Shown one piece after another: positions 1 to 64,000 of a stretch of DNA of 64,000 nt. A program made the position numbers and the translations under genes. The stretch comes from Gammaproteobacteria bacterium (GTDB taxonomy: Bacteria; Pseudomonadota; Gammaproteobacteria; Eutrophobiales; Eutrophobiaceae), in assembly GCA_965261165.1 (NCBI GenBank), contig OZ253445.1, forward strand, positions 93,965 to 157,964, read 5' to 3'. Numbering within the stretch: position 1 is the stretch's first letter; every line of letters starts with the position of its first letter. The notes beneath the pieces were generated by a model. The model made no database searches. It was not told the DNA's origin and saw nothing but the letters and a program-made list of their open reading frames with translations.

Positions 1-647
1 TCTTAAATATCAAGGAAAAAGTCGTGCATGGAGAGCGCAGTGTGTATGTGATAGATGTTATTTTAGAAATGCGTAAGCAGGGGTGGTTGTGGACCGAAGA
101 GCTGATATGGCACAAAAAAAATTGCTATCCGGGGAAATGGCCTAATCGTTTTCGCGATGCGTGGGAACGGTTACTTCAATTTAATAAAGATAGAAAATTT
201 AATATGTATCAGGAGGAAGTGATGGTTCCAATGGGGGATTGGGCAAATTCAAGATTAAAAAACCTTTCCGAAACAGATAAAACTCGTGATATTTCAAAAG
301 TAGGTAGCGGTTTCGGCAAAAATATTTCAAATTGGCTTGAGCGAGACAAGGCGTATCCAACCAATGTGTTGCATTTAGCGACCGAATGCAACAACAAGCA
401 TCATAGTGCAACATTCCCGGCGGATTTGCCGCGCTGGTTTATCAAATTGTTCACGCAAGAAAATGATTTGGTGCTTGATCCTTTTATGGGTTCGGGGACA
501 ACATTAATTGTTGCTAATCAAATGAGACGAAATTCGATAGGTATTGACATTGTTCCTGAATATTGTGAAATGCTAAAAAGCCGACTAAATCCAATTGAGA
601 TGCATCGATGCGACCCAAAGACAAAACATGAATCCATTAAATATTAG
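1..647 (+). CDS. Site-specific DNA methyltransferase (N4/N6, beta class), 5' end outside the window
   Basis: IWHK, HSATFP and VLDPFMGSGTT motifs; frame is open upstream of position 24 to the window edge; overlaps the following REase gene. Confidence 0.9.
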   Translation, partial: LNIKEKVVHGERSVYVIDVILEMRKQGWLWTEELIWHKKNCYPGKWPNRFRDAWERLLQFNKDRKFNMYQEEVMVPMGDWANSRLKNLSETDKTRDISKVGSGFGKNISNWLERDKAYPTNVLHLATECNNKHHSATFPADLPRWFIKLFTQENDLVLDPFMGSGTTLIVANQMRRNSIGIDIVPEYCEMLKSRLNPIEMHRCDPKTKHESIKY

Positions 648-1383
648 CGATGTGTCGGCTTATGTTGAAAATAACATCAGTGTTTTTCATCAAAAACGCA
701 TACGAAGTCTTGATACATTAAAACTGTCAAAGGTACTTAAGCGGAAAAACCCATATTTGTTCAAAGCCAAATATGTTTTAACTACTGAGCAAATCATAAA
801 AGGGTCAGTGAATGCACATATATCCTCAAATGAAGAAACCATTTTTGGAGATTGGCTGGAAGGACTGGCTATTTTTGTTAACGATAAAGTTTATGGTGGT
901 CGTAAATCGGGCATCACCGGCATTGACCTTGAGTTTGACGCTAACAAAAAACGATACCTTGTTGCAATTAAATCTGGGCCGAATTGGGGCAATAGCTCGC
1001 AAATAATCAAAATGAAAAATGATTTCATCACGGCAAAGAAAGCATTAAGAACCAGTAATTCCCAGCTCAACATCGTTGCTGTCAATGGTTGTTGCTATGG
1101 CAAAGACAATAATCCAGATAAAGGCGGATATTTCAAATATTGCGGTCAGCAATTTTGGTGTTTTATTTCAGGTGACAACCAGTTATTCGCAAAAATTATT
1201 GAACCGATTGGTTATCAAGCCAAAGAAAGAAACAATGATTTTTTAACCGTGTATTCACAGATGATCAATAAATTTTCTAAAGAATTTGCCGAGATGTTTT
1301 GTAAGAATAATGGCGAGATTGATTGGGATGAGCTTGTTCGTTTCAATTCTGCGGCAGAAAAAACAAAAGAAAAAGCAAAATAA
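628..1383 (+). CDS. Type II restriction endonuclease, PmeII-like family
   Basis: LKRKNPYLF, SSNEETIFGDWLEGLA, GIDLEF and IKSGPNWGN motifs; likely ATG at 628; coupled to the MTase. Confidence 0.8.
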   Translation: MNPLNISDVSAYVENNISVFHQKRIRSLDTLKLSKVLKRKNPYLFKAKYVLTTEQIIKGSVNAHISSNEETIFGDWLEGLAIFVNDKVYGGRKSGITGIDLEFDANKKRYLVAIKSGPNWGNSSQIIKMKNDFITAKKALRTSNSQLNIVAVNGCCYGKDNNPDKGGYFKYCGQQFWCFISGDNQLFAKIIEPIGYQAKERNNDFLTVYSQMINKFSKEFAEMFCKNNGEIDWDELVRFNSAAEKTKEKAK

Positions 1384-1403
1384 ACATAAACAATTACCCG
1401 CTT

Positions 1404-1415
1404 AAGACCTTTGCA
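1404..1415 (+). mobile_element. IS5/IS1106-like left terminal repeat (AAGACCTTTGCA)
   Basis: 11/12 match to the reverse complement of the TGCAAAGGTCTC ends at 14279-14290 and 44992-45003. Confidence 0.65.
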
Positions 1416-1568
1416 CTTGTGCCCTGTGGGTACTTGTGCCCTGTGGGTACTTGTGCCCTGTGGGTACTTGTGCCCTGTGGGTACTTGTGCCCTGTGGGTA
1501 CTTGTGCCCTGTGGGTACTTGTGCCCTGTGGGTACTTGTGCCCTGTGGGTACTTGTGCCCTGTGGGTA
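1416..1568 (+). repeat. Perfect tandem repeat, 9 x 17 bp (CTTGTGCCCTGTGGGTA)
   Basis: Read directly; no spacers; explains the 17-aa periodic spurious ORFs. Confidence 0.97.
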
Positions 1569-1659
1569 TAAATCAAAATACTGGCAGAAGAAAGAGCCTT
1601 GTTGAAAAAACTAGCTCGGCGTATTCTGAAACCATTTTTCATTTGCAAGCAAAATAGCA

Positions 1660-2440
1660 ATGGCATTGGCTCAAGAGCAACTAGAAGCGGTTAAGCAGAC
1701 GATTAAAAATCGTTTGCAAGATAAATTTAACGCTTACAATCCAAGCCCAGCGGTGATGCCGTTTCATACTCGATTGCTCGGCAAAGACCGGCTGGCACTT
1801 TATTCTTTTCATACATTCCCTGAATACTAATTTTGATACAACCATTTTTGAACCGGTGGCAGTATCACTAGCCGCCAGCAGGTTTAAGGTTGTAAAGCCG
1901 CAGGCAAAATCGGGCACACGAATAAGTGCTGATGCTCAAGCTGAAATCCAGAAAATAATGGATGACTTGACGACCGCAACTAAAATTCCTGATAAAACAG
2001 CCGAAATAGAAAGCATTAGACAAGTTTGTCAAACAGGACAGATTAGAACGGTTAAACCAACCAGAGTCGATGTCTATCTTGAAAGCAATGCCGGAGAAAT
2101 ATACCTCATTGATCTAAAAACTGCCAAACCAAACAAAGGTGGATTTAAGGAATATAAGCGGACACTTTTAGAATGGGTCGCAGCTGCTTTATTGCAAAAC
2201 CCAGCAGCAAAAATTCATACCCTGATTGCTATACCATACAATCCCTATGCGCCAAAACCATATAGTCGCTGGACAATGGCGGGTATGCTTGATTTAGATA
2301 ATGAATTAAAAGTTGCCGAAGAGTTTTGGGATTTTCTCGGTGGTGATGGGGCTTATAATGACTTGTTAGATTGTTTCGAGTGTGTGGGGATTGAGCTGTG
2401 CGCTGAAATTGATGAATATTTTCAACAGTTTAATAAATAA
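1660..2440 (+). pseudogene. TdeIII/MjaII-like type II restriction endonuclease, frameshifted
   Basis: ATG 1660 gives MALAQEQ...MPFHTRLLGKDRLALYS; one extra T in the run at 1806-1809; the next frame reads FIHSLNTNFDTTIFEPVA and runs into ORF 1856-2440 (DLKTAKPNKG, IAIPYNPY, EEFWDFLGG). Confidence 0.8.
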
Positions 2441-2470
2441 ATTAGTTCAAACTCAATTAGTTCAAACTCA
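2441..2470. repeat. Direct duplication, 2 x 15 bp (ATTAGTTCAAACTCA)
   Basis: Read directly, immediately after the REase stop codon. Confidence 0.9.
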
Positions 2471-2619
2471 AGCAGAGGGTAAATTATGTAAAGCCCTTGA
2501 ATGGTTCGCATACTTATTTTTCTTCATCATAACAACGGGCTGATACCACTTTGAACTTACTGTGCTGGTAAAGACCCTATTCTGATTGCCTGCCATCTGG
2601 TTGATAACAGATTTTAATT

Positions 2620-3861
2620 TTAAAAAGGTTGCACCTCGACAATAGTCCCTGATTCAACAGAAGTACTTTCCATCGGTAAGATAATGAAACAATTAGCTTG
2701 TGACATGGAGCGCAAAATACCTGAGCCTTGTGCGCCTGTTTTTTTCACTACCCATTGATTGGCTTTATCACGTTCAAGGATGCCGCGTTGATATTCTACG
2801 CGGCCGGGTTTTTTCTTTAATTTCGAGATGCAGGGCACTTGCATGGTAAATGTATCTGTTTTTATTTCTGCCATTAGATATCTGAGAGCAGGTTTAACAA
2901 ATTGTGAGAATGTCACCATCACAGAGACAGGGTTGCCTGGCAAGCCAAAAAAATGGGCATTTTTTATTTTACCAAAGGCCAGTGGTCTCCCGGGTTTTAT
3001 GGCGACTTTCCAGAAATTTACTGTGCCGGTTTCTTGTAGAATTTCTTTTACGTAATCAGCTTCGCCAACAGAGACGCCGCCTGTTGTAATAATGACATCG
3101 GCCTGAGTTGTGGCACTTTCAAAGGCTTGCTGCAGATCTTCGCGATTATCTCGAATGATGCCCATATCTATGATGTTGACATTGAGTTCTGACAGCATAC
3201 CAAACAGGGTGTATCTATTACTGTCGTAGATATTACCATTTTTTAGTTCTTCGCCGATTGAAGATAGTTCGTCACCAGTAGAAAAAAATGCGATACGTAA
3301 TTTACGTGTAACATTTGCTTCGCCAATACCTAATGATGCGATTACTCCAATATCAGCTGAGCTTATTCGAGCGCCTTTTTCTAGCACAACATCTTTAACC
3401 GCAATATCTTCACCTGCCTGCCTTACGTTGGAGCCAGGTTTGATCTCTGAATCAATCAGTATTTCGTCATCTGTTCTTTCAACATGCTCTTGCATAATGA
3501 CCGTGTCAGTAGTATCTGGCATAACTGCGCCTGTCATAATACGGACACATTCACCTTTCCCAACTTTCCCTTGATAAGGTTTTCCAGCGAATGCTGCGCC
3601 AATTATTTTAATTTTCGACGTTTTTTCTTGCGGGATATCTTTTCTGTGTAAGGCATAGCCATCCATTGCTGAGTTAGTTGCCGTAGGGACGTTCAAAGAC
3701 GAGATAATATCTGTTGCCAGGACGCGATTAAGAGATTCTCTTACAGGAACAACTTCAGATTCTGATATGGGTGATATAGCAGTATAGATATGATTTAGCG
3801 CATCGCTTACCATCAGGGAGTTTGGATCAAAATCATCTATGCAACTATTTTGTTTGTTCAT
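2620..3861 (-). CDS. moeA: Molybdopterin molybdotransferase MoeA
   Basis: SAMDGYA, RIMTGA, STGDEL, TTGGVSVG, KPGRP and GLPGNPVS motifs. Confidence 0.95.
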   Translation of the reverse strand: MNKQNSCIDDFDPNSLMVSDALNHIYTAISPISESEVVPVRESLNRVLATDIISSLNVPTATNSAMDGYALHRKDIPQEKTSKIKIIGAAFAGKPYQGKVGKGECVRIMTGAVMPDTTDTVIMQEHVERTDDEILIDSEIKPGSNVRQAGEDIAVKDVVLEKGARISSADIGVIASLGIGEANVTRKLRIAFFSTGDELSSIGEELKNGNIYDSNRYTLFGMLSELNVNIIDMGIIRDNREDLQQAFESATTQADVIITTGGVSVGEADYVKEILQETGTVNFWKVAIKPGRPLAFGKIKNAHFFGLPGNPVSVMVTFSQFVKPALRYLMAEIKTDTFTMQVPCISKLKKKPGRVEYQRGILERDKANQWVVKKTGAQGSGILRSMSQANCFIILPMESTSVESGTIVEVQPF

Positions 3862-3868
3862 TTTTGTT

Positions 3869-4396
3869 TCAGCGCTCGTTGTTCATTATATGCTTACATA
3901 TAAATGTTGCGATTCGTTTCGGGCTGTTAATATCCAGCATAGGCAAGTCTGTTTCAACAGTTAAAGGTTCGTCGGTCGCAATTGCAATGACATTGTTATC
4001 ATTAGGAAAAAATAAGTCATTGCCAAGGGAAGGTCTGACCAGTTCTATCTTTGGGATTGTTTCAAGTTTAAAGCCTTCAACCAATATTAAATCAAGATTA
4101 TCCTGGTCCAGCCGTTGAATATGATCATACAGAGTAAATTTCTGATCTTTCTCAGCATCGACCATAAGTGCCCAACGATTGACCGAACCGATTAACATTT
4201 CACTGGCTCCGGCTTTTTTTAATTTATAACTGTCTTTGCCTGGTTGGTCGATGTCAAAAGCATGATGCGCATGTTTAATGATGCCTATGCGAATGCCTTT
4301 ATCGGAAAGAATGGAGATTAATTTAATTAAAAGCGTGGTTTTCCCAGTGCCACTATATGCAGTGAAGCCGACAAGTGGTGTTTTTATTTTATTCAT
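3869..4396 (-). CDS. mobB: Molybdopterin-guanine dinucleotide biosynthesis protein B
   Basis: SGTGKTT, IKHAHH, DQPGKDS and LVEGFK motifs. Confidence 0.93.
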   Translation of the reverse strand: MNKIKTPLVGFTAYSGTGKTTLLIKLISILSDKGIRIGIIKHAHHAFDIDQPGKDSYKLKKAGASEMLIGSVNRWALMVDAEKDQKFTLYDHIQRLDQDNLDLILVEGFKLETIPKIELVRPSLGNDLFFPNDNNVIAIATDEPLTVETDLPMLDINSPKRIATFICKHIMNNER

Positions 4397-4988
4397 TAAA
4401 CTCTAATTTAAGTTCTAATGTTGTTAGTTCTTCAGCCGAGTTTACGTTTATGAATGTATCTGGCTGCTTGGAAAAATCGGCAATAGCTAAACGATGTTTT
4501 TTGAACCATTTGTCAATTTTACGTTCGCCCTTATTCAAGAATTCAAGTATTGAAGGAAGTAATTCAGATTTCATTAGTGTAAAGACAGGTTGTAATCTTC
4601 CATTAGAATGGGCTGCACAAATTTCTGCATCTTCATCTTGCAATGTTAAATAAAGCTTATGCACCAGATCATCAGATATCAAGGGGGAGTCGCAGGGCAC
4701 AGTGACAACAAAAGGTGTTTTTGCCGCCTGTAAGCCACTAGCCATGCCAGCCAATGGTCCACAGTAGTTTTCAATCAGGTCAGCGACAACGGGATATCCA
4801 TATTTTTCATAGATTTCATGGTTTCTATTTGCATTGATAATAATGTCGTCTACCTGTGATTCAATCGTGTTTAATACATATTCAATCATCGGTTTCCGGG
4901 CAAGCTGGATAAGTCCCTTGTCTTCTCCGCCCATTCGTCTTGCCTGTCCACCGGCAAGGATGATGCCCGTAATATTGCCCGTTGCCAT
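4389..4988 (-). CDS. mobA: Molybdenum cofactor guanylyltransferase
   Basis: ILAGGQARRMGGEDKG, GPLAG, PCDSP and FINVN motifs. Confidence 0.95.
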   Translation of the reverse strand: MATGNITGIILAGGQARRMGGEDKGLIQLARKPMIEYVLNTIESQVDDIIINANRNHEIYEKYGYPVVADLIENYCGPLAGMASGLQAAKTPFVVTVPCDSPLISDDLVHKLYLTLQDEDAEICAAHSNGRLQPVFTLMKSELLPSILEFLNKGERKIDKWFKKHRLAIADFSKQPDTFINVNSAEELTTLELKLEFNE

Positions 4989-4993
4989 CTTGA

Positions 4994-5860
4994 TTATTTC
5001 TGCTGTGTTTGCTTTGTGTTTGCAACTTCAAGTTTATCAGGTAACTCGACATCAAATTCAACATTTTCTGAGCCGTTGTAAATGAGAAAATGCTTGCCCT
5101 TGGCTCTTGAAAATAATGTAACGTCCATATCACGTGCTATTTGCAGACCCATATGTGTAATGCCTGATCGTGAGAGTAGGGTTGGTACGCCCATTTGTGC
5201 GACTTTAATCACCATTTCTGAGGTCAGGCGACCTGTTGTATAGAAAAGTTTGTCTTTACCATCAATATCATTGAGCCACATTTCGCCTGCGATGGCATCA
5301 ACAGCATTATGCCTACCGACATCTTCTTTAAAGGAGAGTATCTCAGTGTTGTGGCACAAAGCGCAGCCATGTACAGCGCCAGCGTTTTTGTAGACATCGT
5401 TGTACGCATTCAAATTTTTTAATGTCGCATAAATATCTGATTGCTTAAATTTATGAGGGGTAATTTGAACGTTATCTAACTGTTCCATTATATTACCAAA
5501 GATGGTGCCTTGGCCACAGCCAGTAGTGACTGTGCGTGTCTCCAGTCGTTCATGCCAATGAGTATTTTTTTCTGTGGTTGTCACGGCGACTGCATTGACA
5601 TCCCAATCCACCTGGACAGATTTGATTTCCCGAATATCATTAAAAAAATCCTGATTTTTAAGGTAACCTAATGCCAGTAATTCGGGTTGGCAACCTAGGG
5701 TCATTAACGTGACGACCTCAAAGCGATCCACATAGATTGTCAGTGGTTGTTCATCAGCAATTTGCATGTTTCGCTGATTTTGATACTCGTCAACAGCGAG
5801 TGTAGCCTGAGTAGGATCTAATCCAGCATCTGTCATCTCTGGATGATAATTTGCGGACAT
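4994..5860 (-). CDS. fdhD: Formate dehydrogenase accessory sulfurtransferase
   Basis: TTGCGQG, GAVHGCAL, EDVGRHNAVD and TGRLTSEMV motifs; start at 5860 lies just past the moaA stop. Confidence 0.93.
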   Translation of the reverse strand: MSANYHPEMTDAGLDPTQATLAVDEYQNQRNMQIADEQPLTIYVDRFEVVTLMTLGCQPELLALGYLKNQDFFNDIREIKSVQVDWDVNAVAVTTTEKNTHWHERLETRTVTTGCGQGTIFGNIMEQLDNVQITPHKFKQSDIYATLKNLNAYNDVYKNAGAVHGCALCHNTEILSFKEDVGRHNAVDAIAGEMWLNDIDGKDKLFYTTGRLTSEMVIKVAQMGVPTLLSRSGITHMGLQIARDMDVTLFSRAKGKHFLIYNGSENVEFDVELPDKLEVANTKQTQQK

Positions 5861-5861
5861 G

Positions 5862-6872
5862 CTATCCGCCAGTGACATTCATATGCCGAAGAATCATTGG
5901 TTTGGCTTCTAGGTTAAAGTCATGGCCCTTAGGTTTAATCTTCATTGAATCACGTATTGCCTGTTTAAGATATTTCATATCTCCGGAATGACTACGAATG
6001 ACATGGCGTAAATCAACCGAATGTTCTTGCCCCAGGCAGAGTAATAATCTTCCTTCACACGTAAGTCGTACACGGTTACATTGCTCACAAAAATTATGAC
6101 TGTGTGGTGAGATAAAACCGATACGGGTTTCAGCATCAGGAATTTTAAAATATTTCGATGGACCGCCTGTACTTTCCGTGGTTGGAATCAGTGTCATGGT
6201 TTTTGCAATATCGATACGTATCTGATCGCTGGAATAATAAACTTTGGCACGATCATGATTATCAATCAGGCCTAGCGGCATTTCTTCGATAAAACTGATA
6301 TCAATATTTTTATCTATGGCGAATTGAACCAGATCTATAATTTCATCATCATTTCTATTTTTAAGGATGACGGCGTTAAGTTTGATGCGTTCAAAACCAA
6401 CATCAAGGGCTGTCTGAATCCCGATTAATACATTTTCAAGCTCACCAGTACGAGTAATACGTTTAAATTTTTCTGCGTCAAGCGAATCAAGACTGATATT
6501 AATGCGTTTTACTCCAGCATCTTTTAATTCCCTTGCTAATTTGGGAAGTTGTGAACCATTTGTGGTTGTCACCAATTCACGCAAGCCAGGTAATTGGCCG
6601 ACATCCCGGAATAATTTAATGATGTTTCTACGAATTAGAGGTTCACCACCTGTGATTCGAATTTTATCAACACCAAGCTCAATAAATGCTTGGCTAATCA
6701 TGGTTAGTTCTTCGAGTGTCAGTAGCTGTGCACGAGGCATAAAATCCATTTTCTCGTCCATGCAATAGACGCAGCGGAAATCGCAGCGGTCAGTGACGGA
6801 AATTCGGACGTAATTTACTGTGCGACCAAATCTGTCGATAAGTTTTTCGCTTGGTTTGTCTGGAGAGGTCAT
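5862..6872 (-). CDS. moaA: GTP 3',8-cyclase MoaA
   Basis: CDFRCVYC radical SAM motif, FCEQCNRVRLT, C-terminal GG. Confidence 0.97.
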   Translation of the reverse strand: MTSPDKPSEKLIDRFGRTVNYVRISVTDRCDFRCVYCMDEKMDFMPRAQLLTLEELTMISQAFIELGVDKIRITGGEPLIRRNIIKLFRDVGQLPGLRELVTTTNGSQLPKLARELKDAGVKRINISLDSLDAEKFKRITRTGELENVLIGIQTALDVGFERIKLNAVILKNRNDDEIIDLVQFAIDKNIDISFIEEMPLGLIDNHDRAKVYYSSDQIRIDIAKTMTLIPTTESTGGPSKYFKIPDAETRIGFISPHSHNFCEQCNRVRLTCEGRLLLCLGQEHSVDLRHVIRSHSGDMKYLKQAIRDSMKIKPKGHDFNLEAKPMILRHMNVTGG

Positions 6873-7108
6873 TTACCTACTATTTGCAGTTAAATTTGAC
6901 TATATAAGTTATTAGCTAATTTTACATTGCTTGCTCTTAGAATGCACTGTAAGCACGCAATTTAGTATACTTCGCCAAGCCAATTTTTGCTGCGTTGCAA
7001 TGCTAAAAGTCAGTTATTTATATGCTGCTAGCTAAGTGTGTTATATTTTGACCTGATTTTGTCGTATAAAATTTAAAACAAACTTAAGCAAAATTATTGG
7101 GGAAGAGC

Positions 7109-8833
7109 ATGGCTGGATTTTTATTAAAAGACCTATTAAAAGACCAAATCGTCGCAAAAGATGGTTTTAATCGTTGGCTGATTATTCCTGCAGCCCTTGG
7201 TATTCACTTATGTATCGGTTCAGTTTACGCATGGAGCCTGTTTAATCCTGCTTTAATAAAACGTATCGGTGTGGTCACTAGTGCTGCAGATGATTGGGCA
7301 TTGAAGAGTGTTGTCTGGGTGTTTACGGTTGCCATTGTTTTCTTGGGACTTGCAGCAGCTATAGCAGGGAAATGGCTAGAAAAGGTAGGGCCGAGAATGG
7401 TCGGTGTCGTTGCAGCATTTTGTTGGGGCGGTGGTTTTATTATAGGCGGCTTAGGCATCGTCTCAGGCCAATTATGGCTATTGTATCTAGGCTACGGTGT
7501 CATAGGCGGTTGCGGCTTAGGCTTAGGCTATGTGTCGCCAGTGAGCACTTTAATAAAATGGTTTCCAGACAGACGTGGCATGGCCACGGGCATGGCAATT
7601 ATGGGATTTGGCGGCGGTGCCATGATTGCAAAGTTTATGATCGATCCTTTCATTAGGTTTTATCATCAGCTTCCTGAATATCTTGGTTCTGTAGACTCAC
7701 TCAACTTAACTATTGAATCAGGGCGCCGCATGATTGAAACCGCGGACGGGTTGAAAGAAGTGGTTGTCATTGGTGCAAATGATGTTGCCAGTATGATCGT
7801 GCAGGGACAGCAAGGTGTTTATCAAGTAGGGACGGGCACTGTTGGTGTTGCCGAAACATTTTTTACGCTTGGCGCCGTCTATTTTGTCATCATGATGTGT
7901 GCTGCTTTTGCCTATCGTTTGCCCGCAGCAGATTGGAAGCCAGAAGGTTGGGAGCCGCCAGAAGAGGGTGAGCATCATGGCAAGATGATTACCATGCATG
8001 ACGTGCATATTGACGAGGCCTTGAAAACACCTCAGTTTTATCAGCTTTGGGTAATGCTCTGTTTTAATGTGACAGCTGGAATTGGGATGATAGCAGTCGC
8101 CAAAACCATGGTCAGTGAAATATTTGGTTCGTCATTACCGAATGTAGTTGATCTAGAATTTGCAGCAACCTATGTTTTTATGCTCAGTGTTTTTAATATG
8201 ATCGGTCGTTTTTTTTGGGCTAGTGCATCAGATTATATTGGTCGTAAAACAACTTATTATGTGTTCTTTGTATTGGGCATTATTCTTTATTCATCGATCC
8301 CCTATACGGCAACCCAAGCAAATATTAATCCATCAATGATTTATCTGGTTTATTTTTATGCCGCGACGATGATTATTTTCACCATGTACGGGGGTGGTTT
8401 CGCAACTATTCCAGCTTACCTTGCGGATGTTTTTGGCACCAAATATGTTGGTGGAATTCACGGACGTTTATTGACTGCCTGGAGTACAGCAGGGGTTCTT
8501 GGTCCTCTGGCAATCACAACTTTACGTGAGAATGCGCTTGGTAAGGCGATTAATAGTCTCATAGAAAAAGCTGATCCTGTTGTTTTTCAGCAAACCTTTG
8601 GCGCTGGTGTTGGGCAGCTGGATGAGCTGATTGCTGCGAAAACAGTGACTATCTCGAAATTAATGGAGATTATGCCTGAGGGGACGATTGACCCAACGCC
8701 AAGTCTGTACAACACAACAATGTATTTAATGGCGGTATTGTTATTTATTGCATTGATTTCGAATGCGATGATGCATCCAGTGCATCCAAAGCACCATATG
8801 ACGGAAGAAGAACTTAAAGCCGCCGATGGCTAG
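7109..8833 (+). CDS. OFA-family MFS transporter (oxalate/formate antiporter-like)
   Basis: CIGSVYAWS, KWFPDRRGMATG and YGGGFATIPAYLAD motifs; multiple TM helices. Confidence 0.85.
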   Translation: MAGFLLKDLLKDQIVAKDGFNRWLIIPAALGIHLCIGSVYAWSLFNPALIKRIGVVTSAADDWALKSVVWVFTVAIVFLGLAAAIAGKWLEKVGPRMVGVVAAFCWGGGFIIGGLGIVSGQLWLLYLGYGVIGGCGLGLGYVSPVSTLIKWFPDRRGMATGMAIMGFGGGAMIAKFMIDPFIRFYHQLPEYLGSVDSLNLTIESGRRMIETADGLKEVVVIGANDVASMIVQGQQGVYQVGTGTVGVAETFFTLGAVYFVIMMCAAFAYRLPAADWKPEGWEPPEEGEHHGKMITMHDVHIDEALKTPQFYQLWVMLCFNVTAGIGMIAVAKTMVSEIFGSSLPNVVDLEFAATYVFMLSVFNMIGRFFWASASDYIGRKTTYYVFFVLGIILYSSIPYTATQANINPSMIYLVYFYAATMIIFTMYGGGFATIPAYLADVFGTKYVGGIHGRLLTAWSTAGVLGPLAITTLRENALGKAINSLIEKADPVVFQQTFGAGVGQLDELIAAKTVTISKLMEIMPEGTIDPTPSLYNTTMYLMAVLLFIALISNAMMHPVHPKHHMTEEELKAADG

Positions 8834-8859
8834 GACATTGCTAATCTTTGTGAGGATGT

Positions 8860-9093
8860 TTGACTAGGTAAATGTTGCAATTAGTGAGTATCATCTGAAA
8901 CTTCTTCCCCTGATGATGAGGGTTTTTCGAAGGCTTCATCAGAGGAAGAAAGCTTGATCTCGGCGACAATGAGACTCTAGTTGTTGCTGGATAACCTTGA
9001 ACAACATAAAGCTTTGCGCTGATGTTAGGTTCCCACTGCTCATTGGGCGCTAATAAAGAGCACTAAAAATTTTCGCTCGGCTTCTGTTGCCAT
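8860..9093 (-). pseudogene. CYTH-domain (class IV adenylate cyclase/triphosphatase) relic with internal deletion
   Basis: ATG 9093 gives MATEAERKFLV (ExERKF motif), then QGY, then LIVAEIKLSSSDEAFEKP..GEEVSDD; stops and frameshifts present. Confidence 0.75.
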
Positions 9094-9121
9094 AAATTGT
9101 CTGGAATAATTTCACATAGAG

Positions 9122-10654
9122 TTATTCGAATTTCAGATGTTTATTTGCCAACCAGATTATTCCTAACACTGGGATACCAAGCATGGATGCAAAGAAAAAG
9201 AATTGTATATATCCGATATTATCGACAATCGAACCAGAATAACCGCCAAGTGTTTTTGGTATCAGTGTCATCAGCGAACTGAATAAAGCGTACTGCATTG
9301 CTGTAAATGATATATTTGTTAGGCGTGATAGAAAGGCAATGAAAGCAGCGCTGGCAATTCCTGCTGATAAATTGTCAACTGAAATGACGGCATATAGAAA
9401 AGTAATGTTATGCCCGCTCGCCGCCATAATCATGAATAGCAGATTAGTTAAAACGGTTAGCAGTGCCCCTATGAATAAAATCTTCATGACTCCGTAGCGC
9501 ACAGTAAGTAAACCGCCTATGAATCCGCCAAGAATGGTCATGATTAATCCAAAAGTCTTTACGACAGAGGCAATCTCATTTTTGCTATATCCTAAATCTT
9601 GATAGAAAATATTTGCGATCACACCAAGAACAATATCAGATATTCTATATAAGCCGATCAGTGTCAATAGTAAAAAGGCTAGCTTAAGTCCATATTGTCT
9701 AAAAAAATCCGCGACGGGTTCTGCATAGCTTTCCAGAATCATTTTCTTCTCAATAAGTCTGAGTTTGATGCATAACAAAGATGTCAATATAGCTGCGAGG
9801 GTTCCTAACGAAAGGCGTATAGACTCAATAATGAAGCTACTAAGGACGTGGTTCTTTAATATATTGCTTAAGTTATTTTTCCAGCTTGCCGTAATGTCAG
9901 CACTCAATTGGAATAATAAAATGAAACTGGCAACTGCAAATATAAACACAATAAATAACCTAACATAGGCACTGTTTTTGTATTGGTTAATTCTTAATAA
10001 ATTTTGCTCTGGTTCCCTAATGGCCAGCGTTGTGATGATGCCTATCAGCATAACCATACTCATACAAAAATAGGTGGTTTTCCATGCATCATAGCTGTAA
10101 GTGCCCATTTCCGACCCAAAATAGTTGGCAATAAATAGACTTCCTGCACCAGCCACGATCATACCGAGACGATATCCCGCAATGTATGTTGATGACATTA
10201 GAGCCTGTAATTCAGGGGCAGCAGACTCAATTCGATAGGCATCTATGACTATGTCTTGAGTCGCGGATGAAAAACCTAGCATAACCGCAGCTAAAGCCAT
10301 GATTTTTAGTTGTGCTGCCCCTGACGAAGGGTCGGTCAGAGCCATTAATGTAATAGAAATAATAATGGCAATTTGAGAGAGCAATATCCATGCGCGTCTC
10401 CTGCCAAGATGAAGAGTTAAATAAGGAATGGGAAGGCAGTCCGCAATAGGTGCCCAGATAAATTTAAATGAATAACCAAGGGCAGCCCAGCTAAAAAGCG
10501 TGGCTGTTGAACGATCGACTCCAGCTTCACGTAACCAAAGACCTAGAGATGAAAATATTAATAGTAATGGGACACCTGCAGAAAAACCAAAAAACAACAT
10601 AGTGATGACACGAGGATGTAAGAATGCTCTGATACTGCCTTGCCAGCTATTCAT
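9122..10654 (-). CDS. ampG: AmpG-family muropeptide MFS permease
   Basis: GFSAGVP, KFIWAP, GRRRAW, SATQDIVIDAYRIE and FTAMQYAL motifs. Confidence 0.9.
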   Translation of the reverse strand: MNSWQGSIRAFLHPRVITMLFFGFSAGVPLLLIFSSLGLWLREAGVDRSTATLFSWAALGYSFKFIWAPIADCLPIPYLTLHLGRRRAWILLSQIAIIISITLMALTDPSSGAAQLKIMALAAVMLGFSSATQDIVIDAYRIESAAPELQALMSSTYIAGYRLGMIVAGAGSLFIANYFGSEMGTYSYDAWKTTYFCMSMVMLIGIITTLAIREPEQNLLRINQYKNSAYVRLFIVFIFAVASFILLFQLSADITASWKNNLSNILKNHVLSSFIIESIRLSLGTLAAILTSLLCIKLRLIEKKMILESYAEPVADFFRQYGLKLAFLLLTLIGLYRISDIVLGVIANIFYQDLGYSKNEIASVVKTFGLIMTILGGFIGGLLTVRYGVMKILFIGALLTVLTNLLFMIMAASGHNITFLYAVISVDNLSAGIASAAFIAFLSRLTNISFTAMQYALFSSLMTLIPKTLGGYSGSIVDNIGYIQFFFFASMLGIPVLGIIWLANKHLKFE

Positions 10655-11091
10655 TCGTGAGATTTTGAGTGTTTGCTATGTTTATTAAAAGAAATCTGAT
10701 GTCTTGCAATTCTACTCGATATTTAAGGTGCTCATACACGAACATTAGCCCTTTGCTCATCTGGATTGGCTGAAGACTGAGTAGATGGTTTCTGGCAAAA
10801 AATTCCTGTTATGTGGGGATTAAGTATGACATACAAGCTGGATGGTATCAGAAGATACTGGTGATTTTTTGGTGGAAATAGTTCAAATTTAAGTTACGAA
10901 ACCTTTTTAGGGAGGCGTTTTTCACATTACGCCTTATTAAGGCAGGGCATCGTTTTTAGAGGACAGAAAAGTGACGATTTCCTCAGTCAAAAGAAATTAA
11001 ATAAATGGTTCGAAACCAGACCCTGCTTGGGATGGTTCTAGCCATAGTGATTCTAGTTACCAGAGGTGCGTTTTCTATATCTATAGGCTTC

Positions 11092-13221
11092 TTAATTTAA
11101 ATCTCTGGCGAGTCTAATGCCGACGTGGTCATAGCTAGTATCAGATTCCAGTTTGTCTCTTTTCGTATTTCTAATGGACTGTTGTGGACTGAGATATGCC
11201 CCGCCTCGAACAATTCTGTATGCGCAGTCGCCACCTTCCCAAACTCCATTATCTGTTGGTGCGCCTTTGTAGTTTTCATGCCAGCAGTCTTGCACCCATT
11301 CAGAAACATTGCCTGATGTGTCATGAAGGTTAAATTTATTTGCTTCAAACCTACCCACTTTAGATGGTTTGCGTGGATCCAAGCCTGTCTCGCATCCGAA
11401 GCAGTGCGCTCTTCCCGGTTCTTCATTATAGCCCCACCAAAAAGGAGAATCTTTGCCTGTTGATGCTGCATATTCCCACTCACTTTCACTTAACAAACGA
11501 TATTTATTATTGGTTTGTTCGGAAAGCCATTTTGTATAGTAGTAAGCATCATCCCACGAGACGTAGATGACAGGATGTGTTTCTCTATTCAGAGAAAGAT
11601 CTTTAGGTATTTTTCGATCTGTTGCTTTGGCAAATTTATCGTAATCAGCAAAGGTCACTTCGTATTTGCTCACGGCAAAAGATTTAATATTGACCGTGTG
11701 TCTAGGTCTTTCATCTGCAAAACGAGACGATGAAGAACTACCCATTTTAAATAATCCTGTTGGAATGATAACCATCAGTGGTGATTTGCCACCATTTTTT
11801 AAGTCGTCCTGAAATTCTTTTTTATTATTTAAACCAGATGATAAAGCAGGTTTTGCAGTTTCCGTAACAGCTTTAGTTTTTGGGGTAGCCTTAGATGCTT
11901 CTGCTTCTGTTACTTCTGTTACTTCTGCTACTTCTTCTGTTACTTCTGTTACTTCTGCTACTTCTTCTGTTTCTTCTGTTTCTGCTACTTCTTCTGTTTC
12001 TGCTACTTCTGCTACTTCTGCTACTTCTGCTACTTCTTCTTCTGTTTCTGCTACTTCTACTTTAGAGCTTTTAGAGCTTTCAGTTTCAACTTCATCCGTC
12101 GCAATCGATTCCTTGGCGATACTCTCATCTGATATAGCCTCTTCCAGTACGGGTTCTTCAGTTGTTGGCTCCTCAACGACCATCTGATCAGTAGTAATTT
12201 TTGCGTCGTCAGAGATGAAATAATTACCAATTGCAGCAGCAATGATGACGGTCGCTACTAGGCCAATAATCAGACCGGCTTTGCTTTTTTCAGAATCTTC
12301 ATCATCACTATCGACAGTTGCTGGATGACCATAAGTCTCAGGTCTAGGTTCTGCTGGTGCTTCAATTTTGATGGTGTTATCCATATCTGCGGTATCTAAG
12401 GCATTTGGGGCAGTGTTATCACCATTATTATCGTCTTCTACCACTGCGTCATCAGCGACACTATTGTCAGTAATTCTAATCACGACTGCTGTTGTGTTGT
12501 CTTGTCTTGGCATTGCTGCCTCTTCTACGGCATCCATCAGGGCTTTGGAGCATTCTTTCGAGTTGTCTGCCCAGTTTGAATATTGAATAATTTTCCCTTT
12601 ACTCAAGGTATCCATACCATCAGAGCAAACAATCAGCCTATCGTCGTGTTCCAATGCGAATGGTATTTGAGGGCAGTCGACTTCAGCGATGTCATCACCA
12701 GTAATTGCACTCATCAGCATATTTCTGGACAAGCCTGGTTCAGCATCTGCAGGTGTTCCAGCAGCTTCCATCCTATCCAGAAAGCCACCATAACTATGGT
12801 CAGCATTCAATTTTTTCAGTTCTTTATCGCGTAATAGATACAAATGGCTATCGCCGACACTAACCCATGAGAGTTGGCCTTCTTCAATGAGTGCCCCGAC
12901 AAACGTGCAACCCATGCCATCAAGGGCAGGTGTCTCTTTGATAGTCTCTTCGATCGAGGCATTTGCTTCTAATATGCTTTGATTCAGTAATGCAGCAATT
13001 TCATCCGTAGGATAGCCAGCAGTAACAGATTTATTGAATGCCTGAACAGCCATATTACTAGCCACATTGCCTGCAGCATGGCCGCCCATCCCATCGGCAA
13101 CGATGATGAGAGAATTAGTTTTTCCCTCAGAATCTGTAAGATTCGTGATCAGGAAGGCATCTTCCTGATAATCACGTGCACCATCAATTTGTGAACCTGC
13201 TATTTCTAAATGAAACGTCAT
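11092..13221 (-). CDS. PP2C Ser/Thr phosphatase - TM helix - acidic repeat linker - FGE/SUMF1-like (C-type lectin fold) fusion protein
   Basis: N-terminal RDYQEDA, VADGMGGH, VGDS, CSDG, DNTT; TM GLIIGLVATVIIAAAIG; C-terminal FKMGS, PVIYVSWDDA, RLLSESEWEYAA, GNVSEW, RGG, HVGIRLAR. Confidence 0.85.
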   Translation of the reverse strand: MTFHLEIAGSQIDGARDYQEDAFLITNLTDSEGKTNSLIIVADGMGGHAAGNVASNMAVQAFNKSVTAGYPTDEIAALLNQSILEANASIEETIKETPALDGMGCTFVGALIEEGQLSWVSVGDSHLYLLRDKELKKLNADHSYGGFLDRMEAAGTPADAEPGLSRNMLMSAITGDDIAEVDCPQIPFALEHDDRLIVCSDGMDTLSKGKIIQYSNWADNSKECSKALMDAVEEAAMPRQDNTTAVVIRITDNSVADDAVVEDDNNGDNTAPNALDTADMDNTIKIEAPAEPRPETYGHPATVDSDDEDSEKSKAGLIIGLVATVIIAAAIGNYFISDDAKITTDQMVVEEPTTEEPVLEEAISDESIAKESIATDEVETESSKSSKVEVAETEEEVAEVAEVAEVAETEEVAETEETEEVAEVTEVTEEVAEVTEVTEAEASKATPKTKAVTETAKPALSSGLNNKKEFQDDLKNGGKSPLMVIIPTGLFKMGSSSSSRFADERPRHTVNIKSFAVSKYEVTFADYDKFAKATDRKIPKDLSLNRETHPVIYVSWDDAYYYTKWLSEQTNNKYRLLSESEWEYAASTGKDSPFWWGYNEEPGRAHCFGCETGLDPRKPSKVGRFEANKFNLHDTSGNVSEWVQDCWHENYKGAPTDNGVWEGGDCAYRIVRGGAYLSPQQSIRNTKRDKLESDTSYDHVGIRLARDLN
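11897..12060 (-). repeat. Coding 9-bp degenerate tandem repeat (EVA/EVT/ETE units)
   Basis: Repeated TTCTGTTAC, TTCTGCTAC and TTCTGTTTC units on the + strand. Confidence 0.9.
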
Positions 13222-13415
13222 TATTTAGCTAAATTTCAAAAGTTAATATTTATAAATAGGTTAGTAATCATATAGATTTTTATTTGCATGCCGCTTCAAT
13301 ATGTTATCAGTTTCAAAATCTATCCAGTCACAGACTATAGTGTAACAAGCACCGTGAAGTGCTTGGCATCCTACCAGTGATTGCATATTTCACAAAATGA
13401 ATTGTTATTTTTTTT

Positions 13416-13695
13416 AGGGCCTGTCGATCTTTTGCAAGGGGCGTAAAGAATTTAAAAGAAGCATAAAGAAAAGGCAATCTCGTAAGATTTGTTTCGCCAA
13501 AAACAACCCAACGAGATTGTCATGCTCCGACAAATGCTCACTGATGAACAATGGTCGAGGATACGAACTATCATGCTAAAAGATCGCGTTTATAGCAAGC
13601 CTGAACACAGACATACAGCTGGAAGGGGCATTATACTGGATGCGCACAGGGTATCCCTGAAGTGTTTGGTAAATGGAGTAGTGTTTACAGGTGCT
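13416..13695 (+). pseudogene. IS5-family (IS427/IS1031-like) left end and transposase N-terminal relic
   Basis: AGGGCCTGTCGATCTTT end; ATG 13522 gives MLRQMLTDEQWSRI; frameshifted EGALYWMRTGYP and FGKWSSVYR. Confidence 0.75.
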
Positions 13696-13759
13696 TATGG
13701 CAGTGGCCAGTGGTGGTCTGCCCCCCCAGTATTTTATTATCAACTGGCGGTGAGGCACA

Positions 13760-13894
13760 TTGCGTCTGAATGCTTGATAATGCTAAAAGCACGCTAATTG
13801 AGAGGTTTTATGCTGTTCTGCGACGATTGAAGGAAAATTCTCGCAAAACGAAACTGTTTCGTGCAAAATTTTATAAAAATGAATGATATCGCCT
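13760..13894 (+). mobile_element. 3' non-coding fragment of an IS1106-like element
   Basis: Aligns by eye with 48812-48958 and with the reverse complement of about 32800-32930 (core GACGATTGAAGGAAAATTCTCGCAAAA). Confidence 0.8.
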
Positions 13895-13906
13895 GAGACC
13901 TTTGTA

Positions 13907-13942
13907 CTTGTGCCCTTGTGGGTACTTGTGCCCTTGTGGGTA
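13907..13942 (+). repeat. 2 x 18 bp variant of the 17-bp unit (CTTGTGCCCTTGTGGGTA)
   Basis: Read directly; differs from the 1416 unit by one loop base. Confidence 0.95.
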
Positions 13943-13947
13943 TAACT

Positions 13948-14264
13948 GTCGGAAGTGCGGCTTCAGCCGCGCAAGATAATTGTAGATGGCAGGACTTATG
14001 TACAGGGATGTACGGTATGCCGATTTTGCATGGAGCAAAAATCGGTTATGTACAGGGATGTACGGTATGCCGATTTTGCATGGAGCAAAAATCGGTTATG
14101 TACAGGGATGTACGGTATGCCGATTTTGCATGGAGCAAAAATCGGTTATGTACAGGGATGTACGGTATGCCGATTTTGCATGGAGCAAAAATCGGTTATG
14201 TACAGGGATGTACGGTATGCCGATTTTGCATGGAGCAAAAATCGGCAAAAGTCCCACTTCCGAC
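13948..14264. repeat. REP-like inverted doublet (GTCGGAAGTG-CGGCTTCAGCCG ... AAGTCC-CACTTCCGAC)
   Basis: Perfect 10-bp inverted termini at 13948-13957 and 14255-14264; internal hairpin GCGGCT-TC-AGCCGC; second hairpin GGACTT/AAGTCC split by the 50-bp array. Confidence 0.65.
13996..14245 (+). repeat. Perfect tandem repeat, 5 x 50 bp, each unit with two GGA-loop hairpins
   Basis: Unit TTATGTACAGGGATGTACGGTATGCCGATTTTGCATGGAGCAAAAATCGG, read directly. Confidence 0.97.
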
Positions 14265-14306
14265 CATTTTTTGAATGATGCAAAGGTCTCTGATTAGTCC
14301 ATTTTA

Positions 14307-14335
14307 TTGACAAGTTTATAGGTTTTTTCTAGACT
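14307..14335 (+). promoter_or_regulatory. Sigma70-type promoter for metZ
   Basis: TTGACA-N17-TAGACT. Confidence 0.7.
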
Positions 14336-14340
14336 CAGCG

Positions 14341-14397
14341 GGCATCGCCGATTTAATTCGAGTTTGCGGGTACCTAATTAAAGTACCGCTAAAGAAG
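14341..14397 (+). promoter_or_regulatory. Putative SAM-II-class riboswitch aptamer
   Basis: Ordered SAM-II signature GATTTAA...TTGC...TAAA...GCTAAA directly upstream of a methionine gene; P1 pairing is imperfect. Confidence 0.55.
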
Positions 14398-14400
14398 AAC

Positions 14401-14436
14401 AACCTGCTTTAGCATAAGCTGATTGCAGGTTTTTTT
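14401..14436 (+). terminator. Intrinsic terminator in the metZ leader
   Basis: AACCTGC-TTTAGC-ATAA-GCTGATT-GCAGGTT followed by a T run. Confidence 0.7.
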
Positions 14437-14502
14437 ACGTCTGTTAAGAATGCCCGTTAAATTTTTTTCAGTACAGGTTGCATTGATTATCTGGAGTTAA
14501 GA

Positions 14503-15690
14503 ATGGCCAAAATTGATCCAAAACAATATGGCTCAAATACGAACGCAGTCAGGGCAGGGCAGGTACGCAGTGCTGAAGGCGAGCATAGCGAAGCAATTGT
14601 GACTACCTCAAGTTTTGTCTTTAAGGATGCAGCGGAAGCAGCAGCAAGATTTTCTGGGGATGTTCCAGGGAACGTCTATTCGAGATTCACTAATCCGACA
14701 GTACGCACATTTGAGGAACGTCTAGCCGCTCTGGAAGGTGCTAAATATTGTGTCGCAACCTCATCAGGGATGAGCGCTATCTTAAGCGCATGCATGGCTC
14801 TATTGAAATCTGGGGATCATATCGTCGCCTCGCAGAGTATTTTTGGCACAACAGTCGGCTTATTTGACAATATTTTGTCAAAATTTGGAATCACGACCAC
14901 ATTTGTTGAATTGACAGATGATGAGGCATGGGAGATCGCAATAGGTCCTGATACAAAAATGTTGTTTCTGGAAACGCCTTCAAACCCTTTAACCGAGATT
15001 GTTGATATTTCTCGTCTAGCCGAAATTGCACATTCAAATGGGTGTTTGTTGATCGTGGATAATTGTTTCTGTACGCCGGCATTACAGCAACCATTTAGCC
15101 TAGGAGCCGATATTATTGTCCATTCGGCAACAAAATATCTTGATGGGCAAGGTCGATGTATGGGCGGTGCCGTACTTGGCAATCATGAACTTCTGGCAGA
15201 GGATGTCGTTAGGTTTCTAAGAATTGCTGGCACAACGATGAGTCCATTTAATGCGTGGGTATTCCTAAAAGGCCTAGAAACATTGAATTTGAGGATGAAA
15301 GCGCATTGTGAAAATGCGTTGAAAGTCGCCGAGTGGTTAGACCAGCAGGCAAAGGTGACGCGTGTTTACTATCCTGGCTTGCCATCACACCCGCAACATG
15401 AATTGGCAAAAAGTCAGCAATCTGGGTTTGGAGGGGTGCTGAGTTTTGAGGTGGAAGGTAGTCAAAAAGCTGCATGGAATGTCGTCAATTCGACTTCACT
15501 ATTTTCTATTACGGCGAATCTGGGCGATGCCAAAAGCACTATTACCCATCCGGCAACTACTACACATCATAGACTTACTAATGAACAGCGTGTTCAGGCA
15601 GGAATTAGCGATGGTTTGATCAGATTATCAATTGGATTTGAAGATGTTAGCGATCTTACTCAGGATCTGGTAGCGGGTTTGTCAGACTGA
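14503..15690 (+). CDS. metZ: O-succinylhomoserine sulfhydrylase
   Basis: YSRFTNPT, ETPSNP, VDNCFCTP, HSATKY and TANLGDAKSTITHPATTTH motifs. Confidence 0.93.
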   Translation: MAKIDPKQYGSNTNAVRAGQVRSAEGEHSEAIVTTSSFVFKDAAEAAARFSGDVPGNVYSRFTNPTVRTFEERLAALEGAKYCVATSSGMSAILSACMALLKSGDHIVASQSIFGTTVGLFDNILSKFGITTTFVELTDDEAWEIAIGPDTKMLFLETPSNPLTEIVDISRLAEIAHSNGCLLIVDNCFCTPALQQPFSLGADIIVHSATKYLDGQGRCMGGAVLGNHELLAEDVVRFLRIAGTTMSPFNAWVFLKGLETLNLRMKAHCENALKVAEWLDQQAKVTRVYYPGLPSHPQHELAKSQQSGFGGVLSFEVEGSQKAAWNVVNSTSLFSITANLGDAKSTITHPATTTHHRLTNEQRVQAGISDGLIRLSIGFEDVSDLTQDLVAGLSD

Positions 15691-15873
15691 GGGAGAAAGT
15701 ATTTGAATTAGTTATCTGGGACAGCCTCTAATGATTTTCGAAAGTGTTGGAAATTCTGAGATTAGGGGATTCCAAAAACCTTAAAAAATAAAGGACTTGG
15801 CTACGCAAGTCGCAAATATCGATGCCAAATACAACAGATAACCAACATTATATTTCAATCTAAAATTATTTTA

Positions 15874-16362
15874 ATGGAATTTAAAAAACTCTTTATCTGT
15901 TGTGCATTGCTCGTGCTGCTTTCTTGTGGCGAGGAAATTGACCCCAAGATCGCTTTTCAAAAAGGAGATTATGCGAGCGCATTGCCAATATGGAAGCTTA
16001 GAGTAGAGCAAAATGATCTGGAAGCACAAAATTTTCTGGGTATACATTACTTACTTGGTTTAGGCGTGAAACGTGATTTTTCTCAGGCAAAAAAATGGTA
16101 TGAAAGAGCTGCTATTGCCGGTCATCCTGATGCACAGAGAAACCTGGGAATGATGTATGAATCAGGACGTGGCCTGGCGAGAGATTTTGAGGAAGCATAC
16201 ATATGGCTCTATGCTGCGTATAGACAAGGACATCCACGAGCAGCAGCGAGCTTGCAATCTTTGGTGGCCAAACTTTCGCCAAACAGTAAAATCTTGCTTC
16301 GAAAAAAAGCGAGAAAATATATTAAAAAAGACGTTTTAGGAGCGGATGCGGATGATTTCTAA
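15874..16362 (+). CDS. Sel1-repeat lipoprotein
   Basis: Lipobox LLSC; AQNFLG..Y..G.GV and AQRNLG.MY..G repeats. Confidence 0.85.
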   Translation: MEFKKLFICCALLVLLSCGEEIDPKIAFQKGDYASALPIWKLRVEQNDLEAQNFLGIHYLLGLGVKRDFSQAKKWYERAAIAGHPDAQRNLGMMYESGRGLARDFEEAYIWLYAAYRQGHPRAAASLQSLVAKLSPNSKILLRKKARKYIKKDVLGADADDF

Positions 16363-16392
16363 ATCTTTGAGCAGGTTATTTGAGGCAATGAT

Positions 16393-18225
16393 ATGTGTGG
16401 GATAGTTGGTGCGGTTGCACAAAGAGATGTGACGCCTATCCTGCTTGAAGGCTTGAAACGTCTGGAATATAGAGGTTATGATTCTGCTGGGCTCGCTGTG
16501 ATCAATGGTGATAACTTATTTGAAAGGATTCGGGTAACTGGGAAGATAAAAGCTCTTGAACGAGAGATGGAAAAGAGTCAATTATCGGGAAGCACTGGCA
16601 TTGCCCATACTCGTTGGGCAACTCATGGAGAACCTACTACTGAGAACGCACATCCTCATATTTGTCGCGATCAACTTGCATTAGTCCACAATGGCATCAT
16701 CGAGAATCATGAGCAACTCAGAGAACAACAAGTAAAACTTGGCTACAAATTCACCTCCGACACAGATAGTGAAGTTATCGTAAATCAAATTCATGGCTAT
16801 CTTGATAAAGGCGAAGATTTGCTTTCCGCAGTGGTAAATACAACGGCGATGCTTAAAGGCGCCTATGCGCTTGGCGTCATTAATAAGAGCGATTCTGATC
16901 GAATTATTGCAACTCGAAATGGCAGCCCATTAGTCATAGGGATTGGTATTGGTGAGTATTTCATTGCCTCAGATGTCTTCGCTTTATTGCCAGTGACGCA
17001 ACAATTTATTTTTCCTGAGGAGGGCGATGTTGCCGATATCAGTCGAGATAGTCTTACTATTTATGATGCAAATGGTCATGTTGTTGAAAGACCCATCAGC
17101 CTGTCAAAATTATCCACGGAGAGTGCTAATAAGGCAGGCTTTCGTCACTACATGCTGAAAGAAATATATGAACAGCCAACATCGGTAACAGATACCCTGG
17201 AGGGACGATTAGATAAAGGTTTAGTCGTTGAAGATGTTTTTGGTCAGGTCGCGAGTCGTATCTTTGATAAGGTTAAGGCAATTCAAATTGTTGCTTGTGG
17301 AACCAGTTATCACGCTGGCTTGGTAGCAAAATATTGGGCGGAAGAACTTGCAAATATTCCATGCCAAGTTGAAGTTGCCAGCGAATTTAGATACAGAAAT
17401 ATTTTTGTTCCGGAAAATACTTTATTTGTGACTATTTCACAATCTGGCGAAACTGCGGATACATTGGCAGCCTTAAAAAAGGCAAAAGAATCAGGTTTTT
17501 TGAGTACTTTAAGTATATGTAATGTTGCCGAGAGTTCGATGACTCGTGAGTCAGAATTAGTCTTCTTGACAAGAGCAGGTATAGAAATTGGCGTCGCATC
17601 GACCAAGGCATTTACAACACAATTAGTTTCTCTGCTTTTATTGATTTTAACTATTGCCAGACGATATCGCATGGATACTAGCACTGAGAAAGAAATTGTC
17701 TCTCAACTTGAACACTTGCCTGGCCAAATAAATTCGGTATTTGAGCTCAATGAGCAGATAAGTAATTTGGCAAATCAATTTGCCAATAAAAATCACGCGC
17801 TTTATTTAGGACGAGGCACGATGTTGCCTGTGGCGATGGAAGGCGCACTTAAGCTGAAAGAGATTTCTTATATTCATGCAGAGGCTTACCCTGCTGGCGA
17901 ATTGAAGCATGGGCCGTTAGCATTGGTGGATAATGAAATGCCTGTTATTGCCGTAGCGCCAAATAATATGCTCTTGGGAAAGTTGAAATCAAATTTGCAC
18001 GAGGTTAAAGCTAGGGGCGGAAAACTTTATGTCATTACTGATACGAGTGCTGAAATTAGTTCAGATACGGATATAGAACTACTAAAAATATCCCCAGTTA
18101 ATGAATATCTCTCTCCAATCGTTTACACAGTGCCATTACAATTACTCTCTTATCATATTGCAGTTTTAAAGGGAGCCGATGTCGATCAGCCTAGGAATCT
18201 GGCAAAATCCGTCACAGTAGAATAG
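16393..18225 (+). CDS. glmS: Glutamine-fructose-6-phosphate aminotransferase
   Basis: MCGIVG, HTRWATHG, SQSGETADT and PRNLAKSVTVE motifs. Confidence 0.98.
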   Translation: MCGIVGAVAQRDVTPILLEGLKRLEYRGYDSAGLAVINGDNLFERIRVTGKIKALEREMEKSQLSGSTGIAHTRWATHGEPTTENAHPHICRDQLALVHNGIIENHEQLREQQVKLGYKFTSDTDSEVIVNQIHGYLDKGEDLLSAVVNTTAMLKGAYALGVINKSDSDRIIATRNGSPLVIGIGIGEYFIASDVFALLPVTQQFIFPEEGDVADISRDSLTIYDANGHVVERPISLSKLSTESANKAGFRHYMLKEIYEQPTSVTDTLEGRLDKGLVVEDVFGQVASRIFDKVKAIQIVACGTSYHAGLVAKYWAEELANIPCQVEVASEFRYRNIFVPENTLFVTISQSGETADTLAALKKAKESGFLSTLSICNVAESSMTRESELVFLTRAGIEIGVASTKAFTTQLVSLLLLILTIARRYRMDTSTEKEIVSQLEHLPGQINSVFELNEQISNLANQFANKNHALYLGRGTMLPVAMEGALKLKEISYIHAEAYPAGELKHGPLALVDNEMPVIAVAPNNMLLGKLKSNLHEVKARGGKLYVITDTSAEISSDTDIELLKISPVNEYLSPIVYTVPLQLLSYHIAVLKGADVDQPRNLAKSVTVE

Positions 18226-18350
18226 TTTTATGGTGGCTATGGCTGCGGATTGCGATACTCATTCAGGCAAACCCATAAAGAAATCCACTTTAGATTAATA
18301 TTATTGAAGAATTTGTAACTTAAAAAGCCAGTCACCGATGCTGTGGTTTA

Positions 18351-18923
18351 CTAAATCATCTGAGATAATTCTTTGAAATTTTCATGTTTAGCATCACGTA
18401 ACCATTCGAATATTATAGATTCCGAATTACAAATAACAACATTCGCGCGACTCATGCGTACCAGAGAAGCCTCATAACTTTCCCTGTACCTTGAACAAAC
18501 GCCATCGGCAGCAACAAAGACCTGATAACCTTCGGAGATTAATTGAATAGCCGTCTGTAAAACACAGACATGTGCTTCAATACCAACGAGTATGACTTGT
18601 TTACGTCCAGTTTTTTTTAGTTTTTGTAGAAATTGATCTGCACCAGCGCAAGAGAAACAGGTTTTTTCAAATTTCAAGACATCATTAGGGAGTAACTCGA
18701 CAATTTCAGGTTCCGTAGAGCCTAGTCCATCAGGGTATTGTTCAGTAACTAATACTGGAATGGATAACGCATTCGCTCCCCGAAGTAGAATATTAATATT
18801 TCGCTTGAGTCTGGCTAAAACTTTAATTGGCATTGCTAAGGTAAGACGTGTCTGGATGTCAATAATTACGAGACAACTATTATTGGCATTGCAAAGATGA
18901 GCATCGATGTTGAAATTAGACAT
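18351..18923 (-). CDS. Isochorismatase-family hydrolase
   Basis: IIDIQ, TEQYP.GLG, KTCFSC and GIEAHVCVLQT motifs. Confidence 0.9.
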   Translation of the reverse strand: MSNFNIDAHLCNANNSCLVIIDIQTRLTLAMPIKVLARLKRNINILLRGANALSIPVLVTEQYPDGLGSTEPEIVELLPNDVLKFEKTCFSCAGADQFLQKLKKTGRKQVILVGIEAHVCVLQTAIQLISEGYQVFVAADGVCSRYRESYEASLVRMSRANVVICNSESIIFEWLRDAKHENFKELSQMI

Positions 18924-18962
18924 TAATCTTTTTTCAGTAACCCCCTAAATGTAATTATTTTT

Positions 18963-20285
18963 TTAGTTCAACCAAATATTAATGTTTTTGAGATCATCAG
19001 GACTCAATATCCCCGCTGCCTGTTTGAGACGTAGGCTATCTAGCAAATAATCATACCTTGCACGCGAATGATTACGCTTTGCGTTCAAGGCTGTTCTTTC
19101 CGATGCAACGACATCAACGGCTGTTCGTGTGCCAACCTCAAAACCGGTTTCCGTTGCTTTCAATGCTGTTTCGCTCGAAACGACAGCCTGTTTGAGTGCT
19201 GTGACGCGACTGATGCCAGAGACGACGCCTAGATACGCCTGACGAGTCTCTTTTTGCGCGGCACGTAAAGCTTGCTCAAGTTCCTGTAGTGACTGATTAT
19301 AGCGGTACTTGGCTTCTTTTGCTCTTGAATTAACTAGCCCGCCTTGGTAGAGGGGCACATTTAGTTCCAGACCAATACTTGATGATCTTATTTTAGTTTC
19401 ACCAAAACGGCCACCTGATACATTATATCTATGGCTAGCAACTAAATCGAGCGTAGGTAAATGCCCTGCATTCTGTTTTTTGATTTCTTGCCATGAATTT
19501 TCCAGTTTGTGCTTGATGGCAATAATATCCATATTCTGTGATGCAGATGTTTTTGACCATTGTTCAATGTCATTTGGTTCTGGGCTGATCAAGGGCATGG
19601 AATCACCCAGATTATCTAATTTAGTGATATATTCACCTGTTATTTCACGCAAATTTTCGTTGGCGTTATCAAGTAAATTTTTGGCCAGTATTTCATCAGC
19701 AGTCGCTCTGTCAAAACCAGCTTGGGTCTCTTGCACATCACTTATTGCTATTAAACCTACTTCAAATCGTTGGTTTGCCTGTTCTAGCTGGCGACTAAGT
19801 GATTTTGTTTCGGCTTTTGCAAATTCAAGATTATTCTGGGCAGCCAGAATTTCAAAATAATTTTCTGCAACACGAATGACTAGTTCCTGTTGTGCAGAAA
19901 GTTGTTCAGCTTTAGCTTGAAAGATAAGATTGTTTGTCTGTTTTAGAGAAAGGTAGCGATCCCATCTGAATATAGGCTGAGCAACATTTACTGCGTAACC
20001 GCGACTATTAAAATTTTCATCTCCAGAAGAACCAAAGGTTCTGTCGCTACTGATCATTTGATCATTTTTAGTTGTGTTAGCACTTATATTTGCAGAAGGT
20101 AATAATAATGCTTTTGCTTGAGGCTTTGATTCTTGGGTCGCCAAAGTTGAAGAAACAGTTTGTCTGTACAGTGGATCGCTGGTTTCGGCAAGTGTATAAA
20201 CTTCAATTAAATCTATTGCCGCAGCCTTACTGCTTATCAGCAGCAATACAAAGCTATACATGAAATACTTAAAATGTATGCTCAA
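18963..20285 (-). CDS. tolC: TolC-family outer membrane channel
   Basis: Signal peptide; RFEVG, AGHLPTL, PLYQGG and GFEVGTRT motifs; pcm-rhodanese-tolC context. Confidence 0.9.
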   Translation of the reverse strand: MSIHFKYFMYSFVLLLISSKAAAIDLIEVYTLAETSDPLYRQTVSSTLATQESKPQAKALLLPSANISANTTKNDQMISSDRTFGSSGDENFNSRGYAVNVAQPIFRWDRYLSLKQTNNLIFQAKAEQLSAQQELVIRVAENYFEILAAQNNLEFAKAETKSLSRQLEQANQRFEVGLIAISDVQETQAGFDRATADEILAKNLLDNANENLREITGEYITKLDNLGDSMPLISPEPNDIEQWSKTSASQNMDIIAIKHKLENSWQEIKKQNAGHLPTLDLVASHRYNVSGGRFGETKIRSSSIGLELNVPLYQGGLVNSRAKEAKYRYNQSLQELEQALRAAQKETRQAYLGVVSGISRVTALKQAVVSSETALKATETGFEVGTRTAVDVVASERTALNAKRNHSRARYDYLLDSLRLKQAAGILSPDDLKNINIWLN

Positions 20286-20348
20286 ACCTATTCCTTAATC
20301 GTATATTTTATTTTTTTAGAGTTATTATTTAGAAATCGACAAAAAATT

Positions 20349-20666
20349 TTAATATCTCGTCATGCTTTTATCGATGGTACTTGCCCAAGCATTAATGCCC
20401 CCTTCAAGATTTACAATTTGTTCAAATCCTTCTGCAATAAGATGTTCAGCTGTCATCACACTCCTCATGCCGTGATGACAGATAACAACTGTTCTTGCTT
20501 GCTTATCCAGCTCATATTTTCTTTGCATAATTTCAGATAAACTGATATTGATAGAGCCATTAATATGACAAAGATCGTATTCCCATTGATCGCGAATATC
20601 GAGGAGTACGACTTGCGTTCCATTCTCTAGTTCTTTTTTAAGTTCTATGACGTTTAATGAATTCAT
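20349..20666 (-). CDS. Rhodanese-domain protein
   Basis: LLDIR, ICHHGMRS and NLEGGINAW motifs. Confidence 0.9.
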   Translation of the reverse strand: MNSLNVIELKKELENGTQVVLLDIRDQWEYDLCHINGSINISLSEIMQRKYELDKQARTVVICHHGMRSVMTAEHLIAEGFEQIVNLEGGINAWASTIDKSMTRY

Positions 20667-20674
20667 TGCTCTTC

Positions 20675-21328
20675 CTAAAATTTGAAAGGCTCAATTTTAG
20701 AAACAGCTTCTAGCTCTGGCAGGTCAGTTTCAAATAATATTTCAGTGCTCCATTCATGTTCAGATAATCTTTTTATCAATGTCGCTTCCATTACAGGGGA
20801 TTGACCAATGACCACAAACAGACGTCCACCGATTTGTAACTGCTGTTGTATACATTCTTCCAGAAAAGGAACCGAACCTGTGAATACAATCACGTCATAA
20901 GGAGAAGATTTTTGCCAGCCATGAGCTGCATCACCCGTTTCAAGTGTTACATTACGAGTATTATACTGTTGAAGTTTCAGGTTAGCCTGTTCTGTGAAGT
21001 CAGGATAAATATCTACGCTCAGCACATGGTGCCCAGATTTTGCTAGTAAAGCAGTTAAATAGGCGCACCCCGTACCTATTTCAATAATCTCATCTTCGGG
21101 CCTTATCTCAAGTGCTTGTAATAAGCGCGCTTCAACCTTGGGCGTCATTGTGACTTGTCCATGAGCGAGAGGTATACGTGTATCGGCAAGTGCCAGACGT
21201 TTGTACTCATCGGGCATAAAATCTTCACGATGGATTGCAGAAATCAGATCTAGCACAGACTGATCTGGCACATCCCATGGCTTAATTTGTTGCTCAATCA
21301 TGTTTGAGCGGGCTTGTTTAAAATTCAT
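20675..21328 (-). CDS. pcm: Protein-L-isoaspartate O-methyltransferase family protein
   Basis: ARSNMIEQQI, EIGTGCAY and QLQIGGRL motifs; likely start at 21328. Confidence 0.85.
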   Translation of the reverse strand: MNFKQARSNMIEQQIKPWDVPDQSVLDLISAIHREDFMPDEYKRLALADTRIPLAHGQVTMTPKVEARLLQALEIRPEDEIIEIGTGCAYLTALLAKSGHHVLSVDIYPDFTEQANLKLQQYNTRNVTLETGDAAHGWQKSSPYDVIVFTGSVPFLEECIQQQLQIGGRLFVVIGQSPVMEATLIKRLSEHEWSTEILFETDLPELEAVSKIEPFKF

Positions 21329-21401
21329 CAAAATATTCTCAAAATAAATACGTTTCAATTAATTCGTCTACGAGTATTATACAGCAAAGCACGAGCAGTG
21401 T

Positions 21402-21473
21402 AGCTAGTGGTGTCTGAGAATGGCTGAGATTAACCCTCGAACCTGAACCGGTTAGTACTGGCGTAGGAAAGCA
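21402..21473 (+). promoter_or_regulatory. TPP riboswitch
   Basis: GCTGAGA, ACCC, GAACCTGA, GGTTAGTAC and GCGTAGG elements upstream of thiC. Confidence 0.85.
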
Positions 21474-21490
21474 GATATTTTTCGCTCTGA

Positions 21491-23416
<1,926 letters not shown>

Positions 23417-23539
23417 CTGGAATGAGTTTTTCCATCTGATGCTTTGTTGCAAAGGATAAATCCGCTTATATGATATGAGTTACAGTGGTGTCGCCAGAGA
23501 ATATTCTGAGAAAATTTTGTTAAAGGATTGGGAAATCTA

Positions 23540-24862
23540 ATGCTATCTGCTGATTCTTTAGAAATAGCATTGCAAAATACATGGCATCAGGACGTAGCAA
23601 ATTCAAGTCTGCAACGATGGTTATCGTTGTGTGAGAAAAAGCAATGGGGGCGATGCCCGGAGAATCTGGATTTACTTGTGTCTCTATTCGGAGCCAGTTG
23701 GTACTTCACACGATTTGTATTTTTTCGAGGGCACAAAATAGCTGGCATTTTCGATGAAGCACGGACACTAAATTTTACCTCAGCATCATTGATTGATGAT
23801 TTCCTTAAAATTTCTACAGGAGATGATCAGGAGACTCAATTCGAAGCACTTAAGATAGCTAAGAATGAAATTATGCTGACAATTCTGTTAGCGCAACTTT
23901 CAAAATCAAATACGCAAGAAGAGCTTGAATCTGCACTAACCAAGCTTGCGGAAGCTACTTTGTTTTGTGTCATTCATATCCTCTCAAGTGGTGATAATGA
24001 AATTAAAGATAATATTGCTATTCTTGCCATGGGCAGGATGGCTGGTGATGAAATGAATTTTGGTTCTGATCTGGATTTGATATTTCTATATTCGGGCATC
24101 TCCCAGGAATTAGCCTATAAAATTTCGTCGTTTGTCCGTAAATTAATGCGTAATATCGGATTATTGTCTCCCGCTGGATTATTATATGAACTAGACATGC
24201 GCTTACGACCTCACGGTAATTCAGGCGTACTGGTGACAGGTATGCAATCTTTTATCGATTATCATAAAGATAAACGTGAGATATGGGAACGGCAGATGAT
24301 GACGCGTTGCCGCGCAGTAGTTGATAATGAGGGTATCGCTAGTTCGGCATTAGCTCAAATAGAACCTTCTATTTACCAGAAATTTGACGAGAAGAATTTG
24401 AGAGCCGAGATCAGGGATATGCGGAAACTGGTGGTTGATGAGCTAGGAACTAAACAGGGAAAATATGATTTAAAACGTGGTGAAGGCGGAATTATGGACA
24501 TCGACTTCCTGACGCATTACCTGCAACTTTTATATGGTTATGAAAACTCTTCGTTGCGGACATGTAGTACCAGAAATGCATTAAGAAAATTATTTGAAGC
24601 AGAAAAAATTTCTAGAGAAAACTGTGAAACCCTGTTGCAGACATATGATTATCTAAAAACGATAGAAAGTCATATACGGGTATTTGATATGAAATCAATC
24701 AGTACCTTTCCAAAGGATGTTGGTAAAAATGATGGATTATTACAGTCAATGAATTTTCTGGATAAAAATATCCAGATTGCAGCAGAACAATTTAAAGGCG
24801 AATACAGAAGCAATACGCAGAAGGCAAGACTAATCTTTAATGAGATTTTTAGAATAGACTAG
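23540..24862 (+). CDS. GlnE-like adenylyltransferase, single nucleotidyltransferase module
   Basis: AMGRMAGDEMNFGSDLDL, DMRLRPHG, WERQ and DLKRGEGGIMDIDF motifs; only about 440 aa. Confidence 0.8.
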   Translation: MLSADSLEIALQNTWHQDVANSSLQRWLSLCEKKQWGRCPENLDLLVSLFGASWYFTRFVFFRGHKIAGIFDEARTLNFTSASLIDDFLKISTGDDQETQFEALKIAKNEIMLTILLAQLSKSNTQEELESALTKLAEATLFCVIHILSSGDNEIKDNIAILAMGRMAGDEMNFGSDLDLIFLYSGISQELAYKISSFVRKLMRNIGLLSPAGLLYELDMRLRPHGNSGVLVTGMQSFIDYHKDKREIWERQMMTRCRAVVDNEGIASSALAQIEPSIYQKFDEKNLRAEIRDMRKLVVDELGTKQGKYDLKRGEGGIMDIDFLTHYLQLLYGYENSSLRTCSTRNALRKLFEAEKISRENCETLLQTYDYLKTIESHIRVFDMKSISTFPKDVGKNDGLLQSMNFLDKNIQIAAEQFKGEYRSNTQKARLIFNEIFRID

Positions 24863-25037
24863 GTTTTCCGAGTAATCATTATATGTAACAATTTGATTAC
24901 GTCCTCTATTCTTGGCCTAATATAAAGTTTTGTCGGCAGCAGAACCAATTAAATAATATCCATGGAAGACATGGCATGTCGTGGGCGCATGAATACAGAG
25001 GAACAATAGCCTAGCCATTATTCGTAGAGATTCAAGT

Positions 25038-26330
25038 CTAGACTCTTACGCTTAAGGCAATTTCGCCATTTAGATTCACAGATGTGATTCTGGCCTGTTG
25101 TATTGTATTCGTCATGACTTCGCCAGAATCGACGTCAATCTGTGTGCGTACGAAATTTGGAGTGTAACCAAAGTATCTTATTGTATTAGTTTTGCCAGTT
25201 TCTGAACCCCCTTCCCATAAAATTGAAAATTTCCTGAGGATGTGCTTTTGCAAGTAATTTTTTTTCATTTCTTTTGCTAATTGATGAAGTTCAGCACTGC
25301 GTATTTTCTTTATGTGATTGCTTACCTGATTAGGCATGCCTGCAGCTTTTGTCCCTTCGCGTTCTGAATAGCTGAAGATATGTATATGTGAGAATTTAAC
25401 GCTACGAATGAATTCTATACTTTCTTGCCATTCTTTTTCGGTTTCCCCGGGGAAACCTATAATGACATCTGTTGTGACATTAAAATCTGGTACTTCGTTG
25501 CGTGCGTATTCTATAAGTCGTTTGAAATCTTCTGTTTTACAACGACGTGACATTCTTTTTAAAACGCCATCACTGCCACTTTGTAGTGGTAAGTGCATAT
25601 GTGGCATTAATCTGTTGTTTGAGAATAATTTAAAAAACTTATCTGGTAAATCCCAGGGTTCTACTGAAGCCAGACGTAACCTAGGTAGGTCGGTTTCATT
25701 AAGAATTGATTTAATTAATTCATAAAGGCCACTATTGATATCACTGCCATAACCACCGACATGCACACCAGTGAGCACTGCTTCATGGATGCCTTGTCGG
25801 GTTAAGTTATTTATTTCAGAGACAATGTCAGTGATTGACCGGCTGCGTTCGCTTCCTCGGGCAACAGTCACAATGCAATAAGTGCAACGATAACGACAGC
25901 CATCTTGTATTTTAATAAAGGCACGTTGACGTCCACGTTTAAATAATGAGGTTTCGCCAGGAACTGTTGCTTCTGATGGCATGGTCAGCAGGTTTAATTC
26001 TTGTGTAGTGACTTCAACCAGTCTTTCTTTATCTTGATTTGGGATTACTAGGTCTATCCCTTCAATTTCATTTGAAATAGTTTTATTCAGGCTGCTGTAG
26101 CAACCACTGACAACAAGTTTTGCAGTAGGGTTGTTTCGGTGTGTACGTCGTATCAACTGTCTTGATTTGCGTGCCGCATCCTGAGTGACCGCACAGGTGT
26201 TAATCACCACGATATCAGCCAGTTCTGCTTGCTGTGTGATGGTATGACCTCTAGACATAAATCCCGTGCCCCAGTTTTCAAGTTCGGCTTCATTCAGTCT
26301 ACATCCCAGCGTTTTTAGGTGTACTTGCAA
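25038..26330 (-). CDS. mtaB: tRNA t6A methylthiotransferase MtaB
   Basis: TLGCRLN, INTCAVT, KIQDGCRYRCTYC, HLPLQSG and IGFPGET motifs. Confidence 0.88.
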   Translation of the reverse strand: MQVHLKTLGCRLNEAELENWGTGFMSRGHTITQQAELADIVVINTCAVTQDAARKSRQLIRRTHRNNPTAKLVVSGCYSSLNKTISNEIEGIDLVIPNQDKERLVEVTTQELNLLTMPSEATVPGETSLFKRGRQRAFIKIQDGCRYRCTYCIVTVARGSERSRSITDIVSEINNLTRQGIHEAVLTGVHVGGYGSDINSGLYELIKSILNETDLPRLRLASVEPWDLPDKFFKLFSNNRLMPHMHLPLQSGSDGVLKRMSRRCKTEDFKRLIEYARNEVPDFNVTTDVIIGFPGETEKEWQESIEFIRSVKFSHIHIFSYSEREGTKAAGMPNQVSNHIKKIRSAELHQLAKEMKKNYLQKHILRKFSILWEGGSETGKTNTIRYFGYTPNFVRTQIDVDSGEVMTNTIQQARITSVNLNGEIALSVRV

Positions 26331-26333
26331 GGC

Positions 26334-27281
26334 TTATAGCCCGAAGGAGTTGAAAGTTGAAAGATGTTTTTCAATGCATATCGGTAACATATCGAGATTA
26401 TAACCACCTTCGAGTACAGAAATGATCCGTTTGTCTGAGTATTGTTCGGCTTTTTCCATGATGCGTTCTGTCATCCATGCGTAAAATTCGGCACTCAGGT
26501 TCACTTGTCCTAGCGGGTCATCAATATGCGCATCAAAGCCTGCCGAGATAATAATAGCTTCTGGTTTAAATTCATCTATCTTGGGTAAAATCTTATCTTT
26601 GAAGGCTAATGCGTAGTCACTATCATTTGCACCTGCAGGCATGGGGCAATTAAGTGTTGCACCGATGCCTTTACTGATACCTGTTTCGCTATAGGCGCCT
26701 GTGCCAGGGTAGAAAGGATATTGGTGGGTGCTGATATAAAGCACGGAGGGATCTGACTCGAAGCTATGTTGTGTGCCATTCCCATGATGCACATCCCAAT
26801 CCAGTATTAAAATCTTATCCAATTGATATTGTTGTTGTAGATATTTAGCCAAGATGGCAACGTTATTAAAAAGACAAAAACCTAACGCTTGATCCTGTTC
26901 TGCATGATGGCCGGGAGGTCTAGTCAGTGCCAGACCATTTTGAATTTCTTTATTAATGACTTTGTCAGCTATTTCAATGACGGCACCGGTTGCCATTAGT
27001 GCGATATCGTATGATTTTGGGCAAATGCTGACATCCATTGAATCAAGGAAATGATTGCCAGATAAACATGTCATTTCTGCGCGTTTTATATAGTCAAGAC
27101 TGTGAACTGATTCAATCCAGCCTAGCTCAGCGGTCTTAGGTGATAGATGTATGAGTGAATTAAACCAGCTCTGTTGTTTGAGATGTTGGATACAAACATC
27201 CAAACGCTCGCTGCATTCCGGATGTCCCGGACCGGTTCTGTGTTCAAGAAAGACAGGGTCATACAGTAAACCAGTGCTCAT
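26334..27281 (-). CDS. Histone deacetylase-family amidohydrolase
   Basis: HPE, RPPGHHA, GFCLFNN, DWDVHHGNGTQ, SAGFDAH and LEGGY motifs. Confidence 0.93.
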   Translation of the reverse strand: MSTGLLYDPVFLEHRTGPGHPECSERLDVCIQHLKQQSWFNSLIHLSPKTAELGWIESVHSLDYIKRAEMTCLSGNHFLDSMDVSICPKSYDIALMATGAVIEIADKVINKEIQNGLALTRPPGHHAEQDQALGFCLFNNVAILAKYLQQQYQLDKILILDWDVHHGNGTQHSFESDPSVLYISTHQYPFYPGTGAYSETGISKGIGATLNCPMPAGANDSDYALAFKDKILPKIDEFKPEAIIISAGFDAHIDDPLGQVNLSAEFYAWMTERIMEKAEQYSDKRIISVLEGGYNLDMLPICIEKHLSTFNSFGL

Positions 27282-27299
27282 AAAACTTATGCATAGTTA

Positions 27300-28319
27300 T
27301 TAGCTGAGTCTCTTGGTGATGGCTTCCACATATTCGATAGTTGTTGCACTACCGCCGAGATCACCAGTGCGTATGTTATCTTCATTAAGGACATTTTTGA
27401 TTGTATGACGTAATTGTTTGGCCTTGTTATGTTCGTTGACGTGCTCCAGCATCATTGCAGATGCAAGTAACATAGCAGTTGGATTGGCAATACCTTTGCC
27501 AGCAATGTCTGGCGCTGATCCGTGTACAGCTTCAAATATAGCAACATCAGGGCCGATATTCCCGCCCGGTGCTAAACCTAGGCCTCCCACAAGCCCTGCA
27601 ATTTCGTCAGACAAAATATCACCGAACATATTACTGGTTAGAATAACATCAAACTGCGATGGGTTAATGACCAATTGCATGGCCGTGTTATCAACTATGC
27701 GTTCTTCAACATCGATTTTTCCTGCATAAGATTTACCAGCTTCAAGCGCTGTATCAAGGAATAAGCCTGTGAGTTTTTTCAGTATATTAGCCTTATGCAC
27801 CACCGTTACCTTTTTACGGTCATGGCGTAAGGCATAATCAAAAGTGAAATCTGCAATTCTTTTGCAGCCTGAGCGTGTCATGATGCCTGATGCAGAGGCA
27901 ACAGCCCTTGGGTCACCGTCAACAGGAATATAATGCTCAACCCCTACGTACAAGCCTTCAGTGTTTTCGCGAATTAATATCAGGTTGATATCATCGAAAC
28001 GACCCCCTGGTATAAATGTATGTGCAGGTCTGACATTGGCATATAAATTAAATTCTTCTCGCAAACGAACGGTGGCCGAACGGAAGCCTTCGCCAACAGG
28101 TGTGGTTAAAGGTGCTTTAAGCCCAAGTTTGGTTTCACGAATATTATCCAGCATCGGTTTAGGCAAGACATCACCTGATTCTTCCATGGCCGCAAGCCCG
28201 GCTTTGAAGCGTGCCCATTCAAATGGCGCTTCTAGTGCATCCAAAACATTGATGGTGGCTTCAGTAATTTCAGGGCCGATACCGTCGCCATCTATCAGTG
28301 TTACAGGTATTTTGCTAAT
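27300..28319 (-). CDS. Isocitrate/isopropylmalate dehydrogenase family (IDH3-like); start codon atypical
   Basis: VTLIDGDGIGPEI lies upstream of the track start; RENTEG, VHKANI, NMFGDILSD and EAVHGSAPDIAGK motifs. Confidence 0.88.
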   Translation of the reverse strand: MSKIPVTLIDGDGIGPEITEATINVLDALEAPFEWARFKAGLAAMEESGDVLPKPMLDNIRETKLGLKAPLTTPVGEGFRSATVRLREEFNLYANVRPAHTFIPGGRFDDINLILIRENTEGLYVGVEHYIPVDGDPRAVASASGIMTRSGCKRIADFTFDYALRHDRKKVTVVHKANILKKLTGLFLDTALEAGKSYAGKIDVEERIVDNTAMQLVINPSQFDVILTSNMFGDILSDEIAGLVGGLGLAPGGNIGPDVAIFEAVHGSAPDIAGKGIANPTAMLLASAMMLEHVNEHNKAKQLRHTIKNVLNEDNIRTGDLGGSATTIEYVEAITKRLS

Positions 28320-28445
28320 TTTATTCTCTCCTCATTTATTATTTTTTTTCATTACCTAAGCTTCTGCAAGCAATACAAGCGGCTGTTATTGCATCTTTAA
28401 ATAGAAATCCATTGAATCATGCTGCATTTTATTTGTTGGCGCTGA

Positions 28446-30566
28446 TTATTTGATTTTCAATGCTTGAAGTCTGGCGGAGCTTGAATTTGGTGTTGTAATC
28501 AGATCGTAAAGGATACGAGCAGTTTCTTGCAACAGGATATCATGCGGTTTATCTTCATTGTTTTCTTCTTCCTCAAACTCATCAATTTCAAGAGTATTAT
28601 CTCTTTCTGGAAGTGGCTCAAGACCCTGAGCGATTCTTAATTCATTCTCGAGTTCGTGTTTCATATCCAGTAAATTTTCACGTTCGGCTTTCCGTTTACT
28701 TTCCTTTAGAGAAATTGTTTTTTTATCATTGCTTTTTTTTGCAAGTTCTATTTGCTCAAGAAGTAATTTGAAAATTTTGTCAGAGCCTACACGTTTTTCG
28801 TGTAAAAACTGGATTTCTTTATAAGATTTTACTGGAACTCCAACCTTAATATATCGCGCTGGTTTAACTTGTTCCCATGGCAAAGCATTCTCCAGTGAGC
28901 GTTCGCCATGATCCTCTATATTTATTGCAGTGGGAAAAATAACATCAGGGATGACACCTTTATTTTGGTTACTGCCACCACTGATACGAAAAAACTGTGC
29001 AACCGTTATTTTCAGTTTACCATGATCCTCTTTAGGGTTTTTAATAAAGTGATTGAGATCGATAATGTTTTGCACAGTCCCCTTGCCAAAGGTTGGCTCA
29101 CCAACGATAACGCCGCGTTGGTAGTCCTGAATAGCACCTGCAAAAATTTCTGAAGCAGAGGCACTGTTCCGGTCTACCAGCACTGCCAAAGGTCCGGCAT
29201 AAAAAAGGGAAGGGTCAGGATCATCGTTAACATTAATTTTTCCAGCCGAGTTTTTTGTTTGCACCACAGGGCCTTCTTCGATAAAAAGTCCGGTCAGCGC
29301 AAGTGATTCAGAAAGAGAGCCTCCACCATTTGCACGTAAATCAATAACAATACCTTCAACGTCTTTTTTCATGAGCTCGGTGATAAGTTTTTTAACATCT
29401 TTACTGGTGCTTCTAAAATCAGGGTCACCTCTGGTTTGGGCGGCAAAATCAACATAGAAAGTAGGGATATCAATAACACCGATCTTTTTATCCAGATCAG
29501 GCAAATCAATCACGGTTGACTTTGATGCAGATTCTTCAAGCTTGATCTTATTTCTGGTCAGAGTGATGATCTTGCTTAGATCTTCGCTAGCTGATTTTCT
29601 AGGAATGATTTCAAGTCGTAGCACAGTATCTTTTGGGCCACGAATAAGTTCAACAACATCGTCAAGCCGCCAACCAATGACATCAATAATTTTGCCATCA
29701 TGCCCCTGGCCAATACCAATTATTTTGTCTTTACCATGTAATTTCTTGCTTAGATCTGCCGGACCACCAGGAATGATCTTTTGAATCAGTGTGTAATCAT
29801 TTTCATTTCTAAGGACTGCGCCAATACCTTCCAGGGAAAGTCGCATACTGATATCAAAATTTTCAGATGTTCTGGGTGAAAAATAAGAAGTGTGTGGCTC
29901 GATAGAAGTCGTATAAGAATTCACAAAAGTTTGAAAGATATCGTTTGCATTAAGTTGAAATGTACTGGTATAAATCCTTTGGTATCGTTTTCTTAATATA
30001 TCTTTTATTTCTGTTTTTCCCTTGCCTGTTAATACTAGGTTAAGCATGTCATTTTTCACACGTTTACGCCAAACTTCATTTAGTTCTTCAATAGTCGTTG
30101 CCCAGGTGAGTTTGCGACGGTCAAACAGGTAGTCTTCATTGATTTCAAAATTAAATTCATTCTCCAATATTGAAACAGAGTAATTGATCCGCTCTTTGAC
30201 TCTTTTTCTATAGATTTTAAATATATTGAAAGCAGGTTTTAGGTCAGATGCAAGTAATGCATCATCCAGCTTATATCTGTATTTTGAGAAGAGTTGTATA
30301 TCCTCATTGAGAAAAAAGCTGTGATTTGGATCCAGACTTTTTAGATAGGCATCATACATTGATGAGGATAAGCTATTATCAATAGGTTTCTTTCGGTAAT
30401 GATGGCTGCTGATAATATTAGTAATGATTTCTGTGGCATCAACATGTTTTTTATCTGGAGTCAGCTCTGATTGTGGTACCAATGGCGTATCAGCATAAGC
30501 AACCGTCTGGAATAAGCTCAGGTAGAATGACAGAATTAATGAAATGAATAGTGAAAATTTTTTCAT
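28446..30566 (-). CDS. prc: Carboxy-terminal processing (tail-specific) protease
   Basis: EPHTSY, SLEGIGAVL (PDZ), DLRANGGG, SASASEIFA and TFGKGTVQ motifs. Confidence 0.92.
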   Translation of the reverse strand: MKKFSLFISLILSFYLSLFQTVAYADTPLVPQSELTPDKKHVDATEIITNIISSHHYRKKPIDNSLSSSMYDAYLKSLDPNHSFFLNEDIQLFSKYRYKLDDALLASDLKPAFNIFKIYRKRVKERINYSVSILENEFNFEINEDYLFDRRKLTWATTIEELNEVWRKRVKNDMLNLVLTGKGKTEIKDILRKRYQRIYTSTFQLNANDIFQTFVNSYTTSIEPHTSYFSPRTSENFDISMRLSLEGIGAVLRNENDYTLIQKIIPGGPADLSKKLHGKDKIIGIGQGHDGKIIDVIGWRLDDVVELIRGPKDTVLRLEIIPRKSASEDLSKIITLTRNKIKLEESASKSTVIDLPDLDKKIGVIDIPTFYVDFAAQTRGDPDFRSTSKDVKKLITELMKKDVEGIVIDLRANGGGSLSESLALTGLFIEEGPVVQTKNSAGKINVNDDPDPSLFYAGPLAVLVDRNSASASEIFAGAIQDYQRGVIVGEPTFGKGTVQNIIDLNHFIKNPKEDHGKLKITVAQFFRISGGSNQNKGVIPDVIFPTAINIEDHGERSLENALPWEQVKPARYIKVGVPVKSYKEIQFLHEKRVGSDKIFKLLLEQIELAKKSNDKKTISLKESKRKAERENLLDMKHELENELRIAQGLEPLPERDNTLEIDEFEEEENNEDKPHDILLQETARILYDLITTPNSSSARLQALKIK

Positions 30567-30659
30567 AAATTTTAATTGTCTTTATAGACTAGGCTCATTA
30601 CTGGCGGCGGCGTTGTTATACCTTATTTTCATGGTCTCAGTTCACTATTTGCAGAGCTT

Positions 30660-31208
30660 TTAGCCATTTTTGTGCTCGATACCCAAGTTGTTGTATAACT
30701 GCTGTTGTGTATTTAAAGGAACCTGGGTTTTCCCCTCTAAAATATCCAGTCGAATGCCAATTTCTTTGGCTTTTTCGTCGCTACCGCCGAGAAATATTGG
30801 CGCTTGCTGGTAAAACCTCATTAGGTCCATGAGGGCAGCGATATTATCTGGATCTAATTCAATGGCACGTTTCAGTGAATCTCTTGAATTTTCAGCTAGC
30901 TGCATGGCTTTAAACCACCCTGAATTTTCAGCCAGCTCCCCGTAAGCCTTGGCTAGCCAGTGGTGATATTTTGAGACTTTTGGTGATTTGTTGACGGCTA
31001 AAGTAAATTCATTGATGGCGTTGTCAATTTCATCATTTTCATAAAATATCTGACCCTGTGTAAAATTTGTTTCAGCTTCGGTATTTTCCATTTCATTGGC
31101 AAAACTATTGAGAGTCGAGAACGCAAGAATGGACAGAAGGATTAAGTTTATAGATCGCATAAATGTTAGAGGACATGATTTAGAAGAGAATAGTGACATT
31201 TGAGCCAT
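30660..31208 (-). CDS. Exported TPR protein (alternative start at 31160)
   Basis: Signal-like stretch; TPR-like helices YHHWLAKAYG and AIELDPDN; YQQAP.FLGG. Confidence 0.75.
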   Translation of the reverse strand: MAQMSLFSSKSCPLTFMRSINLILLSILAFSTLNSFANEMENTEAETNFTQGQIFYENDEIDNAINEFTLAVNKSPKVSKYHHWLAKAYGELAENSGWFKAMQLAENSRDSLKRAIELDPDNIAALMDLMRFYQQAPIFLGGSDEKAKEIGIRLDILEGKTQVPLNTQQQLYNNLGIEHKNG

Positions 31209-31549
31209 TAGAGGTGGACTTTAAATTTAAGTTTAGTTTTATTTTTCTGTTTATAGTGAGCGGAATATGCGGCTGACTACTCATAATTCACCGCAGATGC
31301 TTGGGGTAAGCTATCAATTCGGCTGTTACATTATTATTGGCAGATTTAAAATAAATAGGAACAATAGCTGTATTCTCGCTGCAATTTTTTTATGGAGGTG
31401 AAGCGTATCACATGAATCGCATTATTGAAGCGCCGCTAAGCCTATTTTTTCTTGCCTTACCATTGATAATTAGGCATTAATGCTCAAAGCGGGGACATGC
31501 GGAAGAGCCTGAAACGATTAGCTGGAATCAGCTCCCTGCCATAAAAGAG

Positions 31550-31737
31550 TTCACATCGGCACATACGGTTCTATCTTTGAACTGTGCATATGGTCAAGGC
31601 TAGGGTTTGCTATGATTATTAATGCTGGCTTAGGTGATTTTTCACTAGATTGGTATAAGGCGAAACACCTTTTGGCAGATGCTGGTATCCTAGAAATCGT
31701 GGCTGCTGTTATTCAGCCAATGATTGATGACGTAAAC
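31550..31737 (+). pseudogene. Alpha/beta hydrolase relic
   Basis: HIGTY / LSLNCAYGQG* / IINAGLGDFSLDWYK..HLLA joined to a C-terminal-like helix; frameshifts present. Confidence 0.5.
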
Positions 31738-31771
31738 AAAAAAAGCGACTACACCTTGCAGGTGAGCCGCC
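31738..31771 (-). terminator. Intrinsic terminator after the FKBP gene
   Basis: Minus strand GCGGCT-CACCT-GCA-AGGTG-T-AGTCGC followed by T7. Confidence 0.7.
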
Positions 31772-31803
31772 TGATTAATTATGTTTGAATAAAACGTTAA
31801 ATC

Positions 31804-32478
31804 TTATTCATTAACAGAAATTAATTCTATATCAAAAAGTAAAGTCGATGCGGGACTAATCAATTCACCTGCAGCACGGTCTCCGTAAGCGAGTTCTGAA
31901 GGAACATAAATTTGCCATTTTGATCCTGTTGTCATCATAGGCACGGCTTCCTGCCAACCTTTAATTACCTGTGACAATGAAAATGTTGTAGGCTCTCCAC
32001 GGTCATAAGAACTATCAAAGATGGTACCGTCAATTAATGCGCCTTTGTAGTGGATAGTGACATTACCACCGGCAGCAGGTTTAGCTCCGCTGCCTTCATT
32101 TATAACTTTATACTGAAGGCCGCTTGCTGTTTCGATGACACCTTTTTTCTTTTTATTTTCTGCCAGGAAAGCAACCCCCACTTGTTGATTATTCGCGATT
32201 TCGTCTAACTGTTGTTTAGCTACGGTTTTCTTATATTCCATTATAATGTCCTGCATCTCCTGAAGACTAATCCGTGGATCATTTTTTTTTAATACATCCT
32301 CAACCGCTTGAATGAATGCATCCACATCAATTGACATATTTTGTTGTGCTATACCCATGGCAAAATATGTCCCCATGGTATAACTTAATTTTTGTTCTTC
32401 GGTTTTGACTTCACTAGCAGCAAATGTCGAAAAGCTAATAAATGAAATAATTAAAGCAAAAATATTTTTTTGATTCAT
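31804..32478 (-). CDS. FKBP-type peptidyl-prolyl isomerase (FkpA/Mip-like)
   Basis: Signal peptide; SGLQYKV, FDSSYDRG, VIKGW and PSELAYG motifs. Confidence 0.93.
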   Translation of the reverse strand: MNQKNIFALIISFISFSTFAASEVKTEEQKLSYTMGTYFAMGIAQQNMSIDVDAFIQAVEDVLKKNDPRISLQEMQDIIMEYKKTVAKQQLDEIANNQQVGVAFLAENKKKKGVIETASGLQYKVINEGSGAKPAAGGNVTIHYKGALIDGTIFDSSYDRGEPTTFSLSQVIKGWQEAVPMMTTGSKWQIYVPSELAYGDRAAGELISPASTLLFDIELISVNE

Positions 32479-32616
32479 TCCTGACTACCTATTTAAATTG
32501 ATGTGGTCTAGTGCCTGTAATTTTAGAGGTCGCGATTATCCCATAAAAAATATTTGTGTTCAGCATTATCTGTTGAAAACAGATCTAGAGTGCGCCGCTA
32601 CTCTTTAATTTTTTGA

Positions 32617-32760
32617 TCAGGCTAATTTCTTGATCAGGGTAGAAACCATCTTACTGTAGCCGATCTTATTGGGATGTGCTGGGTCTGACTTCATATGTGG
32701 GTCAGGCAGCATTTCTGCGATGAGGTTTGGAAATAAAAATAACGTCAGTGTTATCTGCAA
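32617..32760 (-). pseudogene. GDSL/SGNH esterase C-terminal relic
   Basis: ...LPDPHMKSDPAHPNKIGYSKM...KKLA* (block V DxxHPN..GY); the 5' part is replaced by an IS end at 32764. Confidence 0.65.
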
Positions 32761-32763
32761 TAT

Positions 32764-32930
32764 GAAACCTTCACATCATTCAAAACCACCGAACAAGACG
32801 TATAGGCAATAGCATTAATTTTATAAAGTTTTTATGAAAAGGTTTTATTTTGCGAGAATTTTCCTTCAATCGTCGCAGCAACAGCATAAAAACCCCCTCA
32901 ATGAGCGTACTTTTAGTTACTACTTATCCA
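32764..32930 (-). mobile_element. Degenerate right end of the IS1106-like element
   Basis: GAAACCTTCACATCATTCAAAACCACCGAACA is close to the reverse complement of 44972-45003; the interior matches 48830-48950. Confidence 0.8.
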
Positions 32931-32985
32931 TGCCCACTATCTCTGGCCTGTATAAATTAAAATTACCATGACCGAGATAGCAAAT

Positions 32986-33094
32986 GGGCTTGTCGGTTAA
33001 TTCAAAATCAGTCCAATTTTAAGAAAATAATATGTTTAATAACAAGGACTTAAGTATTCACAACAAGCTAAAAACTCCATTTTCCGACAAGCCC
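32986..33094. mobile_element. 109-bp MITE (possibly IS1182-type ends) with 5-bp target-site duplication
   Basis: Perfect 11-bp TIR GGGCTTGTCGG/CCGACAAGCCC flanked on both sides by CAAAT. Confidence 0.8.
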
Positions 33095-33576
33095 CAAATA
33101 TATTTCGCGTGAAATTCAAGTGACTCACTAAGCTCCCGCAAAATTAATTCAGGTTCCTGTAAATCAGAAATAAGCTCAATCAACTTCATTGGGTCGGGGA
33201 AGGCTAAATGGGTCAAAGTATATGTGCTTATCATCATATAGCAGGGAATGAGCTAAAAAAAGTGATGAAAACAATAAAAATTATTCATCTAATGCCCTAG
33301 AAAAGCTGTCATAATTTAGCAAAAAAAATGCCAGCAAACTCGCGTAACTAGAACCATTACGGGATGAATGAATGACGCTCACAGAAAAAATAGCGATTCA
33401 GACGATATCAGTGAAGAACTTGATAATTTTTACTGGATGCCAGGGGAATGCCGTGTTTCATTATTTGCACAGGAGTTAAAGGCAACCATGCCAGTGTTGG
33501 AGGCGAGACTGTTTAAAACAGTTGAAAAAATTAGAAAGGACTAATGTCTGCAATTTAATACCCGTATACTGAGAAT

Positions 33577-34746
33577 ATGCCAGATAACACAATTGTCTAT
33601 TCAATCTTTTTAATTTTCACTGGTGCCGCTGTATTCGCAACCTTGGCGTTGTTCGCGCGCCAGGCGATGATAGTAGGCTATATCATCCTTGGTATTTTAT
33701 TGGGTCCATGGGGACTTGCTCTGGTTAATGATGCTGACCTAATTACTGATATCTCTCACATCGGTATTATATTTCTACTTTATTTGCTTGGGCTTGACCT
33801 TTTGCCAAGGCAGTTGATGACTATGTTGGGCGAAGCCTTAAAGGTTACGCTGATTAGCTCAATCATTTTTTCTTTATTGGGTTATTTGATCGGCATTACA
33901 TTTGGTTATTCAGCGGCAGAATCGATATTGATCGCAGCGGTTACCATGTTTTCAAGTACGATCATTGGATTGAAATTATTACCAACCACGACACTGCATC
34001 ATAAACATATTGGTCAGATCATTATCAGTATCTTACTAATTCAGGATTTGATCGCCATTATTGTTCTTTTATTACTTCAAGGTTATGGCAAGGGCGGTGA
34101 TCTTGTGATGGATATCGTAATGCAATTATGCGCACTGCCTGCTTTAGTTGGTATCGCATGGCTGATTCAACGTTATGTATTGATTAAACTTATTATCAAA
34201 TACGATCAGATTCATGAATATATATTTTTATTAGCCATTGCCTGGTGTCTGGGGGTTTCAGAACTTGCCACCTTGATCGGTTTATCACACGAAATTGGAG
34301 CATTCGTGGCAGGTGTGTCGCTGGCTTCTAGCCCCATAGCATTGTTTATCACTGAAAGATTAAAACCACTGCGTGATTTTTTCTTGATAATATTTTTCTT
34401 TTCATTGGGCGCAGGTTTTAACATCAATTTAATAGCTGAATTGATTGCGCCCGCCTTATTACTTGCAACCTTGATAGTTGTAATCAAACCCATGGTATTT
34501 GCTTATTTACTGAAGAAAGAAGGTGAAAAGAAACATATTTCAAGAGAAGTTGGTTTCCGATTAGGTCAAATCAGTGAATTTTCATTATTAATTGCAGTTT
34601 TAGCAATGCAATCTCAATTTATCGATGAAACAACATCAAACATGATCCAGTTGACTACATTAATTACATTCATCGTTTCTTCATTTATTATTGTACGAAG
34701 CTACCCAACACCGATTGCAACAACGGATAAACTTAGGCATGACTAA
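33577..34746 (+). CDS. CPA2-family cation:proton antiporter
   Basis: GYIILGILLGP, FSSTIIG, LLIQDL, GAFVAG, PLRDFF and QISEFS motifs. Confidence 0.9.
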   Translation: MPDNTIVYSIFLIFTGAAVFATLALFARQAMIVGYIILGILLGPWGLALVNDADLITDISHIGIIFLLYLLGLDLLPRQLMTMLGEALKVTLISSIIFSLLGYLIGITFGYSAAESILIAAVTMFSSTIIGLKLLPTTTLHHKHIGQIIISILLIQDLIAIIVLLLLQGYGKGGDLVMDIVMQLCALPALVGIAWLIQRYVLIKLIIKYDQIHEYIFLLAIAWCLGVSELATLIGLSHEIGAFVAGVSLASSPIALFITERLKPLRDFFLIIFFFSLGAGFNINLIAELIAPALLLATLIVVIKPMVFAYLLKKEGEKKHISREVGFRLGQISEFSLLIAVLAMQSQFIDETTSNMIQLTTLITFIVSSFIIVRSYPTPIATTDKLRHD

Positions 34747-35209
34747 GCCAATAAAAAAATCATTAATCGGCCTATGTATTTTTTTATTAATCGCTGGTTT
34801 ATTTGTGACAGGAGATTATTTCGGCTTATTTGGCTTGAAAAAATATCTGGTACTGGATTTTATCGAGTCTTCGTTTAAACCCATTGATAAAGAAACCGGC
34901 GCGCCGGTTATTGATGTGAAGATACGTTGTTTCCAGAAGGGCAATAGCAATGCCTGTACACAAAAAGAAAGTCATTCAATCGGGATTGTTATTGCTAGGA
35001 TTCCTGTGCAAAAACTTGTCTGGGAATCGTTACTATTTAAGAATAAAGAAGATTTGGTCGCAACTAATGATCCTCAATTGCATATTATGTTTATACACTA
35101 TGATTTTACTAATCCAGTTGAGAGCTTCACAATAGAAGATCTATATAATAAGCCAATAAATGAATATCCTGTAAAAATGGAAAGAAATTTTATAGAGACT
35201 GAAGAATGA
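34739..35209 (+). CDS. Hypothetical membrane-anchored protein
   Basis: ATG overlaps the antiporter stop; N-terminal TM helix; overlaps the next gene (ATGA). Confidence 0.65.
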   Translation: MTKPIKKSLIGLCIFLLIAGLFVTGDYFGLFGLKKYLVLDFIESSFKPIDKETGAPVIDVKIRCFQKGNSNACTQKESHSIGIVIARIPVQKLVWESLLFKNKEDLVATNDPQLHIMFIHYDFTNPVESFTIEDLYNKPINEYPVKMERNFIETEE

Positions 35210-35832
35210 GTGATGCACTAAATTATTTAATGAAAGTTCGTCCAGGAGAGATGAAATCTTACTTTGAGTTTGTCAAACAAGCAGGTGTTCATCTAGATCC
35301 TAAAACCCGTGCAATTATTTCGGTCATTACAAAAGTAGATAATCAAACAGAAACAGGGTTGCGCCAATATCTGGTCAGAGCAATGCAGACGAGTGTGTCA
35401 GCAGATGAAATTATTGATGCTTTATTTGTTGCATTTCCAAGCTTGGGTTTAACGAAGATCATTTGGGCTATAGATATTATTCTTGACATGGAAATGCCAG
35501 AATTTGCTCCGGAGTCGCTGGGGCAAAAGAAAAACTGGCATGACGTGATTGCCGCTGAAGAATTAAAGGACAAAGAAGTTAACTATATCAATGCCAACAG
35601 TCACGACCTGTTTATCTATACGGAAGATGGAAATCATAAGGTCTTTAGTAGCCGTTGTCCTCATCAAGTTACTAATATTCCTGAACTCGCGCTAGAAAAC
35701 TGCACGCTCACATGCCCGAAACATCAATGGAAGTTTGATATTAAAACAGGTAAATGTATTGATAAAGGAGATCGACCATTGACTGAATTTAAAAATAGAA
35801 TGATAGAGGGTCGACTTGAGGTCTATTGGTAA
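35206..35832 (+). CDS. CMD/AhpD-like plus Rieske (2Fe-2S) fusion protein
   Basis: N-terminal LDPKTRAIIS...EIIDAL (CMD-like); C-terminal CPHQ...CPKH..WKFD (Rieske). Confidence 0.8.
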   Translation: MSDALNYLMKVRPGEMKSYFEFVKQAGVHLDPKTRAIISVITKVDNQTETGLRQYLVRAMQTSVSADEIIDALFVAFPSLGLTKIIWAIDIILDMEMPEFAPESLGQKKNWHDVIAAEELKDKEVNYINANSHDLFIYTEDGNHKVFSSRCPHQVTNIPELALENCTLTCPKHQWKFDIKTGKCIDKGDRPLTEFKNRMIEGRLEVYW

Positions 35833-35899
35833 CAAATGGATTGTTTTTTTGCAAAATGTATGAAAAAAAATAAATGTATGAAAAAAATAATTCAGGAGG

Positions 35900-36200
35900 A
35901 GTTTAATGATTTTTTTAATTCTTGTAACGCACTTTGCGAAATCCAAACTGGCGTTTCATTACATGAAATACATGTTCCACCTTCGACCGCACTTTTGATT
36001 TTGTCTGATTTACATAAGGTTTTTATCCATTAGCGCCTTTAGTTATAGGTGAAGTCCTTGGTTTGTGGACATACTAATTTGCCCGCCACGGTTTCCTCTC
36101 CAATGCAATAAGTCTTTCAGCGCGTGAGAATCATGTGCATTGGCTGGCGTTACCGCTGCCAAATAAACCAGCTTGCCTTGGCTATCCACACCAATTGCCC
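35900..36200 (-). pseudogene. IS5-subgroup transposase relic
   Basis: IGVDSQGKLV..AAVTPANAHD...LLH and KVEHVFHVMKRQFGFRKVRYK fragments with deletions. Confidence 0.8.
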
Positions 36201-36293
36201 ACGTTTTAGGCGATGTTGTTTCTTATATAGCAATCTGGAGACGTTTCTCAATATAATTAATTCCATTCTACGTGTTAAATAGAGGTTGAATAT

Positions 36294-36896
36294 ATGTTCT
36301 ATAAGAAAATAGATACGCATGAAAAAATTGACGATTTATTAGCAAAGCGTTGGAGCGGCAGAGCCTATGATGCCAACCGATCCGTCTCTCACAAGCATAT
36401 CATTAGTTTGCTTGAAGCTGCGAGATGGGCTCCTTCCTGCTTTGGGGATGAGCCATGGCGTTTTATTGTATGCGATAAAACCACCAACCCAGATGCCTGG
36501 GATAAGGCATATTCATGTCTTGCCGAAGGTAATCAGGGTTGGGCAGTGAATGCCCCTGTATTGATTCTTGTATTAGCAAACACACTTTTCAGTCATAACG
36601 AACAGCCGAACCGTTGGGCTGGTTATGATACGGGTGCAGCGAGTATGAGTATTTGTATCCAGGCCACTTCATTAGGACTCATGGTTCACCAAATGGGTGG
36701 CTATGATACTAAAAAAGCTGCTGAATTATTTTCAATCCTTGAACAATACACTTCAATGGCGATGATGAGTGTCGGTTATCAACTAGCTAAAGAAGATATG
36801 TCCGCAGAAGTCATGGAAAGAGAATCTTCTGAACGCCAGAGAAATCCATTTTCGGATCAGTTTTATGATGGAGAATGGGGCAAGCCCATTCGTTAA
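36294..36896 (+). CDS. Nitroreductase family protein
   Basis: RWSGRAY, EAARWAPS, EPWRF, YDTGAA and HQMGG motifs. Confidence 0.92.
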   Translation: MFYKKIDTHEKIDDLLAKRWSGRAYDANRSVSHKHIISLLEAARWAPSCFGDEPWRFIVCDKTTNPDAWDKAYSCLAEGNQGWAVNAPVLILVLANTLFSHNEQPNRWAGYDTGAASMSICIQATSLGLMVHQMGGYDTKKAAELFSILEQYTSMAMMSVGYQLAKEDMSAEVMERESSERQRNPFSDQFYDGEWGKPIR

Positions 36897-36922
36897 TTTT
36901 TACATAGTCATTATCTAATTCA

Positions 36923-38233
36923 ATGAATCATTTTAATATGTGGCGTTTGGCTGGGCCTATGATCGTGTCGAACATTTCGATTGCGTTACTAGGGTTGATT
37001 GATACAGCCGTTGTCGGACATTTGGATGAAGCCTATTATCTGGGAGGTATTGCCATTGGCGCAGTGATTTTTAATTTTATTTATTGGGGCATGGGTTTCC
37101 TGCGTATGAGCGTGACAGGATTGACGGCTCAGGTTCATGGCCAAGCCGATAATAATGCCTGTAGAACGATTCTTGCGCAGTCGCTATTAACTGCGTTTTT
37201 AATTGCAATGATTTTATTAATTCTTCAAAAGCATATTGCAGATCTGGCCTTATGGCTTTTAGAAGGAAGTAAGGAAGTCACTTCCTACGCGAGAACCTAC
37301 TTTGAATGGACCATATGGGGTGCGCCTGCAGCTCTGTCTTTATTGGTAATGACGGGCTGGTTTCTTGGGATGCAAAATGCAAAGGCGACATTGATTGTTG
37401 TGGTTACTGTAAACGTCATTAATATTATTCTAGATTTTATATTTGTGTTTGGTTTAGAAATGCATGTACGTGGCGTAGCTTTAGCCTCAGTGATTGCGCT
37501 CTACATAGGAATGCTTCTGGCAATTTTTTTGGTATTCAGAGAATTACGTATTAACCCAGGCGGATGGCTGATAGCTGATATTCTTCATCTACAACGCCTG
37601 AAAGAAACGCTAGCCTTGAATCGAGATATCTTTATTCGAACTATTTGTCTCATTTCTGTATTCGCATTCTTTACACGGCAAGGCGCCAAACAGGGAGATA
37701 TTATTCTTGCTGCAAATGCAGTGTTACTAAATCTTCAAGCATTAATGGCATTAAGTTTAGATGGCTTCGCAAATACATCAGAGGCTTTGGTCGGAAAAGC
37801 CATTGGTTCAAAAAACAGAAAGGCTTTTATTGATAATATTAAGACTGCGACATTATGGTCACTTATCGTCGCTATAATCTTTGCGCTTATCTACGCAATT
37901 GCTGGTAAATTTGTAATTAATCTTTTGACAGATATTTCGTCGATTAGGATTGAAGCCTATAAATATTTACCTTGGATGGTCTTATCGCCAATTGTTGCCG
38001 TCTGGTGTTTTTTGCTGGATGGTATTTTTATCGGTGCGACACATGCAAAAGAAATGAGAAACAGTATGTTGATTTCGACGTTTCTTATTTTTCTTCCAGG
38101 ATGGTATCTATTCAGAGGATATGAAAATCACGGCCTTTGGTTGGCATTCATCGTGTTTTTTGTTGCGCGTGGATTAACGCTGGCTTATGCCTCATTTCAA
38201 ATTGAACGTGAAGGTGGTTTTGTGCCAATCTAA
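36923..38233 (+). CDS. dinF: DinF-like MATE efflux transporter
   Basis: DTAVVGHL, GFLRM, GWFLGMQN, DIFIRT and LDGIFIGAT motifs. Confidence 0.88.
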   Translation: MNHFNMWRLAGPMIVSNISIALLGLIDTAVVGHLDEAYYLGGIAIGAVIFNFIYWGMGFLRMSVTGLTAQVHGQADNNACRTILAQSLLTAFLIAMILLILQKHIADLALWLLEGSKEVTSYARTYFEWTIWGAPAALSLLVMTGWFLGMQNAKATLIVVVTVNVINIILDFIFVFGLEMHVRGVALASVIALYIGMLLAIFLVFRELRINPGGWLIADILHLQRLKETLALNRDIFIRTICLISVFAFFTRQGAKQGDIILAANAVLLNLQALMALSLDGFANTSEALVGKAIGSKNRKAFIDNIKTATLWSLIVAIIFALIYAIAGKFVINLLTDISSIRIEAYKYLPWMVLSPIVAVWCFLLDGIFIGATHAKEMRNSMLISTFLIFLPGWYLFRGYENHGLWLAFIVFFVARGLTLAYASFQIEREGGFVPI

Positions 38234-38236
38234 AGG

Positions 38237-38638
38237 TTAGGCATTTTTGAATTCAATGATGGAACGCCTATCTTTTTTACTAGGCCGGCCTTTTCTTGTT
38301 GGTGTTAATACAGCTTCTGCCTTGAGCCGTGCGGCGACCAATCTTCTTTCTGCAATACTTTCTTCGGATTCTTCATAGAGTAATGCTGCACCAGCAGCAG
38401 ACTTTCTTGATTTAGCCAGATCAAGTACGGTGACGGCATGATGATAGGGTCCTTTTCGAATATTCAGTTTGTCTCCCAGTTTCGCCATTTTTGATGGTTT
38501 GGCGCGTTCTCCATTGACGGTGACTTTGCCGGTCTTTAATGCAGCAGCAGCAATGTTTCTGGTTTTATAAAAACGTGTAGACCACAGCCATTTATCGAGG
38601 CGGATTGAAATGTTAGTTTTTTCGTTGTTTTTAGGCAT
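38237..38638 (-). CDS. hslR: Ribosome-associated heat shock protein Hsp15
   Basis: RLDKWLW.TRFYKTR S4 domain; RPSKKDRR. Confidence 0.92.
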   Translation of the reverse strand: MPKNNEKTNISIRLDKWLWSTRFYKTRNIAAAALKTGKVTVNGERAKPSKMAKLGDKLNIRKGPYHHAVTVLDLAKSRKSAAGAALLYEESEESIAERRLVAARLKAEAVLTPTRKGRPSKKDRRSIIEFKNA

Positions 38639-38718
38639 TGATCCGGTAAATCTTAAATATGGTTATACATAATTTATGTATAATTCATTCTCATTATATC
38701 TTATATAGGGAATCGTGG

Positions 38719-39246
38719 ATGTCGGTAGATAATAAAAGAGATTTCATCCAACTTGGTATTGCGGTATTGACTATTTCCGACACGCGAACTGAAGCCGATG
38801 ACAAGTCAGGACAATTATTAGTCAAAAGACTAGAGACATCAGGTCATCGCTTGGCAGACAAGCGAATCGTTGTTGATGATAAGTTTCGAATCCGGGCAGC
38901 TATTTCAAACTGGTGTATTGATGATGATGTGCAGGTGATATTAACCACTGGCGGTACCGGAGTCACTGGACATGATGACACACCAGAGGCAGTCAAGGTT
39001 CTGTTAGATAAGGTTATTGATGGTTTCGGCGAAACATTTCGCGCCATTTCCTATGCGCAAATTGGCACATCAACCATGCAGTCCCGTGCAATTGCTGGTG
39101 TCGCAAATGGCAGATATATTTTTTGCATCCCTGGGTCGTTAGGTGCCTGCGCTACTGCGTGGGATGACTTGATAAGTCAGCAGTTGGACTATCGAACTAT
39201 GCCTTGCAATCTGGTTGAATTAATGCCTAGGCTGTTCGAAAAATAA
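38719..39246 (+). CDS. moaB: Molybdenum cofactor biosynthesis protein B
   Basis: VLTISDTR, DKSG, TTGGTG, STMQSRA and PCNLVE motifs; likely start at 38719. Confidence 0.92.
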   Translation: MSVDNKRDFIQLGIAVLTISDTRTEADDKSGQLLVKRLETSGHRLADKRIVVDDKFRIRAAISNWCIDDDVQVILTTGGTGVTGHDDTPEAVKVLLDKVIDGFGETFRAISYAQIGTSTMQSRAIAGVANGRYIFCIPGSLGACATAWDDLISQQLDYRTMPCNLVELMPRLFEK

Positions 39247-39419
39247 GTTTCTAAAATAGCGTTTTTCAATGTGGCATAGTTAGCTCTGAGCTTCAGATAG
39301 GAATGTTATTTCTACAGATTCTAAAGAATAGATATTTTTTATGAAAATCTTGTTAATTGTTTATTTTTCCGGTTGAGTTTTTAATTTTCCAACTTCTTAA
39401 GGACGCTTGAAATAACAAA

Positions 39420-40415
39420 TTACTCTGTGTATTTAAAATAAATTAATACTGTGCGTTTCGCTGGATGGTTATTGTCATCACTAATCATAAAATAAAAATT
39501 GTCTCTGTATTTCTCTATGCCTTCGAAGTTGTCATTAAAAAAACCGTCCGCAGGTAAAAACTGCGCGATCATTTTATTTTCAATTCTATCTTCGACGAGT
39601 CGAAGATGGTGTATTGCGACCTTGAACCCAGAAAAAAATCCTCCATAAACACGTTCTAATGCCAACAAATCATTGTTGTGTGTTGTTGTAATGCTTGTTA
39701 GTGCACCATTATTAAAATATGCAGGAAAATTTCTGAATTTACCATCCAGCGTATAAAAGCCTAACTGCGTTTTTTCTTCTTCTTTTAATGAGTGCTCAGT
39801 ACCGATGATTAGGCCAAGTTGGTCATGGAGTAAAATTGATTCAAGAGATCTATTCTCACTTCGATAATTAAAAATTTTCCTGAGTTTTTCAGGTATCTCT
39901 ATCTGTTTTTCAATAAACCCTTGTTGATTGTATTGAATTACTCTAGGTAGACGTTCAAAACTGATAATATATTGTGTGTCTCCCTGAATATTATTATTAG
40001 AGTTTATTAAGGTCAGGCCTTCACTATCTGAATTTTTCCATCTTAGTTTTTTGCCTTTGTCGTCATGTAATAAAAAGCCGTTGATCATAATCAGATCAAC
40101 AAATTTTTCTTGTTTAAAAATGGGCTTGAGGCTCAGTAATTTGCCATTATCTGATAAGACGTAAAGTAATTCCTCATCTTCATCCCAGGCTAAATCAGAT
40201 AGTTCTGACACTTTTGAGCCATTAATCGTGATATTGGAAAGTTCTGCTACAGCTTGCACATGAATTAATTCATCGCCTTGATCGTCTTTAATGGATATTG
40301 TTGGATATTCAATTTTGGCAATAGATTCAGCGAAACTTTCATCAATGAAAAGGCAATTGGCTATGCACAGTGAGAAAAAAATGACAGGCAATGTTCGTGA
40401 TTTCGTGATTTTCAC
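39420..40415 (-). CDS. Esterase-like activity of phytase family exported protein
   Basis: ELSDL, LSDNG, DSEGL, ISFE, DNFEGI and ISDDN motifs. Confidence 0.75.
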   Translation of the reverse strand: MKITKSRTLPVIFFSLCIANCLFIDESFAESIAKIEYPTISIKDDQGDELIHVQAVAELSNITINGSKVSELSDLAWDEDEELLYVLSDNGKLLSLKPIFKQEKFVDLIMINGFLLHDDKGKKLRWKNSDSEGLTLINSNNNIQGDTQYIISFERLPRVIQYNQQGFIEKQIEIPEKLRKIFNYRSENRSLESILLHDQLGLIIGTEHSLKEEEKTQLGFYTLDGKFRNFPAYFNNGALTSITTTHNNDLLALERVYGGFFSGFKVAIHHLRLVEDRIENKMIAQFLPADGFFNDNFEGIEKYRDNFYFMISDDNNHPAKRTVLIYFKYTE

Positions 40416-40494
40416 ATTAATTTAGACTTCCGAGATAATAGAATACCTATAGAATACACCGGATATTATTGATTTATTAGGATGAAGTATTGGC

Positions 40495-41565
40495 ATGAAC
40501 CAACCGTTAAAAGTATTTCAGTGCTTTATTTGCCTTATATTCATTTTCTTATCAGGAATGAGTTCTACAGTATATGCAGACGACGGCATGCCTGCGCAAG
40601 TACAAGTTGTTGAGGCGAAATATGTGGAATTGGCACCAAGCCTATGGATTGTTGGGACAATTATCAGTCGTCATGATTCTCAATTATCTTCTGAAGTCGA
40701 AGGTCGAATCGAATCTCTACTTGAAGTAGGGGATATGATAGAAAAAAGCGAGGTTGTTGCTAGCGTTGATGACACAACGATACGCATGCAGATGGAGGAA
40801 GCAAAGGCAGAAATAGCGCCAATTAAGGCCAAGCTTGATTTTTTCAATCGCGAAGTTGAAAGGTTAAACAAACTAGCTAAAGAAAATAATGCCGCAAAAA
40901 ATAGATTGGATGAAGTGAGCTCAGATCGGAATCAAATGCTTGGTGAGCTTAGTATGAAGCAAACGCGCCTAGTTCAGGCAAGGGATACATTAAAGAGGAC
41001 CGCCATCCTTGCGCCATTTGCTGGTGTTGTTGCAGAGCGTTTTAAGGAAGAAGGTGAGTGGGCAAAAATAGGCGATGAATTAGTTCGACTGGTGAATACT
41101 GAAGCGAAAGAAATCCAGGGGAGAATTCAACAGCAGAGTGCTGCATTTATCAAATATGGCGACTCTCTTGAAATAACAGATGGCGAGAGTCAGACGATGG
41201 CAACAGTTAAGACACTGGTGCCTGTCGGTGATGCTGCCTCAAGGCTCTATGAGATACGTCTCGATTTTCAGGGGATGGAGTGGATGGTTGGACATGCTGT
41301 GCGCATCAAGGTACCTACTGGAAAATCTCTAAACGCCTTGGTGGTTCCACGAGATGCTCTGGTTATCAGAGAGAACACCATTAAAGTTTTCCGAATACTT
41401 GAAAACAACGTGGCTGAAGTCATATTTGTAAAGACCGGCATTGCAAATGGGGACCTTATCGAAGTAATAGGTGAGATCAATGAAGGAGATAAAATTGTGA
41501 TCCGGGGTAATGAAAGATTGCGTCCGCAGCAACAAGTCAATATTCAGCAGGTTGAACATAATTAA
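40495..41565 (+). CDS. RND efflux periplasmic adaptor subunit
   Basis: EVEGRI, ILAPFAGVV, VVPRDAL and VIRGNERL motifs. Confidence 0.92.
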   Translation: MNQPLKVFQCFICLIFIFLSGMSSTVYADDGMPAQVQVVEAKYVELAPSLWIVGTIISRHDSQLSSEVEGRIESLLEVGDMIEKSEVVASVDDTTIRMQMEEAKAEIAPIKAKLDFFNREVERLNKLAKENNAAKNRLDEVSSDRNQMLGELSMKQTRLVQARDTLKRTAILAPFAGVVAERFKEEGEWAKIGDELVRLVNTEAKEIQGRIQQQSAAFIKYGDSLEITDGESQTMATVKTLVPVGDAASRLYEIRLDFQGMEWMVGHAVRIKVPTGKSLNALVVPRDALVIRENTIKVFRILENNVAEVIFVKTGIANGDLIEVIGEINEGDKIVIRGNERLRPQQQVNIQQVEHN

Positions 41566-41593
41566 GGCTGATGTTTAATAAGGTTAGTCAGTC

Positions 41594-44500
41594 GTGAATT
41601 TAACCAGATCAAGTCTGGAAAATCATGTGGCTGTTATTGTCGTCCTATTATTGGCGACACTGTTCGGTTCGATCAGTCTTTATCGCCTGCCCATTCAATT
41701 AACGCCTGAGATTCAGGATCCTGAAATTACTATTAAGACGAACTGGCGCGCGGCAGCCCCTAACGAAGTAGAAGCGGAAATCATTGAACCTCAGGAAGAT
41801 GTTCTACGTGGTTTGCCGGGTATGACCAAGCTATTAGCAAAAGCCCAAGAGGGAAGAGGTGAAATTACTATTACCTTCTCCGTTGAAATGGATCTGCGTC
41901 GGGCATTGGTTGAAGTAATTAATCGTCTCAATCAGGTTTCCAGCTATCCTAAAGATGTTGATGAACCCACCATTAGTACCGTTGGCGGAAATGCACGGGC
42001 AATTGCCTGGTTTATCGTCAAGCCCGCAGCAGGCAACGACAAAGATATATCTAGCTACAAGGATTACATTAAGAATGTTATTCAAACCCGTTTTGAACGA
42101 GTTCATGGAGTCGCTCGTTCTGAGATCTATGGTGGTAGAGAGCGTGAAATCAGGATTACTTTTGATCCATATAAAACTGCTAGTCTTGGCATTCAAATTC
42201 CTCTTGCATCAACAATTCTGGATGGCGGTACAGATGTCTCTGGTGGTTTTGTCGATATTGGCAAGCGCGAATATAGTCTTAGATATGCAGGAAAATATAA
42301 TGCAGAAGATCTCAATGAATTAATTGTCAATTGGCGAGAAGGCTATCCGGTTTATTTACGAGATATTGCTGTTGTTGAAGAACGTTTGGTTGATAGAAAT
42401 AGTTTTGTCATTAATAACGGCAATCTATCCATCGCGGTTAACGTGCAAAGAGAAACTGGCGTGAATGTTTTGCAAGTGATGGAAGGATTGCAGGTGGCCA
42501 TGGAAGAACTGGCAGGGGGGGCATTAGCCAAAGCAAATCTTACTATCGAACAGGTTTATGACGAGACGACTTATATTAACCGTTCGATAAAAATGCTGGC
42601 GAATAATCTGGCGATAGGTATTGTTCTGTCCATTATTGTCCTTTGGTGGTTTTTAAGGCGCTTACGCGCCACTTTAGTGGTGGCATTATCTATTCCTGTC
42701 TGTTTATTAAGTAGCTTTATTGTATTGGAAATCACGGGTAGAACGCTGAATGTTATCTCTTTAGCTGGTCTAGCCTTTGCCGTTGGCATGGTACTGGATG
42801 CCTCAATCATCGTATTGGAAAATATTATTCGCTTGCGAGAGAAGGGTAGGGAAGTCAGCGTTGCTTCGCTACTTGGTGCTAATCAGGTTTGGGGGGCTTT
42901 GTCAGCATCTACAATAACCACGGTCGCCATATTTCTACCGGTTGTTTTCCTTAAAGATGAAGCAGGGCAGTTATTTGCAGATTTAGCAATTACCATCACT
43001 TCAGCGATATGTGTTTCTCTGCTTGTTGCTGTTACCGTGATTCCCAGTTTTGCGAAAGAATATATTGGCAATAAGAAAAATATTGACCCACATCATCACT
43101 GGTGGCTGAAAGCGAGCGACATTTTGATGTTTCTAAGCAACAGTCCTGCAAGACGTGCGTTCTGGATTATTATTCTCATTACCGTGCCACTGACTCTTGC
43201 ATGGTCATTCATACCGAAGGCGGATTATTTGCCAGAAGGGAATCGTAATCTCGTTTTTGCCCGTATATTACCTCCGCCAGGCGCCAATATCAGGCAAATA
43301 AAAAAAGAAATGGGCGATGTCATTGCCGAGCGTATTGCTCCTTATGTGGCAGGAGAGAAACAACCTCAGGTAAAACATTATTTCTTCGTTGCCTTTTCTC
43401 GAGGTGTCTTTATGGGCGCCAGGTCTGTTAAGCCGGAAGAAACCGCTGCATTAGTTCCATTATTGAATAGCATTATTCAGGGCTTTCCCGACACCATTGC
43501 CTTTGCCAAACAAGCTTCCTTGTTTGGTGGTTTTGGTGGCGGAAGAAGTATTGATATGGATTTGCATGGTCGTAATATTGCTGAAATTATGAATGCTGCT
43601 AGGAAAGGTTTTGGTCTGATACATCAAAAGATTCCTGATGCAAGCGTGAGGCCATTTCCCGGACTTGAGCTGGGACAGCCTGAATTACGACTCATTCCTA
43701 ATGATAGGCGAATATCTGAAGCTGGTTGGACCAGAGAGCAGGTGGCAGGTATCATCCGCGCGCTGGGCGATGGCTTGTATCTTGGCGATTACTTTAATGG
43801 TGAAGAAACATTGGACATCATCGTTAGATCTAAATCATGGGGTTCACCTGAAGAGCTTGAAGCAATTCCGCTGGCAACGCCTCGTGCCGGAATCTTGCCT
43901 TTGAGTGAATTGGTCAATATTCAAAGGACATCAGGACCGGAAGAGATCCGCAGGATGAACCGACGTCGAACGGTTACCTTGCAGATTACACCGCCTGAAA
44001 ATCTGTCTCTTGAAGAAACCTTGGATATTCTGCGAACAGAAATAGAGCCTGATGTCCGTGCGGCCATGCCGATTGATGGAGATATTAATTATACGGGGAC
44101 TGCGGATAAGCTTGCATCGGCAATCAACAATATAAAAGGAAGCTTTATATTGGCCATATTTATCTTATATTTATTAATGAGTGCACTGTTTAAATCATTC
44201 AAGGATAGTTTATTGGTGATGCTCTCTATTCCATTGGCAACTGTTGGCGGAATCATTGCCTTAAGGATGATGAATACAATTCCCCAGATGCTGTTTAATA
44301 TTTCGGTATTCCAGGCAATGGATCTGTTAACGATGATCGGGTTTATCATTCTTCTCGGTCTGGTTGTAAATAATGCCATATTACTCGTGTATCAGGCACG
44401 TTCAGGAGAGCGAAAAGGATTGTCCAGAAGGGATGCTGTTGAACAGGCCATAAAGATAAGATTACGCCCGATTTTAATGGGTACATTAACCAGTGTATTC

Positions 44501-44689
44501 GGAATGTTGCCGTTGTTGCTCGTGCCAGGGGCAGGAGCTGAATTATATCGGGGATTAGCCGGCGTTATTGTTGGCGGCATGATGATCAGTACTGTTTTTA
44601 CACTGATATTATTGCCGAGCATGCTCCGTATTGGAGAAGGTAGGCAGATTGAAAGCATAGGAAAGAGGGTTGCAATAGACTTTCCATAG
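41594..44689 (+). CDS. RND efflux permease (AcrB family)
   Basis: GMVLDASIIVLENI, GLVVNNAIL and RLRPILM motifs; 1031 aa. Confidence 0.95.
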   Translation: MNLTRSSLENHVAVIVVLLLATLFGSISLYRLPIQLTPEIQDPEITIKTNWRAAAPNEVEAEIIEPQEDVLRGLPGMTKLLAKAQEGRGEITITFSVEMDLRRALVEVINRLNQVSSYPKDVDEPTISTVGGNARAIAWFIVKPAAGNDKDISSYKDYIKNVIQTRFERVHGVARSEIYGGREREIRITFDPYKTASLGIQIPLASTILDGGTDVSGGFVDIGKREYSLRYAGKYNAEDLNELIVNWREGYPVYLRDIAVVEERLVDRNSFVINNGNLSIAVNVQRETGVNVLQVMEGLQVAMEELAGGALAKANLTIEQVYDETTYINRSIKMLANNLAIGIVLSIIVLWWFLRRLRATLVVALSIPVCLLSSFIVLEITGRTLNVISLAGLAFAVGMVLDASIIVLENIIRLREKGREVSVASLLGANQVWGALSASTITTVAIFLPVVFLKDEAGQLFADLAITITSAICVSLLVAVTVIPSFAKEYIGNKKNIDPHHHWWLKASDILMFLSNSPARRAFWIIILITVPLTLAWSFIPKADYLPEGNRNLVFARILPPPGANIRQIKKEMGDVIAERIAPYVAGEKQPQVKHYFFVAFSRGVFMGARSVKPEETAALVPLLNSIIQGFPDTIAFAKQASLFGGFGGGRSIDMDLHGRNIAEIMNAARKGFGLIHQKIPDASVRPFPGLELGQPELRLIPNDRRISEAGWTREQVAGIIRALGDGLYLGDYFNGEETLDIIVRSKSWGSPEELEAIPLATPRAGILPLSELVNIQRTSGPEEIRRMNRRRTVTLQITPPENLSLEETLDILRTEIEPDVRAAMPIDGDINYTGTADKLASAINNIKGSFILAIFILYLLMSALFKSFKDSLLVMLSIPLATVGGIIALRMMNTIPQMLFNISVFQAMDLLTMIGFIILLGLVVNNAILLVYQARSGERKGLSRRDAVEQAIKIRLRPILMGTLTSVFGMLPLLLVPGAGAELYRGLAGVIVGGMMISTVFTLILLPSMLRIGEGRQIESIGKRVAIDFP

Positions 44690-44726
44690 TCAGAATGATT
44701 GAATTTTATAAATATTTTTATATTGT

Positions 44727-45003
44727 GAGACCTTTGTATAATTCGCACCAATTCTACCGAAACAGGTAAAATACGACCATTCTAAAGACCTTAAAGATTA
44801 TTCGTCATGTCTTGAAAAAATATCCTGAAAAGAACCGCCCAAGGTTCGTTCGCAGATGTGCCTTTATGGGCATAAATCAACACAGATTTATGCCGAAAAG
44901 AGCATTATTGTTGCGATAGGCCATATCAATAGCATTGATGTCACTGTTTGCAAGATATTGCCTATATGTTTTGTTCGGTGGTTTTGAATGATGCAAAGGT
45001 CTC
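44727..45003 (+). mobile_element. Internally deleted IS1106-like element (MITE)
   Basis: GAGACCTTTGTATAA ... TGCAAAGGTCTC; transposase-like N-terminal relic MS*KNILKRTAQGSFAD from ATG 44807. Confidence 0.8.
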
Positions 45004-45032
45004 AATATGTTTTTTTAGGTTAAACTTAGGCT

Positions 45033-46541
45033 ATGAAAGCCTCGCTTCAACTAAAAATTGGCCAAGGTATGACCATGACGCCACAGTTGCAACAGGCGAT
45101 TCGTTTGCTACAACTATCGGGCATGGAATTACAGATCGAGATCCAGGAGGCGCTGGAGTCCAACATGATGCTGGAAACAGTTGAAGAGGCTTCCGCTGAA
45201 AATAGTGATGCCGAAAAGTTAGATGAAAATAACCAGGAAGAAAATCTCTTGGACACAACGCAGGAAACGACTTCTCAGACAGAGCCTGAGGATATTCCAG
45301 ATGAGTTGGCTGTTGATAGCGTTTGGGAAGATACCTACGAAAATGGAATCAATGAAAGCAGCACAGGTGCCGCCCAAATTTATGAAAATTCTCAATTCAG
45401 TTTTGAAAATCAAAATAGTCATGATGAAACACTGGGCGAACACTTGCTTTGGCAATTAAACCTGCTATCTATTAGCGATACTGATCGCGCTATTGCCACG
45501 TCTATTATCGATTCGCTGAATGATGATGGTTATTTAAATTCTGATCTCACGGATATTCATTCCTTTTTGAATAAGGAAATTGATGGCGAAAATACGGCAG
45601 CTCAAGAATCAGAAATTGGACTGAATGAAATAGAAGCTGTATTGCATATGGTTCAGGCCATGGAACCAACTGGCGTTGCCGCCAGAAATTTACAAGAATG
45701 CTTGCTATTACAACTATGCCAGCTCAAGAAAAATACTCCAATACTAGCATTGGCTATAGAACTTGTTTCAAAGCACCTTGATTTACTTGCCAGCAGGAAC
45801 TTCAATCAGCTCATGAGGCGACTCAAGCTGGATCAGGAAAAACTACAGGATGTTATTGCTTTAATCCAGTCCATGAATCCTCGGCCGGGGGGACACATAC
45901 ATGAGGCACGTACGGAATATATTGCTCCGGATGCCTACGTCAGAAAGGCCAATGGGCGCTGGAGAGTTGAACTCAATTCAGAATTAATGCCACACTTAAG
46001 AATCAACACCAGCTATGCTAATATGATACGCAGAGCAGATAACAGTAAAGATAATGTCTCTTTGAAATCTCACTTGCAAGAAGCTAGGTGGTTTATCAAA
46101 AGTCTGCAAAGCAGGAGCGAAACCTTGTTACGTGTCGCAACATGTATCGTCGAACGACAGCGCGCCTTTCTTGAATATGGAGAGGAAGCCATGAAACCAA
46201 TGGTTTTACACGATATATCTGAAGCCCTAGGCATGCATGAATCCACCATCTCACGAGTAACGACGCGTAAATATTTGCACACGCCGCGTGGCATATTTGA
46301 ACTCAAATATTTTTTCTCAAGCCAATTGAGCACAAGTCATGGCGAGGAGGCATCCTCAACAGCTATCCGTGCACTTATCAAAAAATTAATTGCTACAGAA
46401 ACACCGCAAAAACCTTTAAGTGATAGTAGAATTTCAGCATTATTGTCGGAACAGGGGATAAATGTTGCTCGCAGGACAATAGCAAAATACAGAGAGGCTA
46501 TGGCAATTCCACCTTCTAATGAAAGAAAACGGCTTGCCTGA
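45033..46541 (+). CDS. rpoN: RNA polymerase sigma-54 factor
   Basis: [21 protein letters not shown] and RpoN box ARRTIAKYR. Confidence 0.98.
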
Positions 46542-46597
46542 TATCAAGTGTTTGATATCGCAATAATAACGATTACCATAAACCGCAGGAGTTAAAT

Positions 46598-46921
46598 ATG
46601 CAAATCAACATCACTGGTCATCATGTCGATATAACGTCCGCTTTACACGCCTATGTAGAAGAAAAATTTGAACGTCTTGAAAGACATTTCGATAATATGA
46701 CAAATGCACATGTCATTCTCGAGATTGAGAAAGACAGGCAAAAAGCGGAGGCCACTATTCATATTAGCAGGGGACAAATCTACGCAGATTCAGAAGATGA
46801 AAATATGTATGCCGCGATAGATAGCCTGACAGATAAACTTGCTCGACAGATCAAGAAACATAAAGAAAAATTAAAAGATCATCATCGTGGTGAAGGGCTT
46901 AAAAATCAGGAAGCTATATAG
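46598..46921 (+). CDS. hpf: Ribosome hibernation promoting factor
   Basis: MQINITGHH and MYAAID motifs; rpoN context. Confidence 0.93.
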   Translation: MQINITGHHVDITSALHAYVEEKFERLERHFDNMTNAHVILEIEKDRQKAEATIHISRGQIYADSEDENMYAAIDSLTDKLARQIKKHKEKLKDHHRGEGLKNQEAI

Positions 46922-46963
46922 CATCAGAGCCACTGATATATAAAAAAATAAACTTAAAATATT

Positions 46964-47410
46964 ATGCAAATATCAGAAATACTTTCTTCTGACAGCATTC
47001 TTTGTGGTCAGATATATTCGAGTAAAAAAATGGCACTGGAAGAATTATCAAAACTTCTGGCTGGTGCTGATTCTTCTATAAACTATATCGAGGTATTCGA
47101 TTGCCTGGTGGCCAGAGAAAAATTAGGCAGTACTGGACTTGGTAATGGCATCGCCATTCCACATGGCAGATTGAAAGGCGGCAAAAAAACTATTGCCGCT
47201 TTTATTCAATTGCAACACGGAATTAATTTTGACGCGATAGATGGGCACCCCGTCGATATTTTGTTTGCACTGCTAGTGCCTGAAGATTCTACCTACGAGC
47301 ACCTAAAAACCCTGTCTCATCTGGCTGAAATGTTTAATAACGCTGAAATAATTGAACAATTAAGGTCAGAAATAAACGTTGATAGAATACACAAAACACT
47401 TACAGAATAA
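46964..47410 (+). CDS. ptsN: PTS IIA-Ntr
   Basis: REKLGSTGLGNGIAIPHGR motif. Confidence 0.93.
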   Translation: MQISEILSSDSILCGQIYSSKKMALEELSKLLAGADSSINYIEVFDCLVAREKLGSTGLGNGIAIPHGRLKGGKKTIAAFIQLQHGINFDAIDGHPVDILFALLVPEDSTYEHLKTLSHLAEMFNNAEIIEQLRSEINVDRIHKTLTE

Positions 47411-47416
47411 TCACTA

Positions 47417-48433
47417 ATGCCGAATATAACCAGTCAAATTACAGTAAAAGAACTCTTTGACAGTCATTCTGAAAAATATGACCTGCAGTGGGTTTCTGGT
47501 CAGCAAGGTGGCGAAAATGTGATCCTGCCAGAAGAGACCAAAGAAAAATCGACGACGATAATGAGAGGTGCAAAGAAGAGCCGCGGCAAAGGGAGGATAA
47601 TAGAAAGTGGCTCGCTGGTTGGCTACCTTAACCTGATACACCCTCATCAAATCCAGATTCTTGGCGGCACTGAGCTGAAATATTTTGAAGGTCTGAGGAG
47701 CATCTCAAAACAAGATGCCATCCGGCAATTATTCGAACCAGCCCCAGCCTGCATTATTGTCTCTGACAAAAAAGCTGTGCCCGCTTTTCTAAAACGAAAA
47801 TGTAACGAATACAGTGTTCCACTTTTTAGCTCCCCGCTGTCCAGCAACAAACTTTCAGATTCATTACATTACTATCTAAATAGTCTGTTTGCCGATGTTC
47901 TGACAATGCACGGTGTTTATATGGAAGTTCATGCCATTGGTGTCTTATTAACCGGGCCAAGTGGTGTCGGTAAAAGTGAGCTGGCTCTGGAGCTGATTAC
48001 TCGCGGACATCGGCTGGTCGCTGACGATGCGCCTCAATTCTCTCGTATTGCGCCAGACATCATTAACGGCACATGCCCAACTGCACTACAGGATTTTCTT
48101 GAGGTGAGAGGCCTAGGTATTATCAATGTTCGTGAATTGTTTGGTGATAGCGCCATTAAGATTAACAAATATCTGAGACTCATCATTCGTCTAGAACCTT
48201 TAAGCAAAAAAAGCATTAAACAAATTGACCGACTGGAAGGTAGTTACACGACGCGAAATATCCTAGATCTGAAGATACCAGAAATTACGGTGCCAGTCGC
48301 GCTAGGCAGAAATCTTGCTGTGTTACTTGAATGCGCCGCAAGAAACCATATGTTGCGGATCAGCGGTTACAACGCTTCTGAAGAATTTACGCAAAGACAA
48401 GCTGACATCATTTCTAGGAAAGGGAAAAAATAG
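47417..48433 (+). CDS. hprK: HPr kinase/phosphorylase
   Basis: HGV, GPSGVGKSELAL, HRLVADD and EVRGLGI motifs. Confidence 0.95.
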   Translation: MPNITSQITVKELFDSHSEKYDLQWVSGQQGGENVILPEETKEKSTTIMRGAKKSRGKGRIIESGSLVGYLNLIHPHQIQILGGTELKYFEGLRSISKQDAIRQLFEPAPACIIVSDKKAVPAFLKRKCNEYSVPLFSSPLSSNKLSDSLHYYLNSLFADVLTMHGVYMEVHAIGVLLTGPSGVGKSELALELITRGHRLVADDAPQFSRIAPDIINGTCPTALQDFLEVRGLGIINVRELFGDSAIKINKYLRLIIRLEPLSKKSIKQIDRLEGSYTTRNILDLKIPEITVPVALGRNLAVLLECAARNHMLRISGYNASEEFTQRQADIISRKGKK

Positions 48434-48635
48434 TGTCAGAGAACAAACAACGACTGGTTGTCATCAGCGGTCTTTTCGGATGCTGGCAAAACCGTCGCCT
48501 TATAGGTCCTTGAGGACTCGGGGGTTATTGCATTGATAATCTGCCGATTGCCCTCCTTGACGAGTTTGGACATCAACTAACAAATATTAATCCATCCCAG
48601 CAGAAGAGATTGCCATCGGCATAGATACCAGAAAT
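48433..48635 (+). pseudogene. rapZ: RNase adapter RapZ, degraded and truncated
   Basis: VVISGL / AGKTVAL*VLED.G.YCIDNLP / IAIGIDTRN; frameshifts and a stop; cut off by an IS fragment. Confidence 0.85.
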
Positions 48636-48636
48636 C

Positions 48637-48998
48637 CTGAACTGCATCATGGATTAGGTAAGGCACGATATTTAGGGTTAGAGAAGGAACAAGGCCTATG
48701 TTAGGCTGATTGCAATGAGTCATTGCCTTTATAGAGAGAGAGGGAGGGCCTTTATAGAGAGAGAGGGAGGGATGAACCTACTGCAACAAATACGTTATCT
48801 GGAGATATATTATGCCTGAATGCTCGATAATGGATAGGTGACAGCTAAAAGCACGTTAATGTAAGAGGTTTTTATGGTGTTGATGTGACGATTGAGGGAA
48901 AATTCTCACAAAACGAAACCTTTTCATGCAAACTTTATAAATAATAATGATGTTGCCCGTATGTTTTGTTCGGTAGCTTTGAATGATGTAAAGGTCTC
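48637..48998 (+). mobile_element. IS1106-like transposase C-terminal relic and right end
   Basis: LHHGLGKARYLGLEK / NKAYVRLIAMSH / MNLLQQ...A* (stop at 48817), then the shared 3' region and TGTAAAGGTCTC. Confidence 0.8.
48726..48771. repeat. Direct duplication, 2 x 23 bp (CCTTTATAGAGAGAGAGGGAGGG)
   Basis: Read directly; interrupts the transposase relic. Confidence 0.92.
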
Positions 48999-49002
48999 AA
49001 TA

Positions 49003-49644
49003 ATGATGAATTATTTCGATTTGAACTGCAGGCAATGCCCGCGACTGGCAACATTCCTTGATGAAGTCAAAGAAAAATACCCTGATTACCATGCCAGGCC
49101 TGTAGCGCCATTCGGTGTGGATAACCCAAGATTGCTGGTCGTCGGACTCGCGCCTGGAATGCATGGTGCAAATGCAACAGGCAGACCTTTCGCGGGTGAT
49201 CATGCAGGCATCCTTCTTTATAAAGCACTATATCAGCATGGTTTTTCTAATCAGGAATCTGCTGTACCTGTTGATGATGCCCTGCAATTAATCAATTGCA
49301 GAATCAGTAATGCCGTAAAGTGTTTGCCGCCCGCAAATAAACCGACGGGGGATGAAATCAATGTTTGTAATCAATTTCTCCGCGCCGAATTAAAAACACT
49401 GTCTCCGGGGACGGTCATTCTGGCATTAGGTCTGGTTGCGCATAGATCTGTCATCAAGGCACTAAATCTTAAACAAAAAGACTATCCTTTTGCGCATGGC
49501 AACACCGCATCCCTAGAAAATGAACAATGGCTGATAGATTCCTATCACTGTAGCCGATATAACACGCAAACACGCCGTTTAACTGAAGAAATGTTCTTCG
49601 ATATTTTCAAGAAATTACTTGAGTTAATTAATATAATTCACTGA
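49003..49644 (+). CDS. Uracil-DNA glycosylase, family 5 (UdgB-like, Fe-S)
   Basis: CRQCPRL, GLAPGMHGANATGRPF, AVKCLPP.NKP and SYHCSRYNTQT motifs; the track's N-terminal extension is IS sequence. Confidence 0.9.
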   Translation: MMNYFDLNCRQCPRLATFLDEVKEKYPDYHARPVAPFGVDNPRLLVVGLAPGMHGANATGRPFAGDHAGILLYKALYQHGFSNQESAVPVDDALQLINCRISNAVKCLPPANKPTGDEINVCNQFLRAELKTLSPGTVILALGLVAHRSVIKALNLKQKDYPFAHGNTASLENEQWLIDSYHCSRYNTQTRRLTEEMFFDIFKKLLELINIIH

Positions 49645-49659
49645 TTATATTATATTTAT

Positions 49660-51543
49660 ATGTCCATTATAGGAGAAAATAATGAGAGGCAGGTAGATTC
49701 AGCCGGGTCTGTTGCAGGATCATTCGATTCTACTGCCTTCTTGGAAGGACTGACGGGTAAACCTGGGGTTTATCGTATGTTAAATGACTCGGGCAAGGTC
49801 ATTTATGTGGGTAAGGCCAGGAATCTAAAAAAGCGGGTTTCCAGTTATTTCACACTCGCGGACAATTCCCCGAAGACGCGCGTCATGGTTGCACAAATCA
49901 GAGGAATTGAAGTTACGGTCACTCACACCGAGAAAGAAGCCCTGATCCTGGAAAATAACCAAATTAAGGCCCTGCGACCTCGTTATAATGTCTGGTTCAA
50001 AGATGACAAGAGTTATCCCTATATCTATCTCTCCGCCGAGCATGATTTCCCGGGGCTGAGCTACCATCGTGGTGCAAAAAGCAAAAAAGGACGTTATTTT
50101 GGACCATACCCCAATGCAGGAGCCGTACGTAATACACTGAATTTAATGAAAAAACTCTTTATGATACGACAATGCAAAGACAGTTTTTTCGCAAATCGAA
50201 CACGTCCCTGTCTGGAATATCAAATTAAACGCTGCTCAGCGCCCTGCACAGGATTCATTAGCCAAGAAGATTATCAAAAGGATATCGAGCATAGTATCGT
50301 GTTTCTGCAGGGCAAAAATAAACAGGTCATTGATAGTCTGGCCACGCCCATGCAGGAGGCCTCGAATGCGCTCGAATATGAACGCGCTGCACATTATCGT
50401 GACCAGATTAGAAATCTCAGGAAACTACAGGAAAATCAATATATTACTTCTGAAAAAGGCAATATTGATGTTATTGCCTGTGAGTGCAAAGGAGGTCTCG
50501 TCTGCGTTTGGGCATTCTTTATCAGGAATGGCTTGAATCAGGGCAGTAAAGCTTACTTTCCTAAGCATCCAAGTAATGCTACGTCTGAATCGATACTGGA
50601 AGCCTTTTTAGCCCAGTTTTATCTGAAAGATCGTGCAATAACAGGCTTTCCTAAAGAAATACTACTTAGTCATGAACCTGAAAATAATAAACTTCTACAA
50701 GAGGTTATATCGAGTTGTGCGAAGCGGCGGGTCAAAGTAAAATGCCATTGTCGAGGCGACAGAGCCAAATGGATGAAGATGGCTTCAGAAAATGCAGAAA
50801 TTTCTCTCACTCAACACCTTGCAAACAAAGAAAGTCGGCAACGACGCACGGAAAAGTTGGCTCAGTTCTTAAATCTTGAAATACCCGTTCAAAGAATGGA
50901 ATGTTTTGATATTAGCCATACAGGTGGCGAGGCGACCGTGGCATCCTGTGTGGTGTTTGATGCTGAAGGCCCGCTAAGCACCGATTATCGTAAATTCAAT
51001 ATCACCAACATCACCCCTGGAGATGATTATGCTGCAATGGAGCAAGCCATCACACGAAGATATACGCGTGTAAAGAAAGAAGATGGCAAGATTCCAGATA
51101 TTATTTTTGTCGATGGCGGCAAAGGGCAGGTGGGTAAGGCACAAAATATTCTGGAGGAGTTACAGCTAAACGAACCTATATTGATTGGTGTTGCCAAAGG
51201 ACCTTCTCGTAAAGCAGGCCTAGAGACATTGATTCTTGAGCGAGATGATAAACAAATACATCTACCTCATGATTCACCAGCTTTACATCTAATACAGCAC
51301 ATCCGAGATGAATCTCATCGATTTGCCATTACCGGTCATCGACAACGACGCAAAAAGGCGCGTAATCAATCACCATTGGAAAATATTAATGGAGTGGGAC
51401 AGAAGCGTCGGCAAAATTTATTGCGCCACTTCGGCGGTTTACAGGGCATTACCTCTGCCGGTGTAGAAGACCTTGCCAAGGTCAACGGAATCAATAAGAA
51501 TCTAGCGCAGAAAGTATATGACACCTTTCACGAGAAACTATGA
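49660..51543 (+). CDS. uvrC: Excinuclease ABC subunit C
   Basis: PGVY, YVGKA, DDKSYPY, ECFDISH, DGGKGQ and RDESHRFA motifs. Confidence 0.98.
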   Translation: MSIIGENNERQVDSAGSVAGSFDSTAFLEGLTGKPGVYRMLNDSGKVIYVGKARNLKKRVSSYFTLADNSPKTRVMVAQIRGIEVTVTHTEKEALILENNQIKALRPRYNVWFKDDKSYPYIYLSAEHDFPGLSYHRGAKSKKGRYFGPYPNAGAVRNTLNLMKKLFMIRQCKDSFFANRTRPCLEYQIKRCSAPCTGFISQEDYQKDIEHSIVFLQGKNKQVIDSLATPMQEASNALEYERAAHYRDQIRNLRKLQENQYITSEKGNIDVIACECKGGLVCVWAFFIRNGLNQGSKAYFPKHPSNATSESILEAFLAQFYLKDRAITGFPKEILLSHEPENNKLLQEVISSCAKRRVKVKCHCRGDRAKWMKMASENAEISLTQHLANKESRQRRTEKLAQFLNLEIPVQRMECFDISHTGGEATVASCVVFDAEGPLSTDYRKFNITNITPGDDYAAMEQAITRRYTRVKKEDGKIPDIIFVDGGKGQVGKAQNILEELQLNEPILIGVAKGPSRKAGLETLILERDDKQIHLPHDSPALHLIQHIRDESHRFAITGHRQRRKKARNQSPLENINGVGQKRRQNLLRHFGGLQGITSAGVEDLAKVNGINKNLAQKVYDTFHEKL

Positions 51544-52091
51544 ATTTACCTAATTTACTAACGCTTAGCAGGATAGTTTTGATCCCAATTTTTGTGATCT
51601 TTTTCTATCTCCCCGTTAGTTGGCATTACTTAGCAGCTTGTATAGTTTTCATACTTGCGGCGATTACAGACGGTCTGGATGGTTATTACGCACGTAAGCT
51701 TGGACAAACATCTGCATTGGGGACATTTCTTGATCCGGTTGCCGATAAACTTATGGTTGCTGTGGTGCTAGTTCTTTTAGTCGAGAATGAGCCTTCAGTT
51801 TGGTTGGCGCTACCAGCGGCAGTCATCATCGGCCGCGAAATAACAATCTCTGCCTTACGCGAATGGATGGCGGAGCTTGGTGAAAGCAGCAAAGTCGCCG
51901 TCTCAGGCTATGGAAAATTAAAGACTATCTGTCAAATGGTGGCACTGGGCTTTTTAATTTTTCACGATACTTTATTCGGGATTCCAATTTATACCATCGG
52001 CATGGTTCTGCTCTATATTGCTTCTATACTGACCCTATGGTCGATGTTTCTTTATCTGCAAGTCGCCTGGCCGGAGCTAAAAGATAGCTAA
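51540..52091 (+). CDS. pgsA: CDP-diacylglycerol-glycerol-3-phosphate 3-phosphatidyltransferase
   Basis: NLPNLLT, TDGLDGYYAR, FLDPVADK and LREWMA motifs. Confidence 0.96.
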   Translation: MNLPNLLTLSRIVLIPIFVIFFYLPVSWHYLAACIVFILAAITDGLDGYYARKLGQTSALGTFLDPVADKLMVAVVLVLLVENEPSVWLALPAAVIIGREITISALREWMAELGESSKVAVSGYGKLKTICQMVALGFLIFHDTLFGIPIYTIGMVLLYIASILTLWSMFLYLQVAWPELKDS

Positions 52092-52142
52092 TTTCATATG
52101 AAATTAATTAAATGCAAAATGCACTGCAATTTCCGAAGTTCC

Positions 52143-52170
52143 TTGACAGGCGATAGCCCGTAGCTAAAAT
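52143..52170 (+). promoter_or_regulatory. Sigma70 promoter of the tRNA operon
   Basis: TTGACA-N16-TAAAAT with a GC-rich discriminator. Confidence 0.75.
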
Positions 52171-52182
52171 GTGCGCTCTTTT

Positions 52183-52257
52183 GCGGGAATAGCTCAGTGG
52201 TAGAGCACAACCTTGCCAAGGTTGGGGTCGCGAGTTCGAATCTCGTTTCCCGCTCCA
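52183..52257 (+). tRNA. tRNA-Gly(GCC)
   Basis: Cloverleaf; anticodon loop TTGCCAA; GTTCGAA; encoded CCA. Confidence 0.97.
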
Positions 52258-52293
52258 AAATTTTTATTGTAAGTAAGATTCGTCACTAGAATT

Positions 52294-52367
52294 GGCTGAG
52301 TGGCAGAGTGGTTATGCAGCGGCCTGCAAAGCCGTGGACGCCGGTTCGATTCCGACCTCAGCCTCCA
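52294..52367 (+). tRNA. tRNA-Cys(GCA)
   Basis: Anticodon loop CTGCAAA; GTTCGAT; CCA. Confidence 0.97.
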
Positions 52368-52383
52368 AACATTTTATCTAATT

Positions 52384-52469
52384 GCCCGGGTGGCGGAATT
52401 GGTAGACGCAAGGGACTTAAAATCCCTCGATCTTTGATCGTGCCGGTTCGATTCCGGCCTCGGGCACCA
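52384..52469 (+). tRNA. tRNA-Leu(TAA)
   Basis: Anticodon loop CTTAAAA; long variable arm; CCA. Confidence 0.97.
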
Positions 52470-52749
52470 TAGTGGGGCCATTGCAAGGATACATGGAGCT
52501 CTGATTATGTAACCAGAGTGATTAAGTGCCTAGAAGACAATAACCTTTGATGAAATCACACCTAAATAAGTTATAGCTATCGTCCATGAGATTGGAGCGC
52601 GAGGTGCCTTGGATGTGGTCAATCGGGTTAAATAGGCTGTCAGGGCAGTTTCTCATTTTGCCATACAGTGCATGGCGACAAGAAACGTTATTTAACATAA
52701 TATACATTATGCGCATATTTAAATCAAAAAAATTAATCAACGCGCCCTT

Positions 52750-52853
52750 AGCATTTTTTCAGCATTCTGACTGATAGTGCTGATCATTTCTTCCAAGCTG
52801 TAAACCTGTTCTTGAGTACGTTGACTCAGATTGGCTATGCCAACGCCAACGCC
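52750..52853 (-). pseudogene. Methyl-accepting chemotaxis protein fragment
   Basis: GIANLSQRTQEQVYSLEEMISTISQNAE resembles the MCP LSQRTEEQA.SLEE...QNA segment with an internal deletion. Confidence 0.6.
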
Positions 52854-52882
52854 AGCTTATTTCTAATCCCTTTTTTTAGCTC

Positions 52883-54271
52883 CTATTCTTGATTAATCGA
52901 TTTCTGTAGCATTTTTTCGCCAAGAGCTTCAGCATTATTCTCATCAGACTCAAGTGTTTCTTTAGTCTTCTTTGCCAAAACAAACTTGCTTTCTTCTAAG
53001 GCGCGGAGGTGTTCCAGTTCGCTTAAAGTATATTGTTCCCACTTTCTCGCATCGCTAAAACTCTTCTTCGATTGTTTGGCCTGCCTGAAGGCTTGTAACG
53101 CCCCTTCATATTTTTTGATATTGAACAAGGCCATGCCCATCAATAACTGATTACTGTCTTTACGTCTCAAGCCACCTTTTTTGTCTGCCAGTCTTGCGGC
53201 CTCAGCAGCTTCTACAAAATTCCCTGCATCAAAGTGCACCCCCGCAAGTCTCGCATAGAGCAAGCCTTTATTTGACAACTGGGCGGCTTTTCTTAAAGCC
53301 GGAATCGCTTTTTTGTGCTCATTTGCTTGTGCCCAGGCATTGGCTAAAGTCTCCACATTTTTAGGAGAACCTTCGACCAATCCTTCCTGCATACCTGTTT
53401 CTATAATCTTCCCGGCCTTATAAGGTATCTCCTGCCCCAGATACATATAGGCTAGATTGAGCACTTCTGATTCTTTCTGTAACGCACCATGCAAATAAAT
53501 TGCATCGTAAGTCGTCAGGCGTTTTCGTTCATTCCCCAGTTCGCCATGTAATCCTGCGATTTGTCTTAGATAGATAAGGTTTGGATAATGATGAAGTAAT
53601 GTTTCATAGGTTTTTAAAGTATTTTTAATATCTTTCTTTTCAAAATAAATGGCGGCCTGCATGCGTAACCAGTTTTCCTTAATCTTCTTGCCTTCGGTTT
53701 TTTCAATGCCGATAGCCTTCAATAGATTTCTCAGGGAAGGGTCAAAGTTTTTTAATTGGTAATAGGCTTGAGCCAGCATGATATAAGCTGTACCCGTCGG
53801 CTTGGAAACCTCTAGCAGCCACTTCTCCATAAAACTAATGACGGATGGGTAGTCTTCCAGATGGAAGTAGAGTTGTGCCATGGTGTATTTGGCGGTGAGC
53901 TTTAAACCTTCTGAGGCATCAGGTTCTGCGATGATTTTTTTATAGGCACCGATGGCATTTTTGTATTGCTCTTGGCTGGCATAGATGAAAGCATAAAAAT
54001 TCCACATCTGGCTCTTGGCATAGCTATTTAATTTATCGCTATGCTTAATGGTATCTAACGTTCGTATCGCTTCATCATATTGATCTGCTTCGGTCAGTTC
54101 CTGTGCCTTGGTCAGTACCTCAAAGGTTTTTGCATCAATCGCTCCTGTGGCCTTCGCATCGTCTTTTATTGCATAAGCAAGTGGTGGCAGCGGCAGCAGG
54201 ATGCTCAGGATCAAAACGGCTGCGAATGCCTGGAAATAACTTCTATCGTTTGGCTTCAAAGAAGTTTTCAA
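52883..54271 (-). CDS. TPR protein (TtpD-like) of the TonB system
   Basis: Signal peptide and multiple TPR helices; last gene of the ttp cluster. Confidence 0.8.
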   Translation of the reverse strand: MKTSLKPNDRSYFQAFAAVLILSILLPLPPLAYAIKDDAKATGAIDAKTFEVLTKAQELTEADQYDEAIRTLDTIKHSDKLNSYAKSQMWNFYAFIYASQEQYKNAIGAYKKIIAEPDASEGLKLTAKYTMAQLYFHLEDYPSVISFMEKWLLEVSKPTGTAYIMLAQAYYQLKNFDPSLRNLLKAIGIEKTEGKKIKENWLRMQAAIYFEKKDIKNTLKTYETLLHHYPNLIYLRQIAGLHGELGNERKRLTTYDAIYLHGALQKESEVLNLAYMYLGQEIPYKAGKIIETGMQEGLVEGSPKNVETLANAWAQANEHKKAIPALRKAAQLSNKGLLYARLAGVHFDAGNFVEAAEAARLADKKGGLRRKDSNQLLMGMALFNIKKYEGALQAFRQAKQSKKSFSDARKWEQYTLSELEHLRALEESKFVLAKKTKETLESDENNAEALGEKMLQKSINQE

Positions 54272-54274
54272 CAG

Positions 54275-54895
54275 CTATTCCTCCACTTTGAAGGTAATCT
54301 TGGTGCGTACACCTCTCACTTCAATGGGCACACCGTTAACCACACGAGGTTTATATTTATAACGTAATGCAGACTTAATTGCTGTCTTATCAAAGGTCCT
54401 TTGCGGTTTTGCTTCGATTACCACCGGATCTTTTACCGTGCCTTGCTTGGTCACGGTGTATTCCACAACCACGTAACCTTCGATACCACGGCTGAGCGCA
54501 CGTCTTGGATATTGTGGCGCCACTTTAACAATGGGCAAGTATTCTCCATCGGTGACCTGTAGGCCTGCTCCAATATTCAGATCCAGTTTCGCCTGGATCC
54601 TGCCCGGTGCAGCAACCTGATCGACCGCTGCATTGCCATCAATTTGGTCAAAATCCTGCTCTGGAATTTCTGGTGGTGGCGTTTCATCGACTTCTGGTTT
54701 TTCCGGCTTTTCTACTAAGCGCTGTATCTCGATTTCCACTTCTGGCATGTAAATGTCCGGTAATTTGATTCGCTTTTCTTTATTCAGATTTTTATCCGCA
54801 AACTCAATTAAACTCACCATCAGTACCAGTAATAGCAAAGTAACGATGGCTGCTTGCGGAATGACAAACAGGGTTCTTGTCAGGGTTCTCATCAT
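54275..54895 (-). CDS. tonB: Energy transducer TonB
   Basis: TM helix, Pro-rich linker, PQYPRRALSRGIEGYV, KYKPR. Confidence 0.92.
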   Translation of the reverse strand: MMRTLTRTLFVIPQAAIVTLLLLVLMVSLIEFADKNLNKEKRIKLPDIYMPEVEIEIQRLVEKPEKPEVDETPPPEIPEQDFDQIDGNAAVDQVAAPGRIQAKLDLNIGAGLQVTDGEYLPIVKVAPQYPRRALSRGIEGYVVVEYTVTKQGTVKDPVVIEAKPQRTFDKTAIKSALRYKYKPRVVNGVPIEVRGVRTKITFKVEE

Positions 54896-54928
54896 GTCTT
54901 CATTGCTAACCTGAGCTGTCTTTTCAGT

Positions 54929-55348
54929 TTAGTTGGACTGTTTTGTAGCCAGAGAGATTTTTTCATGCGCAACCACTTCGCGGGCTGCATCCAGTACTGC
55001 GGTAAAAGTTTTAACCGATGCCAACTCATCGGCCTGAATCACAACCCCTCCCTGAGGGTTCTCGGCATGTAAGCGTTCGATATTGGCGCGCACTGACCGG
55101 ACATCAACACGCCGTTTATCGATCCAGATGCTGTTATCTGCATTGATGGCCACCAATACCGTAGTGTTATCTTTTTGATCGGAGGTGTTGGCATCTGGCC
55201 GATTGATCTCAACCCCTGCTTCCTTGATGAAGGTAGCTGTGACAATAAAGAAGATCAACATAATAAACACCACATCCAACATCGGCGTTAAATCAACGGC
55301 ACCTTCGTCTTCAACTGTTGCATCTGAACTAAAATTTTGTCTTCTCAT
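54929..55348 (-). CDS. exbD: ExbD/TolR family protein
   Basis: DLTPMLDVVFIMLIFFIVT motif. Confidence 0.93.
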   Translation of the reverse strand: MRRQNFSSDATVEDEGAVDLTPMLDVVFIMLIFFIVTATFIKEAGVEINRPDANTSDQKDNTTVLVAINADNSIWIDKRRVDVRSVRANIERLHAENPQGGVVIQADELASVKTFTAVLDAAREVVAHEKISLATKQSN

Positions 55349-55351
55349 ATC

Positions 55352-55882
55352 TTAATAATCCATAGTTAAATGTTCTTCAATAAGTTTGCATTCACGCGTG
55401 GCTTTTTGGGTAATGTAGATATTGGCAAACACGCCGGATAAGGCAGCCACCATGCCTGCCATCGTCGGGACTGTGGCGCGGGAGACACCACCAGCCATGG
55501 ATTTGGCATCACCTCCTCCGGTAATTGATAGAATCGTGAACACCTCGATCATACCGGTCACGGTACCGAGCAAGCCAAATAAGGGACAGATGGCGATCAT
55601 TGTCTTGATGAGCGCAAGATTCTGTTCAATCTTGAGACGCGTTTCGGAAATAAGCTTGTCACGTATCGCATGTGCGGCCCAGGATTTGCGTTCCGGACGT
55701 GCTTCCCACACAGCCATTACTTGCTTTGCATCTTGCTGATACCCCGCGAAATAATACCAGAAACGTTCCAGCATCAGTACCCACATAAAGAAAGTGAGTA
55801 CTACGATTAAATAGAGTACCGGCCCACCGGAATTAAAAAAATTGTTAATTGCCTCCAGCGCGTCTAGTAAAAACAAGAGCAT
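55352..55882 (-). CDS. exbB: MotA/TolQ/ExbB proton channel
   Basis: PLFGLLGTVTGMI and MAGGVS.AT.PT motifs. Confidence 0.9.
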   Translation of the reverse strand: MLLFLLDALEAINNFFNSGGPVLYLIVVLTFFMWVLMLERFWYYFAGYQQDAKQVMAVWEARPERKSWAAHAIRDKLISETRLKIEQNLALIKTMIAICPLFGLLGTVTGMIEVFTILSITGGGDAKSMAGGVSRATVPTMAGMVAALSGVFANIYITQKATRECKLIEEHLTMDY

Positions 55883-55916
55883 AATGAAATGAACCTTCTA
55901 TCGCTTACCGGCTGGT

Positions 55917-57338
55917 TTAAGCGCCTGAACGCTCAGCAACAATCCCTACGCTTTGCTCTTCCAGGATGTGCAATAATTTCTTCGCCTTACCATTTAACAA
56001 CGTGTGTAATAACAAGGTCGGTATGGCAACCATCAATCCCAACACGGTGGTTACCAGCGCACTGGATATACCTCCGGCCATGGCCTTGAGATCACCTGCC
56101 CCATAAATGGTAATGGCCTGAAACACGATGATCATACCGGTCACGGTTCCCAATAAGCCCAGTAGTGGTGCGACCATGGCAATAATCTTGAGTAACGATA
56201 AACCTGATTGGATCTTCGGACTTTCCTTCAAGATCGCCTCGCCCATCTTTAATTCTAGACTTTCAGTATCCGAGCCTTGATTGTCTTTAGCCACCTTGAG
56301 GATCCGTCCCAGTGGGTTACTCGTAGTTAATTCTTTGTGCTTGAGTTGACTGTTGATTTTACGGGAAGTTGAGGTCAGGACGATAAAACGCCATAGGGCA
56401 ACGAACAAGGCAAAAATACCCACACAGGTAATGATATAGCCCACCTGACGACCTTGTTGCCAACGCTCTTTCAGGGTCGGTGTATTAATAATCGCCTTTA
56501 AAAAGCCCCCGCCGGATGCCCCAGTGGGGTCAATGCCAGTCGGGGTTATGCCCGAGGAGGAGATCTGCAAAGACTTGGCGTAAGGAGAGAGGCCGGTTGG
56601 TTGCCGAGGGAGTACAGAGACGCTGCGGGTATCGACATCATAAGACAGATAGTCACCCTTTGAGACCAGATTAAAGAGGCCGATACGAACGATTTCTTGT
56701 TGTTTTTCTGTGCCAACACTTGTTTTGTATTTTACGATGCGTCCAGACTCGGTCATCTCTCGGTGTAATTCATACCAAACCTGTTCGATTTCTTCTATCG
56801 TCGGTAGATCGGTATCGCTGTTCATTTTTTTAATCAGTTTACTTAAAAAAGCTTCCCTGTCCGAAAACTGGCTGGCGGTAATGGAGTTACGAAAGCGACT
56901 CCACATATCGCCCGCTGCCCCAGTCAGATGTCCAAACAATTCTTTCAGTGAACCCAATCGTTCATTACGTTGCCGCCGCTTCTCTTCGACCAGCAGTTCA
57001 TTGGCATTAAAACGCTCTTCTAGGGCAGCACTCTTTGCCTCCAAGGTCTGTATGTCTGCCTGCGCTTGCCTGATACGTGCTTCTTGTTGCGCTTTTTCCG
57101 CAATAAATACCTGTTCACGTTTTTTATTGTCGGCGGCATCCTGGCTGCGCCCTGCTTTGACCTGCTGCAACAATTTATCCATGGATAAGGGTTTATCTGC
57201 CGCCTGGCTGGCAACAGGTAGATTTAATGCAATCAATAATAGCGGGAGTAATGCGGAGAATGAAATACGTTTTGTATGTCGGGAGGTTTTCCCTTGTGTT
57301 GTTTTCCCTTGCGTTGTTTTCCCTTGTGTTGTTTTCAT
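55917..57338 (-). CDS. TtpC-like long MotA/TolQ/ExbB protein
   Basis: Signal peptide, coiled coil, C-terminal PLLGLLGTVTGMI and MAGGIS.ALVTT. Confidence 0.87.
   Translation of the reverse strand: MKTTQGKTTQGKTTQGKTSRHTKRISFSALLPLLLIALNLPVASQAADKPLSMDKLLQQVKAGRSQDAADNKKREQVFIAEKAQQEARIRQAQADIQTLEAKSAALEERFNANELLVEEKRRQRNERLGSLKELFGHLTGAAGDMWSRFRNSITASQFSDREAFLSKLIKKMNSDTDLPTIEEIEQVWYELHREMTESGRIVKYKTSVGTEKQQEIVRIGLFNLVSKGDYLSYDVDTRSVSVLPRQPTGLSPYAKSLQISSSGITPTGIDPTGASGGGFLKAIINTPTLKERWQQGRQVGYIITCVGIFALFVALWRFIVLTSTSRKINSQLKHKELTTSNPLGRILKVAKDNQGSDTESLELKMGEAILKESPKIQSGLSLLKIIAMVAPLLGLLGTVTGMIIVFQAITIYGAGDLKAMAGGISSALVTTVLGLMVAIPTLLLHTLLNGKAKKLLHILEEQSVGIVAERSGA
57286..57336 (-). repeat. Coding 15-bp repeat, 3 copies (KTTQG)
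   Basis: GTTTTCCCTTG(T/C)GTT x3 on the + strand. Confidence 0.9.
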
Positions 57339-58117
57339 TGGGCGACCTCTGGTGCCGCTATAGGCAGGGTTAATATGCCGATAGAAGCTTGTTTTTTGGC
57401 CATCTTGATGCCATTACGAATGGGGTTACGGTAAGTCACGTTATCCAACACTTCCCAGATTTTCTCTTTCTTATTCCAACTGGCCGATGTCTGAGTGTCT
57501 TTGCTTTGACACACCATGGCAATGCGCCCTACTCGCAACACATCTACTTCTTGTTTAACGCCATTTAAAGAAACAATATCTTGATAACTATCTATCTTGC
57601 GTCCGTATTCATTTTCTATCTGGTAGGCTTCGATTACCTGACGAAACTTCTCTGCCACGTCAACGTCTGCGGCCACTAAACTCTCCTGAATAAACGCCAT
57701 CCGTTCCTGCCGTTCGGCTGTATTAAAGGGTAAATCTAGTTCTATAAATTGTTCCAGACTGTCTGCCATTTTCGTCACTAATGGTCCCATTTGTCGCTCG
57801 ATCAATGCCACATGGGTTATCGATTCCTCAAAACGTTTAATCAAATCTTCCTGACTCGTCACTTGGGTCGATAACTGCTCGTTATAGGTCTTCAACCCTT
57901 CAATTTGTTTCAATAATGCGCGATATTGAATCAAGCGCTCTTGCGCACCTTCTACGATTTTGTCTATTTTCTTTTGTGATTGCTCCGCTTCGACCAATTT
58001 TCTCTCTCCAACTTGTTGCGCTTCATTCAGCTTGGCAGCAAACACAAGACTTGATAGAGAGATCGAGAGCGCCCCTAAGAGCAGCGCTTCTGTAAGGTAA
58101 TTGGTTTTATTTTTCAT
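57335..58117 (-). CDS. DUF3450 (TtpB-like) protein
   Basis: DLPF...ER, EKFR.V.EAYQIE.EYG and LRVGR motifs. Confidence 0.85.
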   Translation of the reverse strand: MKNKTNYLTEALLLGALSISLSSLVFAAKLNEAQQVGERKLVEAEQSQKKIDKIVEGAQERLIQYRALLKQIEGLKTYNEQLSTQVTSQEDLIKRFEESITHVALIERQMGPLVTKMADSLEQFIELDLPFNTAERQERMAFIQESLVAADVDVAEKFRQVIEAYQIENEYGRKIDSYQDIVSLNGVKQEVDVLRVGRIAMVCQSKDTQTSASWNKKEKIWEVLDNVTYRNPIRNGIKMAKKQASIGILTLPIAAPEVAQ

Positions 58118-58299
58118 ACTTAAAAATACCTTGGTTTAATTTATATTTTCAGATATCCATTAATAGAGAGCTAGGCAATTGAGGCAATTACTACTCCTAA
58201 TAATAGGGATAAGTAACAATCAATTGAATCTAACTTCCCATCCTTGGATATTAGCTCACACAATGTTGAGGTTCACTAGCTACTGCAGGGTATCAAATA

Positions 58300-58436
58300 T
58301 TATGCGAATATCCTTTAATAATATAGATGATATTATTAAAGGTAATGGGATGTTTTTAAGCCTTGGGGAGTCTTGGTTTGATGATTATTGGATGAATTAC
58401 AACAAAATAACAATACCTGACGGAAAAGGCGGATGA
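58300..58436 (+). pseudogene. EcoRV-family restriction endonuclease C-terminal relic
   Basis: IDDIIKGNGMF..LGE.WFDDYWMNY; adjacent to an M.EcoRV homolog. Confidence 0.6.
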
Positions 58437-58440
58437 ATAA

Positions 58441-59395
58441 ATGAAAGTAAATGTCCCGCCTATAAAATCTCAAGGCATAAAAACAAAATTAGTTCCCTAG
58501 ATAAAAACTATTGTTCCTCAAGAATTTAAGGGAAAAATGGATAGAGCCTTTTATGGGTACTGGAGTTGTAGCATTTAACCTTGCACCGAAACATGCCTTA
58601 TTGTGCGATACAAACCCACATTTAGTAAATTTCTATCAAGCAATCGCAGACAAAAAAATAACTCCAGAAATAGTAAAACAATACTTAAACGAAGAAGGCG
58701 CACAACTATTAAAAAAGGGTGAGTTTCATTATTATGAATTGAGAGCAAGATTCAATGAAGAGCACCGCCCTCTGGATTTTTTATTTTTGAATAGAGCTGG
58801 TTTTAACGGAATGATTCGCTTTAATAAAAAAGGTGGGTTTAATATTCCTTTTTGCAGAAAACCAGGACGATTCGCACAGGCATATGTAACCAAAATTGTA
58901 AATCAAGTTACACATGTTAGCCGGTTATTTGAAGCGAAAGATTTTGAATTCAAATGCCAGTTATTTGATAAAACTATATCTAGCGCTAGTCCAGACGACA
59001 TTATTTATTGTGACCCTCCTTACATAGGCAGGCATGTGTAATATTTTAATGGTTGGGATGATGAGCGAGAACGCAGTCTCTTTAATGCCCTGTCTATATC
59101 TCAAAGTAAATTTATCCTGTCAACTTGGCACCATAATGATTTCCGAGAAAATGAGTATATAGATTCATTGTGGGATGAGTTTAATATTCTAACAAGGGAG
59201 CATTTTTATCATGTAGGTGGAAGTGAAAAAAATAGAAACCCCATGATTAAAGCGATAATTACAAATTACGATACAGTAATTTTTGAACACCAAGAGCACG
59301 AAACGCAGGAGCAATTAATGCGACGAAAGGAGCAAGCGTCATACGGCGTATCAAGGCACTGCACTCGGACAATTTTTCCGCTGCGCTCCGGTTGA
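58441..59395 (+). pseudogene. Dam-family adenine methyltransferase, M.EcoRV-like, inactivated
   Basis: VPPIKSQGIKTKLVP*, frameshift near 58535, [28 protein letters not shown] and EHFYHVGG motifs. Confidence 0.9.
59346..59389 (+). other. Degenerate, truncated attC-like site
   Basis: TATCAAGGCACTGCACTCGGAC...CGCTGCGCTCC resembles the left half of gammaproteobacterial attC sites (TAAC changed to TATC). Confidence 0.5.
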
Positions 59396-59419
59396 TCGAC
59401 TGGTCGTTTCGCTGCGGCT

Positions 59420-59516
59420 CAATAACAAATCGTTCGACCGGACAGATTCTTCCGGATAATACGATGAAAATCTCGATGATCCGGTGCAATTTACCTGTCA
59501 ATTCAGGTGGTTAGGC
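59420..59516 (+). other. attC-like recombination site
   Basis: R'' CAATAAC ... R' GTTAGGC; inner inverted repeats GACAG/CTGTC and CCGGA/TCCGG. Confidence 0.65.
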
Positions 59517-59518
59517 GG

Positions 59519-59568
59519 TTGACAGGCTTTATCGATATGATTATGGTAATACCATACTTGTATCGATA
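59519..59568 (+). promoter_or_regulatory. vapBC promoter with palindromic operator
   Basis: TTGACA-N17-TATGGT; TATCGATA...TATGGT-AAT-ACCATA...TATCGATA. Confidence 0.7.
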
Positions 59569-59578
59569 GAGGTAGATT

Positions 59579-59785
59579 ATGAGAGCTGTAACAGTTTCCC
59601 CAAAATTTCAGGTGGTTATTCCGAAAGATGTCAGAGAATCCATGGGAATAATTTCAGGACAAAAAGTACAAATGCTGACATATTGCAACCGTATAGAGCT
59701 AATTCCCATTAAACCAATGCGTGAAATGAAAGGCTTCTTAACGGGCATTGATACAGAAATGCCGCGGGATAAAGATCGTATATGA
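59579..59785 (+). CDS. vapB: AbrB/MazE-family antitoxin
   Basis: VSPKFQVVIPKDVR motif; overlaps the toxin gene (ATGA). Confidence 0.88.
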   Translation: MRAVTVSPKFQVVIPKDVRESMGIISGQKVQMLTYCNRIELIPIKPMREMKGFLTGIDTEMPRDKDRI

Positions 59786-60162
59786 ATGTAGTAGATTCAT
59801 CAGCATGGCTGTCCTATTTTTCAGGTGATGCCAATGCGGAGATATTTTCAAGGCCAATAGAAAATATTGAAGAATTAATTGTTCCTAGCATTACTATCAC
59901 CGAAGTATTTAAGTTTGTTTTGTGTCAACGCGGTAAAGATATAGCTCTGGAAGTTATTGCCCATATGGAGCAAGGTAAAGTTGTATCACTTGATAGTTCT
60001 TTAGCTATAGATGCCGCGAAATATGGTATTGACTATAAATTACCATTAGCTGACAGTATTATTTATGCAACAGGTCAAAAATTTCAAGCTGTAATCTGGA
60101 CACAAGACATAGATTTTAAATCATTAGAAAGTGTTAAGTATTACCCTAAAAAAACCACATAA
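59782..60162 (+). CDS. vapC: PIN-domain toxin
   Basis: VVDSSAW, TEV, LPLADSIIYAT and WTQD.DF motifs. Confidence 0.92.
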   Translation: MNVVDSSAWLSYFSGDANAEIFSRPIENIEELIVPSITITEVFKFVLCQRGKDIALEVIAHMEQGKVVSLDSSLAIDAAKYGIDYKLPLADSIIYATGQKFQAVIWTQDIDFKSLESVKYYPKKTT

Positions 60163-60168
60163 TCTGAA

Positions 60169-60214
60169 ACGTAACAAGTACGCCGCCCTTTCCTGTCAAC
60201 GCAGATCGTTAGCT
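60169..60214 (+). other. Internally deleted attC-like site
   Basis: ACGTAACAAG ... CTGTCAACGCAGATCGTTAGCT just after the vapC stop, followed by an SD and ATG 60229. Confidence 0.55.
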
Positions 60215-60228
60215 AAGAAGAGGTAATC

Positions 60229-60560
60229 ATGGAATAAAGATAGGTCAACTGGTTAAGCCCCATCCCATGTAAAGAAGATATTCCAACTCTGTGAGGTTAC
60301 AGATCACAGCGAACTAACCCGCCTTATGGGCAAGAAATACTCAAAAAATAATTTTGGCATCAGTTATCCATTCTGCACTGAAGTGACTTCAATTATCCCA
60401 GAAAAATCAAGGCGCTATTGGGCCGCTAGTTATTTAGTACGAGGAAAAACAGTAAGGGTTTCAAGTCAGTGGCCTAAAGCAAATAAGAAGTCAATTTATT
60501 AAGTATCTCAGAAGCAATATCATCCTTAGAATCTCCTAGATCAATTAAGGAAAACCAAGG
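60229..60560 (+). pseudogene. Degraded cassette ORF of unknown function
   Basis: Early stops; residual peptide YSKNNFGISYPFC...RYW...VRVSSQW. Confidence 0.45.
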
Positions 60561-60952
60561 AGTAATAGGTTTTTGTGAAACTTTGACCCTCTATACGACT
60601 AGGCGCCCACTCTTAAAAACACACCTTATCTTATTGATAAACTTAATGATTTATAAGGTATTAAGCTACTTGCACCGATACAAGAGCAGCGACGAGCAAG
60701 CATGGTTACCTTTAAAATCAATAGTAGAGATATGGCCGAAATACATACTAAGTTAATGCATAATAAAGTAATTTTTTGCCAATCATCTGAGGGACATCCA
60801 TTTCTTACCAAACTTCTATACCACTGTCGAAATAATCAATAATTAACTTTATGTATTATCTTTATATATTTGATTAATATATAATTTTTCTTAATTAATT
60901 TTATTGCAATCCTATTCTTAAGCGGATTAGCAGAACTAACTGCTGAAGAAGC

Positions 60953-61717
60953 TCAATTCACATCAAATAAATTGAAAAAATTGGCAGTTGTCTGTTCTGC
61001 AACTTGTTCGAAACTGATTCCTTTCAATTCAGCAATAAATTCGGCTACGTAACGCGTGTATCCCGGCTGGTTAGGCTTTCCCCGATAAGGTACGGGCGTC
61101 AGATAAGGTGAGTCTGTTTCGACTAAAATACGCTCTAATGGAACTTGTTTTGCGACTTCCTGTACCTCTTTGGCATTTTTAAAGGTCACTATCCCAGAAA
61201 ATGAGATGTAGAAATTTAAATCCATAGCCTTCTGGGCTGTCTCCCAATCCTCGACAAAGCAATGCATAACGCCACCTACTTCATCAGCACCTTCTTTTTG
61301 TAAAATTCGCGTGATGTCTTCGCCAGCTTTACGGGTATGAATGATTAAGGGTTTGTTGACTAAATTTGCAGCCTTGATATGCGTACGAAATCTATCTCGT
61401 TGCCATTCAAGATCGCCTTCACTCCTAAAATAGTCCAGGCCAGTCTCACCGATAGCAATGACATGTTCATTCGATGCCAATTCAACCAGCGTTTCTTGGG
61501 AAACCTCTTCTTGCATCGTCGTATTCGGATGTACACCAACAGAGGCATAAATACGCTCGTATTGTTCAGCCAGATTCAGGATTTCGGGATAGCTATCAAG
61601 GTCCACCGAGACACACAACATGTGTTCAACACCTAATGCCTTAGCATTGGCAACCACCTCACTGACTTCCATTTCCTTGCCAAGCATCGGAATATGACAA
61701 TGCGAATCAACAAGCAT
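60953..61717 (-). CDS. TatD-family hydrolase (YcfH-like)
   Basis: DSHCH, GVHP, IGETGLDY, HCF and ETDSPY motifs. Confidence 0.95.
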   Translation of the reverse strand: MLVDSHCHIPMLGKEMEVSEVVANAKALGVEHMLCVSVDLDSYPEILNLAEQYERIYASVGVHPNTTMQEEVSQETLVELASNEHVIAIGETGLDYFRSEGDLEWQRDRFRTHIKAANLVNKPLIIHTRKAGEDITRILQKEGADEVGGVMHCFVEDWETAQKAMDLNFYISFSGIVTFKNAKEVQEVAKQVPLERILVETDSPYLTPVPYRGKPNQPGYTRYVAEFIAELKGISFEQVAEQTTANFFNLFDVN

Positions 61718-61778
61718 TTCTCAGATCTCAGGTAAATTTAAACAAACAAATATCCGACAGATACGGACATGGTGATGA

Positions 61779-62129
61779 TTACATCGTGTGGGTGGGACGG
61801 TCAGATGACAAGGCTCCTGCCAATTGCTTTTCTATCATGTTCTTGGTCGCGCCTTTATCCAGCTCACTGAATTGTACGCCGATACCAACCGTTTTATTAC
61901 CTTGAGAACCTTTAGGCGTTATCCAGACAATACGCCCAGCAACAGGTAATTTTTCCTTGTTTTGCATTACACTTAACAGCATGAATACTTCATCACCTAA
62001 ATTGTAGGGCTTTGCGGTAGGGATAAACAGACCGCCATTTTTGATAAACGACATATAAGAAGCATACAACGCACTCTTGTCATTGATACTTAATGATAGA
62101 ATACCTTGTCGTGGATCACGTCCAGCCAA
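61779..62129 (-). CDS. pilZ: Type IV pilus PilZ protein
   Basis: LYASYM.FIKNGGLFIPT and RPTHTM motifs; holB context. Confidence 0.92.
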   Translation of the reverse strand: MAGRDPRQGILSLSINDKSALYASYMSFIKNGGLFIPTAKPYNLGDEVFMLLSVMQNKEKLPVAGRIVWITPKGSQGNKTVGIGVQFSELDKGATKNMIEKQLAGALSSDRPTHTM

Positions 62130-62159
62130 ATGACTGCACCCCTCTTGTGCTAATGTTTA

Positions 62160-63158
62160 TTATTTAACTTCGTCATTCAAATATTGCCAAGAGATGATAA
62201 CATCTTCTAATAATCCCTGTGCGTTGTAGCTGATTGTACTGGTGCTCATGCTATATTTTTCAAGTAATAGATGATAAAAACACACCAACTCCCTTAATTC
62301 TAACTGTTTTATCAATTTTTGCAAACGACCTATTGTCATTGAATCTTTGATTCTGACTGGTTGTGCCAATGATTTAATTCGAATCATATCAGCTAATAAC
62401 TGTGTCAACCATAACAATATTCGCGATGTTTCGTAAGACTTCCACTTCTCTGCCACTTTAATAATATCCCCCCGTTTTCCTTTCAGGGCAACCAAATCAT
62501 CAAGCATGCTCCGCTGGTATTCCATGATATTGTTTTCCAATATCTCTTCAATCGCCAAAGGTGCGCCACCTGCCATTTTCAATAGATCCTCAACATTGAC
62601 ATCTGGATTCAGGTTTTCACTCACCCAGCGCATTGTTTCTTCGTCAAAGGCTGGGTTAAAGCTGACATGCTGGCATCGGCTTCTAATAGTGATTGGCAAT
62701 AAATTTGGCCGATGACTTAGAAGGATCAATAGTGAATGCTCAGGCGGCTCCTCTAGTGTTTTTAGTAATGAATTTGCTGCATTTCGATTCATTGCATCAG
62801 CAGGGCTAATCACGGCAATTTTGTAACGTCCATACTGACTTTTAAGGTAGATGGAACCAATCAATTTCCTGATTTCGTCAACTTTAATCTGTTTCCCTGG
62901 CTCTTCAGGTTTGATGATAAATAGATCTGGGTGGCTCTCACCCTGAATTAGATGACATGAACGACAGTCTTCGCAGGCATGATTGTTACCTACTGGATTT
63001 TCACATAATAAACTTGCTGTCAGACATTTTGAAAAATGTTCTAGCCCGATGCCTATCAATCCAGTAAATAATATCGCATGCGCCATCCTGTCTGACCGAT
63101 TTGCCAGTTGCACGGTATTCCAGTTCTCGGATTGCCAAGGGAATGGTTTTATTAGCAT
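62160..63158 (-). CDS. holB: DNA polymerase III delta' subunit
   Basis: PWQ, CxxC zinc module, HPD, ANSLLKTLEEP and TIRSRC motifs. Confidence 0.95.
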   Translation of the reverse strand: MLIKPFPWQSENWNTVQLANRSDRMAHAILFTGLIGIGLEHFSKCLTASLLCENPVGNNHACEDCRSCHLIQGESHPDLFIIKPEEPGKQIKVDEIRKLIGSIYLKSQYGRYKIAVISPADAMNRNAANSLLKTLEEPPEHSLLILLSHRPNLLPITIRSRCQHVSFNPAFDEETMRWVSENLNPDVNVEDLLKMAGGAPLAIEEILENNIMEYQRSMLDDLVALKGKRGDIIKVAEKWKSYETSRILLWLTQLLADMIRIKSLAQPVRIKDSMTIGRLQKLIKQLELRELVCFYHLLLEKYSMSTSTISYNAQGLLEDVIISWQYLNDEVK

Positions 63159-63793
63159 AGACCTTGCTCAAGCAACATTTCTAATATTGATGACTGCACA
63201 GTGTCTAGCGGTGGCTCGGCATCAATAATTTTAACCCTGTTTGGCTCGTCTTGAGCAATTTTCAAGAAGGTATTGCGCACATTCTGAAAAAAATTGACTG
63301 TTTCAATTTCAAAACGATCAGCCTCACCTCTGGCCTTGGTACGAGACAGCCCAGTTTCCACAGACACATCCAACAATAGGGTAAGGTCAGGTTTGAAACC
63401 AGACAGCACCCAACCCTCTAGCTGATTAATTTTCTCAGCGGAGATACCTCGCCCGCCACCTTGATAGGCGTAACTTGAATCGGTAAATCTATCGCAAATA
63501 ATAACCTTGCCAGCATTTAACCCCGGTAAAATAATTTGTTGCACATGTTGCACCCTAGCCGCAAACATCAAGAGCAATTCAGTCTCTTCAAACATCGCTT
63601 CTTCATTTTTCTTAAGCAAGAGTTCACGTATTCCTTCGCCTAAAGTTGTCCCTCCCGGCTCGCGAGCTAGAAGCACATCTTTGCCCGCCTGCTGCAATTT
63701 CTCAGCAATAAATTGCATATGACTGCTTTTGCCAGCACCTTCAATGCCTTCCAGTGTAATCAAGTGGCCTTTTGCTGATACGTCCAGGTACAA
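63152..63793 (-). CDS. tmk: Thymidylate kinase
   Basis: EGIEGAGKS, REPGGT and DRFTDSSYAYQG motifs. Confidence 0.96.
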   Translation of the reverse strand: MYLDVSAKGHLITLEGIEGAGKSSHMQFIAEKLQQAGKDVLLAREPGGTTLGEGIRELLLKKNEEAMFEETELLLMFAARVQHVQQIILPGLNAGKVIICDRFTDSSYAYQGGGRGISAEKINQLEGWVLSGFKPDLTLLLDVSVETGLSRTKARGEADRFEIETVNFFQNVRNTFLKIAQDEPNRVKIIDAEPPLDTVQSSILEMLLEQGLC

Positions 63794-63794
63794 A

Positions 63795-64000
63795 TTATTT
63801 GCCTAATTGGTATTTTTTTACAGCACGATTATGTTCTTTAAGTGTTTTTGAAAAATAATGCGAGCCATCATCTTTAGCCACAAAGTACAAAGCATCGCCA
63901 TCTTCTGGATGAAGTGCCGCATGTATTGCTTCAACACCAGGCGATGCTATTGGTGTTGGCGGCAAGCCTGAATAAAAATAAGTATTGTACGGCGAATCTA
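63795..64000 (-). CDS. mltG: Endolytic transglycosylase MltG, 3' part only
   Basis: SPYNTY..SGLPPTPIASPG...LYFVA...H.FS...EHN.AV. Confidence 0.92.
   Translation of the reverse strand, partial: DSPYNTYFYSGLPPTPIASPGVEAIHAALHPEDGDALYFVAKDDGSHYFSKTLKEHNRAVKKYQLGK

Follow-up and report, generated by a model that had tools for sequence, protein, structure and literature searches.

A 17-base hairpin unit that probably behaves as an ultra-small, non-autonomous insertion element in IS5-type ends and transposase genes

The repeat units of the window

Near the left end of the window (the whole stretch of DNA analysed here, 64 kb in length) a 12-base terminal repeat of the IS5 type runs into a tandem array of a short hairpin-forming sequence, CTTGTGCCCTGTGGGTA, which we refer to as U, and the question raised by this locus is whether U is a part of a transposon end or a mobile segment in its own right. 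The first-pass annotation suggested that the unit may be an independent ultra-small insertion, and we find that this holds, in that a filled site exceeds its empty counterpart by exactly 17 bases, with U in a single orientation and with no duplication of the target. We therefore regard U as a 17-base hairpin module without coding capacity that acts as an insertion element, ultra-small and non-autonomous, with a probability of about 0.7.

The features of the window are listed in Table 1, and several patterns emerge. First, the array at the left is perfectly regular, with a tandem-repeat call at 1415-1568 that has a period of 17, 9.1 copies, 100 % matches and a score of 308, after which the sequence reads TAAATCAA; empty D ends elsewhere in the genome read GAGACCTTTGCA followed directly by TAATTCAAAATGTTGGCAGAAG, and a D-like end with a single unit is present in another genome (L145). 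Secondly, both units of the second filled end have an extra T, which indicates that one was copied from the other. Thirdly, the unit-like stretch within the A/B-type MITE is part of the body of that element, since it aligns with the 5′ region of the IS5-family element (GTTCGCAGATG...GCATAA.TCA) and four other copies of the MITE have ATGCCTTTATGGACACAAATCA at the same place. The first-pass annotation was thus accurate about both filled ends and about the empty end at 44727, but not in describing this stretch as a degenerate third copy. The search pattern that it proposed matches 12 times in the window as compared to 0.05 expected matches, and none of 100 shuffled sequences reaches 12. An empty orthologue of the array site was sought in ten congeners, which are too diverged; only the last ~100 bases of the segment from 300 to 2700 are matched in them.

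Table 1. Terminal repeats, U units and MITE segments in the window (positions are those of the window unless stated otherwise).
Feature	Position	Strand	Remarks
IS5-type 12-base terminal repeat AAGACCTTTGCA	1404..1415	+	Isolated remnant of a MITE end (D-type), whose body continues beyond the array
Nine exact tandem copies of U (CTTGTGCCCTGTGGGTA)	1416..1568	+	Nine exact matches at genome 95380-95532
D-type MITE body remnant TAAATCAAAATACTGGCAGAAGAAAGAG	1569..1596	+	Takes up the sequence at the very base that would follow an empty end
Left terminal repeat GAGACCTTTGTA of a complete C/C′ MITE	13895..13906	+	
Two exact 18-base variant units, TTGT loop	13907..13942	+	Followed by TAACTG
C/C′ MITE body	13943..14290	+	Holds a 50-base exact tandem repeat, five copies, 13996-14245
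Right terminal repeat of the C/C′ MITE, empty	14279-14290	-	
A/B-type MITE, both ends empty	44727..45003	+	5′ part aligns with the IS5-family element
Left end of the A/B MITE, empty	44727	+	GAGACCTTTGTA followed by TAATTC
IS-derived MITE body with a chance likeness to U	44857..44880	+	Four other copies read ATGCCTTTATGGACAC
Right end of the A/B MITE, empty	45003-44992	-	GAGACCTTTGCA followed by TCATTC

Filled and empty sites in an IS5-family element

The clearest view of U as an insertion comes from an element whose clean form is 1256 bp long, with ends GAGACCTTTGCA...TGCAAAAGTCTC and a 331-residue open reading frame containing DUF772 (5.7e-28) and DDE_Tnp_1 (2.6e-23) domains; it has the makeup of the IS5 family, with an IS5-type DDE transposase between short terminal inverted repeats. 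Alignment of 32 copies reveals three blocks of 17 bases that are present or absent with their junctions otherwise unchanged, two of them inside the transposase gene and the third in the right end. There are six GCATA pentamers in the clean element, counting both strands, and three of these are the U sites, for which the chance is roughly (6/2510)^3. Genome G042 provides 11 empty copies of an internal site that correspond to the filled site minus 17 bases exactly, together with at least 14 copies carrying two units, beside 10 clean ones. The filled and empty sites also show no duplicated flank, and U is thus unlike a MITE or DDE transposon, with its terminal inverted repeats and target-site duplication. 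A 15-base element with duplication of TA was considered and rejected because of the empty sites, and because a conserved W in the rve domain of locus L088 would become a stop codon.

The states seen across the three sites are 000, 100, 110, 101 and x11. A state-100 copy has a derived unit variant in common with the 110 copies, and a 12-base indel marker divides the copies into two groups, both of which include 110 copies. This homoplasy calls for precise loss, repeated gain or gene conversion, although gene conversion between IS copies could be its source without any excision.

Sequence, target and fold of the unit

In the IS and MITE families of sponge symbionts the target of U is GCA/TA (the slash marks the junction), and elsewhere a looser rule applies, with U located after (N)YA and before T. 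The IS5-type terminal repeat GAGACCTTTGCATAA contains GCATA at bases 10-14, which accounts for the location of U after base 12, and at all 22 IR-adjacent sites of this genome U directly follows the 12-mer in the same direction. The first-pass annotation had defined the site as base 12 of IS1106-like terminal repeats; this is borne out for several end types, but the target proper is GCA/TA, with two filled sites inside the transposase gene and others in different IS families. The unit begins with CTTG (TTTA in one sub-family) and ends with GGGTA, with no GTAG of its own, and its 3′ end together with the flank reads GTA/TA. The proposal that U regenerates its own target is supported to the extent that this is a near-copy of GCA/TA.

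The hairpin is strand-specific, as had been noted from the stem pairing: five units are predicted to fold at -15.3 kcal/mol on the + strand (z -4.5) as compared to -9.6 kcal/mol on the - strand (z -1.4), and all five stem pairs of the reference unit, one of them a G.T pair, are intact on the U strand only. A single U as DNA is a weak hairpin of only -1.3 kcal/mol. Variation is found mostly in the loop and the 5′ tail, and all five pairs survive on the U strand in 8 of 12 stem variants, among them changes from T-A to C-G and from G.T to A-T. No Rfam model reaches its gathering score within positions 1200-1800 of the window. In two Firmicute loci a Bacillaceae-1 RNA is located at a distance of 160-185 bases from U, with no overlap. 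A search of this genome for half-units that would fit the ends of a longer parent element found none.

Distribution beyond this genome

U is abundant here (88 units), absent from the 10 congeners (two of them closed genomes) and present in one of 14 other genera of the family, and a reversed-pattern control gave no matches in any of the 41 genomes. A scan of a genome collection gave at least 118 loci; by our own arithmetic about 70 chance 17-mer matches are expected over the whole collection, such that some of these loci must be chance. The 17-mer is also found in Methylococcaceae, Gallionella, sponge symbionts and Firmicutes, where it lies in transposase genes of other IS families and in the loops of REP-like hairpins, with many units also intergenic, and units and short arrays are seen in independent assemblies from other projects and platforms. 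Five matches in viral contigs are within chance by the same arithmetic, and their flanks repeat bacterial loci.

Flanks were analysed in 72 flank families among the matches listed. In these, transposase domains occur in the frames abutting U at 13 loci, as compared to 5 with other domains; the former are rve, DDE_Tnp_1, DUF772, IS110, IstB_IS21, TnpB_IS66, Y1_Tnp and HTH_Tnp_1. In two cases the Pfam rve model continues across U (model positions 3-59 and 61-102 in L003, and 2-58 and 63-101 in L088), and the flanks of these loci are only 65 % and 51 % identical, with U matching at 17 of 17 bases. Among the same listed matches GCA precedes U in 14 of the 72 families against a 2.7 % background (p 7e-9), and T follows it in 48. 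The 12-mer GAGACCTTTGCA was found in none of five other U-bearing genomes tested. Flanks that pair at -10 kcal/mol or better are seen in 13 of the 72 listed families as compared to 6.7 % of controls, and targeting of hairpin loops was rejected as a general rule, because the enrichment is confined to the tail and the overall shift has a p of 0.29.

Tandem arrays

The genome, 2.125 Mb in one closed contig, has U at 22 sites, in copy numbers from 1 to 25; arrays are present at no fewer than 10 loci and differ in count, with exact arrays of 25, 17 and 11 units in addition to that of the window. They have the traits of minisatellites, namely identical units arranged head to tail, a copy number that depends on the locus, and neighbouring units with common variants. 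Several variants are private to one array, such as the two 18-base units at 13907, a TGC loop in all six units at genome position 512156, and runs of GGGTG. This clustering of variant units within single arrays points to local duplication, and the arrays, of up to 25 units, probably grew from resident units by slippage or unequal exchange at a self-pairing repeat, and not through new insertions. G042 contains 72 units, nearly all single and with a longest array of 3, and array growth is thus a property of this genome and not of U.

The first-pass annotation instead suggested repeated re-insertion with regeneration of the target; on this view new units would enter beside old ones because GTA/TA is close to GCA/TA, and a related scheme is rolling-circle copying of a 17-base single-stranded circle at a nick. 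We consider these unlikely. The unit end and flank do conform to G-Y-A/T-A, with GTA/TA ends used as targets, for example at the 25-unit array, the junction GGGTA-CTTG-TGCCC within arrays and the left junction GCA-CTTG-TGC form one and the same small hairpin, and identity is 100 % in the arrays of 25, 17 and 9 units. Against this, the array-specific variants require a neighbouring unit as donor, the units of G042 have remained nearly all single, and this genome provides neither a reverse transcriptase nor a candidate enzyme.

Candidate enzymes and mechanism

Once in a mobile carrier, U is copied along with it. The insertion step itself, and precise loss, could be carried out in trans on single-stranded DNA by an enzyme of the HUH/Y1 type (IS200/RAYT-like), which would have its left cleavage site just past GCA and its right one just past the GTA in which U ends. 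The candidates examined did not include a mobilising enzyme, and the co-occurring HUH/Y1, IS110 or reverse transcriptase gene that had been suggested did not materialize. Y1_Tnp is matched in this genome by an intact IS200-like element and by a broken copy; neither has U nearby, and the end hairpins of the intact one are unrelated to U. Five of the 10 congeners have Y1 genes and no U, no Y1 gene was found in the Firmicute genome G044 (11 units), and none of 14 Y1 loci examined has U-like ends. A Y1 gene near two units (L186) was rejected, as it belongs to a different IS with different hairpins, as was the IS110-family gene of this genome, which adjoins neither an IR nor U; a reverse transcriptase was not found in this genome, which is 99.94 % complete.

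Spread without a dedicated enzyme merits consideration, and would involve template switching at hairpins during replication or repair, coupled with gene conversion between carriers such as IS copies, REP copies and rrn flanks. That no enzyme was found is in its favour, as are the almost exclusively multi-copy carriers, the homoplasy among IS copies, which gene conversion would fit, and three mini-palindromes of the form IR-U-CAAG-IR′, whose two arms share an IR variant particular to each palindrome and which look like products of fold-back copying around the U hairpin. We nonetheless think it quite improbable, because template switching predicts variable lengths whereas the boundaries enclose the same 17 bases across IS families and phyla, gene conversion without flanking homology cannot found the first copy at a new site, and protein recognition is indicated by the fixed orientation and by the bias in target.

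Carriers in this genome

Every U of this genome is within an IS5-type element. The 12-mer end family has 52 exact sites in the genome, and the carrier 12-mer is that of the terminal repeats of ISNme1 and ISPg elements, given as IS5 in Table 2 of PMC4596501. U follows base 12 of several end types (C, C′, D, F and the mini-palindromes), always in one orientation, and is found at none of 35 A-type and none of 22 B-type ends, though the A ends have the same GCATAAT. We take these empty ends to mean that filling reflects history and hitch-hiking rather than an ongoing saturation of IS ends. Because there are 3953 GCATA sites in the genome, with U only in IS5-type elements and the A ends empty, the pentamer alone is an insufficient explanation; either the insertions happened in other hosts or the target needs more than the pentamer. 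The same filled C, C′ and D ends are found in another genome, so that the insertions need not have occurred here, and U may no longer be mobile in this genome. Nucleotide skew puts the origin near 0.92 Mb, and units are carried on MITEs of either orientation. The idea that the A/B MITEs are native and the C/C′ MITEs imported was rejected, since the A/B MITE is likewise absent from all 40 relatives.

The first-pass annotation offered as a simpler alternative a single ancestral insertion followed by slippage; this rival, or that of a subfamily of IS ends with the unit fixed in its terminal repeat, would leave nothing mobile at the 17-base scale. Several observations are in its favour: all four F-type ends of this genome are filled, three C′ ends reading ...GGGT(A/G)CAATTC resemble descendants of one filled ancestor, the filled C, C′ and D ends in common with another genome were inherited, and the variants within arrays reflect local duplication. 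As a full account, however, it is very unlikely, because the filled ends do not form one clade. The F-type end is empty in about 25 copies in G042, which differ from the filled form by exactly 17 bases, the copies of one MITE family differ in whether the array is at their C or their C′ end (of six complete elements, five are filled at one end and none at both), two further filled and empty sites are located within the transposase gene, and U occurs in unrelated IS families, in REP-like loops and in genomes that do not contain the 12-mer.

The concentration of U in transposons could also be read as a host mechanism that disables them through a 17-base hairpin that is put into their ends and transposase genes and breaks the frame, given that 13 of 18 loci with a Pfam match in the abutting frames (among the matches listed) are transposase-related and represent at least seven families, that one 1.26-kb IS has three U sites, and that 17 bases shift the frame every time. 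We find this hard to credit: filled MITEs still spread, with the same filled end at several loci, the two-unit IS copies of G042 are numerous beside the clean ones, many units are intergenic or in REP-like loops, and hitch-hiking alone would lead one to expect enrichment in DNA that is dispensable and amplifies; we know of no such system or guide. That the arrays are assembly artefacts can be dismissed, for although the short-read contigs of all four runs (strains about 96-97 % alike) break at the window array and none spans it, the genome is one closed contig, the 153-base array is shorter than a long read, the array loci differ in copy number and private variants, and units and short arrays recur in independent assemblies.

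Implications

U is best regarded, then, as a small insertion module that is carried by larger elements. Much more tentatively, and with doubt outweighing confidence, we speculate that it is the smallest bacterial mobile DNA seen, cut and pasted as single-stranded DNA by a trans-acting and widely transferred HUH-type enzyme that targets GCA/TA, and a hyperparasite of IS elements, MITEs and REPs across phyla; on this reading precise loss of U could even restore a working transposase, which the 10 clean IS copies that form a burst among U-bearing ones would suggest. If U is mobile, the lower size limit of mobile DNA falls to one 17-base hairpin, and a further layer of parasitism is added atop transposons, in which U interrupts the transposase genes of no fewer than seven IS families and occupies the ends of others. 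GCA/U/TA is a defined and testable substrate for a new activity that cuts and joins single-stranded DNA. U also marks horizontal exchange of IS elements and MITEs among unrelated sponge symbionts, and accounts for many 'frameshifted' transposase pseudogenes and for short perfect tandem arrays at IS ends that pipelines overlook.

Comparison with known systems

The sequence of U was not found in the literature searched (main texts without supplements, with U on either strand or as RNA), and a search by topic gave as nearest only REPINs, HIP1, REPs as IS targets, and BrickBuilt. REPINs have been described as miniature mobile DNA (PMC3116915). Like REPs, U is a short, imperfect palindrome with a one-stranded fold and many dispersed copies, and changes in its stem preserve pairing; moreover, U often lies within GTAG-headed REP-like hairpins, although the loop location is a minority pattern overall. 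It differs in that REPs are 20-40 bases long and U is 17, U occurs inside transposase open reading frames with an identical sequence in different phyla, it begins with CTTG or TTTA and ends with GGGTA in place of a GTAG/CGTC head at the foot of the hairpin, and no single-copy RAYT flanked by U was seen among the loci examined.

BrickBuilt of Porphyromonas gingivalis is a MITE with IS5-type 12-base terminal repeats (GAGACCTTTGCA / TGCAAAGGTCTC) and a spacer-less internal tandem repeat that varies from 1 to 22.8 copies by locus and strain (PMC4596501). Its 23-base unit is central, flanked by a leader (at most 285 bases) and a tail (at most 318 bases), and in the parts of that paper drawn on here it is reported in P. 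gingivalis only, with no report of unit insertion elsewhere (PMC4596501). On this description the likeness to U lies in the 12-base ends and in a tandem repeat borne by a MITE, and the difference in the central location of the repeat rather than after base 12.

The pattern of insertion resembles that of the IS200/IS605 family. These elements insert just 3′ of a short fixed sequence in a fixed orientation, without target duplication, and have strand-specific hairpins and exact empty sites; they and their hairpin-only derivatives (PATEs) have two different subterminal hairpins and are about 100 bases or more in length. U shows the same pattern, with GCA/TA at the IR ends and at each of the three sites in one IS and a constant orientation at all 22 IR-adjacent sites, but it consists of one 5-bp hairpin, with no second subterminal one, and has no phyletic link to Y1 genes, and the 14 Y1 loci examined include no Y1 gene with U-like ends; the IS200-like element of this genome has unrelated hairpins. 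The small dispersed repeats (SDR) of cyanobacteria, reportedly 21-27 nt long (Elhai and colleagues, 2008), are likewise tiny hairpin-forming repeats with clean insertions, often nested in other repeats, whose mobilising enzyme is not known, and they are unlike U in sequence, size and phyla. Finally, IS4321 and IS5075 of the IS1111 group insert site- and orientation-specifically into the 38-bp ends of Tn21-family transposons. Being autonomous and about 1.3 kb long, they contrast with the 17 bases of U, and the IS110-family gene of this genome is not beside any IR or U; like them, however, U enters the terminal repeat of another transposon at a fixed site and in a fixed orientation.

A 17-base insertion with a target of its own

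The 17-base hairpin unit CTTGTGCCCTGTGGGTA (U; sites holding it are termed filled, and the same sites without it empty) is an insertion that has its own target and is separate from the IS end. The evidence lies in the 1.26-kb IS5-family element whose end is the F type among the end types (A, B, C, C', D, E and F) of IS5-family MITEs and IS. Its clean form is 1256 bp long with a 331-aa ORF containing DUF772 and DDE_Tnp_1, and alignment of 29 copies from the Candidatus Spongiihabitans chromosome (G042, a sponge symbiont) with three from the source genome reveals three presence/absence blocks, each exactly 17 bases with unaltered junctions (sites N, A and I in the Table). Empty A sites identical to the filled sequence minus 17 bases occur in G042 (11), a second genome (7) and the source genome (2). 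Each of these sites reads GCA/TA on the U strand (the slash marks the insertion point), and together they account for three of only six GCATA pentamers in the clean element (top strand, 10, 138 and 241; bottom strand, 217, 778 and 1243); U follows base 12 of an IS5-type end because bases 10-14 read GCATA. The first-pass annotation placed insertion at base 12 of IS ends, which holds at site I; its limitation to IS ends does not, as sites N and A are inside the transposase gene. There is no target duplication, and the boundaries may be drawn one base over (ACTTG...GGGT after GC).

Coordinates of the features described (window positions unless stated; the slash marks the insertion point)
Feature	Location	Description
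IS5-type 12-base end	1404-1415	reads AAGACCTTTGCA
Period-17 array	1415-1568	9.1 copies, 100 % matches, score 308; then TAAATCAAAATACTGGCAGAAG
Filled end	13895	GAGACCTTTGTA, two exact 18-base units (TTGT loop), then TAACTGTCGGAAG
Empty end	44727	GAGACCTTTGTA continues directly into TAATTC
Restriction-modification cluster	3-2440	
N6/N4 DNA methylase fragment	3-647	
EcoO109I-type endonuclease gene	595-1383	
TdeIII-type endonuclease, Pfam match	1856-2440	from model position 66 only
50-base unit, five copies	13996-14245	100 % identity, inside C/C' MITE
Site N	element, sense strand, DUF772 region	empty CCAGCA/TACCC; filled, U at the slash
Site A	element, antisense, immediately past ADSAY motif	empty AGTGCCTA/TGCCAAC; filled AGTGCCTA-TACCCACAGGGCACAAG-TGCCAAC
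Site I	element, base 12 of right end	empty GGATTA/TGCAAAAGTCTC; filled, U at the slash
Abutting IS ends	genome C1:807118-807145, outside window	28-base perfect palindrome, IR-CGAG-IR'
C/C' MITE with two arrays	genome C1:424513-424831, outside window	six-unit array, then second IR with three-unit array
CRISPR-repeat-like sequence	genome C1:~326800, outside window	GCCCCGCACGGGGCGCGTGGATTGAAAC

The site states seen (in the order N, A, I) are 000, 100, 110, 101, x11 and x01. The sole 100 copy has a derived N-site variant (GGCTA) that is common to three 110 copies, and a 12-base indel marker divides the element copies into two groups, with 110 copies in both. In the tree topology, support values aside, 10 near-identical clean copies are nested among U-bearing ones, and the most diverged copies hold the A-site unit. 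The pattern requires that units were lost precisely, gained repeatedly at one site or transferred by gene conversion. In G042 (L154-L164) ten near-identical clean copies with an intact ORF are found beside at least 14 copies carrying two frame-breaking units; this implies either that spread of the broken copies took place in trans or that precise loss turned broken copies into clean ones.

Units in the window and the source genome

Within the window, the nine-copy array after the end at 1404, the pair of units at 13895 and the empty end at 44727 described in the first-pass annotation are all borne out (Table), and its unit pattern has 12 matches against 0.05 expected. Its degenerate third copy at 44857 contains no unit; this stretch aligns with the 5' region of an IS5-family element, the source of the A/B MITE, and in four other MITE copies the position reads ATGCCTTTATGGACAC. 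The array is flanked by an EcoO109I-type restriction endonuclease gene on one side and a TdeIII-type endonuclease gene on the other, within a restriction-modification cluster that includes a DNA methylase fragment. The first part of the TdeIII-type gene, just 3' of the array, is out of frame, and because its start at 1661 is in a different frame from the Pfam match it is probably a frameshifted pseudogene. A perfect five-copy repeat adjoins the 18-base units, and the genome seems prone to perfect tandem duplication within its MITEs.

The source contig is closed (2.125 Mb, G+C 42.9 %), and the 12-mer [AG]AGACCTTTG[CT]A, the IS5-type terminal repeat (IR), occurs at 52 sites, heading the several end types listed above. 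A whole-genome scan for the U core, tolerating at most 2 substitutions, yielded 42 clusters, classified by manual count: 22 directly follow an IR-like 12-mer in one common orientation with 1 to 25 copies (25, 17, 11, 9, 6, 6, 4, 3, 3, 3, 2, the rest singles), 2 are within an IS5-family transposase gene, and 18 are lone imperfect matches in unrelated sequence. With no more than 1 mismatch allowed, the genome contains 88 units. No A-type (0/35) or B-type (0/22) end is filled, against 1/7 C, 5/10 C', 1/6 D and 4/4 F ends; the core scan adds two C ends with degenerate IRs and two further C' ends. Among six complete C/C' MITEs the array is at the C' end in four, at the C end in one, at neither in one and at both in none. 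Three mini-palindromes of the form IR-U-CAAG-IR' each have a private IR variant common to both arms, and one is a perfect 21-bp hairpin (-20.9 kcal/mol).

Three further arrangements were seen elsewhere in the genome. Two abutting 12-base IS ends without a unit form a palindrome, perhaps a minimal MITE or else the product of excision or fold-back. A C/C' MITE followed by a second filled IR, in which one unit is internally truncated (CTGTGGGTA) and TTATTCATTGACATTCT serves as a separator, looks like a tandem duplication of a filled end. The half-unit scan also returned a CRISPR-repeat-like sequence.

Structure of the unit and growth of arrays

On its own, one unit folds weakly as DNA, into a hairpin of 5 bp (-1.3 kcal/mol, z -2.2). 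Pairing is strand-specific, as had been proposed: five units fold at -15.3 kcal/mol on the U strand vs -9.6 on the other. Among 27 variant types the changes are mostly at positions 1-2, 6, 11-12 (loop) and 17, and in the stem the central three C-G pairs are nearly invariant. All five pairs are preserved on the U strand in 8 of the 12 stem variants, among them T-A to C-G and G.T to A-T. By direct sequence reading, the target GCA is able to pair with unit bases 5-7 (TGC), as is the unit's own GTA, so that the left junction resembles a junction between two units.

Each variant unit is confined to one array, such as the extra T common to both units at 13907, the TGC loop in 6/6 units at genome 512156, and the GGGTG units in runs at 270346 and 798925; the neighbouring unit was therefore the template, and growth could be by slippage, by unequal exchange or by re-insertion that is strictly local. 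Units within the 25-, 17- and 9-copy arrays are 100 % identical, and these arrays are therefore young.

Distribution among relatives

At up to 1 mismatch U is absent from all 10 congeners sampled (two of them closed genomes) and from 16 other families of the class, while a single genus among 14 others in the family has it, as a TGA-loop variant in REP loops; a reversed-pattern control gave 0 in all 41 genomes. The A/B MITE is in none of 40 relatives. In the Spongiihabitans genome, one to three units fill C, C' and D-like ends (L065, L141-143, L145, L148, L153), and the insertions are therefore older than the carriers' arrival here, or were exchanged between both genomes. The sole filling private to the source genome is that of F-type ends (site I; 4/4 vs 0/~25 in G042). 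The source genome has 3953 GCATA sites, yet all U are within IS5-type DNA. U may not have been active in this genome, whose distinctive trait is array growth.

Other mobile elements and bacteria

An exact-match scan with one genome per species gave at least 118 loci, with ~70 chance matches expected over the whole collection (2 x 596e9 / 4^17). Among the matches listed, loci concentrate in a few bacterial groups: Methylococcaceae (Methylomonas, Methylobacter, Methylovulum, Methyloglobulus), Gallionella and relatives, Chromatiaceae and Sedimenticolaceae MAGs, Endozoicomonas, sponge symbionts, Alkalibacillus and Kroppenstedtia, Spirochaetia, and a Lachnospiraceae MAG with a 3-unit array. Five U-bearing genomes contain 8, 72, 7, 11 and 3 units with 1 mismatch allowed, and none of the reversed pattern. 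The IR 12-mer is absent from all five other U-bearing genomes tested, and U is therefore independent of this IS family.

Grouped by flanks of 40 bases, at least 125 occurrences among the matches listed make up 74 flank families (72 after dropping array-internal ones). Pfam scanning of 98 abutting open frames of at least 50 aa from all 72 listed families found transposase-related domains in 13 loci (rve, DDE_Tnp_1, DUF772, DEDD_Tnp_IS110 with Transposase_20, IstB_IS21, TnpB_IS66, Y1_Tnp, HTH_Tnp_1, HTH_21), other domains in 5 and none in the remainder. Separate translation of left and right flanks identified interrupted genes. In two IS3-family genes U is at an equal position in the rve domain (3-59 and 61-102 in L003; 2-58 and 63-101 in L088), with flanks of just 65 % and 51 % identity; also split are rve/rve_3 (L040/L008), DUF772 (L086) and HTH_Tnp_1 (L048, two units), and by eye two units flank an IS30-like WEGDT motif in L068, which has no Pfam match. 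Of the 72 listed families, 14 have GCA 5' of U (background GYA 2.7 %, p 7e-9), 34 have N-Y-A 5' and 48 have T 3'. Flanks pair at -10 kcal/mol or better in 13/72 vs 6.7 % of shuffled pairings, with no significant general shift over all 72 (p 0.29); a minority of units are in the loop of a larger hairpin, such as GTAG-headed REP-like elements.

Other small sequences accompany U. A second micro-hairpin, TTTACCTCGAAGAGGTT, is followed in 8 of 10 copies in one Gallionella genome by a diverged U-like hairpin in REP loops, and it lies directly 5' of U-like hairpins in GTAG-headed REP loops at L046, L055, L067, L104, L117, L134 and L203-L210; hosts of such pairs are Gallionella, a Nitrosomonadales MAG and a genome from the source's own family. 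A sister unit, also of 17 bases with another 5' tail (TTTATGCCCTG(T/C)GGGTA), occurs at L048, L112 and other loci; in L048 it and a standard unit lie 17 bases apart, and the two split an IS3-family orfA at ...KKAAAY/FAKE. A ~60-base short dispersed repeat (...GCATGGATGCAGGAGGTAGGGCAACGC...GTTGCCGAGAA...) is inserted close to U in L048, L091 and L035, within an IS3 orfA as well as next to two units in inverted orientation, and these Methylococcaceae genomes seem rich in several kinds of micro-insertion. Two Firmicute loci have a Bacillaceae-1 RNA (Rfam RF01690) 160-185 bases from U (L029 175-242, 56 bits; L054 602-669, 46 bits), and the Alkalibacillus flank family of 11 copies may represent recurring flanks of an RNA operon, not an IS.

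Mobilisation

Exact 17-base boundaries, fixed orientation, a GCA/TA target, exact empty sites, the lack of target duplication and strand-specific hairpin conservation characterize U. Such insertion traits are hallmarks of HUH/Y1 single-strand transposition (IS200/IS605, RAYT-REP), and because of this match we tentatively regard it as the likeliest way U moves, at odds well short of even. Against it, no enzyme matching U was found. The co-occurring HUH/Y1, IS110 or reverse transcriptase gene for which the first-pass annotation suggested looking did not emerge: the source genome's IS200-like element has hairpins of the CTCGGGGG...CCCCCGAG type, its IS110-family gene is unassociated with any IR or U, and it has no reverse transcriptase. 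Y1 genes are present in 5 of 10 congeners, all without U, and none was found in the Alkalibacillus genome with 11 units. Among 14 Y1 loci scanned, U-like units are near one only, where they split a neighbouring transposase gene.

Relationship to known systems

The unit sequence appears in no paper of the literature searched. Cyanobacterial SDRs are known small repeats that U resembles, yet U appears to lack a defining SDR feature; it is likewise similar to REPs and to IS200-type hairpin elements, yet without a defining feature of either. The carrier of U here is an ordinary IS5-family element with its MITEs, and the 12-mer is identical to IS5-family TIRs tabulated in PMC4596501. The BrickBuilt MITE, as described there, has the same TIR together with a 23-base minisatellite at its centre, a repeat that differs from U in both place and unit. 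Real and unusual, U is an ultra-small insertion module carried by other mobile elements, which it also breaks, across phyla.

Follow-up and report, generated by a model that had tools for sequence, protein, structure and literature searches.

CsrA/RsmA is among the main post-transcriptional regulators of Gammaproteobacteria, and to our knowledge its known antagonists are dedicated sRNA genes under two-component systems. Several kinds of short repeat are also relevant here. REP elements occur in hundreds of copies per genome, carry GT(A/G)G at the hairpin foot and flank a Y1 (RAYT) gene; their loops are the least constrained part. In BOX elements the number of boxB copies varies. Two further groups, IS200/IS605-derived palindrome-associated elements and class C group II introns (the latter insert after terminators), are used below for comparison.

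According to a review, the CsrA SELEX consensus is RUACARGGAUGU, in which ACA and GGA are invariant and GGA is placed in the loop of a short hairpin. A 2024 MITE review describes BOX, RUP and SPRITE elements as inserting into one another. The same review derives certain sRNAs of Coxiella burnetii from the MITEs QMITE1 and QMITE2 and gives their roles as unknown.

The locus considered here lies in a 64,000-nt stretch of DNA (the window) from a gammaproteobacterium of the family Eutrophobiaceae. It contains a 50-nt module with two hairpins (hp1 and hp2) that has very recently been amplified in tandem to five copies. An IS4/IS5-type MITE holds this module in the apical loop of its central hairpin and is itself lodged in other repeat debris immediately upstream of the metZ promoter. 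The module belongs to a dispersed family of repeats of about 51 nt with a patchy distribution. Judging from the sequence, we tentatively take the array to be a recent slippage expansion of a mobile module that would serve as a CsrA/RsmA ligand when transcribed; we would give this reading somewhat less than an even chance. The features are as follows.

13403..13894, no strand assigned: mosaic of other repeats, left of the array-bearing MITE
13895..13906, + strand: left terminal inverted repeat GAGACCTTTGTA, the 12-bp MITE end
13904..13942, + strand: subterminal 18-nt repeat, 2.2 copies, a variant of the 17-mer ACTTGTGCCCTGTGGGT
13948..13957, + strand: 5' arm GTCGGAAGTG of the 10-bp closing stem, in the left half of the MITE core (13941-13995)
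13957..13970, + strand: small GC hairpin GCGGCTTCAGCCGC of the MITE core
13990..13994, + strand: CAGGA before the array, part of GGGAC/GUCCC, the hairpin of the core that carries the unit block in its loop
13996..14245, + strand: five identical 50-nt units, each with hp1 GUACA-GGGA-UGUAC, linker GGUAU and hp2 GCCGAUUUUGC-AUGGA-GCAAAAAUCGG
14255..14264, + strand: 3' arm CACTTCCGAC of the closing stem, in the right half of the MITE core (14246-14278)
14267..14272, + strand: T6 run after the closing stem, terminator-like
14279..14290, + strand: right terminal inverted repeat TGCAAAGGTCTC, the 12-bp MITE end
14307..14335, + strand: metZ promoter-like site TTGACA-17-TAGACT, conserved in the genus, downstream of the MITE

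An earlier, sequence-only reading had claimed a perfect 5 x 50-bp array, two GGA-loop hairpins in each unit, ten ANGGA motifs with a CAGGA just upstream, and a 10-bp closing stem (13948/14264) followed by T6; all of these are found where it had placed them. Tandem Repeats Finder reports period 50, 5.0 copies, 100% matches and a score of 500 for 13996-14245, and the hp1 14-mer starts at 14000, 14050, 14100, 14150 and 14200. A single unit folds at -16.8 kcal/mol (z -3.6; none of 200 shuffles was equally stable), and each of the five scores about 70 bits against R1, a covariance model that was built from 18 short units and used alongside BLAST. The closing stem is present in both the MFE and the centroid structure of a 341-nt fold (-135.7 kcal/mol, z -9.4). 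When the whole array is folded on the + strand, adjacent units pair with one another in the MFE; ten separate hairpins thus represent a local or co-transcriptional fold and not the global optimum.

The ten ANGGA motifs lie within 13941-14290. The genome (2,125,472 bp, one contig, 42.9% G+C) was scanned on both strands in 250-nt windows, where the mean count of ANGGA is 0.77 (sd 0.92); the array, with ten, holds the maximum, and its density exceeds chance. The second-densest window has eight and lies within the era coding region. An 80-nt unitig of the array is found exactly in 4 of 4 DNA runs, whose metagenome contigs break at repeats, and a joint at 13894>14269 most probably comes from a paralogous copy of a repeat. 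The element is unmatched in the plasmid collection.

Tandem units of about 50 nt, with open frames of 103-118 aa running across them, invite the proposal of a different repeat product, either a processed RNA array of the type III antitoxin kind or a repeat-encoded protein. We consider this barely credible. The period, 50, is not divisible by 3, and none of the three frames crossing the array reaches the Pfam cut-off for any family; the next gene is metZ, with its own conserved promoter and leader, and not an endoribonuclease toxin; and most members of the repeat family are single units. This proposal is close to excluded.

The carrier is, by its sequence, a MITE of the IS4/IS5 type, so the suggestion that the array lies inside a REP or MITE is borne out for a MITE with the ends GAGACCTTTGTA and TGCAAAGGTCTC. 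With up to one mismatch, the 12-mer end occurs 45 and 49 times in the genome in the two orientations, against about 5 per orientation expected by arithmetic for uniform composition, and these ends bound several kinds of short element. One of them, 1.3 kb long (C1:1730058-1731371), contains a decayed ORF of DDE_Tnp_1/DDE_Tnp_4; the frames inside the array-bearing element match no Pfam family. The same ends GAGACCTTTGTA...TGCAAAGGTCTC, with a different interior, are also seen at the small elements in window 44727-45003 and 48915-48998.

The MITE type that carries the array occupies about ten places in the genome, and its core is common to the copies at C1:270k, 2108k, 233k, 424k and 1354k. The order is an inverted end, the 17/18-nt repeat, the GC-hairpin core, the GGGAC/GUCCC hairpin, a T-run and the other inverted end. 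The copy at C1:424k is minimal and lacks the unit block, which in the other copies lies between GGGACT and AAAGTCCC, that is, in the loop of GGGAC/GUCCC. No target-site duplication is found at the array-bearing MITE (CGCCT on the left, TGATT on the right); sister copies show AGAAT (424k), TGATT (67.7k) and AATAA (72.6k and 807k). Since, in addition, its left flank is the interior of another repeat, we presume that the array-bearing MITE was nested or recombined.

The 17-mer ACTTGTGCCCTGTGGGT is itself expanded, reaching about 25 copies in a sister MITE. Perfect arrays of it in the MITE superfamily indicate that these MITEs are generally prone to internal tandem expansion, and since the 17-mer lacks GGA, slippage alone accounts for the tandem form. 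These perfect arrays have nine copies at window 1404-1568 and about 25 elsewhere (C1:2108674-2109116; 193117-193421 is also listed).

The mosaic left of the MITE consists of pieces 100% or 99.6% identical to C1:1656372-1656666, 628833-629071 and 618970-619216, and its last 135 nt or so match about 40 copies of another MITE type. The idea that the ORF at 13489-13797 encodes a transposase N-terminus was dropped, as the ORF belongs to no Pfam family. Further upstream, the gene at window 11092-13221 (- strand) joins a PP2C phosphatase domain to an FGE-sulfatase domain through an acidic linker, which is encoded by a 9/30-nt tandem repeat at 11896-12058.

The gene downstream of the array is metZ (Cys_Met_Meta_PP, 478.8 bits). 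Its promoter lies beyond the MITE, which places the array outside the metZ transcription unit. None of the nine other genomes of the genus that hold metZ has the MITE at this locus; we therefore regard it as a young, lineage-specific insertion. The identity of the five copies likewise makes the array very young, and together with the absence from nine sister species it means that the array carries no record of long-term selection. As a separate observation, the metZ leader (window 14336-14502, about 100 nt long and lying behind the promoter) ends in a hairpin and T7 at about 14425-14436 and is conserved in eight of the nine other genus genomes with metZ, G005 being different. It has no Rfam match at E up to 10 and could, from its sequence, be a new methionine/SAM-type riboswitch or attenuator.

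These facts bear on the strong form of the sequence-only proposal, under which the locus would be a regulated sRNA gene, analogous in function to CsrB/RsmZ, that has a promoter of its own and is dedicated to acting as a Csr sponge. Its attractions are the ten ANGGA loops, the densest in the genome, a closing stem and U6 that offer a possible 3' end, and the lack of any CsrB, RsmZ or RsmY family match elsewhere in the genome. It is nevertheless highly improbable, considering that the element is missing at this locus in 9 of 9 sister species, sits in nested mobile debris, consists of identical and thus very young copies, and has neither a promoter nor a GacA box. The promoter scan found no promoter-like site directly upstream of the array; the region has four such sites against 3.5 +/- 1.9 expected, and the best of them is downstream of the element. 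GacA-type boxes occur upstream of 5 of 93 unit clusters, which is the background rate (5.3% of 2380 control windows). On both counts the scans agree with the earlier remark that no clear promoter or GacA/UvrY box was seen upstream.

A role in cis is conceivable as well: the array could be a REP/SPRITE-type element acting as a back-up terminator, a protector of mRNA 3' ends or an insulator, and here the closed array with T6 would keep transcription that comes out of the repeat debris from reading through into the metZ promoter. The closing stem and T6 stand just before that promoter, and the array region folds stably on both strands (z -9.4 and -10.9). Elsewhere in the family, units are found directly behind terminators in the sense orientation. 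We consider this explanation improbable: the units have no T-run of their own, the simple terminator scan made no call here even though the closing stem and T6 exist, and neither the retention of GGA across unrelated stems nor the G-U asymmetry of the strands (both described below) is explained by it.

A genome-wide search for the 50-mer had been proposed as a check, and the unit does recur: it occurs 12 times in its own genome, and within the window's family R1 detects it in 24 of 34 genera and 74 of 126 genomes, at 1 to at least 46 matches per genome. Beyond that family, R1 detects it in 20 of 150 other families of the class. The exact 23-mer TGTACAGGATGTACKGTATGCCG is present in at least 120 stretches, 80 of them taken as loci, from many gammaproteobacterial orders. 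Among the records listed are Marinobacterium, Motiliproteus, Sedimenticola, Solemya symbionts, Thiolapillus, Neptunomonas, Amphritea, Pseudohongiella, Thalassomonas, Corallincola, Rheinheimera, Lysobacterales and others. No description of the family was found in the main texts of the openly accessible articles that were searched.

The usual unit in the 23-mer records is 51 nt long and consists of hp1, GGTAT and a GC-rich hp2 with (T/G)GGA in the apical loop and AGGA in an internal loop. The general scheme of the family is hp1 of the form xxxCA-(N)GGA-UGxxx, a short linker, and hp2, a free stem with an (N)GGA loop. Most members are single units; tandem units spaced at 49-52 nt are nonetheless common, and one locus (L133) has at least four identical copies. 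In the window's family, the unit is often carried by MITEs with different ends. The sequence-only reading suggested that a sponge may have arisen by tandem amplification and that the module could move. As to the first, no dedicated sRNA gene was built here: the 50-nt unit is a pre-existing module, and tandem arrays of about 51 nt are common elsewhere. The second agrees with the existence of a mobile unit family in many lineages.

The main rival to our reading is a selfish REP/PATE-like repeat, in which hairpins, loops and linker would be signals for a transposase or nuclease acting on single-strand DNA, the targets at which this enzyme inserts the unit would be exposed loops and the 3' side of T-runs, the tandem form would be neutral slippage, and CsrA would play no part. 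We think it unlikely, but much in the behaviour of the family speaks for it. Where the unit stands free, it has fixed boundaries (ATGTAC...GCGGCG) but neither inverted ends nor a target duplication. Of the 75 assessable clusters outside MITEs (80 clusters in all), 44 have the unit directly against a run of four or more T, with the GGA strand in sense, and in 39 of these 44 a hairpin of -8 kcal/mol or better lies just upstream, which makes an intrinsic terminator. In a sister species (G010), for example, the unit stands immediately behind the terminator of the metZ leader. Such placement implies that most transcription ends before the unit, a point against the CsrA-ligand reading.

The same rival draws on the patchy distribution with near-identical sequence across orders, on nested insertions at fixed internal points (divergent units lie inverted within the linker or the hp2 loop of other units), on four loci interrupted at one site of a transposase-like ORF, and on the random orientation of units in their own genome, where either orientation occurs and 3 of 8 unit loci are antisense to both neighbour genes. 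The inverted units of composite elements would present UCC loops on the same transcript, which, like the antisense loci, tells against a CsrA ligand.

Against the selfish repeat stands the Y1 transposase comparison. In six genomes, 14 Y1_Tnp loci (the genes of the own genome and 12 in five other unit-bearing genomes) were compared with the unit, and none has a significant match to it alongside (best E 0.12). Across the 126 genomes the presence of the unit is independent of that of Y1_Tnp (38/36/27/25, odds ratio 0.98), and many unit-rich genomes are without Y1_Tnp, such as G066 (closed, at least 46 matches) and G116. A mobilising enzyme other than Y1 is possible. The REP hallmark GT(A/G)G is not present as such, and the most conserved letters of the unit are the loops and the CA/UG closing pairs, which match the CsrA SELEX site.

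Two observations on individual loci are reported here in their own right. In L111, L113, L116 and L122, which represent four taxa, a single transposase-like frame is broken by one to three units, each time at the same codon (...FEPLDF, units, ...LVPKPRVNLTRFHGVFAP); the frame may be that of an IS91-type transposase. In L019 (G010:C57) and L028 (G023:C96), the hp2 stem encloses 100-250 nt with five to eight more GGA-loop hairpins, and L028 ends in a T-run; these two are the most CsrB-like in appearance. Their stability is not above that of shuffles (z -1.8 and -0.5, respectively), so the likeness to CsrB rests on the hairpins as read and not on energy.

The evidence for our reading comes from what the family keeps and what it lets go. 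In an alignment of family units fitted to R1, 12 of 15 model pairs change on both sides. Covariation scores 0.192, where shuffles give 0.066 and none of 500 is as high, and slid controls are lower too. In hp1, GGA is retained in 30 of 32 distinct versions, including 16 of the 17 with two or more changed stem letters (CGCCA-GGGA-TGGCG and CTACA-TGGA-TGTAG are examples), and the loop-closing CA/UG pairs scarcely vary. The stems of hp2 vary freely, as in GTCGTTTGTGC-AGGA-GCACACAAACGAC and CACCGGAAATGC-AGGA-GCAATTTCCGGTG. Loops mutating as freely as the stems had been named as an outcome that would speak against a Csr role; instead, the relatives keep their GGA loops while the stems covary.

The counts are to be read with two reservations: the pattern and model by which units were collected contain GGA and so favour it among weak matches, and the copies are related, not independent. 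The 32 nt lying 3' of the search anchor, however, were selected for nothing beyond GCCG. Among 67 distinct stretches from this part, 57 contain GGA against 43.7 +/- 3.5 in shuffles, and 45 have it in an apical loop against 19.5 +/- 3.1. Over 116 distinct units, GGA lies in the loop of 215 of 234 predicted hairpins.

The two strands also differ. The GGA strand has 80 G-U pairs and its complement 36; unit by unit, the GGA strand has more in 50, fewer in 16 and the same number in 49. This asymmetry indicates selection for structure on one of the strands, either as RNA or in single-strand DNA; the corresponding G-T wobble would suit the selfish repeat equally. Against the CsrA-ligand reading, hp1 and linker are nearly identical in different orders, which suggests that the unit spreads horizontally and is under constraints other than CsrA as well. 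Taken together, the invariant CA-GGA-UG tops, the covarying stems and the bias towards the GGA strand would, in our opinion, be best explained by binding of the transcribed unit to CsrA/RsmA, an explanation to which we assign nearly an even chance.

The hp1 of the window fits all twelve positions of the SELEX consensus RUACARGGAUGU, as had been claimed, the consensus being that given in the review. The presence of csrA, a further check that had been proposed, was found: the own genome has one copy (92.7 bits) with a GGA-rich leader, between an aspartate-kinase-like gene and two tRNA-like sequences (labels assigned by eye). In the window's family, csrA was detected in 107 of 126 genomes. Those in which the search missed it are 16 of the 74 with units and 3 of the 52 without (Fisher p 0.02), and a direct protein search of five genomes without it again gave no csrA. 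All 19 genomes without a detected csrA are drafts, many csrA matches lie within 1 kb of a contig end, and csrA is present in 9 of 9 other unit-bearing genomes of at most three contigs; on these grounds we read the deficit as an effect of assembly. It still counts against the CsrA-ligand reading.

The array is not a canonical Gac/UvrY-driven Csr sRNA gene, nor is it a member of the CsrB/Rsm family. Of the Rfam models RsmV matches it best, with 9.9 bits where the gathering score is 100 (E 5.2); over the window only three tRNAs attain the gathering score, and over 15 related loci nothing relevant was obtained. In the own genome, the CsrB and RsmZ models have no match, and the best for RsmY has 21.8 bits against a gathering score of 57, away from the array. 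The weak RsmY matches elsewhere in the genome were considered as sRNAs and rejected, as they do not look like sRNAs.

A search for another Csr-like sRNA by the density of GGA outside ORFs gave only other repeat families, rRNA and the csrA leader. Two further repeats may be recorded here. One is a TTCCTGC-TTTC-GCAGGAA hairpin repeat with GGA in the stem and not in the loop (G000:C1:1952853-1953012, 183613-183772, 689353-689512 and 696761-696920). The other is a three-copy repeat with runs of GGGATT/CGGAAT words (G000:C1:628693-628852, 984923-985082 and 1910163-1910322), which may be the end of another insertion sequence.

If the array is indeed an expanded CsrA/RsmA ligand, its action may be pictured as follows. 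The conserved feature would be a putative CsrA/RsmA binding site. Each unit of a + strand transcript would present two GGA hairpins about 25 nt apart, enough for roughly one CsrA dimer, so that a transcribed array would hold five. The RNA would serve as a decoy for CsrA, and slippage, by changing the number of copies, would set how much it can bind. To be expressed at this site, the array would need read-through from the upstream repeat debris, and the closing stem with U6 would stop the read-through transcript before the metZ promoter.

It is tempting to propose more for the family as a whole, although we consider the following rather unlikely. The 51-nt unit would be a horizontally mobile, terminator-seeking cassette of a CsrA site that spreads high-affinity CsrA hairpins over the genomes of Gammaproteobacteria and brings neighbouring transcripts under Csr control. 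Its copies would together form a distributed sponge, tunable by copy number, and would supply the missing antagonist RNA in lineages like the present one, where no CsrB, RsmY or RsmZ is recognised, while MITE capture and tandem expansion would raise the dose.

Should the ligand reading be true, a mobile repeat with an optimal CsrA hairpin would be a new route by which Csr antagonists are built and tuned, genes would be recruited into the Csr regulon by transposition and slippage, and selfish DNA would be tied to a global regulatory network. In the event, rather unlikely as stated, that the cassette proposal holds, lineages without a recognisable CsrB, RsmY or RsmZ would have a Csr antagonist after all. 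The family deserves attention apart from CsrA as well: it is short, has no inverted ends, is placed precisely behind intrinsic terminators and keeps an identical 23-mer across orders, and no mobilising enzyme was found for it (Y1_Tnp was tested).

With CsrB/RsmY/RsmZ the array has in common many short hairpins with GGA loops, with hp1 corresponding to the SELEX site, and the number of sites would set its capacity. It differs in having no match to an Rfam model, no promoter and no GacA/UvrY box, and its unit is a mobile one that occurs in many copies and in either orientation, as a rule behind terminators.

The likeness to REP, BIME and REPIN elements consists in short extragenic palindromes at gene 3' ends, in multiple copies, with tandem and inverted composites and covarying stems. 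In contrast to them, the unit numbers from 1 to at least 46 per genome, and the same sequence recurs across orders. The unit has no GT(A/G)G head as such (its linker before hp2 is GGTAT, and hp1 starts with GTAC), there is neither a unit-flanked Y1 gene nor an association with Y1_Tnp, and the loops are its most conserved part.

IS200/IS605-derived palindrome-associated elements and class C group II introns resemble the unit in lacking inverted ends and target duplication, in having hairpins at both ends, and in oriented insertion beside a hairpin and T-run. The unit, however, is only 51 nt long, and no linked Y1 transposase or intron ORF was found. For a bacterial MITE giving rise to sRNAs, the QMITE1 and QMITE2 sRNAs of Coxiella burnetii are a precedent; the 2024 MITE review that describes them draws no link to CsrA, a term that occurs 0 times in its text.

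The arrangement as a whole may also be compared with modular MITEs such as BOX of Streptococcus pneumoniae (boxA-boxB(n)-boxC), which likewise combine a MITE-like carrier with an internal module that varies in tandem number, and where, too, elements insert into one another. Those belong to another host clade and have other sequences, and the unit amplified here is also free-living outside its carrier.
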